From IMG/VR virus record IMGVR_UViG_2657244943_000010: a stretch of 34,596 nt of DNA. One strand, written 5' to 3'. Origin of the DNA: a virus (lineage: Duplodnaviria; Heunggongvirae; Uroviricota; Caudoviricetes). The position numbers and the translations under genes are program-made. Positions 1 to 34,596 of this stretch are shown here, piece after piece. Each line of letters starts with the position of its first letter. Within the stretch, counting starts at the first letter, position 1. A model generated the notes under the pieces. The model was not told where the DNA came from and searched no databases. It saw nothing but the letters and a program-made list of their open reading frames with translations.

Positions 1-1023
1 TTATGTGGATGAAATGTGGATGCCTCCTTTTAACGGATTAAGTGAAATTGCATCCTGGAGGAAATCAGGAGCGAGGTGCGCATAGGTCATAGTTTGCTGG
101 ATCGTGGCGTGCCCCATAATTCGCTGGAGCGTAAGTATATTTCCTCCATTAATCATAAAGTGAGCAGCAAAGGTATGGCGTAGAACATGTACAGCCTGTC
201 CTTTTGGTAGGTCTGGCTTAACACTGCGAAGCACCTTGCGATATTCCTCATAATTGACGTCAAACAAAAGGCCGGATTTCTTTGTTTTGATCTCACTAAC
301 AACTTCATCAGAGACAGGAATAATTCGAACTTTTCCGTTTTTAGTTTTGTTAAACGTCACGCGATTATTGATGATGTGTTCCGCGCGCAGATTTTTCGCT
401 TCTCCCCATCTCGCCCCAGTACTGAGACAAAGTAGCGTAATCCGCCGGGCATCACCGCTTACTGCATCCAGTAATTTGGCGATTTCTTCCGTGGTGAGAT
501 ACGTCATTTCGGGTGATTTTCGTTTCAAAGAGGGGAGGGCGCGGAGCGGATTTTCTCCGTGAAATTCCCCGGCATTTGCCAGGAGTGTAAACATTCCTCC
601 GAGATCCGACTCATCACGCCGAACAGTAGACTCTTTTACTCCCAAGGATAAACGGGAGCTTCGATAAGCGGCCATGAAACGAGCATTAATCTGGCTAACC
701 CTTGGATCATTCATTTCTTTGATGATTTTTTTCAACCTGGTTAGAACGCCGTTAGCATATGGCTTATTGCGTCCACCCAATTCCCACCATAACGGAAGCA
801 GATCTGAGAGATGACGTTGCTCTGTTGGCTTTTCAAGCCATTCCTTATCGTGCATGTGGCTGAGAACATAACGCTCAAAGGCCACTGCATCTGCCTTTTT
901 CTTAAAAATCCGCTGAATCCGACGTCCACTTCGGCCACGCGGTCTAACATCCACTTTATACCGTCCACCATCGAGCGCTTTAATTGCCATTGGCAAGCCC
1001 TCCGGTGAAACGAGGAAAGACAT
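1..1023 (-). CDS. int: Tyrosine recombinase / phage integrase, P2 Int family
   Basis: 340-aa ORF, ATG at 1021-1023, stop at 1-3; C-terminal catalytic region (VHVLRHTFAAH ... MGHATIQQTMTYAHL) typical of tyrosine integrases; lies beside a C-type repressor as in P2. Confidence 0.9.
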   Translation of the reverse strand: MSFLVSPEGLPMAIKALDGGRYKVDVRPRGRSGRRIQRIFKKKADAVAFERYVLSHMHDKEWLEKPTEQRHLSDLLPLWWELGGRNKPYANGVLTRLKKIIKEMNDPRVSQINARFMAAYRSSRLSLGVKESTVRRDESDLGGMFTLLANAGEFHGENPLRALPSLKRKSPEMTYLTTEEIAKLLDAVSGDARRITLLCLSTGARWGEAKNLRAEHIINNRVTFNKTKNGKVRIIPVSDEVVSEIKTKKSGLLFDVNYEEYRKVLRSVKPDLPKGQAVHVLRHTFAAHFMINGGNILTLQRIMGHATIQQTMTYAHLAPDFLQDAISLNPLKGGIHISST

Positions 1024-1056
1024 TTCCAGTTTGTAAAACGTAAGAATAATAAAGGG

Positions 1057-1359
1057 TTAGCCAATTTTCCTTTCGGATGGGGGTAAGTCCGTTGGCTCTT
1101 GCCCATAGTGTGCGAGAGCCGGAGCTATCTGCCCGGATTCAGGCGCAATTTTCCCAGTCATAAACCACAACGCATATTTCTCAAATCTGGGGTTGTTTAG
1201 TATTTGCTCAATTACTTCAGCATTAGGGATAGTTTTACCGCTTTCATATCTCCACAGAGCATCACGGTTTAAACCAAGCATTTTTGCTGTATCCGGGAGG
1301 CTAGTAAGTCTCTCGCTTTCACGCATGATTTTTATGCGCTCTCCAATAGTCATACGCAT
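1057..1359 (-). CDS. C: Immunity repressor, P2 C type
   Basis: About 100 aa from the first ATG (GGAG 9 nt upstream; the longer track ORF starts at a TTG); segment KYALWFMTGKIAPESGQIAPALAHYGQ closely matches the P2 C repressor as I recall it; divergent from cox. Confidence 0.85.
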   Translation of the reverse strand: MRMTIGERIKIMRESERLTSLPDTAKMLGLNRDALWRYESGKTIPNAEVIEQILNNPRFEKYALWFMTGKIAPESGQIAPALAHYGQEPTDLPPSERKIG

Positions 1360-1454
1360 GTTGCAATTCTCCAACGCCTGTATTAATGTTTATACAAATG
1401 AGTTTAATTTGGGGCATCCGTCGCAAGAAATACCCCAAACAGGGAGATTATCAC
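1360..1454. promoter_or_regulatory. Divergent lysis/lysogeny switch region between repressor and cox (expected Pc/Pe promoters and operators)
   Basis: AT-rich 95-bp spacer between divergently transcribed repressor and cox-like genes; individual promoter hexamers not resolved. Confidence 0.5.
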
Positions 1455-1781
1455 ATGAATGAAGAACTATTGAGGGCATTGTTTAAGATCCCAGACCCCA
1501 TCACCGTCGATGAGTTTTCCCGCCGCACAGGTAAGACCGAATCAGCCGTAAGAAAGTTGGTAGAGCGTCGACTCATCCCTCTAACTACTGAGCGCGAGGT
1601 TTTAGGCGAGGAAGGGAGTTCGCGCCGTCTTCTCATCCTTTGGAATGAGTGGCTCGAAATGGTCTATGACGCAACGAAACAGCTTCCTCCTGAGCGTAAA
1701 GATTGGCGCAATCACTGGCTTAAGAAAGCCAAGAAGCTGGCGGAAGATTTGGGATTAGGCTTTCTTAATTTTGCTGCATGA
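1455..1781 (+). CDS. cox: Cox-like excisionase / early transcriptional regulator
   Basis: 108 aa from ATG 1455 (AGGGAG upstream); DEFSRRTGKTESAVRKLVERRLIPL parallels the P2 Cox helix-turn-helix segment; first gene of the rightward early operon. Confidence 0.75.
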   Translation: MNEELLRALFKIPDPITVDEFSRRTGKTESAVRKLVERRLIPLTTEREVLGEEGSSRRLLILWNEWLEMVYDATKQLPPERKDWRNHWLKKAKKLAEDLGLGFLNFAA

Positions 1782-1799
1782 GATGCAGGGAGTTTTGAT

Positions 1800-2141
1800 A
1801 TGAAACAGCAACGTAATTCACGCTTTCGTAATGGTGCTGAACGCCACGCTAACCGTTTCGCTACCAGTGCATCACGCAGCAACATCCGCTACAGCCTGAG
1901 TGATACACACGCAACGCCGGATGGCTACCCAGTAAAACAAATCGGCGAGCATGCCTGGCTGATTGAGAAAGCTGGAATCGTGGTCCACAAATGCCCACGC
2001 AATCCGTTTACCGGAAACCGCATTTTTGCATTGAGCTGCGGCGACAATCAATTCGGGCAGGATTTCACATTATACGAAGCACTTCGCACGGTTGATCGTC
2101 TGCTGCGTGGGCAAAGTTTTATTAAACAGGCTGATTTATAA
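1800..2141 (+). CDS. Hypothetical early-operon protein (113 aa)
   Basis: ORF with GGGAG RBS, tightly packed after cox; no family confidently recognised. Confidence 0.6.
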   Translation: MKQQRNSRFRNGAERHANRFATSASRSNIRYSLSDTHATPDGYPVKQIGEHAWLIEKAGIVVHKCPRNPFTGNRIFALSCGDNQFGQDFTLYEALRTVDRLLRGQSFIKQADL

Positions 2142-2151
2142 CAGGTGCTTT

Positions 2152-2430
2152 ATGACCAAAGAGCATGCACAAGGTGTATTTATCCGTTTTATTGATTTTC
2201 GCGGTGAACTGTTATTACGCGCATCAGCCATTGACGGAGTTGTTCCATCCGAAAAAAACGCAGCTACTTACGTTTATCTGAACGGTACGCGCCTGACTGT
2301 GGAGCTTCCGTACCAGACCGTGCGAGAAATCATTAGCGAAGCTGAAAAGGCACGTCAGGTTAATGGCGATGAACCATATATCGAAATTATTTGTATGGAT
2401 TCAGAAGCTGAAATTCAGAAAGCAGATTAA
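2152..2430 (+). CDS. Hypothetical early-operon protein (92 aa)
   Basis: Internal ATG of track ORF 2092..2430 chosen to avoid overlap with the upstream gene; weak RBS. Confidence 0.5.
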   Translation: MTKEHAQGVFIRFIDFRGELLLRASAIDGVVPSEKNAATYVYLNGTRLTVELPYQTVREIISEAEKARQVNGDEPYIEIICMDSEAEIQKAD

Positions 2431-2441
2431 AGGGCGTTGCG

Positions 2442-2684
2442 ATGGGCAAAGAATATAAAACTCTCATTAACAAAGCACTTGAACGATTTTATTTTCGCTT
2501 AAGTGCATCAGGCGATCATGCTGAACGTGCAGCCCGTGACTCATTGACCAGGGCAATCCGGAGTTTGTATGACGTCGCTTTTTACGCTGATGATCTGGAT
2601 GCACTTAACGAACTTTCCGAGCTGATCTGTGCCGCAGAATGCGGGGAACATATTGAACCGTATAAGCTGGGGAATATTGCATGA
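2442..2684 (+). CDS. Hypothetical early-operon protein (80 aa)
   Basis: ORF with AAAGGG RBS; helical, charged composition. Confidence 0.6.
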   Translation: MGKEYKTLINKALERFYFRLSASGDHAERAARDSLTRAIRSLYDVAFYADDLDALNELSELICAAECGEHIEPYKLGNIA

Positions 2685-2794
2685 GTATATTTATCTCATG
2701 GCTTGTTCTGATTATTTCGGTGGCCTGCGCCATTGGGATTATGCGAATTATTCATTCAGTAAAAAAGATTGAACGCTTTTTCACTGGCGAATAA
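2681..2794 (+). CDS. Small hydrophobic peptide (37 aa), translationally coupled
   Basis: ATG 2681 overlaps the TGA of the upstream ORF (ATGA); translation MSIFISWLVLIISVACAIGIMRIIHSVKKIERFFTGE has one predicted TM helix; below the ORF-track size cutoff. Confidence 0.35.
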   Translation: MSIFISWLVLIISVACAIGIMRIIHSVKKIERFFTGE

Positions 2795-2880
2795 CAGAGC
2801 AAATAAAACCACAGGTTAAATAAGAAAATGTAAAAACAATCCGCATTCGCGGAGGTATTCGCACACGCCAAGGAGGCGTA

Positions 2881-3084
2881 ATGGCAATTAAGCATTTTCC
2901 TGTCGTTCGTTTTACCTCCAGAGGACGTGAATACGAAGTCGACGAACGCCTGATTACCACAATCGACAAACACCGTTCAGAAAAGGATGCACATCACATC
3001 TATCTCACTGACGGCACTTACTTCTGCGCCACGAATGTGGTGCGGGTGAACCTTATCCGACAGGTACAGGAGTCACGCAGATGA
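2881..3084 (+). CDS. Hypothetical protein (67 aa)
   Basis: ORF with AAGGAGG RBS 6 nt upstream. Confidence 0.6.
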   Translation: MAIKHFPVVRFTSRGREYEVDERLITTIDKHRSEKDAHHIYLTDGTYFCATNVVRVNLIRQVQESRR

Positions 3085-3326
3085 CCATTCTGGACTATAT
3101 CGCCGCCAATCCGGGGTGTAGCGGTGGAGAAATCGCCGCAGCACTGAATACCCCAACCACAGCCATTAATGCGGAGTTACGCCGACTCTGGCGCAGCGGT
3201 TCAGTCATAAGAAAAGAACGCAAAACAGGCGGTCGCTTTTCTTACCAGATAAACCCGATGCCGTTCGGGTGCGGCAATCCACTTACCAACATGTTTAACC
3301 AGCTACTGAAGGAAGCCAGAGCATGA
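3081..3326 (+). CDS. Putative winged-helix DNA-binding protein (81 aa)
   Basis: ATGA overlap with upstream gene; N-terminal DYIAANPGCSGGEIAAALNTPTTAINAELRRLWRSGSV resembles a winged-helix recognition module. Confidence 0.5.
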   Translation: MTILDYIAANPGCSGGEIAAALNTPTTAINAELRRLWRSGSVIRKERKTGGRFSYQINPMPFGCGNPLTNMFNQLLKEARA

Positions 3327-3622
3327 GCGCCATCAACCACCAGGAATTACGCGAACTGGCGATTGACCTGCAACGAATGGCAACGCATCAAAAATTACTG
3401 GCGTTTCGCGCAATGCTCTCGCCGTCTGCCGTGCTGGCACTGCTGGATGAGCTGGAGCACGCCAGAACCATGTCTCCAGCCATTCGCCTGGCGCTCCATC
3501 ATGAAATCGCTGATTTCTGCGCACCACTGGGGTCGCCTGGTGAACCAGAAACGCCGGAAGCAATGCAACGAGAGCTACTGCAACGCATCGACAAGGTTTT
3601 TGATTTCTTCCTTAACCAGTAA
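3323..3622 (+). CDS. Hypothetical protein (99 aa)
   Basis: ATGA overlap with upstream gene; helical acidic protein. Confidence 0.55.
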   Translation: MSAINHQELRELAIDLQRMATHQKLLAFRAMLSPSAVLALLDELEHARTMSPAIRLALHHEIADFCAPLGSPGEPETPEAMQRELLQRIDKVFDFFLNQ

Positions 3623-3633
3623 AGGACCTCGAT

Positions 3634-3837
3634 ATGAACAAAAAGACCTGGTTTCGCGCATACATGTGGGCGCTGGTATGCGTCCTCGTTTCTCTCATTC
3701 TGTATGCAGGACTACTCCCCCGAATGATTTCATCAGACAGCTCCTTCCTGGTATTGCTGGGCATTTTCATTGCCATGCTGTACCCGGCAGGCGTTGTTCG
3801 CCTTTTCAGTAAGTACATCAAGGAAATCAAACAATGA
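3634..3837 (+). CDS. Small two-TM membrane protein (67 aa)
   Basis: Two hydrophobic segments (WALVCVLVSLILYAGLL and FLVLLGIFIAMLYPAGVV); stop overlaps start of the SPFH gene (ATGA). Confidence 0.55.
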   Translation: MNKKTWFRAYMWALVCVLVSLILYAGLLPRMISSDSSFLVLLGIFIAMLYPAGVVRLFSKYIKEIKQ

Positions 3838-4664
3838 AGAAATTCAAACTCTTTCAGATTCTCCCGCTTTTTGCTGCCATTCTGCTGGTTGGTTGCGATC
3901 GCGTTGAGCCAGGTAATGTGGGCATCAAAGTCAACAAACTGGGCGACGACAAAGGCGTCGGTGAAGTGGTTGGCGTTGGACGCTACTGGACAGGCTGGAA
4001 TACAGAGGTTTACATCTTCCCAACCTTCAAACAAATGAAGACCTACGATGAGCCGTTCAGCTTTCAGATGAGTGACGGCACAACCATCGGCTATCACATC
4101 GGTGTGGCCTACAAGGTTGATCCATCCAAAGTTACTACAGTGTTTCAGACCTACCGCAAAGGCGTGGATGACATTACCGACACTGACCTGCGCCAGAAGA
4201 TCGCCGACGCACTCAACCGACTGGCCAGCAAAATGACCACCGATAAATTTATCGACGGTGGCAAGTCTGAACTGCTGGATTCAGCACTTAAAGACATTCA
4301 GGCAGAAATGACACCTATCGGCATTCAGGTAATGAGCCTCTCTTATGTCGGTAAACCGGAATACCCACCAACCGTTATCGACAGCATTAATGCCAAAGTC
4401 ACGGCAAACCAGAAAACTCTGCAACGCGAACAGGAAGTCAAGCAGCGCGAAGCAGAAGCCAACATGCTACGCGCAGAAGCAGCCGGACAGGCTGATGCCA
4501 TTCGCACAAAAGCCCAGGCTGAAGCCGACGCCATTCGTTTGCGCGGAGAAGCTCTGCGCCAGAACCCCGGCGTTATGGAGCTGGAAGCTATCAACAAATG
4601 GAACGGCACGCTGCCGCAATATATGACCAGTAATACCGCTGTTCCGTTTGTTCCGGTGAAGTAA
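3834..4664 (+). CDS. SPFH / band-7 (stomatin-prohibitin-like) domain lipoprotein
   Basis: 276 aa; N-terminal signal with lipobox LLVGC; central region reads like an SPFH fold; C-terminal Ala/Glu/Arg/Gln-rich coiled-coil tail typical of band-7 proteins. Confidence 0.75.
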   Translation: MKKFKLFQILPLFAAILLVGCDRVEPGNVGIKVNKLGDDKGVGEVVGVGRYWTGWNTEVYIFPTFKQMKTYDEPFSFQMSDGTTIGYHIGVAYKVDPSKVTTVFQTYRKGVDDITDTDLRQKIADALNRLASKMTTDKFIDGGKSELLDSALKDIQAEMTPIGIQVMSLSYVGKPEYPPTVIDSINAKVTANQKTLQREQEVKQREAEANMLRAEAAGQADAIRTKAQAEADAIRLRGEALRQNPGVMELEAINKWNGTLPQYMTSNTAVPFVPVK

Positions 4665-4670
4665 TTAAAC

Positions 4671-4714
4671 CCGGCCAGTGGAAACCGCTGGCCGGAGCAG
4701 CATCAGGATTTTTT
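4671..4714 (+). terminator. Stem-loop after the SPFH gene (candidate intrinsic terminator)
   Basis: CCGGCCAG (4671-4678) pairs perfectly with CTGGCCGG (4688-4695); T6 run at 4709-4714 is not immediately adjacent, so termination efficiency is uncertain. Confidence 0.4.
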
Positions 4715-4810
4715 AGTATGCCGTTCTCACAAAAAACCGCTTGCCATGCCGCAATCAGTCAGGTTACATTTCCGCTGCACCATCATAAAATGGGTGCCGG
4801 GATTTCCACC

Positions 4811-4852
4811 CCGCTGACTATACACGCGCACAACCGCGCCAGCGGTTTTTTT
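4811..4852 (+). terminator. GC-rich bulged hairpin followed directly by T7
   Basis: CCGCTG (4811-4816) pairs with CAGCGG (4840-4845), inner GCGC/GCGC stem, then TTTTTTT 4846-4852; the 9-nt bulge is one copy of the ACTATACAC repeat. Confidence 0.4.
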
Positions 4853-5021
4853 GTGCGTACCGTATCGCCACGTCTTTTTCGCGTCAGAATTATGGTGGGG
4901 CGTATGGGGCCGACTTCGGTCGGGCCGGGTTCGTGTATAGCCGGTTGTGGAAACCCTGTACGTCTCACCACCCCGAGTTTTCCACCTCTGGATGGTGAGT
5001 TTTCAAAACTTACTATACACG
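4818..5021. repeat. Three copies of 9-mer CTATACACG (two direct, one inverted) in a non-coding region
   Basis: CTATACACG at 4818-4826 and 5013-5021 (direct); CGTGTATAG at 4932-4940 (inverse); flanks also similar between the direct copies. Confidence 0.7.
4998..5010. promoter_or_regulatory. Perfect 13-bp palindrome AGTTTTCAAAACT upstream of the next gene (candidate operator)
   Basis: 6+1+6 palindrome centred at 5004, about 28 bp upstream of ATG 5032 and abutting a CTATACACG repeat. Confidence 0.4.
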
Positions 5022-5031
5022 AGGCCACACC

Positions 5032-5262
5032 ATGGCAAACCGCAAACAGCACCGCGCTATCGCGGAGCGTCGTCACATCCAGACTGAAATCAACCGCAGA
5101 CTTTCCCGCGCATTCCGCGTCGCTAAAATCATGCACATCAATATGCTGCATGAGCGTAGCTGCGAACTTTCAAACCTCTATTCATCCGCTGTTTTCAGCT
5201 ATCTGGCGGATGATCTGCGCGAGCTTCAGCAGCTCATCCAGCAGCAAAACAAACTCCATTAA
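5032..5262 (+). CDS. Hypothetical protein (76 aa)
   Basis: Charged helical ORF immediately downstream of the repeat/palindrome region. Confidence 0.55.
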   Translation: MANRKQHRAIAERRHIQTEINRRLSRAFRVAKIMHINMLHERSCELSNLYSSAVFSYLADDLRELQQLIQQQNKLH

Positions 5263-5334
5263 TTCCTGTTCCGGGCCTTTCCTGCACCTTGCGGCGGGAG
5301 GCCTTCGCACATCTGTAACAAGAGGATTGCCGCA

Positions 5335-5700
5335 ATGATTCTCGCCAATGACTTTCTTGAATACCTGCTCAACACAGAGCGTGATCTTGCCGCTCGCGTG
5401 CGTGATCGTTATGACATGTACCTGAAATCCCTGCCTGTACCGCAGCTCGCTGACGGAAAGATTGTTATTGATGGTCGCTACATGATTGACAGCCACGAGG
5501 GAAATTACAGGCTTTACCGCATTGAAGGTGGCACCCCGTCCGTTATTGGCATTTACCAGCGCCCATCCTCTGCAATCGTCGATGTGATTGCCGACAGCAT
5601 CCGCATCACACATCGCCATGCCGACACAGAAGACACCGTGCTGGAAATTCAGCGGCTGGCTACAGTCTGCCGCGACACCATGAATGGCATGACGAAGTAA
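5335..5700 (+). CDS. Hypothetical protein (121 aa)
   Basis: ORF with AGAGGA RBS; directly precedes gene A. Confidence 0.6.
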   Translation: MILANDFLEYLLNTERDLAARVRDRYDMYLKSLPVPQLADGKIVIDGRYMIDSHEGNYRLYRIEGGTPSVIGIYQRPSSAIVDVIADSIRITHRHADTEDTVLEIQRLATVCRDTMNGMTK

Positions 5701-5706
5701 ATCACT

Positions 5707-8529
5707 ATGACGGCAGAGTACATCAGGGACTGGCAACAACCGCGCCACGCAGTGGGGCGTGAAGGAACGGGGATCCCCGCTCCTGAATCCGCGCTTTCCT
5801 CCTGGCTGGATGCCTACCGGGTAGAGAACGAACGCCGCCAGGAAATGGCTGATGCGGCGTTCTCCGCCACGCCGCTGGGCAACCTGATTAATAAAAGCCT
5901 GGACGCACAGGAAAAACAGGACAAAACCATCACACTGGCAGGAGACGCCAGAAAACAGGCACGCGGCGCGGTGGATGAAGCCATGGCCTCGCTGCGCCTG
6001 CTGCCGTCCTATCTGCGCGATCCGCTTATTCGCCACCTCTCCTTCCTGCGCAAAAAACAGGAAGCCGATCGCCGGAAAGGCAAAAAGAGCTGGCAGGCGG
6101 AACGCTATGCACGCGGAACCCTGCGCAAAATATTCGAACGTCTGGATCGCACTGACGGACACTGGCTGACACCGGGTTATCGCTCCCTTGCCGGACGCGA
6201 ACGCCTGGACGATTTGCTTTACCTGCCGCAGCTCAACAAACACCAGATACAGACGCTGGCCACCATGACGGCGGCGATGTTCAGCAGCACCTTCGAAAAA
6301 CTCTGCGATGGCTTTGGCGCGACTGATGGCGAACTGACCATGGATGTAACGCTGAAGGCGTATCAGATGCTGGCCCGCATGGCGTTACACCTGCACGCCA
6401 TGCCTCCACATTATGACGCACTGACAACAGACAAAGACCGGAGGAACGAACCGGACACGGAGCTGCTGCCGGGCGCAATCCTCCGCCTGACCTGTGCGGA
6501 ATGGTGGAAACGCAAACTGTGGCTGTTACGTTGCGAGTGGAGAGAAGAACAACTCCGCGCCGCCTGTCTGGTTTCCAGAAAAACATCGCCCTATCTGAGC
6601 CAGGACGCGTTAAGCGAGTTTCGCGCACAGCGCGAGAAAACACGCGATTTTCTGAAAAGTTTCATGCTGGAAAACGAAGACGGGTTCACGATTGATCTCG
6701 AGACAGTGTATTACGCGGGAGTAAGTAACCCGGTTCACCGTAAGGCAGAAATGATGGCCACCATGAAGGGGCTGGAACTTCTGGCCGAAGCCCGTGGCGA
6801 CAGAGCGGTGTTTCTGACTGTCACCTGCCCGTCAAAATACCACGCAACAACGGAGAACGGTCATCCGAATCCCAGATGGAACGGGGCCACCATGCGCGAC
6901 TCCAGCGATTACCTGGTTAACACGTTTTTTGCGGCGGTCCGCAAGAAACTGAACCGCGACGGCCTGCGCTGGTATGGCATCCGCACGGTGGAGCCTCACC
7001 ATGACGGCACCGTGCACTGGCATATGATGGTCTTTGCTCATCCGGAAGAAATCGACACTATTGTGTCCCACACCCGCGATATTGCCATTCAGGAAGATCG
7101 TCACGAGCTGGGTGATGATATTACCCCACGCTTTAAGGCGGAGTACGTCGACGGCTCAAAAGGCACACCGACCAGCTACATCGCCACCTACATCGGGAAA
7201 AACCTGGACAGCCGTGCCGTGGATGGCATCGACCCGAAAACGGGCAAGCCACGCGTTGACCACGAAACCGGAAAATCAATGGCCGAGAGCGTGGAACGCG
7301 CCATCGGCTGGGCGCGCCTTCACCGGGTCCGCCAGTTCCAGTTCTTTGGCATCCCCTCCCGCCAGGTATGGCGTGAACTGCGCCGCCTTGCCAGCCAGAT
7401 GGCACGCAACCCGGAAGGCCCGCAACGGCTGAAGGATGACGCAATGGATGCGGTTCTTGCCGCCGCTGATGCCGGATGTTTTGCCACCTACATAGAGAAA
7501 CAGGGCGGCGTACTTGTTCCACGCAAAGACTACCTGATTCGCACCGCCTACGACCTCGCCGATGAGCTGAACGATTACGGCGAACAGAGCGTACAGATTT
7601 ACGGGATCTGGTCACCACTCATCGGGGAATCCTCCCGTGTGTGCACGCATCCGGATAACTGGAAGCTGGTAAGACGCAAACCGGAAGCGGAAGACAGCGC
7701 CCGCGAAAATGGTTTTGACCTTCAGGGCGGCCCTGCCGCCCCTTGGACTCGTGGCAATAACTGTCCCCGTGTACAGGAAACGGACAACAACGGGACAGAA
7801 CAGCCGGAAGAACGGCCAGCACCGTGGCCGCAGCTTCCTGACGGCGTTGATGTGGATGAATGGATGCGCTCACTGAAACGGCACGAACGCCGGGCGCTGA
7901 TGCGTTCGCTGCGTGACAAACAGGCAAAAAACAGCAGTGATGAAATGCAGAGCTGGACACAGAGCCGCAAACAGCAGCGGCCTTTGCCTGATAACCACGA
8001 ATTACTCGCTAAAGAATGGCGGGAGTCTGCCGAATCTCTCGGCCTGCATATCGGTGAACAGCAGATGCAGCACCTGTTACGGGGCGGCAGCCTGTACGTT
8101 GACGGCAGCATCATTGCACCGCAGGGATTTGAAATTGTACGCAAACCGGATACCCGCCCGGACAGCCGAATCACGCAGCTCTGGCAGCGCCTGAGCCGTA
8201 ATCACGGCGTAAGCAGCACGGAGATCCGCCATAACCCGGTCGCCGGCTATCTGGAGCAGCTGGGGGCATCAGACCCCGAAGCCGCCGCACGCCTGGCATC
8301 CACACTTCAGCAGGACCAGAACACCATGAAAACCCCCGTTACCGTGCTTTCTGACATGCTGCGCGCCATCCGTGACGCAGAGCACGCACAGAGAATCAGT
8401 GAAACCACTGAACGCGCCCACCACAAAGCAGACCTGCTGCGGGGTAGCCTGACCAGTGGAAACAAAAAACAGACAGAAACGGGATTCACAAATCCCATAA
8501 ATGAGCAAAAAACGCACCATAAAACATGA
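5707..8529 (+). CDS. A: Rolling-circle replication initiation endonuclease, P2 gpA family
   Basis: 940 aa; HUH-type motif HDGTVHWHMMVF and tyrosine pair SYIATYIGKNLD as in P2 A; long low-complexity C-terminal extension. Confidence 0.85.
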   Translation: MTAEYIRDWQQPRHAVGREGTGIPAPESALSSWLDAYRVENERRQEMADAAFSATPLGNLINKSLDAQEKQDKTITLAGDARKQARGAVDEAMASLRLLPSYLRDPLIRHLSFLRKKQEADRRKGKKSWQAERYARGTLRKIFERLDRTDGHWLTPGYRSLAGRERLDDLLYLPQLNKHQIQTLATMTAAMFSSTFEKLCDGFGATDGELTMDVTLKAYQMLARMALHLHAMPPHYDALTTDKDRRNEPDTELLPGAILRLTCAEWWKRKLWLLRCEWREEQLRAACLVSRKTSPYLSQDALSEFRAQREKTRDFLKSFMLENEDGFTIDLETVYYAGVSNPVHRKAEMMATMKGLELLAEARGDRAVFLTVTCPSKYHATTENGHPNPRWNGATMRDSSDYLVNTFFAAVRKKLNRDGLRWYGIRTVEPHHDGTVHWHMMVFAHPEEIDTIVSHTRDIAIQEDRHELGDDITPRFKAEYVDGSKGTPTSYIATYIGKNLDSRAVDGIDPKTGKPRVDHETGKSMAESVERAIGWARLHRVRQFQFFGIPSRQVWRELRRLASQMARNPEGPQRLKDDAMDAVLAAADAGCFATYIEKQGGVLVPRKDYLIRTAYDLADELNDYGEQSVQIYGIWSPLIGESSRVCTHPDNWKLVRRKPEAEDSARENGFDLQGGPAAPWTRGNNCPRVQETDNNGTEQPEERPAPWPQLPDGVDVDEWMRSLKRHERRALMRSLRDKQAKNSSDEMQSWTQSRKQQRPLPDNHELLAKEWRESAESLGLHIGEQQMQHLLRGGSLYVDGSIIAPQGFEIVRKPDTRPDSRITQLWQRLSRNHGVSSTEIRHNPVAGYLEQLGASDPEAAARLASTLQQDQNTMKTPVTVLSDMLRAIRDAEHAQRISETTERAHHKADLLRGSLTSGNKKQTETGFTNPINEQKTHHKT

Positions 8530-8569
8530 AGTGCGCGCAAAACAGGCAAAAACGGGATTTCAGAATCCC
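8481..8569. repeat. Two related palindromic elements upstream of parM (candidate centromere/operator)
   Basis: AAACGGGATTCACAAATCCC (palindrome 8481-8496, inside the 3' end of A) and AAACGGGATTTCAGAATCCC (palindrome 8554-8569, intergenic). Confidence 0.4.
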
Positions 8570-8605
8570 GTATACGGTTAATTAATCAACATAAGGAAAA
8601 TCGAC

Positions 8606-9565
8606 ATGAAAATTTGTATCGACGACGGCTCCACCAACATCAAGCTGGCATGGACTGAGAACGGCGAACGCCGCAACGCCATCAGCCCGAACAGTTTCAA
8701 GTCGGAATGGTCTGCGCCGTTCGGTGGCACGCAGCCCGCGAACTACATGCTTGATGGCGTGCGCTATGGTTTTGATCCGGTCAGCGATCGCTTTGTCCAG
8801 ACGACCGACACGCAATACCAGTACAGCGATGTGAATGTCATTGCCATTCATCATGCGCTGGTCAAATCAGGCATCACGCCACAGGAGGTGGATGTAGTTG
8901 TCACCCTACCACTGAGCGAGTATTTCGACACAAACGCACAGCCGGACATGGTCAACATCAACCGCAAAAAAGCGAACGTTATGCGCCCGGTGGAGTACCA
9001 GAACGGCGAGGCATTCACTATCCGTAACGTGCGGGTTATGCCTGAATCCATTCCGGCTGGCTTTAAAGCACTGGCTGACATGAGTCCGTTTGAATCCCTG
9101 CTGATTGTGGATTTGGGCGGAACCACGCTGGATGTGGCAAAGGTTCAGGGGCAACTGGCAGGTATCAGCCAGGTGTTTTGCGATCCACACGTAGGCGTTT
9201 CTCTGATGGCCGATGCCGTGCTGTCGGTGATGGCCACCAACGGTATGCGCACCAGTCACCACATCGCCAATACCATTATCGAACATCGCCACGATGAAGC
9301 CTGGCTGCGCCAGCACATCCACAATGACGCGCATTATGCCAGCCTGATGGCAGTTATTCGTGAAAAGGAGGAAACACTGAAACAACGCGTGATCCGTGCG
9401 CTGGCGGGTTTTTCGGGTTACGGGCGGGTGATGGTTGTAGGTGGAGGAGCGGAGATTGTGGCACCCGCTATCCGCGAAGCCTGCGGAGTTAATGCGACTT
9501 TCATCGCGGACGGGGTGCCACAGTTTGCTCTGGTTAATGGGCTGTACGCAATGGACAAGGAGTAA
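8606..9565 (+). CDS. parM: ParM-type actin-like partition ATPase
   Basis: 319 aa, AAGGAAAA RBS; N-terminus ICIDDGSTNIKLAW ... ISPNSFKSEW ... YQYSDVNVIAIHHALVKSGI closely parallels plasmid R1 ParM/StbA as I recall it. Confidence 0.85.
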   Translation: MKICIDDGSTNIKLAWTENGERRNAISPNSFKSEWSAPFGGTQPANYMLDGVRYGFDPVSDRFVQTTDTQYQYSDVNVIAIHHALVKSGITPQEVDVVVTLPLSEYFDTNAQPDMVNINRKKANVMRPVEYQNGEAFTIRNVRVMPESIPAGFKALADMSPFESLLIVDLGGTTLDVAKVQGQLAGISQVFCDPHVGVSLMADAVLSVMATNGMRTSHHIANTIIEHRHDEAWLRQHIHNDAHYASLMAVIREKEETLKQRVIRALAGFSGYGRVMVVGGGAEIVAPAIREACGVNATFIADGVPQFALVNGLYAMDKE

Positions 9566-9569
9566 ATCA

Positions 9570-9884
9570 ATGACGACACCAACCAGACGGATAAGTTTCT
9601 ATCTGAAGCCCGCCGTCGTCAAGAGCGAACGGGAGGCGTGCAGTTACCTCGACAGCCTGCCAGCCTCCGAACGCAGCCGCGCACAACGCGCGGCTTTTCT
9701 GGCTGGACTGGCTCTTATAAAACGCACCCCCGCGTTGGCGTATTCGCTGGCAGAATGGTCAGAAGACGAAATACGGATGCCACCGCTACCAGTACAGCCT
9801 GAAAAACCGGCGCAACCAGCAGCAGACAGCGCCCCCCATATGCAGCAGGTGAAAAAGAATATTCAGGCGTTTTTCCCGAAGTGA
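9570..9884 (+). CDS. parR: ParR-type centromere-binding adaptor
   Basis: 104 aa from ATG 9570 (AGGAG upstream); RRISFYLKPAVV ... YLDSLPASERSRAQRAAFLAGLAL parallels R1 ParR; 4 nt after parM stop. Confidence 0.75.
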   Translation: MTTPTRRISFYLKPAVVKSEREACSYLDSLPASERSRAQRAAFLAGLALIKRTPALAYSLAEWSEDEIRMPPLPVQPEKPAQPAADSAPHMQQVKKNIQAFFPK

Positions 9885-9898
9885 AAACAGGAGTAACT

Positions 9899-10186
9899 AT
9901 GTCCACCATTACCAAAGAATGGTTACAACGTAAAATCACAGAGTTTAAATCGTGGCGCGAAGACATCCCGTTCGGTCTTGATGAAGACGATCACAATATG
10001 TTAATCGCACTGGAAATCGCACTTGCATCACTGGAAGCAGAGCCAGTGGCATGGATGCACGCAAATAATCCTATTGGAATACCGGCGATAACAAGAAGTA
10101 AAGATGTTGCAGACAGCTGGCGCTCTAAGGGATGGAATGTATTGCCTCTTTATTCACTGACCCGCTCCATCAATTTATGCCATTAA
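9899..10186 (+). CDS. Hypothetical acidic protein (95 aa)
   Basis: ATG 9899 with AGGAG 6 nt upstream; lower GC than phage core; stop overlaps next start (TAATG). Confidence 0.5.
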   Translation: MSTITKEWLQRKITEFKSWREDIPFGLDEDDHNMLIALEIALASLEAEPVAWMHANNPIGIPAITRSKDVADSWRSKGWNVLPLYSLTRSINLCH

Positions 10187-10557
10187 TGGAAGTAATCATG
10201 ATGAAAGATAATTCCGGAAGCCAGCGTGCATCAGTTGCAGTTATGGTAATGATTAAATTTGTGAAACAGTACACCGGAAAGCCAATCTCGCTCCGGCAAT
10301 TAAGCAAAGAAACCGTTTCACTGTCATATCTGGAGCAAATATTCAGATATTTACGGGAAAGTAGCCTGGTAAAAGCCACACGCGGCCCGGGTGGTGGATA
10401 TATCCCAACAAAAGAAAATTACAGTGTTGGTGATATTGTCCGGGCAATGAAATGTTCCGGATTATATACACAGCACGTTATTCTGGCTGCACTGGATAAT
10501 ATTTCTTTAACCAGCCTGCAGGAAGACACAAATTATCAGTTGTCTGCCATTGAATAA
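10186..10557 (+). CDS. Rrf2-family (IscR/NsrR-like) winged-helix regulator, short form without the Cys cluster
   Basis: VSLSYLEQIFRYLRESSLVKATRGPGGGYIP matches the Rrf2 recognition helix and wing; only one Cys; gene is visibly AT-rich relative to neighbours; start could also be 10198 or 10201. Confidence 0.7.
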   Translation: MEVIMMKDNSGSQRASVAVMVMIKFVKQYTGKPISLRQLSKETVSLSYLEQIFRYLRESSLVKATRGPGGGYIPTKENYSVGDIVRAMKCSGLYTQHVILAALDNISLTSLQEDTNYQLSAIE

Positions 10558-10560
10558 GAA

Positions 10561-10606
10561 AACCCGGAACGGGTGCGCAAATTCTTTGTGCGCCCGTTCC
10601 GGGTTG
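10561..10606. terminator. Long GC-rich hairpin between convergent genes
   Basis: AACCCGGAACGGG (10561-10573) pairs with CCCGTTCCGGGTT (10594-10606); T-rich tract follows on the minus strand downstream of the ogr-like gene. Confidence 0.5.
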
Positions 10607-10625
10607 GACAAGCGAAGCGCGTCAG

Positions 10626-10883
10626 CTATCCGGCCTGCAACAACTCCAGAGCCATTTGTTTTTCTTCCGGACGCATCCGCTCAATCAACAGCTTTAACAC
10701 ACCATTCTCCAGCCCGCTGGGCACCAGTGTGTGCGAGTAGGTCAGATTCATCACCCAGGTATGTCCGCACTCGAGACGGGTGCAACGGTAATACACATCA
10801 GCAAACTGATCGGTTTTCCAGGCTGTTTTCTCAATCACTGCATGTGCACCGCAGCAATGACATCGCGCTTTCTGTCTGCGCAT
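10626..10883 (-). CDS. ogr: Ogr/Delta-family zinc-finger late-gene transcription activator
   Basis: 85 aa from ATG 10883 (GGAGG 7 nt upstream); CHCC ... CTRLEC cysteine spacing resembles the Ogr/Delta zinc finger; C-terminus longer than P2 Ogr. Confidence 0.65.
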   Translation of the reverse strand: MRRQKARCHCCGAHAVIEKTAWKTDQFADVYYRCTRLECGHTWVMNLTYSHTLVPSGLENGVLKLLIERMRPEEKQMALELLQAG

Positions 10884-10948
10884 TTTCCACCTCCCGGAAC
10901 AGCGTTTTACTGCCACCGATTTTACCCGCTCTTTCCCCATACCGCACA

Positions 10949-11983
10949 TCACTCCATGGGTTCATCAAAATCAAGAATAAATTTCACCTCTCCCAGTCGT
11001 CTGATATCCGGGTCGCTGTTGATCCCCTCCATAATCAGGCGGCGCATCGGGATAACCTCATCCCTGTAATATGCCTCGCGGGATTTCAGTGGGTCACCAA
11101 GCCCGGCCGTATTTGCGGGAATGATGCCGGCAAGTCCGGGTGGAAAACGGTGCGCAACGAGCTGATCCTGGGCACTGATGGTTTTTATATTCAGGAACTC
11201 ATCTTTTGTACCTGAATCCCCGATAGGGATCACCTTAACACCTTCTTTGTCTCCGCCCGGTATATTGATAAACATGGATTTAAAATTGCCCGCCCCTTTT
11301 GACGCCTCTATCTTTTTACGGAATTCCGCCTCGAGCTCGGGATCCATGTCCGGGTCAGTGGAATACAGGATATAACCAAGATGTGCGCCGTTCTTGTAAT
11401 ACTTGCGGCGAAAGCGGGTGGCATCCACATTCAGCATGGCGGATTCCATCCCGTGAATATAATCCGGGACACCGTAAACCTGCTGTTGCGGGTCATAAAT
11501 GGCCACGAACACCACTTCGCCTGGCAGGTAAACGAGATCTTCCAGTGCCGCCTGCACAATCACCGTGCCACCCTCGTTGTTACGCCGCAGGTACAGAGAA
11601 GGTAACGTATGCAGGCGCACCACCCGACCGAAGCCATTGCGCACTTTAAGCAACCCCATATCCCCGAATATCAGCAGATTGGTTACTGCTGCCGCCATGG
11701 CGGCGTGTGTCATACCACCACCACCCCGAAAACCCTGCATGATCATATTGACGCGCGCACGCAATACCGCGCCGTGATACGGTGCGATATTGGACAACAT
11801 GGCGAGATCCATGCGCTCAATGGGCGGCGTGTACCAGCCGTTATAGCCATCCCAGAGCGAGCCGTAATAACAGCCCCATGCAGCGACCGGTTCCGGGTCA
11901 CCAAATTCAATAAACGTCATTTTGCTGGCTGTTTTTTTTGCCACGCCATCGTGTAACACGGGGTATTTTTTCTTTTTACTCAT
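10949..11983 (-). CDS. Q: Portal protein, P2 gpQ family
   Basis: 344 aa, same length and leftward orientation as P2 Q; overlaps terminase stop. Confidence 0.9.
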   Translation of the reverse strand: MSKKKKYPVLHDGVAKKTASKMTFIEFGDPEPVAAWGCYYGSLWDGYNGWYTPPIERMDLAMLSNIAPYHGAVLRARVNMIMQGFRGGGGMTHAAMAAAVTNLLIFGDMGLLKVRNGFGRVVRLHTLPSLYLRRNNEGGTVIVQAALEDLVYLPGEVVFVAIYDPQQQVYGVPDYIHGMESAMLNVDATRFRRKYYKNGAHLGYILYSTDPDMDPELEAEFRKKIEASKGAGNFKSMFINIPGGDKEGVKVIPIGDSGTKDEFLNIKTISAQDQLVAHRFPPGLAGIIPANTAGLGDPLKSREAYYRDEVIPMRRLIMEGINSDPDIRRLGEVKFILDFDEPME

Positions 11984-13763
11984 CTGACAGGATCCATGTT
12001 GATTTGCGCTTGTGCTTATAGTTCAGGGGTTCATTACTTGCGGCATGAGCTATGGCAAAGAAGATGTCAGCGTGCCCGGTTTCTTCGCTACGTTCGGCGG
12101 TGAAAGTGACTTTATTGCCGCTGTTGGTGGATTCCTGACGAATGGCCAGGAACGATGCCGGAATATCCGTAGCTTCCTCATCCCACTCAATACGGTTGGC
12201 GTAAATCAGATCCATCATCTTCATCACCAGGCGGTTTTTGGATTCCACGCTGTAATGAATGGCCACTGTTTCACGGCGGGCAAATCCCTGAACCAGCTCA
12301 AAGACACCGTAGCCAAGACCGGTGACGTCAATGCCGATAAACGTCATGTTATAGCGTGCCTTAATGCTGCGGATACGCTCTGCCATAAACTGGAATGACA
12401 TGCTGCGCCAGTGGTGTTTTTCCAGCACGCGGAATCGTTCTGCCGCAACCAGCGGCGGTGCCAGCACAACAAATGTGGCGTTATCGCCGGAGCGCGCAGG
12501 GTCAAAGCCGCCCCAAACCTCACGGTTACCAAATGGCATGGGCTCTTCCGGATGAAAATCCTCCCACGTACTGACATCAACACCACAACGCACAAGATCA
12601 TCGAATTTAAAGACGCTCTCTTTGTCATCCACAAACACACACATAAACAGCATATTGAACGCTGTTTCGTTGTATCGCTCGCGCAGCTCGTTGATGTCAG
12701 CAAGGTTAAAGCCGCCGGCAATGGCATCTTCCAGCGTAACCACATAGCGCCACTGACCATCCGGACATTCACGCCCACCATCGCGCAGCTCATCAAAGGA
12801 CGGAAACTCAACCCCTTTTCGTTTTGGATCGCCTTTGCGCCATTCATCGCCAGACCAGAACGGGTAACCCTGGTGTGTTTTGGATGACGGCGTGGAGAAA
12901 TAGGTAATGCGCCAGTGTTTATGGGTGGCCATCCCTGACGCCACTTCATTGAGACGGCGAAAACCGGGGATCCACAGGTATTCATCAATATACAGGTGGC
13001 CGCTGTTTGACTGCGCTGTGTTACTGTTGGTCGCCAGAAAATACAGTTCAGCCAGATTACTTAACTTAACCGGATTGCCCTTAATGGGAATGCCAAACTC
13101 TGTTTGTGCAATTTTTACAATATAAGTACGGAACACTTCGGCCTGACGTTTTGATGCCGATAAAAATATCTGTGTGTCGCCGGTTAATACCGCATCTTCA
13201 AATGCCTCAAACGCGAAGTAATACGTCGCCCCAATCTGGCGGGATTTAAGCAGGTTGCGTACACGGCGGAATTTGTTTTCACGCAGGCGCAACTGATAAG
13301 CAAACAGTTTCTTCGTAAACGGCTCAAAACTTTCAGCAGTCAGTCCGGAAACGTCATTAGCTTTACGGGGGCGCTCTTTCTTACCTGCACCTTTTTCTCC
13401 GCGTTCTTCTTTTCCATAACGGCCAGGCTGGGGAATGTCCACTCCCATTCGCGCAATCTCAGCCATTCGTTCCGTGTGCTTGTTTCTGACCGACATCAGT
13501 TTGACGTGATGACCAATCAGGCGATCAAGCTCATCGTGTTCTTCCTGAGTCTTATGGTCGCGTTCCGCCAGCACAGCGAGACGCCGGGCGATAACATCTT
13601 CCACGCCTTCAGTATTAAGCTGTGTGTACCACTCAAACTTTGTCGCCCAGTAATAAACAATTCGCGGGCTGTTCAGTCCGAGCTTCTTTTGTATTTCTTT
13701 TGGTGTGTGCCTTTTCAGATAGAGCGATTTTGCAGCAGCAATCACCTCATCAGAATACGCCAT
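11976..13763 (-). CDS. P: Terminase large (ATPase) subunit, P2 gpP family
   Basis: 595 aa; N-terminus MAYSDEVIAAAKSLYLKRHTPKEIQKKLG and ATPase region LKSRQIGATYYFAFEAFEDAVLTGD typical of P2 P. Confidence 0.9.
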   Translation of the reverse strand: MAYSDEVIAAAKSLYLKRHTPKEIQKKLGLNSPRIVYYWATKFEWYTQLNTEGVEDVIARRLAVLAERDHKTQEEHDELDRLIGHHVKLMSVRNKHTERMAEIARMGVDIPQPGRYGKEERGEKGAGKKERPRKANDVSGLTAESFEPFTKKLFAYQLRLRENKFRRVRNLLKSRQIGATYYFAFEAFEDAVLTGDTQIFLSASKRQAEVFRTYIVKIAQTEFGIPIKGNPVKLSNLAELYFLATNSNTAQSNSGHLYIDEYLWIPGFRRLNEVASGMATHKHWRITYFSTPSSKTHQGYPFWSGDEWRKGDPKRKGVEFPSFDELRDGGRECPDGQWRYVVTLEDAIAGGFNLADINELRERYNETAFNMLFMCVFVDDKESVFKFDDLVRCGVDVSTWEDFHPEEPMPFGNREVWGGFDPARSGDNATFVVLAPPLVAAERFRVLEKHHWRSMSFQFMAERIRSIKARYNMTFIGIDVTGLGYGVFELVQGFARRETVAIHYSVESKNRLVMKMMDLIYANRIEWDEEATDIPASFLAIRQESTNSGNKVTFTAERSEETGHADIFFAIAHAASNEPLNYKHKRKSTWILSDE

Positions 13764-13957
13764 AAATAAACCTCACCTGCTGATGCAATTTTAATTTATG
13801 CATTTTCAGCAAAGGCTTTTTTAAAAACGAATATCGCTTTTCGGTATTTTTCGGATATATACGCATATCCGAAAGTACCGGAAATTAATCAGATGACGAC
13901 ATTTTTATTTCTCCGTTAAATAACGCCAGTTTAATTTTTATCAGCGGGTTAATTCAG
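13764..13957. promoter_or_regulatory. Divergent late promoter region between P and O, with dyad symmetries
   Basis: AT-rich 194-bp spacer; perfect 10-bp inverted repeat TTTCGGATAT/ATATCCGAAA (13849-13874, 6-bp spacer) and ATGCA...ATGCAT element near 13783-13803. Confidence 0.5.
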
Positions 13958-14848
13958 ATGTCGAAACTGAAAACAGACTGGGTGGTCGTAGCCACTTCAG
14001 GCCCCACCATCGACGGTCGGGAAATTGATCCAAAGTGGCTGACGGATGCCGCCGAGGTTTATAACCCGGACGAACACACCGCCATGCTCTGGCCGTTTCA
14101 TGCCAGCGCCGGCTGGCGTGCTTTCACCAATAACTATGGTCTTGTTGATGCACTGAAGGCGGAAAAAGTCGGTGATAAAGTGCAGCTGAAAGCCCGCCTG
14201 ATACCCAACCGCTTTCTGACCGAAGCCAACGAGGCTGGACAAAAACTTTTCACCTCCATAGAGGTAAAGGAAAACTACCTGGGAACAGGCAAATTCTTTG
14301 TATCCGGTATCGCTGTGACTGACACACCGGCCAGCATCAACACCACCCGCCTGCAATTTTCGCAGGGAGATTCCATTCACATGGGGAATGCAGAAGAACT
14401 GAATTTCACGCTGCAGTCTGACGACGAGCAGGCCAAACGCAGTTTCTTTTCCGGCCTTTTCTCCGTGGGACGCAACAAACAGGAAAACGATATGAACGAA
14501 AAACAGTTCGGCCAGTTGATGGACGCTATCAACAAAACCGGCGAACGCCTGGACAAACTGGAAGAAAACGTCGCGCAGTTCAGCGCGAAGGATGCCCCGA
14601 AAGATACCGGTGATAACAAGCAGGAAGGCAGTACCGGCGATCAGGGGCAGGACAACGCAGAACAGAACAACAAGGACGACAAAACCTTCACGCTGACCAC
14701 CGAGCAGGGCGAAAAGCTGTTCTCCACAGTGAACGCCATCGCGGAGAAGGTTACCAGTATGGAAACCGCATTTGCTGAACTCAGCAAGGACGCCACGAAG
14801 CTGCCGGGCAACAATCCGGCCGGTGGCGAAACTTTTAACCTGGTGTAA
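13958..14848 (+). CDS. O: Capsid scaffolding protein, P2 gpO family
   Basis: 296 aa; GIAVTDTPASINTTRLQF parallels the conserved P2 O segment; acidic coiled-coil C-terminus. Confidence 0.85.
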   Translation: MSKLKTDWVVVATSGPTIDGREIDPKWLTDAAEVYNPDEHTAMLWPFHASAGWRAFTNNYGLVDALKAEKVGDKVQLKARLIPNRFLTEANEAGQKLFTSIEVKENYLGTGKFFVSGIAVTDTPASINTTRLQFSQGDSIHMGNAEELNFTLQSDDEQAKRSFFSGLFSVGRNKQENDMNEKQFGQLMDAINKTGERLDKLEENVAQFSAKDAPKDTGDNKQEGSTGDQGQDNAEQNNKDDKTFTLTTEQGEKLFSTVNAIAEKVTSMETAFAELSKDATKLPGNNPAGGETFNLV

Positions 14849-14862
14849 CCGGAGAGAACGCA

Positions 14863-15876
14863 ATGAACATGACACCAGAAGCACAAAAGCTGGTTAATCA
14901 GTACATCAGCGAACTGCAAAAAACATTCAGTGACTGCGGGAAATCAAGCGATCGTTTCTTTTCGCTGACCGAGCCACGCAGTATTGCTCTGCGTAAAGCC
15001 CTGCTGGAAAGCACGGAATTTCTGAGTTTCACCACCTGCATGGACGTTCCGCACCCGCAGGGGCAGGTCGTCACCGTGGGCGAATCCACACTGCGCACCG
15101 GTCGCGTGAAAAGCGGTCGTTTCGCTAAAGGTTCGGGCATCAAAGGCAACGAATTTAAACTCGTTGAAACTGATTCCTGCTGCGTGATCACCTGGGAACA
15201 ACTCGCCATCTGGGCGAATGCCGGCAGCCCGCAGGAATTTTTCAACCTGATGAACTCCGCCGCCGTCACCAACTTTGCGCTGGATATGCTGCGCATTGGC
15301 TTTAACGGTAAAACAGCCGCAGAAAACTCCGATCCTGAAAGTAATCCGAACGGTGAAGACGTCAACATCGGCTGGCATGAAATCGCCAGAAAATGGGGAG
15401 AACAGCCCGGCAATACCTCCCGTATTCTGACGGACGCCGTTACCCTGGGCGAAGGCGGTGATTATGTCGGTCTTGACGCTATGGCCTCAGACCTGATCCG
15501 CACTTACATCCCGGCGCAGTATCACAACGATCCTCGCCTTACCGTGCTGGTTGGCGCAGACCTTGTGGCTGCTGAAGAACTGCGCCTCTACAACAAAGAG
15601 GACAAGCCTACCGAAAAAGTGGCCGCACAGTTGCTGACGAAGAACATCGCAGGCCGCAAGGCCATCATTCCGCCGTTTATGCCGGGTAAGCGTATGGTGG
15701 TGACCATGCTGCCAAACTTGCAGATCCTGACGCTGAAGGGTTCCCGCCGTCGTAAAGCGGAAGATGTGGGCGATCGCAAACAGTTCGAAAACTCATACTG
15801 GCGTTACGAGGGGTACGCCCTGGGCGATCCGGATTTATATGCTGCCGTAGATGAGTCTGCGGTCACCATCGCCTGA
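14863..15876 (+). CDS. N: Major capsid protein, P2 gpN family
   Basis: 337 aa, GGAGAG RBS; LGEGGDYVGLDAMASDLIRTYIPAQYHNDPRLTVLVGADL parallels P2 N. Confidence 0.85.
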   Translation: MNMTPEAQKLVNQYISELQKTFSDCGKSSDRFFSLTEPRSIALRKALLESTEFLSFTTCMDVPHPQGQVVTVGESTLRTGRVKSGRFAKGSGIKGNEFKLVETDSCCVITWEQLAIWANAGSPQEFFNLMNSAAVTNFALDMLRIGFNGKTAAENSDPESNPNGEDVNIGWHEIARKWGEQPGNTSRILTDAVTLGEGGDYVGLDAMASDLIRTYIPAQYHNDPRLTVLVGADLVAAEELRLYNKEDKPTEKVAAQLLTKNIAGRKAIIPPFMPGKRMVVTMLPNLQILTLKGSRRRKAEDVGDRKQFENSYWRYEGYALGDPDLYAAVDESAVTIA

Positions 15877-15893
15877 TAAACGGAGCGCACGGT

Positions 15894-16604
15894 ATGCCAA
15901 CGCCAATGCAGCGACAACGTGCCCGACAGATGGATGAGCGCCGTGCGGCGCTCATGACCAGAACGGACGGGAGCGCCATCAGCACAGAGAGTCAGCACAT
16001 TAAGCTGCTGGCACTGGATAACGACATCAGACAACTGCACAACATGGAGCTGCTGTCTGACAAGCTGGAATTCAAACGGAACACGCTGCTGCCCCGCTGG
16101 CTGCCACACGCACAGGCTTATCTGGAGGGGGAACGCGTCTATCAGAATCCCATTCTGGTGTACTGCATCATCTGGCTGTTCGATACCGGGCAGTTTGAGA
16201 TGGCGCTGCGGTGGGCTGACATTGCCATTGAGCAGGGGCAAAAGACGCCGGAGAACTTCAAAAGCGAGCTGCCAACGTTTGTGGCCCATTTCATTCTTGA
16301 ATGGGCAGAAACCGAAGCTGAACGCGGGAACAGTATCGCGCCATATTTTCAGCAGGTGTTTGAAAGAATCCGCGACAAATGGCGCGTGAATGAACGCCTT
16401 GCTGCCCGCTACTGGCGCTTTGCAGGCGTCCTGCTGCTGCGCGGCGATGACGGTAAACCGCTGGCCAGTGCAATTAACGATCCGGAGAGACTGCAACAGG
16501 CCGACCAGTGTCTGGAACAGGCTGCCTGGCTGCATCCAAAAATTCAGGTGAAAACCCTGCGCCAGCGCATTGCCGCAAGACTGCGCGCGTTGCAGGGCAC
16601 GTAA
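15894..16604 (+). CDS. M: Terminase small/endonuclease subunit, P2 gpM family
   Basis: 236 aa in the conserved O-N-M-L position. Confidence 0.75.
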   Translation: MPTPMQRQRARQMDERRAALMTRTDGSAISTESQHIKLLALDNDIRQLHNMELLSDKLEFKRNTLLPRWLPHAQAYLEGERVYQNPILVYCIIWLFDTGQFEMALRWADIAIEQGQKTPENFKSELPTFVAHFILEWAETEAERGNSIAPYFQQVFERIRDKWRVNERLAARYWRFAGVLLLRGDDGKPLASAINDPERLQQADQCLEQAAWLHPKIQVKTLRQRIAARLRALQGT

Positions 16605-16702
16605 ACGACTCCCAACAACCGGGCGGGCGCGGTGGAGGTGTGCCGGCAAAAGCCATCAGCACACTGCGGAAACCGGTCAGCCCGCCTTTCCCCGGAGTGA
16701 GC

Positions 16703-17197
16703 ATGTTTGACGGGAAAAGCATTCACTATCAGCAGGCCATTATTCAGAACGATGGATTCTGGCCGGATATTGATGCCGGCGATTTTGAAAAGAGCCGCAG
16801 CATCCCCGCCGTCACGTCACACGAAACGGTGCTGACGGCGCTGCTTTGCGCGGTAACAGAGATTAACACTGAACTGGCTGCACGCCGTGAATACTGGCAG
16901 GAACAGGGCCACATCCGGGCCGCTGATATTCCGGGTTACACCGTGTTGCAACCAGAGCCGCGCAATACGGATGCACAACCGGAACGGATGCAGAACCACA
17001 TTACAGCACTGTACACCAAGGCTGTGTATGCCCGCGCAAAGGCCGATCTTTTGCCGGAATCTGCCAGCGTGGGGCGGCGCGAGGCGCAGCCATCATCAGA
17101 AGCCAGCGAAAGCCGCCGGACGTTGCTGGCTGAAGCGGCCATGGCGGTGCGGGCGCTGCTGGGCCGACCGCGTGCATCCATCGCGCTGATTGATTAA
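16703..17197 (+). CDS. L: Head completion/stabilisation protein, P2 gpL family
   Basis: 164 aa from internal ATG 16703 (GGAG upstream) of track ORF 16508..17197; size and position match P2 L. Confidence 0.7.
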   Translation: MFDGKSIHYQQAIIQNDGFWPDIDAGDFEKSRSIPAVTSHETVLTALLCAVTEINTELAARREYWQEQGHIRAADIPGYTVLQPEPRNTDAQPERMQNHITALYTKAVYARAKADLLPESASVGRREAQPSSEASESRRTLLAEAAMAVRALLGRPRASIALID

Positions 17198-17206
17198 GGA
17201 AATGGT

Positions 17207-17680
17207 ATGACGCAACTCGCCAGCCTGACGGCATTCATTGAAAACAATCTGCCGGCACGCGCACGCATTCCGTTCACCAGTGACATGGATGACATCACGC
17301 TCGTTCCGTTTACGAAGTCGCTGGGGCACGGGCAGTTATGTACGCAGGTCCGAAAATATACGGCTTTTCTGCGATGGGACGCATGGCCCTATCGTCAGCT
17401 CAATCCGGATTTGGTGTTTTCTCTGGTTGAAGCCTGGCTGGCAGACAACGGCGGTGACCTGCGCCAGCGCCTGGCACCGGATGCGCCAGCCGTTGACGTC
17501 GAAGTGGATGATGAAAATGAAGTGGCATGGCTGGAAATCAGTCTGCCGCTGGTTGATCCCATCACCCTGGTTGAGGACGAAAACGGCCCCATCCCCAGAG
17601 GCGGGAAACGTTACCAGCTGGAAAAGCCTGAAATCTGGGTGGCTCAGGCGCATCAGCTTCACTGCCAGGTGATGCCATGA
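17207..17680 (+). CDS. Putative tail completion protein (gpR-like position)
   Basis: 157 aa immediately after gpL; assignment by position and size. Confidence 0.45.
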   Translation: MTQLASLTAFIENNLPARARIPFTSDMDDITLVPFTKSLGHGQLCTQVRKYTAFLRWDAWPYRQLNPDLVFSLVEAWLADNGGDLRQRLAPDAPAVDVEVDDENEVAWLEISLPLVDPITLVEDENGPIPRGGKRYQLEKPEIWVAQAHQLHCQVMP

Positions 17681-18390
17681 CGCGCTCCGTGATTAACGAG
17701 TCACAACTCCGGCAGGTTCGTCGCGCCATCAGAGAGGCAGAACTTCCGCCGGCAAAGGCCAGAAAGCTGCTGGTTCGCATTGCGAAATACGGCCTGATAC
17801 CGGCTGCACGACGCAATGTGAAAGCACAGCGAACACCGGAGGGGGCAGCCTGGGCACCACGAAAAAGACCGGATAAAGCCAGCGGCAGGTATAAAAACAA
17901 AATGCTGCTGGGACTGCCGAAACTGCTGGCCATCAGGGTTGACGGCAGCGGGAAAAGTGTCCGCCTTTTCTTCAAAAAAGGGGATTACAACACCGGCTCT
18001 CATGGTGGGGCGGTCGCGTGGGTGCAACAGCACGGCGCAACCATCAAAGGCCGCGCCACAAAACGCCGGGACAGCGAAGCCATGCGCACCCGTCCAGCCA
18101 CACGACGGCAGGCAGAACGCCTTCTTTCTCTGGGCTTTCGCGCCTCCGTCGGCGCAGTCAACAAAAAAAACGGACGCAGGGGACGCAGAAAGCCTTCTCT
18201 GAAATGGATTATGGAAAACATGAGTATGGCGCAGGCCGGACTGGTGATCAGCATTCTGAAAGGCGAGCAGAAAAAACGTGTATGGGAAATCAAAATCCCC
18301 TCCCGCGCATTTCTGGGAGCCAGCGATGCTGAATTTGCCCGTATTCTGGAAGCGCAGCTGCGCAGCCTGCATTACGGCGGCACGAGATAA
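17677..18390 (+). CDS. Putative virion morphogenesis / tail completion protein (gpS-like position)
   Basis: 237 aa basic protein, ATGA-coupled to the upstream gene. Confidence 0.45.
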   Translation: MTRSVINESQLRQVRRAIREAELPPAKARKLLVRIAKYGLIPAARRNVKAQRTPEGAAWAPRKRPDKASGRYKNKMLLGLPKLLAIRVDGSGKSVRLFFKKGDYNTGSHGGAVAWVQQHGATIKGRATKRRDSEAMRTRPATRRQAERLLSLGFRASVGAVNKKNGRRGRRKPSLKWIMENMSMAQAGLVISILKGEQKKRVWEIKIPSRAFLGASDAEFARILEAQLRSLHYGGTR

Positions 18391-18409
18391 CAAAATCAGG
18401 AGACAAACC

Positions 18410-19558
18410 ATGACATGGCCATCTGTCACGATTGAACAGTACAACACATTCAGCAGTTCACCGGACGGCGTGGAAAATACGCTGCTGTTTGTGGGCAATG
18501 CACAAAACAACAAAGGTGAGGTTCTGCCGGTTAATGCCAACAGCGATCTGGATGAGCTACTGGGAAAGAACGCCAGCCCGCTGAAGAACTTCCTTCAGTC
18601 TGCACTGACCAATGCCGGACAGAATGCCTTTTTCTATGTTGCCGTTCTGCCGGAAGCCGGCAAAGGCAAAGAAGCAACGCCAGCCTGCCAGGTATGGCAG
18701 AACGCCATACTGGCGGCTCAGGAAACTGTTTCAGTTGAAGGCGTGGTGATCACCGAGCCGGTCAGCACGAAGGATGACATCAACGCCATACAGGCGTTAC
18801 GTCAGACCATCATCAATAAATATCAGCGCCGCATCTGGTTCATCCTGACCATCGCCGCCAACGACAACAGTAAAACCTGGGCGGAATACGTTGCCGAACT
18901 GACCGCACTACAGAAAGGCATTGCAGCCCCGCAGGTCATGCTGGTTCCGGAGATTTTTGGATTTGAACCGGGCGTTCTTGCCGGTCGCCTGTGTAACAGC
19001 GCCGTCACCATTGCTGACAGTCCGGCACGTGTGGCAACCGGGCCCCTGTCCGCACTGAAAACCACAGAACGCCCGAAAGACAGCACAGGGCAGGCAATTG
19101 ATCTCGACACTCTGCAGGCACTGGCAACCGCCCGCTACAGCGTGCCCATGTGGTATGCCGACTATGACGGCCTTTACTGGGCTGACGGTGTAACACTTGA
19201 AGTGGAAGGCGGGGACTACAACGTCATTGAGCATGTCCGCATTGCTGATAAGGTGGCGCGCCGCGTGCGGCTGATGGCCATCCCCAAGATTGCCGACCGC
19301 TCGCTGAACAGCACGCCGGGCAGCATTGCCGCACATGAAACGCTGTTTGCCCGCCCACTGCGTGCCATGGCGAAATCCATGCAAATTAACGGCATCACGT
19401 TTCCGGGCGAAGTGAAATCGCCCCGGAAAGGCGACGTGGTTATCACCTGGCAGGACGAAAAGACGGTCAGCATCAGCATTGTCGTCCGCCCTTACGCCTG
19501 CCCTAAAACCATCAAAGTGGGCATTCAGCTGGATAAATCTCTGGAGGAAAACGCATGA
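18410..19558 (+). CDS. Putative contractile tail sheath protein
   Basis: 382 aa from ATG 18410 (AGGAG upstream); position before tube, chaperone and tape measure; assignment positional. Confidence 0.5.
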   Translation: MTWPSVTIEQYNTFSSSPDGVENTLLFVGNAQNNKGEVLPVNANSDLDELLGKNASPLKNFLQSALTNAGQNAFFYVAVLPEAGKGKEATPACQVWQNAILAAQETVSVEGVVITEPVSTKDDINAIQALRQTIINKYQRRIWFILTIAANDNSKTWAEYVAELTALQKGIAAPQVMLVPEIFGFEPGVLAGRLCNSAVTIADSPARVATGPLSALKTTERPKDSTGQAIDLDTLQALATARYSVPMWYADYDGLYWADGVTLEVEGGDYNVIEHVRIADKVARRVRLMAIPKIADRSLNSTPGSIAAHETLFARPLRAMAKSMQINGITFPGEVKSPRKGDVVITWQDEKTVSISIVVRPYACPKTIKVGIQLDKSLEENA

Positions 19559-20010
19559 CGACCCGCATTAACGGCATGGCGTTTGACACTTTTATCGGTG
19601 GAACGGATATCCATGTGAAAAGCATCTCACTGGACATCAGCGATGAAAGCGCCGTTGCCAAAACCCGTGGCATCCCTGACGGTAAACTGCGCGGCCCTGT
19701 CAGTGCCGAAGGTGAAATCGAAATGAGTACCCGCAGCTTTAACCAGCTCGGGGAAGTGGCTGCTCAGGCGGGATCGTGGCGTGACCTGCCGCCAATGGAT
19801 TTTGTGTTTTACGCCAATACGGGAACCGAAGAAATCCGCGTTGAAGCCTTCGGTTGTGAGCTGATGCTTTCTGGCCTGTTAAGCATTGACACCGAGAGCG
19901 CAGATCTGACCACGCACAAAATCAAGTACGTGGTGGCAAGCCCTGACTTTGTGCGTATCAACGGCGTGCCCGTTCTCTCAGAGAACGACGTGCGCGGACT
20001 GATGGGGTGA
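19555..20010 (+). CDS. Putative tail tube protein
   Basis: 151 aa, ATGA-coupled to the sheath gene; assignment positional. Confidence 0.5.
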   Translation: MTTRINGMAFDTFIGGTDIHVKSISLDISDESAVAKTRGIPDGKLRGPVSAEGEIEMSTRSFNQLGEVAAQAGSWRDLPPMDFVFYANTGTEEIRVEAFGCELMLSGLLSIDTESADLTTHKIKYVVASPDFVRINGVPVLSENDVRGLMG

Positions 20011-20013
20011 ACC

Positions 20014-20310
20014 ATGCAGGAGCATGAGCGCACCATTATCACTCTGGGCATTCTGGGCGGAATCGCTGCCGCAAGTCGGGTGCTGGCTGGCGCAGAGCCG
20101 ATTACGTTGCGGTTGTTTGTGGGCCGAACCCTGCTGGGGAGCGCGCTGGGTGTTTCTGCCGCTGCCCTGCTGGTTCGCTACCCGAACCTTGACCCACTGG
20201 CCATTGCCGGCGCAGGCACCGCAATGGGCGTTGCCGGTTACCAGATTGTTGAAATCTTCCTGCGTCATATGCGCCGGAAGCTGGGCGAGAAAGAGAACAA
20301 AGAGGAGTAA
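20014..20310 (+). CDS. Putative holin
   Basis: 98 aa with hydrophobic segments (IITLGILGGIAAASRVL, TLLGSALGVSAAALLV, LAIAGAGTAMGVAGYQIV) and charged C-terminal tail; directly upstream of the endolysin. Confidence 0.5.
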   Translation: MQEHERTIITLGILGGIAAASRVLAGAEPITLRLFVGRTLLGSALGVSAAALLVRYPNLDPLAIAGAGTAMGVAGYQIVEIFLRHMRRKLGEKENKEE

Positions 20311-20315
20311 CAGCA

Positions 20316-20423
20316 ATGCTGTCCCGCAGGGAACAAAAAGCTGCCGCCATTGCCTGGAAAATTATCCGGGCACTGTGGTACTGGCTGCGCAAACCTCAGC
20401 AACCTCATAAGGAGCAAAAATGA
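20316..20423 (+). CDS. Small basic amphipathic peptide (35 aa) between holin and endolysin
   Basis: ATG 20316 with AGAGGAG 8 nt upstream; stop overlaps endolysin ATG; translation MLSRREQKAAAIAWKIIRALWYWLRKPQQPHKEQK. Confidence 0.3.
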   Translation: MLSRREQKAAAIAWKIIRALWYWLRKPQQPHKEQK

Positions 20424-20761
20424 AACTCTCCGATAAGCAACAACAATTTACCGTCATGATCGGAAAACTCATCCAGTTTGCCCATCAGCGCGGTTATGGC
20501 CTGACGTTCGGTGAGGCGTACCGCACGCCAGAACAGGCAAAACTCAACGCACAAAAGGGATCCGGCATTGCCAACAGCCTGCACTGCCAGCGGCTGGCCG
20601 TGGATTTTAATCTGTTTATTAACGGTGAATATCAGACCCGCACAGAGGCCTACCGCGAGCTGGGCGAGTACTGGGAATCCCTTGGTGGCGCATGGGGCGG
20701 TCGTTTTAAAAACCGCCCGGATGGCAATCATTTCAGCCTTGAGCACGACGGCGTGCGCTGA
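20420..20761 (+). CDS. Endolysin, M15-family zinc peptidase (L-alanyl-D-glutamate peptidase type)
   Basis: 113 aa; SLHCQRLAVD and DGNHFSLEH match the H-x6-D ... H zinc-ligand pattern of small phage M15 endolysins. Confidence 0.75.
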   Translation: MKLSDKQQQFTVMIGKLIQFAHQRGYGLTFGEAYRTPEQAKLNAQKGSGIANSLHCQRLAVDFNLFINGEYQTRTEAYRELGEYWESLGGAWGGRFKNRPDGNHFSLEHDGVR

Positions 20762-20767
20762 TTTTAC

Positions 20768-20811
20768 GCTTAATAAGCCTTCCTGCAGGCTTATTAAGCC
20801 CTCTTATTCTT
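20768..20811 (+). terminator. AT-rich perfect hairpin after endolysin
   Basis: GCTTAATAAGC (20768-20778) pairs with GCTTATTAAGC (20789-20799), extendable to 13 bp; T-rich tract follows. Confidence 0.4.
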
Positions 20812-20825
20812 GACTTTAAAAGGAA

Positions 20826-21119
20826 ATGATGATGAACGATAAAAACACCCAGACTACCGCAGAGAACACCATCACTTTACAGGTCGGCGAGCATGAACTG
20901 ACGTTTATCCCGACCGTAAAAGCCTACAACGACCTGCAGAACGACTTCATGCCGGATAACAAAATCGCGCCGCTGAAAAACTACCTGCGCCGTATCGTGA
21001 TTAAAGAGCACCGCGATCTGCTGAACCAGTTGCTGGAAAAACCAGGAATGCCGGCCAGCCTGGCAACAGCCGTGAATAACGAGTTTGTGCCGGAAGTGGA
21101 AATCACCGTAAAAAAATAA
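20826..21119 (+). CDS. Tail assembly chaperone (short, zero-frame product)
   Basis: 97 aa directly upstream of tape measure; ends in an A7 slippery run. Confidence 0.6.
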   Translation: MMMNDKNTQTTAENTITLQVGEHELTFIPTVKAYNDLQNDFMPDNKIAPLKNYLRRIVIKEHRDLLNQLLEKPGMPASLATAVNNEFVPEVEITVKK

Positions 21120-21307
21120 AAAGCCATCTGGGGGCCATTGATCGCCATGACCTTACCCGGATGCTGATCCTGCGCCGCCACTGGCTGCCCGGCGAGGATG
21201 ACTCGCCGCAGTCACTGGCTGCCGCCGTCTGGCTGGATAACCACTACTGGGAAAATATGAGCATCGCCGTCAATAACGGCATTATCCGTGCTTTTAAGGG
21301 ATCGTAA
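21110..21307 (+). other. Programmed -1 frameshift site and -1-frame extension of the tail chaperone
   Basis: Heptamer A_AAA_AAA at 21110-21116 spans the last zero-frame codons; the -1 frame stays open for about 63 codons (KKIKSHLGAIDRHDLTRMLILRRHWLPGEDD...AFKGS) to TAA 21305-21307, overlapping the tape-measure ATG. Confidence 0.6.
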
Positions 21308-23403
21308 TGTCACAACAGCGCCTTGAATTACTTCTTGAACTGACAGACCGCCTGACAAGGCCGTTGCGTGCAGCCGGGCGACAGGTTCAGGGATTTGCTG
21401 CAACAAGTCGGGGAGCCTTTCGGGACATTGCTACCGGAGGCGCTGCGCTCTGGGGAGTGGGTGCAGCCATTCAGGGGGCACTGATGCCAGCCATTGAAAT
21501 GGACAGGGCGCTCGGTGAGGTGAAATCACTGGGCGTCGCAGAGTCCGGATTGCGTAAACTCAGCCGCGCCGCCGTTGATTTCACTATGGAATACGGCGGG
21601 GCTGCGCAGGATTTTGTGCGTGCTTCTTACGACATCCAGTCAGCCATTGCCGGGTTAACTGACGATGAGCTGTCCCGCTTCACCACCGCATCAGCAACGG
21701 TGGCAGCAGCAACCAAATCCAGCAGCCAGACCATTACCGCCTACATGGGCACCATGTACGGCATCTTTAAAGACCAGGCTGATGCCATGGGAAAAAGCAA
21801 ATGGGTGGAGCAGGTCGCCGGGCAAACCGCCACCGCCGTGCAAATGTTTAAAACAACCGGCGATAACATGTCAGCAGCGTTCACCACGCTGGGTGCCAGT
21901 GCAAAAGCGGCCGGTATTGATGCGGCTGAACAGTTCGCCGTGCTGGGACAACTACAGGCCACCATGAGTGGCAGCGAGGCCGGGACAAAGTACAAGGCAT
22001 TTCTTGCCGCAGTAGGCAGCGCCCAGAAAAAGCTGGGGCTTAATTTCGTGAATAAAGACGGCACGATGAAAAGTGTTGTCGAGATCATGAAACTTATCAG
22101 GGGTAAATTTGGTGATCTGTCAAAAGTGGCTGATTCCGATTTGCTGAAAAGCGCCTTTGGCTCCGATGAAGCTGTGGCCATGATTAAATTACTCAATGCG
22201 GACATTGGCGGACTTGAAAAGAATATCGCCACGCTGGGCAATATCAAAGGTATGGATAAGGCTGTCGAAATGGCACAGGCCATGGCTGATCCATGGGAAC
22301 AGGCCGCTGCAATTATTAACGGCATTCGCATCGAAATTGGCACGCAGTTGCTGCCTGTTCTGTACCCGTTTATCCAGAAAAGCAACGAAGGCGGTAAATC
22401 CTTTGTTGCTTGGTTACGCCTGTATCCAAACATCACTCGCGCAATCGGCTTATTAAGCGCGGCACTTATTGGTGTTGCGGCGGTTGGCGCAACGGTCAAT
22501 GTCGTAATGGGGGTTGCGAAATTTATCTGGGTGGGATTACGCATGGTCTGGATGGCCGTCATCGCCCCACTGAAATTAATCGTTTTTCTGTATCGCACAA
22601 TGAGAGTGGTTATGCTTGCGCTCTGTGCTGCCGCCCGCATGGTAAGAGCAATATATCTGGCAATAAACATCGCCATGGGAGTGATGAATATTCGCGCCAG
22701 AGCACAACTGCTATTGATGGGCCTACAACGTGCCGGAATGCTCCTGCAGGCAGCAGCATTATCAGCCGTTTCTGTTGCCATGGGGATTTATTCCGCAGTC
22801 ACCAGCGGAGCCGCAATTGCAACACAATTACTTTTCAGCCCCATCACATTAATCATCCTGGCACTGGCTGCGCTGGGTGTGGGCATTTATTTCCTGATTA
22901 CCCGCTGGGATGAGATTAAAGCCGCGCTGATGGATACCGCCGCCTTTCAGTGGGTGGCTGAAATGGTCGGCAGTATGGGGGAATGGTTCGGCAATGCATG
23001 GAACACAATCCAGGACGGCTGGAATGCACTGGTTAACTATTTTTCCACGCATTCACCACTGGATGCCCTGAAGGATCTCGCGGGCGGCATCCTGAATATT
23101 TTCAGTAACCTCTGGGAACTGGTGAAACAGTCCTTCAGTGATTCATGGGGCTGGATTGTAGGCAAGCTCAACATGATCCCCGGCGTCAATATCGACACAC
23201 CGGAAAGCACAGGAAGTGGCGAAGGCTCCGTATTAACCGGCAGCAAAGCCATCAGTGCGGGACCGGGCGGCATTGCGGCAGAGATGCAGAACAACAGCGA
23301 AAACCAGACCACCATCGACAACTCCCGTCGTGTGGTTAACGTCAATGTGCAGGATCCATCCCCTGCCCGTCTTAACGAGTGGATGGAGCTGCATGCATAC
23401 TGA
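21307..23403 (+). CDS. Tail tape measure protein
   Basis: 698 aa; Ala/Gly-rich helical N-terminal half, hydrophobic middle segments, position after chaperone/frameshift. Confidence 0.85.
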   Translation: MSQQRLELLLELTDRLTRPLRAAGRQVQGFAATSRGAFRDIATGGAALWGVGAAIQGALMPAIEMDRALGEVKSLGVAESGLRKLSRAAVDFTMEYGGAAQDFVRASYDIQSAIAGLTDDELSRFTTASATVAAATKSSSQTITAYMGTMYGIFKDQADAMGKSKWVEQVAGQTATAVQMFKTTGDNMSAAFTTLGASAKAAGIDAAEQFAVLGQLQATMSGSEAGTKYKAFLAAVGSAQKKLGLNFVNKDGTMKSVVEIMKLIRGKFGDLSKVADSDLLKSAFGSDEAVAMIKLLNADIGGLEKNIATLGNIKGMDKAVEMAQAMADPWEQAAAIINGIRIEIGTQLLPVLYPFIQKSNEGGKSFVAWLRLYPNITRAIGLLSAALIGVAAVGATVNVVMGVAKFIWVGLRMVWMAVIAPLKLIVFLYRTMRVVMLALCAAARMVRAIYLAINIAMGVMNIRARAQLLLMGLQRAGMLLQAAALSAVSVAMGIYSAVTSGAAIATQLLFSPITLIILALAALGVGIYFLITRWDEIKAALMDTAAFQWVAEMVGSMGEWFGNAWNTIQDGWNALVNYFSTHSPLDALKDLAGGILNIFSNLWELVKQSFSDSWGWIVGKLNMIPGVNIDTPESTGSGEGSVLTGSKAISAGPGGIAAEMQNNSENQTTIDNSRRVVNVNVQDPSPARLNEWMELHAY

Positions 23404-23743
23404 TAAACCGCTTTACATTGATTTGCTCATCACCGGCCGCAATCTCACGCTGAACAGCGCCAGTGAGCCGGTGTTATGCAACAACAGGGAAAGTATTGCC
23501 CAGGACTGCCAGCACGCCATCATTGAAAGCGGACTGGCAACGCGCCTGCTGGCTGAAAAAAGCCCGACGCTTCGTGCCGACATCATGATGCAGATGACAC
23601 TGCTGATTGAAGATGATGAGCGCATCACACCTGGCACGGTCAGTGTGACAGAAGAAACCCCGCTTTCTGGTCGCCTGCTGATTAGCGCCCACACCGAAGA
23701 TTTTTTTGAACCCCTGACTTTTACGGTATCTCTTGATGATTAA
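23393..23743 (+). CDS. Putative baseplate wedge protein (gpW/gp25-like position)
   Basis: 116 aa from ATG 23393 (GGAG upstream); directly precedes the baseplate J-like gene. Confidence 0.4.
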   Translation: MHTDKPLYIDLLITGRNLTLNSASEPVLCNNRESIAQDCQHAIIESGLATRLLAEKSPTLRADIMMQMTLLIEDDERITPGTVSVTEETPLSGRLLISAHTEDFFEPLTFTVSLDD

Positions 23744-24920
23744 CGGCAAACCTACCGCAGATTACGAGCGCATTCTGGCTGATAATGGCATGCCGGTAAC
23801 CGAAGAACAGGCACGTGCTGAATTTGAAGCCATTGTCAAAGACGAAGGGCTTATCACCAACACATCCCGCATGTCGCCGTTCTGGCGACTGATTACAGCT
23901 ATCACCACAAAACCCGTAATGTGGCTGAAAGATGCGCTGGTTAATGTGGTGATGAAAAACCTGTTTCTGGCTGATGCCAGCGGTGTATTCGTTGATGTTT
24001 TTGCCTGGGCGGTAAACCTGCAACGCAAGGCCGCCACGCACGCAGCCGGCGTGATTCGTTTCACCAAAAACGACATTGATCACGCAGTTACCGTGCCGGC
24101 CGGTACGCAGATTCAGACAGAACGCATTAACGGCGTGATTTATACGCTGACCGTTGTCAGGGATACCGTTATTCCGGCAGGAACACTCAGCATGAACATC
24201 GATGTTTCTGCGGAACAGGCCGGGGCCGGCTTTAACCTTGCGCCGGGATATTACCGCATCCTTCCGGTGGCGATTGATGGTATTGCCGGTGTTGAGAACG
24301 ATGAAAACTGGCTGACCACACCGGGTGCCAACGAAGAAAGCGATGACGAGCTGCGTGATCGTGTTCGCAATCAGTTTAATCTTGCCGGCGCTTATCACAC
24401 AGATGCTGTTTACCGGGGATTAATTGCCGGCGTTGCCGGCATCAGTGCCGACCGCATCTATTTTCTGCATGACGCACCACGCGGCCCAGGCACAGCAAAT
24501 GCTTACATTCTGCTGGATACTGGCATCGCATCCGAACCGTTCGTTGATGCAGTAAACGCATTCATTAACGATGAAGGTCATCACGGACACGGTGATGATC
24601 TGCGCTGTTTTTCCATGCCTGAAACACGCCACACCCTGACCGTGACACTCTGGTTATATGCAACACTGAACCTCAGCGATGAGGAAATTCAGACGTTATT
24701 GCGCAATGTGGAAAATCTGGTTCGCTGTGCATTTCGAGAAAACAGCGATTATGACGTTCAGAAAACATGGCCGTATAGCCGTTTCAGCATGTCCAGACTG
24801 GGCGAAGAGATCCACCAGGTATTTCCACAGGTGGAGTCGGTTACATTTTCTCTTCCGGATATTCTCAGTGATCTGGCTGTTCCTCGTCTGGAATCCCTTA
24901 CTGTGGAGGTGAGCGCGTGA
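23736..24920 (+). CDS. Baseplate J-like protein
   Basis: 394 aa; size, ESDDELRDRVRNQF segment and position before gpI-like and fibre genes match baseplate J proteins. Confidence 0.65.
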   Translation: MINGKPTADYERILADNGMPVTEEQARAEFEAIVKDEGLITNTSRMSPFWRLITAITTKPVMWLKDALVNVVMKNLFLADASGVFVDVFAWAVNLQRKAATHAAGVIRFTKNDIDHAVTVPAGTQIQTERINGVIYTLTVVRDTVIPAGTLSMNIDVSAEQAGAGFNLAPGYYRILPVAIDGIAGVENDENWLTTPGANEESDDELRDRVRNQFNLAGAYHTDAVYRGLIAGVAGISADRIYFLHDAPRGPGTANAYILLDTGIASEPFVDAVNAFINDEGHHGHGDDLRCFSMPETRHTLTVTLWLYATLNLSDEEIQTLLRNVENLVRCAFRENSDYDVQKTWPYSRFSMSRLGEEIHQVFPQVESVTFSLPDILSDLAVPRLESLTVEVSA

Positions 24921-25552
24921 AACTTCCGGAGATCCCTGAACTCCCGCTCCCCACCTGGATGAATAAAGGCGAGCCGTTAACGCTGGCACATTCATCGCAT
25001 CGCTACTGGGAAAAGGTATACAGCTGGCTGACGTGGCCACTACAGCAGATTGATGTCGACACCTGCGCAGAGCCTTTACTTAACCTGCTGGCTTATCAGC
25101 GCAATATCACCCGATTTAAAGGTGAGCCGGTTTCGTTATTTCGCTTAAGAGTGAAACACGCGTTTATTAACGCTCAGGACTCGGGCGAACGCGCCGGCTT
25201 CGAACGCATCTTTAAGCGTCTTGGCGTGGGAGACGTTAAAACACTGGAACGGCAACTGCAGCATGACTGGGACGTTATTTTACTGCGCATTAATGACACC
25301 CAGTTAAGTGAAAACAACGCGCTGATGATGCAGCTCGTGCGCCAGTATGGTCGTACCTGCAGGCGCTATTTCTTTCAGGTAATCAATACAACCACTGCCC
25401 GGCTGACAGCCGGCACATTTGATGGCCATTACAGGTATCACACAGCAGAAGCAACGGTGAGAAAGGACACCATCTGGTTAACCGCTTCGCTACAGGCAGG
25501 ACATTACGGCCTGTCCGTGGAGCATTACACATTACAGGCAGACGAAGCATGA
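24917..25552 (+). CDS. Putative baseplate/tail protein (gpI-like position)
   Basis: 211 aa, GTG start overlapping J stop, GGAGG RBS; between J-like and fibre genes. Confidence 0.5.
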   Translation: MKLPEIPELPLPTWMNKGEPLTLAHSSHRYWEKVYSWLTWPLQQIDVDTCAEPLLNLLAYQRNITRFKGEPVSLFRLRVKHAFINAQDSGERAGFERIFKRLGVGDVKTLERQLQHDWDVILLRINDTQLSENNALMMQLVRQYGRTCRRYFFQVINTTTARLTAGTFDGHYRYHTAEATVRKDTIWLTASLQAGHYGLSVEHYTLQADEA

Positions 25553-27249
25553 GCACGATTATTACTGAACAGTACGAACACTGGTGTGCGAATCAGCTCA
25601 TCAGTGGAAAACCTGCGCGCCCGGATACATTTGTTTTTGCATATATTCCGGGACAGGATGAATCCGCAGAGATCCCCCGCGATGAGATACTCCCTGATGA
25701 ATCCATGATTCAGTATCGTGCGCCGGTCACCCAGTACGGCCTCCTGTCGCCGAACGCGACCGCGTTTTCCATCATTCTGGACACGACAGTCGGCGACTTC
25801 GAATACAACTGGATCGGTCTGCTGAACGAAGAAAGCGGCGTGCTCTGCATGATTGCACACACACCTCGTCAGCAAAAAATTAAAACAGCGAACGGCGTGC
25901 AGGGAAACAACCTGATCCGCACATTTTCCATGGAGTTTGACGGCGCAGCCGCAGCAATGCATATCGATGTCAGCGCTGATGTCTGGCAGATTGATTTCAC
26001 TGCACGCCTTGCAGGAATGGATGAGGCCCGCCGGCTGCTGGCGTTTGATCACTACGGTGAAGCCGCTTTTCTGGGGGATGGTTTTCAGGTCAGCTATCAG
26101 GACGGTACCGCTACTGTTGCCGCCGGCGTGGGTTATGTGGGAGGTCTGCGCGTCAGTCTGCGCGAACCTTACAGCCTGCCGGCTGCGGTCGGGGATACCC
26201 TCTGGATTGATGCAAGCTGGCAGGGATTTGTTACTGGCGAATGGAATACCGTTTTTACGTTCTGCGCCCGCCAGGAACATGCGTCTTATACAGACGGTAA
26301 CGGCTTCCGACACTTTGTCGCGCCACTTGCAAAAATGACAGGAGACGGCCCACAGGACCTGCGCCCGGAGACACCCGACGAAGAACAAAGCAATGCACTG
26401 ACAGAGCACGAAAAATCCCGCCATCATCCGGACGCAACACTGCAGGAGAAAGGCTTTGCGCAGTACAGCAACTCCACCGACAGCGACGCAGAAGACCGCG
26501 CCGCCACATCAAAGGCAGTAAAAGCCGCAATGGATAAAGCAAAAGACGCTGTTGAGCGCGACGGCGACACCATGACCGGGGAGCTGAAAATCCGTGGTGT
26601 TAATGCACTGAGGATTTTCAACGAAGCTTTTGGCCTGATTTTTCGTCGTTCGGAAGAGTGCCTGCACCTTATCCCTACCAGTGAAGGTCAGGGCGAGAAT
26701 GGCGATATTGGCCCCCTGCGTCCGTTCACTATTAATTTGCGGACGGGTGAAGTTTCCATGTCACACGCAGTATCTGTTGGCGGTGGTTCGAAAGTTAACG
26801 GTGCGTTGGGTATCGGCGTTCAGAATGCGCTGGGCGGAAACTCAATTGCTTTCGGGGATAACGATACCGGCCTGAAACAGAATGGTGATGGCCTGCTGGA
26901 TGTTTATGCCAATAGCGTGCATGTGTTGCGTTTTCAGAGTGGCAGCATTCAGAGTAATAAACCTGTAAACGTTACCGGGCGGGTAACACCGTCAGACTAC
27001 GGAAACTTTGATGCCCGTTACCAGACCAAAACAGGCGGCGTGCAGGATGTGCGTTATGGTTCCGAAATGTATTACAACCCGGGAGGTAACCAGATATCCT
27101 GGACATTTCGCTCACCTTCAGGCCATGGATTATCTGGTATTAATGTGCAGGAAACCGGAAGTAATTCGGCAGATAACATCGGCGGCGTGTATTACCGACC
27201 GCTTCAGAAACTGATTAACGGCACCTGGTATAACGTGGCGAGTGTTTAA
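25549..27249 (+). CDS. Tail fibre protein 1 (P2 gpH-like)
   Basis: 566 aa; LTEHEKSRHHPDATLQEKGFAQYSNSTDSDAEDRAATSKAVKAAMD closely parallels the conserved P2 H segment; Gly/Asn-rich distal region. Confidence 0.8.
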   Translation: MSTIITEQYEHWCANQLISGKPARPDTFVFAYIPGQDESAEIPRDEILPDESMIQYRAPVTQYGLLSPNATAFSIILDTTVGDFEYNWIGLLNEESGVLCMIAHTPRQQKIKTANGVQGNNLIRTFSMEFDGAAAAMHIDVSADVWQIDFTARLAGMDEARRLLAFDHYGEAAFLGDGFQVSYQDGTATVAAGVGYVGGLRVSLREPYSLPAAVGDTLWIDASWQGFVTGEWNTVFTFCARQEHASYTDGNGFRHFVAPLAKMTGDGPQDLRPETPDEEQSNALTEHEKSRHHPDATLQEKGFAQYSNSTDSDAEDRAATSKAVKAAMDKAKDAVERDGDTMTGELKIRGVNALRIFNEAFGLIFRRSEECLHLIPTSEGQGENGDIGPLRPFTINLRTGEVSMSHAVSVGGGSKVNGALGIGVQNALGGNSIAFGDNDTGLKQNGDGLLDVYANSVHVLRFQSGSIQSNKPVNVTGRVTPSDYGNFDARYQTKTGGVQDVRYGSEMYYNPGGNQISWTFRSPSGHGLSGINVQETGSNSADNIGGVYYRPLQKLINGTWYNVASV

Positions 27250-27251
27250 TA

Positions 27252-27803
27252 ATGTTGCATTTAAAAAATATTACTGCGGGCAATCCGAAAACCGCAGAAC
27301 AATATCAGATGACAAAACAATATGGTGTCACCTGGCTTTTTTCGGAAGACGACAAAAACTGGTATGAAGAACAGAAGAACTTTGCCAGCGACACAATAAA
27401 AATGGTTTACACCGGGGACGGGCGCGTGGTGTGGGTCGGTAAGGATATGACAGGCATTGAACCCCGTAATGCCAGTGTTATTGAAGTTCCGGATATTACC
27501 GCTAACCGCCGCATCACTGCACCGGGTTACTGGTTTTACCGCAATGATGAATTTGTCTTCGATTACAAATTAAAAGCAGAAGACGAGCGTGATGCCCTGT
27601 TAAAACAGTCCAGCATCATGACCTGCGAGTGGGAAAAAGACCTGCTGCTGGGATTAATCAGCGACGAAGACAGGGAAAAACTGAAAGCCTGCCGTATTTA
27701 TACAAAAAAGTTACGAGAGATGACATTCAGCCAGGTTACAGATAAAGCATCGTATGCCGCGATTGTATGGCCAGAATTACCGCAGAACATTAGCGAGAAT
27801 TAA
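27252..27803 (+). CDS. G: Tail fibre assembly chaperone (P2 gpG-like)
   Basis: 183 aa; N-terminus MLHLKNITAGNPKTAEQYQMTKQYGVTWLFSEDDKNWYEEQKNF is near-identical in pattern to P2 G as I recall it. Confidence 0.8.
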   Translation: MLHLKNITAGNPKTAEQYQMTKQYGVTWLFSEDDKNWYEEQKNFASDTIKMVYTGDGRVVWVGKDMTGIEPRNASVIEVPDITANRRITAPGYWFYRNDEFVFDYKLKAEDERDALLKQSSIMTCEWEKDLLLGLISDEDREKLKACRIYTKKLREMTFSQVTDKASYAAIVWPELPQNISEN

Positions 27804-27809
27804 GAAGTA

Positions 27810-29849
27810 ATGAGCGCACTGTTAACAAAAGCATTTGAAAAGTGGGTTGCTGAATGCACTGCCAGTAATTTACCTGCACGCCCTGACGCTATTATTTTTG
27901 CCCTGATGGAGCGGGAACCAACGCGCGAAGACAATACCGTTCCGGAAGACAGAATCACATACGCTGTGAATGAACTGACCTGTGGCCAGTTAAGCCAGGA
28001 CACTATTGTGTGCAGCGCCGTTGTTCCTGATGACTGTGTTTTCAGTTATGACTGGATTTGTCTCATCCATCAGGCCAGTGGAACGTTATGCGGCGTAATA
28101 AAAACTCCCGTCAGACAGAAAACGACAGGTGAGTCACTCGTCCGCAATTTTACAATCACCTACAGAGGCATTGCTCAGTCCGCGCAAATCAGCGTCCCTC
28201 CCCAGAGCTGGCAGGTGGATATCACTCCGGAGCTGAAAACAGCACTGAAAACTCCTAATCACCTGTCAGAAATTGCAGCAGAAGGCGAAGAGGCGCAACA
28301 GGAATCCCGCGATAATCTGGGACTGAAAGTTTCAGCCATAATGGAGCCACAGGGTGATATTCGAGACCGGACTGAAGGTTGTCTGGCGATACCGGGCGCA
28401 TTTGGTTTTGGTCATATTTTTATTCCGGGTGATGCTGTCAGGTTTAACAACGAGGCTGATTTGCTGGCATGGGTAAGATGTGTGGAACCCGGAGAATATT
28501 ATGTGGAGGGGGGAAGCGGAGTACTTCCCGGCATCGCCTTCCGGGGGATGATAAGTATCCGCTGGCTAGAAGCAGAACGCTCCACACCTCTGCCACCACA
28601 TACAGCAAAGGCCATTATTTTCTATGGCATTAACGGTGATATTTATTACAACCGTTACTGGAGTACAGGAAATGGATTGCTGACTGGCTGGGAAAACCTG
28701 AAAGTCAACGAGGCTTCACTCAGGGCGCTGATTGAAACCCGCGCGCCGCTGAACAGCCCGGCGTTCACCGGTACGCCAACCACACCAACCCCACCGGATG
28801 ATGCGGTCGGGCTGGAGATGGCGAACGCGGCGTTTGTCCGCAAACTGCTCGCTGCACTGGTTGGCTCATCTCCGGAAGCCCTTGACACACTGAATGAGCT
28901 GGCAGCGGCGCTGGGCAGTGACCCGAATTTTGCAACGACGGTCACTAACGCGCTTGCAGGCAAACAGCCACTTAGTGATGTTTTAACCGCCATCAGCAGG
29001 TTAAACGCTCAGGCAGATAATCTTCTGTACTTTGATTCGGACGGGAACGCATCGCTGACACGGTTGACGCCAGAAGCCCGTTCACTGCTGGCACAGGCCA
29101 CACCGGAAGATATGCGCAGAGTGCTTGAGCTGGAAAGGTCAGACACTGTGGTGCCACAGAATAATATTTATGACCGCAGCGAAGGCGTGGTGGCCATTCC
29201 GGGGACGCTGGGATATGGAGGATATTACCGACATGAAGACAAAGTCATTTTCAGGGGAGAAAACGGCCCTGCTGATTTTATTTCCTGGGTATCCACTACA
29301 CCACCGGGCCGGTATGCGGTAGGAGACGGTACTTCATATAGCGCGCCTCAGATTATTGACAAGGAAAATCGTCTGGAAGGGATTGTTGAAATTATTATTC
29401 CGGATACAGCCTCCTCGTCTTCGCAATCGCGTGCAGACAAGCTCATTATTTTCATGAGTAAGAAGGGAGAAATGTTTATCAACTGGCTGAAATGGACCAG
29501 TGCCGGAGCCGGTCTGGCTGGCTGGGGAAATCTCAGCGCGAAGGGATTACGCTCTGCTGACTTTTGGGGAAACCCGGGGATTGACGGAGTCACACTGGCA
29601 GCAATATCTGTCGCTGACCTTGCCTCACATAAGCGTGGGGACAGGATATCAGGCGAAAAGTTACGGCATGTATCGCTTATGTTTGAGAACAATGGTAACC
29701 CGTGCGCAGCGGCATCGGTTTACAACGTATCGATGATGTACGGGTTATTGCCGGGGTCCTATTTTATTCTGAATGGCTCCAGTCAGAGTCTGAACTGTGG
29801 GAATAAAGCCAATGCCTGGTGGATTTGCCTGGTGATGAGGGCAGAATAA
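27810..29849 (+). CDS. Tail fibre protein 2 (paralogous N-terminal domain, different distal part)
   Basis: 679 aa; N-terminus shares PARPD, Y(N/D)WI, SG(V/T)LC, TP..QK and WQ(I/V)DI blocks with fibre 1; distal region has collagen-like TGTPTTPTPP and NELAAALG motifs. Confidence 0.7.
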   Translation: MSALLTKAFEKWVAECTASNLPARPDAIIFALMEREPTREDNTVPEDRITYAVNELTCGQLSQDTIVCSAVVPDDCVFSYDWICLIHQASGTLCGVIKTPVRQKTTGESLVRNFTITYRGIAQSAQISVPPQSWQVDITPELKTALKTPNHLSEIAAEGEEAQQESRDNLGLKVSAIMEPQGDIRDRTEGCLAIPGAFGFGHIFIPGDAVRFNNEADLLAWVRCVEPGEYYVEGGSGVLPGIAFRGMISIRWLEAERSTPLPPHTAKAIIFYGINGDIYYNRYWSTGNGLLTGWENLKVNEASLRALIETRAPLNSPAFTGTPTTPTPPDDAVGLEMANAAFVRKLLAALVGSSPEALDTLNELAAALGSDPNFATTVTNALAGKQPLSDVLTAISRLNAQADNLLYFDSDGNASLTRLTPEARSLLAQATPEDMRRVLELERSDTVVPQNNIYDRSEGVVAIPGTLGYGGYYRHEDKVIFRGENGPADFISWVSTTPPGRYAVGDGTSYSAPQIIDKENRLEGIVEIIIPDTASSSSQSRADKLIIFMSKKGEMFINWLKWTSAGAGLAGWGNLSAKGLRSADFWGNPGIDGVTLAAISVADLASHKRGDRISGEKLRHVSLMFENNGNPCAAASVYNVSMMYGLLPGSYFILNGSSQSLNCGNKANAWWICLVMRAE

Positions 29850-30421
29850 TGAAAATAATCGACATAAAGGCGATGAAATACCTGGAAGACGGGTCTGTTT
29901 CCTGTGAAGTGTTGTTTGAAGGGCGGGCTGATTATATTCCTTATCGTGCAGTGGAAAATGATTCTGCTGCATCAGGCCAACGGGTATGGGGAACACTGAT
30001 GAGCGGTGAGTTTGGTGAAATCATCCCCTTCACTGTAACAGCAGAGATGCTGGACAAAGAAAAAGAACTGAAAAAAGAGGAAATCAGGCGCTGGCGAACA
30101 GAACAGGAGGCGCAGCCGTTCACATTCGAATGGAACAGCAGCACATGGAATGGAGGTAAATCCTCACTGGAACGCTTATTCCCGGCAGTGATGGCAGCAA
30201 AATCTGGTGTGGCACACAATGCCACAGTATGGAGTGATGCAAATAACCAACAAATTAAATTGTCACAACAAAAGCTGGAAGAACTACTTACGGCAATGGT
30301 GCAGGCTCAGGCTGCACGCAACGATGAGATTTACCTGCGCCAGCGTGAGATGAAAAACACGCTGGCCATACTGAATAACATTGCTGCAATTAGGGCATTT
30401 CAGGTGGGCAAAGCAGAATGA
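29849..30421 (+). CDS. Putative tail fibre assembly/accessory protein for fibre 2
   Basis: 190 aa from ATG 29849 (overlaps fibre-2 stop as TAATG); assignment by position. Confidence 0.4.
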   Translation: MKIIDIKAMKYLEDGSVSCEVLFEGRADYIPYRAVENDSAASGQRVWGTLMSGEFGEIIPFTVTAEMLDKEKELKKEEIRRWRTEQEAQPFTFEWNSSTWNGGKSSLERLFPAVMAAKSGVAHNATVWSDANNQQIKLSQQKLEELLTAMVQAQAARNDEIYLRQREMKNTLAILNNIAAIRAFQVGKAE

Positions 30422-31131
30422 AATGGAAAGAGGTAATTTTACGTCCGTCTGCCATAAACATTAAATGTTCTGTGGTTTGTCTTCATCCGTGGTCAGAAAA
30501 TACCGGAAACATCAAACCATCGGGGCGTTATCTCAGCCCCGAAAATGCTGTATCTGCACTTTTACCCTACCTGAAAGAAAGCACAGAAAAAGACATTGTG
30601 GCGCTGTTGTTTTGCGCTCCTTCTGCTGGCGAGTTTTTATCACTCGCCAGGCAATTTTCAGGCGCATTTCCATTGCCAGAGGTGGGGCGAATGTCCCGCA
30701 TGATTTCCAGTCAACTTTCACTGGCCATCAGCAGAATGCAAATCCCCGCCAGACCGGCAACATCACTTCCGGAACCGATAATGCTGTCGACACAGACCAC
30801 TCGCAGCATGTCGCTGGCAGCAACCATTGCACAGGCAGCCACTCCTGCCGCCACATCACCGGAAACATTGTCATCATCGCTGCATCAGTTCATGAATGCG
30901 AGAGATAAAGCCTTACAGGAAATCGCTGATCAGCAGGCCGCACTCCGGCAAAAAGTTTGCCCGGTGTGGCGCTTTTGCTACAAGGGAGCCCTTAGCCAGG
31001 CTGCAGTGCTGATACAAAAAAACATCCCACACCCCGAGTGGGTTTTTACAGCTGTGATGCTGTTCGTCGGCGATAATCTCTCATCACTAAGGGAAGCACT
31101 ACATGACCCAGATGATTGTCCTTGCGCTTGA
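30418..31131 (+). CDS. Hypothetical protein (237 aa)
   Basis: ATGA-coupled to the upstream gene; Ser/Ala/Leu/Pro-rich, three spaced Cys pairs; no family recognised. Confidence 0.55.
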   Translation: MKWKEVILRPSAINIKCSVVCLHPWSENTGNIKPSGRYLSPENAVSALLPYLKESTEKDIVALLFCAPSAGEFLSLARQFSGAFPLPEVGRMSRMISSQLSLAISRMQIPARPATSLPEPIMLSTQTTRSMSLAATIAQAATPAATSPETLSSSLHQFMNARDKALQEIADQQAALRQKVCPVWRFCYKGALSQAAVLIQKNIPHPEWVFTAVMLFVGDNLSSLREALHDPDDCPCA

Positions 31132-31678
31132 CGGGGAAGCCATTCTGCTGCGTAACATCACCGTCAGCGCCACCATGCAACTACCGGACAAAGATATGTC
31201 CGGACAGTCAACCAGCACCACGAGCGCCCAGCAGGGAAACAAGGCTAAAGAGCTGCGCGTGTCGGGGGTTATTGATTTTAACGATGAAGCTATTCTGACC
31301 CGTATTTTTCAGCTTGCGGAGGCAACAGAAAGCAACGGTGCTAAAAAAACATATCGCATTGCTAACGCTACCGCGAAGGCAATCAATATGCGACAGGGGG
31401 TGTTTTCTGGTGGCATTGATGCCACGGAACAACAGGGAAAAATGCACTGGCAGATCACCTTTACTCTCAGGGAAAAATTAAGCGTGCCAGAGAAAGCATC
31501 CGCACGCAGCGGTTCGCAGAAAACCATCGCCAGACAGCAGACCCAGAATGGCAGCGAACAGGTACCAGACAAAGGCATGAATACGCAAAGTTCGTTCTGG
31601 AAAAAAATCAATGATGCCGTTGGCTCTGGTCTGGATGCTGTTGGCATCGGGAGCGTGAAAGAGGAAGGGAAAACATGA
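31103..31678 (+). CDS. Hypothetical tail-associated protein (191 aa)
   Basis: AAGGGAAG RBS; overlaps the upstream gene by 29 nt and is ATGA-coupled to the hub/spike gene. Confidence 0.5.
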   Translation: MTQMIVLALDGEAILLRNITVSATMQLPDKDMSGQSTSTTSAQQGNKAKELRVSGVIDFNDEAILTRIFQLAEATESNGAKKTYRIANATAKAINMRQGVFSGGIDATEQQGKMHWQITFTLREKLSVPEKASARSGSQKTIARQQTQNGSEQVPDKGMNTQSSFWKKINDAVGSGLDAVGIGSVKEEGKT

Positions 31679-33372
31679 AATTGATACAACGCTGCATGAT
31701 TAATGGCGAACGGGTGGAAATTGCCGATATAAGCCTTGTTCTTACCCTGAATGCTGCCGGTCGTGGCTTCATTTCTGTTAACAATCTGTCACCCGAACAC
31801 AGCCTTGCCGGCGCAATGGTACAAATTGATCTCGGCCGTGACGGTGAAGCATGGCGCTATTTCTCCGGCTACATTGAGCGCGATCAACCTGCTGAAAATG
31901 GCTCACGTCGCCTTTTTATTCGTGAAGCGGCTGCTGTGCTGGATTTTGATTTCCCTTGCTCCATGCAACACCCGACGTTGCGGGGGGTACTCGATAATCT
32001 GGGGCGACAAAGCGGTATCGTTTTTATCACTCCGGATGCGGATTATGCCAGTATACCAACTCCCTACATCACCCACAGCGGCAGCGGAGCACAACTGCTC
32101 AGCCAACTGGGGCGAGCATTCAGTATCAGCGATTACGTCTGGCACCCTATGCCGGACGGTTCTGTATTTGTGGGAAGCGCAGCTGATTCACGATTTGCCA
32201 GTATTACAATGCCGGATATTCCGCAACAGTACACACTCGGGCAAAGCGGCGGAAACAGCATCGACATCATGTTTATGGAAACTGTGCGACCGGGCGTGAA
32301 CCTACCGGCCGGGCGCATTACCCGTGTAGCCCTCAACAACGAGAAAATGACCCTGACATGGGAGCGCCTTACCGCCACGGGTACCCCTGTTTCCAAATCA
32401 CCATTACGCAGACAAATGGAAACACAGTTCCCGGAACTGGCCAGCGGTACGCTACATACCCGGCTGGCGCGCGTCATTGCGCCAACGGAGCCCACCACCC
32501 TGGGCGACGTGGCCGACAGTTTCCGCCCACGCTACGCCGTCGATGTGCAGTTGCTTGATGAGAACGGCAACGATAAAAGCGACACGCCCGTTTACCCGGC
32601 AGTACCGCTCCCCGTCCCCATGGCTGGCAGTGAGGCGGGATGTTTTGCCTACCCACCAGCAGGCACCATCGTGGAAATATCCAACATTGAAGGACGTCCG
32701 GACAAACCCGTTATCAGGCAAATCTTACCCGCTGGCCATAACCTGCCTGATGTAAAGCCAGGCGAACAGCTGCAGCAACAGCGCGCAGAAGTGTTTCAGC
32801 GCGTCACGACTGACGGAAGCTGGCACAGAGAAACCGATCAGCAAATCAGGGAGCATTCAGCCAGACGAACCATTAACAGCGATCAGGAAGAACGCACAAC
32901 AACAACCAGAACAACAACAGTACAGGCAAACGACATAACCAGCGTTCTGGGAACCAGCAAGCTGATGACAGGCCAGACAGAACACATTACTACTGGTCAT
33001 TATGCGATCGCAGCCGGTGAGCATATCCAGATGGTAGCGCAGGATTTGCTGACTAAACTCAAAGGGGCGACATCCACGATTGAGCGCGACCTTACTGAAA
33101 ACGTGGGAGGCCGCAGAACATGCCGGGCGGACGGTGGTCTGGAGTTTACAGCCCCGACAGTATTTATTGGTCGCGGTGGCTCACGGGAAAAATCCGGACT
33201 TAATCTGCTGACGTTGTTGATTGATATTCTGGATCTGGTTCAGTTGCTGGCCACACACACTGCAAACCACACCCACAGCAACACCGGCGCACCAACAAAC
33301 AGCAGCGAACTTGCCGCAGACGCCAAACAGGCTACGAGCCTGCGCGAAAAATACGGTGACATTATCGCCTGA
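31675..33372 (+). CDS. Putative baseplate hub/spike protein (gpD-like N-terminus, spike-like C-terminus)
   Basis: 565 aa; last gene of the tail cluster, as D is in P2; C-terminal THTANHTHSNTG contains His-x-His motifs like those at phage spike tips. Confidence 0.5.
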   Translation: MKLIQRCMINGERVEIADISLVLTLNAAGRGFISVNNLSPEHSLAGAMVQIDLGRDGEAWRYFSGYIERDQPAENGSRRLFIREAAAVLDFDFPCSMQHPTLRGVLDNLGRQSGIVFITPDADYASIPTPYITHSGSGAQLLSQLGRAFSISDYVWHPMPDGSVFVGSAADSRFASITMPDIPQQYTLGQSGGNSIDIMFMETVRPGVNLPAGRITRVALNNEKMTLTWERLTATGTPVSKSPLRRQMETQFPELASGTLHTRLARVIAPTEPTTLGDVADSFRPRYAVDVQLLDENGNDKSDTPVYPAVPLPVPMAGSEAGCFAYPPAGTIVEISNIEGRPDKPVIRQILPAGHNLPDVKPGEQLQQQRAEVFQRVTTDGSWHRETDQQIREHSARRTINSDQEERTTTTRTTTVQANDITSVLGTSKLMTGQTEHITTGHYAIAAGEHIQMVAQDLLTKLKGATSTIERDLTENVGGRRTCRADGGLEFTAPTVFIGRGGSREKSGLNLLTLLIDILDLVQLLATHTANHTHSNTGAPTNSSELAADAKQATSLREKYGDIIA

Positions 33373-33407
33373 TCACCGGGCATACCCCCCATAAACGCCC
33401 ATCACGC

Positions 33408-33434
33408 AACGCACGGCTCCGGTCGTGCGTTTTC
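33408..33434 (+). terminator. Candidate intrinsic terminator after the tail operon
   Basis: AACGCACG (33408-33415) pairs with CGTGCGTT (33424-33431), followed by TTTT. Confidence 0.45.
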
Positions 33435-33503
33435 ATACCTGCCACCTGATTAATGCGTTCTGCGTGCCATTCTGGCGCTGTATGCGCACACCGCGTAAAC
33501 GGT

Positions 33504-33530
33504 GTGACGTAAAGCGTGAGGTGACGTAAA
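33504..33530. repeat. Direct repeats GTGACGTAAA x2 (plus a third CGTAAA nearby)
   Basis: GTGACGTAAA at 33504-33513 and 33521-33530; CGTAAA also at 33495-33500. Confidence 0.6.
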
Positions 33531-33636
33531 CCGCGCTACCCCCTCCAACCCGCGGGTTTCGTGTCGAAACAGTTTTTCAGTTTTCTGCCGTGCAAAAATG
33601 ACCGCCAGCCCGCGCAGCAACTGAGGGAAAAGCGAA

Positions 33637-33895
33637 GATCTGAAATTTCACGCTTTGAAATTTTTTGCAGTTTTCAAAGTGGTTTTTACGATCGCACAAA
33701 TGGCCGGAGCAATAAAACTGCATGATATTAAAAGAGTTTTCATACTTTACGCGAGACAAAAAAACGATCACGAAAGGATCGCATCAAACAACCATCAAAC
33801 AAAGAAGGCAGACACGGCGCGGCCTGCACAAAATTAAGCTCCAAAATAAAACTGAAAAAAGGATCGCAACAAGAAGAAAAGCGCGTAAAACGATC
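33637..33895. promoter_or_regulatory. AT-rich region with six GATC sites and five copies of an AAAA(C/G)GATC(G/A)C motif
   Basis: GATC at 33637, 33690, 33766, 33777, 33862, 33892; motif copies carry A-runs 5' of GATCGC/GATCAC. Confidence 0.45.
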
Positions 33896-33969
33896 GCTGC
33901 TGATGTGGCGTTTCTTTATACAAGCTGCTATTTGCGATATGCTGAACACATCAACCTGTGGAGTGCATT

Positions 33970-34596
33970 ATGAAACGAAAATCAAAGTCTGCTGCCATTG
34001 CTGCTATTACTACAGCTCTGACAGCATCACTGGCTCCGGTGCCAGCTAAAAGCACGATACTACCAACAACAGTTATTGAATCCGCGACACACGCTAGAGT
34101 GGTTTCAATGCTTACATTTGAGCATCATGATGGTCAGGTGTTTCTGCCTCTCGAAGAAGCTATTGAATATATCAACGGGCTGAATGACAACATGCGTGCC
34201 GCGCTCAATGCAGTCATTGAAGAACGACAGAACAGAGGCAAGGGAGCACTGTTTACTGACAAAACCGCAAAAATCATAAAAATATGCGAAGAGTCAATTA
34301 AGCAGCACACCCGTGTTAAAGAGGCTGTCAAAATTGTAATGGATCCGGATAACCTGGCAAAAATGTATCCGGATAGCCTGGAGCAAAGAATCGCCTATCG
34401 CAATAAACTGGTTCGTTTTGGTCGGGCAATTGCGCAGGGGGAGTTTATCGCTCGTGATGCCATCAACACCATCAAACGAAGCACCGCACCAGACAAAACA
34501 ACCAGCCTGGGCAATACGCTGTCTGACGGAAATGTGAAAGCAATGATTATTGCCGAGCATAAAAACATGGGACTCCCGGCACCGGAGTTTTCCTGA
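33970..34596 (+). CDS. Hypothetical protein (208 aa), possibly exported
   Basis: ATG 33970 with GGAG 6 nt upstream (track start 33958 is a GTG); basic N-terminus then Ala/Thr-rich segment; low-GC gene; stop TGA at window end. Confidence 0.5.
   Translation: MKRKSKSAAIAAITTALTASLAPVPAKSTILPTTVIESATHARVVSMLTFEHHDGQVFLPLEEAIEYINGLNDNMRAALNAVIEERQNRGKGALFTDKTAKIIKICEESIKQHTRVKEAVKIVMDPDNLAKMYPDSLEQRIAYRNKLVRFGRAIAQGEFIARDAINTIKRSTAPDKTTSLGNTLSDGNVKAMIIAEHKNMGLPAPEFS

Follow-up and report, generated by a model that had tools for sequence, protein, structure and literature searches.

A putative cos region with conserved GATC sites adjoins a cargo hotspot in an HP1-like prophage of Escherichia coli

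The whole stretch of DNA (34,596 nucleotides, hereafter the window) belongs to an E. coli prophage from the P2 family (Peduoviridae), in its HP1-like branch, inserted between pheL and raiA. A near-identical prophage sits between pheL/int and raiA and has a 20-bp att core (ACAAAAAACGCGCCCGAAGG) at both ends, one copy beside int/pheL and the other beside raiA; the phage lineage was found in approximately 50 of 5,426 complete genomes. Membership of the P2 family, as proposed in the initial annotation, was borne out, with a tail end that is HP1-like. Two of the positional assignments made there do not hold: the right edge is that of the window and not that of the prophage, the attR copy of the att core lying ~2.9 kb past the end of the 208-aa gene and of the window, and the analogy with the Z/fun exclusion genes is misplaced, since in P2 these lie between genes G and FI and not at the prophage end. 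The last bases of the window are the stop codon of the 208-aa open reading frame.

The last late gene (31675–33372, + strand) encodes a baseplate protein homologous to HP1 orf35 (match to PHROG 2258 'baseplate protein' at E = 2e-232), with 42–47% identity to HP1/HP2 orf35 and to its counterparts in ESSI-2 and SW5 (tblastn), and the preceding gene matches PF25759 (HP1_ORF34). DNA searches against 50,697 phage records gave no match, either for 33373–34596 (near mode) or for 33440–33970 (distant mode); the link to known phages was made through the orf35 protein, whose gene served as the anchor for cross-phage comparison. The tail operon ends in a Rho-independent terminator, correctly recognised at the outset, with a hairpin at 33408–33431 (+ strand; −17 kcal/mol, z = −4.7) followed by TTTTCAT. 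The phage terminase is predicted to be encoded further upstream in the window (small subunit, 15894–16604; large subunit, 11976–13763).

Beyond the terminator, the non-coding DNA holds three CGTAAA repeats, a candidate cohesive-end sequence (~33536–33553) and a right flank of ~310 bp. The CGTAAA repeats (33494–33530, + strand; copies at 33494, 33508 and 33525) include the two GTGACGTAAA direct repeats described previously, which are present at 33504–33513 and 33521–33530, together with an additional CGTAAA at 33494–33499. Within the right flank are an TTTTTCAGTTTT element adjoining cos (33573–33584, + strand), which is invariant in the alignment, and a GC-rich inverted pair. The flank also has four to five TTTCAG-type repeats, some direct and some inverted, together with five GATC sites whose positions are fixed. 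The TTTCAG-type copies that lie among the GATC sites are at 33640–33651, 33662–33675, 33714–33723 (inverted) and 33848–33859 (inverted). The left arm of the inverted pair, CCAGCCCGCGC (33605–33615), was identified as inverted repeat I11, and the right arm, GCGCGGCCTG (33817–33826), from the inverted repeat and the alignment.

We read 33373–33865 as a conserved non-coding cos region, with a cargo hotspot that starts at 33866 and in which the 208-aa/YafO cassette resides; we put the probability of this interpretation at roughly 70%. The region is a deeply conserved backbone element of HP1-like Peduoviridae, and CTACCCCCTCCAACCCGC at 33536–33553 is its putative cosN. Three properties expected of a P2-family cos were found. 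The first is a position equivalent to that in HP1: the cosN candidate lies 164 bp past the orf35 stop codon, and the annotated cos of HP1 (cosR) 192 bp past it. The second is homology to the termini of relatives, as the linear ESSI-2 record has a 15-nt terminal repeat (CTACACCGCACCCGC) homologous to the candidate, and the SW5 record breaks inside homologous sequence; when compared with the whole window, the ESSI-2 cos region gave one clear match, at 33510–33615 (score 65, versus ~30–40 elsewhere). The repeat at the ends of the ESSI-2 record could have arisen in assembly or by record convention. The third is sharing with a satellite that has no terminase gene, in which the cosN sequence is identical. 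Flanking elements also recur: an TTTTTTCAG element ~20–30 bp from the cohesive end can be read by eye in P2, HP1 and ESSI-2; the position equivalent to the CGTAAA repeats is occupied by five ACG(T/G)AAA-type repeats in HP1 (by eye) and by three GACG(A/G)AA repeats in an Enterobacter locus (L018); and equivalent GC-rich inverted pairs are present in ESSI-2, SW5 and L018. The cos cores of P2 and HP1 are too diverged to give a signal above background when aligned to the window. By analogy with P2, HP1 and lambda, terminase would assemble on the cos flanks and then cut cos, generating the left end of virion DNA.

The 11-kb satellite with identical cosN and flanks (L056/L057 and L058) encodes a capsid protein, a primase and Ogr/Delta of its own, and no terminase, portal or tail genes are annotated in it. 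It was found in nine genomes; at least two matching places occur in five of the six genomes listed, and a phage-type region is also listed separately in four of those five. Phage and satellite probably coexist in several genomes. Both the tail-operon terminator, which is also kept in relatives, and the CGTAAA left-flank repeats are kept in the satellite. The backbone GATC sites are absent from it; with ~1.5 GATC expected in the satellite stretch, this absence alone is not significant, and it shows that these sites are not needed for the sharing of cos.

Similarity to relatives that carry hok ends right after the fifth GATC site (GATC5), and here, at 33866, begins a variable cargo hotspot comparable with those that adjoin cos in P2 and P4; the in-window part of the 208-aa/YafO cassette extends from this point to 34596 (+ strand). 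The boundary is seen from the other side as well: where the same cassette occurs in a P2-like prophage (L004), similarity begins near 33870, and another lineage, L055, enters the cassette at the same point as the window. In most relatives, the hotspot contains hok, often with com and an N6_N4 methyltransferase gene after it. Here, it contains a self-contained operon composed of a promoter, the 208-aa gene (33970–34596, + strand), an overlapping YafO-family toxin gene and a terminator, after which comes an HEC-04 ATPase gene (PADLOC model, E = 6e-204). The 208-aa gene is thus, as had been supposed, accessory cargo of a P2-family prophage. Its putative sigma-70 promoter (33915–33943, + strand; TTTATA, 17-bp spacer, TATGCT) was recognised by conservation only, the promoter block TTCTTTATAC...TTTGCGnTATnCT being conserved upstream of homologues in other genera; a stringent sigma-70 consensus scan of 33300–34100 returned no site. 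A GGAG ribosome-binding site is located at 33960–33963, and a sixth GATC site, owned by the cassette (33892–33895), is found 20 bp 5′ of the putative −35 element. The toxin gene, situated just outside the window (PF13957, E = 1.1e-27), starts at the last base of the 208-aa stop codon; against the NCBIfam YafO equivalog model, its product scores 42.7 bits, far below the 153-bit cut-off. At 19 of 20 loci, from many genera, the toxin gene directly follows the 208-aa gene and its start codon overlaps the stop codon of the latter, mostly as TAATG or TGATG, and the promoter and shared terminator bracket only this pair, leaving no room for another gene.

The 208-aa gene has a low GC content (46%, versus 52% for the window), and its product starts with a basic N-terminus, next to which lies a stretch rich in Ala and Thr, both as first described. 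Codons 1–26 (33970–34047, + strand) encode a Sec-signal-like segment, and the remainder is alpha-helical. The possible signal peptide suggested initially gains support from the family, throughout which an n-h-c pattern ending in LAPVPA|xS is kept: 50 of the 53 scanned proteins have K/R before the h-region, 44 of the 53 have no acidic residue there, and the median best 10-residue Kyte–Doolittle score is 2.26. The h-regions vary in sequence and stay hydrophobic, and the c-region VPA|x lies at residues 24–26. Judged by this pattern, a signal peptide of the Sec type is present. The family is tiny and often mislabelled SufA in RefSeq. Searches of Pfam, NCBIfam, PHROGs and PDB sequences gave no match to the 208-aa protein, and neither a DNA-binding domain nor a known antitoxin domain came to light in it; an AlphaFold2 model is helical (mean pLDDT 75), and fold searches returned generic helical hairpins only, with no informative match.

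Gene order and translational coupling suggest that the 208-aa protein may be the neutralising partner of the toxin. The conserved signal peptide would export it away from a cytoplasmic toxin and therefore counts against the antitoxin reading; it argues that the mature protein, at least, is not cytoplasmic. It is possible, with the odds against it, that the 208-aa protein is instead a periplasmic superinfection-exclusion or envelope factor and that the YafO-like protein is controlled by RNA or by intrinsic latency. Conservation of the Sec-type n-h-c segment in more than 45 homologues and the lack of an antitoxin-like domain fit such a role, as does residence in a prophage hotspot of a kind where exclusion genes are common (PMC9122126). 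It is harder to square with the strict adjacency and the stop–start overlap at 19 of the 20 loci, with an operon that has no space for a further gene, and with LAPVPA itself, which is far more conserved than is usual for signal peptides and hints at a second role. Under a more speculative 'export-labile' scheme, the cytoplasmic precursor would neutralise the YafO-type toxin, and Sec export would take the place of proteolysis, draining the antitoxin continuously; if synthesis stopped, for example through host shut-off by an infecting phage, the toxin would be released and the infection aborted. The near-invariant LAPVPA might, in this scheme, be both signal-peptide c-region and toxin contact.

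The GATC sites of the right flank and hotspot start are located at 33637, 33690, 33766, 33777, 33862 and 33892, that is, six in 259 bp. The window as a whole has 100 GATC (2.89 per kb), from which ~0.75 would be expected per 260 bp, and nowhere else in it are six found within 260 bp; composition shuffles give a probability of 0.0005 for at least six, and a Poisson test gives 0.0013 for 400 bp. The enrichment exceeds chance. The motif array reported along with it stands in part: four copies of AAA[CG]GATC[GA]C were found, all in this region, and five is a slight overcount, as the fifth site (33688) fits only a relaxed A[CG]GATC[GA]C and the sixth reads AGATCT.

What is conserved among the five backbone sites (GATC1–5, 33637–33865; 33637, 33690, 33766, 33777 and 33862) is the tetramer and its distance from cos. 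Their offsets are kept in 25 IMG/VR loci and four E. coli loci, and in three diverged phage lineages all five hold fixed distances from cos while the flanking bases change. L055 keeps a GATC spacing of 52/76/11 with different flanks (GGATCC, CGATCA), L048 has TGATCA, and flanks have also changed across L048–L050. Overall, 17 of 20 GATC positions are invariant; for the region at large the figure is 39% (permutation test, p = 1.3e-4). The cluster is real and under selection, and the alignment shows that selection acts on its members as Dam sites per se. Spacing in the window is irregular (53, 76, 11, 85 and 30 bp), and the five to seven conserved GATC lie at about 85–310 bp from cos, not around it; ESSI-2, SW5 and L018 have two to four GATC near cos, and HP1 and P2 show no enrichment. 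Since the array is kept across phage lineages and is absent from the satellite with the same cos, it belongs to the phage backbone and not to the cargo gene.

The best guess at its function, tentative and rather unlikely, is that the array makes the cos flank sensitive to methylation state, so that Dam and SeqA would gate what happens at cos. A GATC reader, SeqA or another, may bind the freshly replicated, hemimethylated cos flank and would then hold back terminase access or local transcription until methylation is complete; the array would thereby act like P1 pac, but as a modulator and not as a recognition element. Two satellite variants share cos without any GATC, so that GATC methylation is no positive requirement for recognition; the low GATC numbers near cos in ESSI-2, SW5 and L018 and the lack of enrichment in HP1 and P2 also count against a gate. 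Two more speculative readings, independent of each other, are improbable: that the 208-aa protein is an 'export-labile' antitoxin, and that the array is a Dam/SeqA timer on cos use which the cognate satellite has shed.

It is unlikely that the GATC motifs are, as also suggested initially, iteron-like binding sites for a sequence-specific protein such as the small terminase subunit, ParR or some other regulator of the phage, with GATC being just one part of the site. The motif AAA[CG]GATC[GA]C, common to four of the sites, is found at no other place in the window, TTTCAG repeats adjoining cos lie among the sites, and genes for ParM and ParR are present in the phage, beside which no parC is obvious. 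However, only the tetramer and its placement are conserved, the flanks differing between lineages and the intervals being irregular; the satellite has the same cos without GATC-motif sites, and ESSI-2 and SW5 have related GATC sites and no annotated ParMR. A ParR centromere in particular was considered and rejected, given the related arrays in phages without annotated ParMR and the satellite without sites.

A Dam/SeqA-dependent epigenetic switch on the promoter of the 208-aa gene, in line with the cargo regulation originally proposed, is quite improbable. The array does lie directly upstream of this gene, with the last GATC 20 bp before the putative −35 element; the cassette promoter of L055 starts ~35 bp past GATC5; and several GATC follow A-rich tracts, A4 tracts 5′ of GATC having been reported to slow Dam (PMC4417163). 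Against this, the array is kept site for site in relatives with hok downstream instead, no such array was found at 18 loci with 208-aa homologues in other genera, the promoter block is conserved without a conserved GATC, and the same cassette in the P2-like prophage has one GATC upstream only. Regulation of the cargo gene by the array is not supported.

Highly doubtful is a phase-variation switch of the pap, agn43, gtr or opvAB type, in which Lrp or OxyR would compete with Dam at paired GATC sites and set ON and OFF lineages of a hotspot or leftward promoter. There are GATC pairs 11 bp apart, and pairs or sites 85–97 bp apart, as well as A-rich tracts before many sites, and in one relative TTTAAACGATC partially resembles, on the other strand, the pap box TAAAAGATCGTYTAAAT. 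This box was not found in the window, nor were two such boxes in Lrp sites ~102 bp apart and upstream of a fimbrial-type promoter. The best OxyR half-site (ATAGnTnnnAnCTAT) matches at 6/10, with none at ≥7, where chance expects 0.7; the Lrp consensus is not enriched; and scans for the DnaA box and IHF consensus gave nothing above background. In gtr, the paired sites have a spacing of 13 bp and are no more than 110 bp from the transcription start; no consensus promoter was found in the array, and the genes downstream of the array differ between lineages.

A structured RNA or small protein at 33560–33865 is very improbable. Nested inverted repeats (33573/33848, 33606/33817 and 33659/33714) and overlapping short ORFs might suggest one, but folding of 33560–33870 was no better than that of shuffles on both strands (z = −0.2 and +0.4), Rfam at gathering thresholds gave no match in a near-identical locus (L001) or a hok-type relative (L023), both arms of the inverted repeats hold the same consensus without compensatory changes, and the array region, which is non-coding, has no codon (3-nt) periodicity and indels of 1–2 nt. 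The initial reading of the GTGACGTAAA repeats as integrase arm-type sites next to attR, prompted by direct repeats in non-coding DNA close to the window end, can be dismissed, as the att core copies lie beside int/pheL and, 2.9 kb past the 208-aa gene, beside raiA, far outside the range of about 200 bp within which arm sites would fall, and the repeats stand directly left of cos with counterparts in HP1, L018 and the satellite.

The cos region thus interpreted places cos and a cos-adjacent cargo/defence hotspot in an HP1-like E. coli prophage lineage. It extends the hotspot rule of P2 and P4 to a different genome layout, and the boundary at 33865/33866 is usable for cargo mining. Dam sites held at fixed distances in the phage only make a clean, testable case for methylation control at a cos site; to our knowledge, methylation-dependent control of packaging is known only for P1 pac. 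The array could also bear on competition between helper and satellite. The partner of the YafO-family toxin defines a small unannotated family, mislabelled 'SufA' in RefSeq, whose conserved signal peptide misfits a textbook type II antitoxin and points either to a new mode of pairing or to a toxin controlled otherwise.

Among known systems, the cassette resembles YafN–YafO in having a YafO-family toxin (PF13957) translationally coupled to an upstream partner gene, in antitoxin-first order. YafN is a Phd/YefM-type protein of roughly 97 aa, whereas the partner here has 208 aa, a conserved signal peptide and no match to any family or fold, Phd/YefM and known antitoxin folds included. The array shares with the Dam switches (pap/Lrp; agn43, gtr and opvAB/OxyR) and with SeqA clusters (oriC, P1 oriR) several GATC in AT-rich non-coding DNA, pairs separated by 11 and 30 bp (one and three helical turns, respectively) and many sites preceded by A-rich tracts; it differs from them in lacking OxyR, Lrp, DnaA and IHF consensus sequences, a fixed downstream promoter and origin features.

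Its likeness to P1 pac is that of a cluster of Dam sites beside a terminase cut site, a putative one here, and phages in this group have DNA methyltransferase genes of their own. In P1, seven TGATCA/G hexamers make up pac and Dam methylation controls its cleavage (PMC10028697). P1 packages by headful, with GATC inside the recognition hexamer and the sites within 161 bp; the phage of the window would use cos, its GATC sites lie about 85–310 bp away, and their variable flanks and the GATC-free satellites indicate that they are not part of a repeat recognised by terminase.

HP1 has the same gene order at its genome end (orf35–cos–attP–int), a similar distance from orf35 to cos (192 versus ~164 bp), ACG(T/G)AAA repeats left of cos and TTTTTTCAG right of it, as here; unlike the window, it has no cargo between cos and attP and two GATC there, and the sequences are unalignable. 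The cos sites of P2-family phages were reportedly described by Ziermann and Calendar in 1990. In P2, cos lies between genes A and Q; here, as in HP1, it would lie past the last baseplate gene and before attP/int. P2 also has no GATC near cos (0.74 per kb overall), in contrast to the ~310-bp flank with repeats and a GATC array found here. P2 and P4 share only cos, and a defence hotspot adjoins cos in each (Rousset et al. 2022, PMC9122126). The phage and satellite described here likewise have the putative packaging signal in common, with TTTTTTCAG near the cohesive end, and, as in P2 and P4, a variable cargo/defence slot with an OLD/PARIS-like ATPase (HEC-04) and toxin modules adjoins cos.

Homology, position and sharing with a satellite identify the intergenic DNA at 33373–33865, downstream of a gene for a homologue of the HP1 orf35 baseplate protein (31675–33372), as phage backbone with a putative cos site. 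The tail-operon terminator of the initial annotation is present as a hairpin at 33408–33431 (−17 kcal/mol, z = −4.7) followed by TTTTCAT, as are the direct repeats GTGACGTAAA at 33504–33513 and 33521–33530; a third, extra CGTAAA lies at 33494. HP1 has annotated cohesive ends: its genome terminates 192 bp beyond orf35, and attP and int come next. In its linear record, Cronobacter phage ESSI-2 has a 15-nt terminal repeat, CTACACCGCACCCGC, at either end, 198 bp beyond the orf35 homologue, and the break in the Salmonella phage SW5 record falls inside sequence shared with this terminal repeat. Because the ESSI-2 end region has a single clear match in the window (33510–33615), the homologous CTACCCCCTCCAACCCGC can be placed at 33536–33553, 164 bp after the stop codon of the orf35 homologue. 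The cos cores of P2 and HP1 are too diverged to align with the window. By eye, these two phages have in common a TTTTTTCAG element ~20–30 bp from the end, and repeats of the ACG(T/G)AAA type lie on the opposite side of cos from this element in HP1 and an Enterobacter relative. On sequence grounds, the GTGACGTAAA copies are the left-flank repeats of the putative cos, and terminase would use the repeats around 33536–33553.

Support for this placement comes independently from a satellite. A weaker match to 33455–33674 falls within an island of 11 kb at a tRNA-Arg gene (NZ_CP041429.1, 1.586–1.598 Mb; also a second satellite locus, L058), which encodes an integrase, a toprim primase, Icd-like and Ogr/Delta proteins, hok and its own P2-family major capsid protein, and in which no terminase, portal or tail genes are annotated. 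The island carries the terminator, the CGTAAA repeats and the TTTCAG repeats of the window phage, with identical cosN sequence, and a 91% identical variant has the same shared cos-region features. It is present in nine complete E. coli genomes. At least two matching places were found in five of the six island genomes listed, with a phage-type region listed separately for four of these, so that these satellite genomes probably carry the phage lineage as well. The sharing recalls P2 and its satellite P4, which have only cos sequence in common (PMC9122126).

E. coli chromosomes match the region at 99.3% identity, and in EC42405 the prophage, whose integrase is the first gene of the window, lies between pheL and raiA. 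The last base of the window is also the last of the 208-aa gene's stop codon. Downstream come a YafO-family toxin gene, the start of which overlaps this stop codon, a HEC-04 ATPase gene (PADLOC, E = 6e-204), the remnant of a DNA methyltransferase gene, and raiA. One copy of the 20-bp att core, ACAAAAAACGCGCCCGAAGG, sits beside int and another beside raiA. Because the latter is 2.9 kb past the 208-aa gene, the GATC and repeat region is not the right edge of the prophage, as had been supposed, and the GTGACGTAAA repeats cannot be integrase arm sites near attR. Elsewhere in this integrated P2-family prophage are ParM-like and ParR-like (PF10784) partition genes (8606–9884); the space in front of parM is just 76 bp, and parC repeats are not evident. 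A second tail-fibre gene (27810–29849; L003 31720–33231) is an intact 679-aa open reading frame in the window; the annotation of a near-identical RefSeq prophage splits it into a truncated fibre and a pseudogene fragment named 'shikimate transporter'. The two prophages differ in length by ~480 bp somewhere over the shared span.

Right of the putative cos, GATC occurs at 33637, 33690, 33766, 33777, 33862 and 33892. The enrichment noted from the sequence holds on counting: the window has 100 GATC (2.89 per kb) and no second stretch with six in 260 bp, and at least six were obtained in 0.05% of shuffles of the local sequence (Poisson test, 0.0013). The proposed five-copy motif survives in part, with four copies of AAA(C/G)GATC(G/A)C, all in the array region, and a fifth site that fits A(C/G)GATC(G/A)C only; the sixth GATC lies in AGATCT. 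Offsets from the orf35 stop codon (~265, 318, 394, 405 and 490) are the same in 25 IMG/VR and 4 E. coli loci, even in one lineage with only 61% orf35 protein identity, and relatives with hok in the hotspot have two additional sites (~507 and ~520). Among 27 distinct but related sequences, 17 of 20 GATC positions are invariant versus 39% of positions in the region (permutation p = 1.3e-4). Because one diverged lineage (L055) retains the 52/76/11 spacing with flanks changed to GGATCC and CGATCA, and another (L048) has TGATCA, the conserved unit, as read from these alignments, is the Dam site and its position, not a longer motif.

The count near cos is three to four GATC in ESSI-2 and SW5 (P about 0.07–0.09) and only two in the Enterobacter locus; neither HP1 nor P2 is enriched. 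Overall density is 0.74 per kb in the whole P2 genome versus 2.9 in the window and 2.2–4.2 in HP1, ESSI-2 and SW5. GATC is absent from the equivalent ~800–1,100 bp of both satellite variants, which is suggestive only, with ~1.5 sites expected by chance.

Every relative examined also keeps a set of other elements right of cos (33556–33865): TTTTTCAGTTTT at 33573, TTTCAG-type copies at 33640–33651 and 33662–33675, inverted copies at 33714–33723 and 33848–33859, and a GC-rich inverted pair at 33605–33615 and 33817–33826. Equivalent GC boxes and TTTCAG copies occur in ESSI-2, SW5 and the Enterobacter locus. As the arms of the inverted pairs share one consensus without compensatory changes, protein-binding sites would suit them better than an RNA helix.

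The cos region is then followed by a hotspot. Similarity to the hok-type relatives ends at 33865, directly after the fifth GATC, beyond which they carry hok, frequently accompanied by genes for a Com-family protein and an N6_N4 methyltransferase; in a P2-like prophage adjoining serS with the same cassette as the window, similarity starts near 33870. L055 joins its own array to the cassette at the same point, and in two Enterobacter prophages the cassette is again downstream of orf35 and cos. In two relatives (L023 8154–9102, L045 5914–6856), a Mu Com-like zinc-ribbon gene overlaps the methyltransferase start beside attR; the window prophage has lost all of the methyltransferase gene but its 3′ end (L001 9766–10065). 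Upstream of the HEC-04 gene, seven tandem repeats of the 8-bp unit GCGATGAA (L001 ~7900–7965) could be slippage-prone or regulatory. Dense CATCACA/GTGACGG iteron-like repeats occupy the Enterobacter hotspot (L018, offsets 600–1000 after the orf35 stop); the E. coli prophage has a portion of this repeat sequence again ahead of its HEC-04 gene (L001 7750–7850).

The cassette itself forms a self-contained operon of two genes, one of them for a YafO-family toxin. Its low-GC 208-aa gene (33970–34596; 46% versus 52% in the window), as first described, follows a promoter-like block (33915–33943; TTTATA, 17-bp spacer, TATGCT) conserved upstream of homologues in other genera, the toxin gene comes directly after it in 19 of 20 loci, the two mostly overlapping at TAATG or TGATG, and the cassettes have a common terminator 3′ of the toxin gene. 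The 208-aa family is tiny, comprising 39 clusters at 90% identity; a set of 1.8 billion proteins has 32 representatives. Many members (including those of L002 and L055; P0003–P0032) are named 'iron-sulfur cluster assembly scaffold protein SufA' by RefSeq/PGAP, probably a propagated misannotation, since no Pfam or NCBIfam model matches the family. An AlphaFold2 model is helical (mean pLDDT 75), and fold searches with it returned generic helical hairpins only. The suspected signal peptide is borne out as a predicted Sec-type pattern: a basic n-region, an uncharged hydrophobic stretch that varies in sequence among homologues and an almost invariant LAPVPA|xS (V at −3, A at −1), followed by a poorly conserved, low-confidence linker. 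The protein may control the toxin; a classical antitoxin would not be expected to be exported.

We tentatively read the GATC array as a methylation-state sensor on the cos flank, at a probability of roughly one in four. The reader, SeqA or another protein, would recognise newly replicated DNA and, once bound, would modulate terminase access at cos. Recognition cannot require the sites, since the satellite does without them. Regulation of the cargo gene, proposed from the position of the array immediately upstream, is less likely; the promoter block has no conserved GATC among homologues of other genera. Iterons, suggested by the repeated motif, are also less likely, given the changed flanks with constant GATC positions. 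A pap- or OxyR-type switch would likewise involve Dam sites and is less likely; scans of the array region found no OxyR, Lrp, DnaA or IHF consensus. A non-coding RNA is less likely too: Rfam matched nothing in the near-identical locus or in a relative, and the array region has neither an RNA-fold signal nor a coding signature.

New to the searched literature are a cos phage with a conserved GATC array absent from its satellite and a YafO partner with a predicted signal peptide. Cos-adjacent hotspots, YafO toxins and Dam-controlled packaging are already known kinds: the hotspot matches that beside cos in P2 and P4, but in an HP1-type layout (PMC9122126), and the proposed methylation sensor would follow a logic similar to that of P1 pac (PMC10028697).
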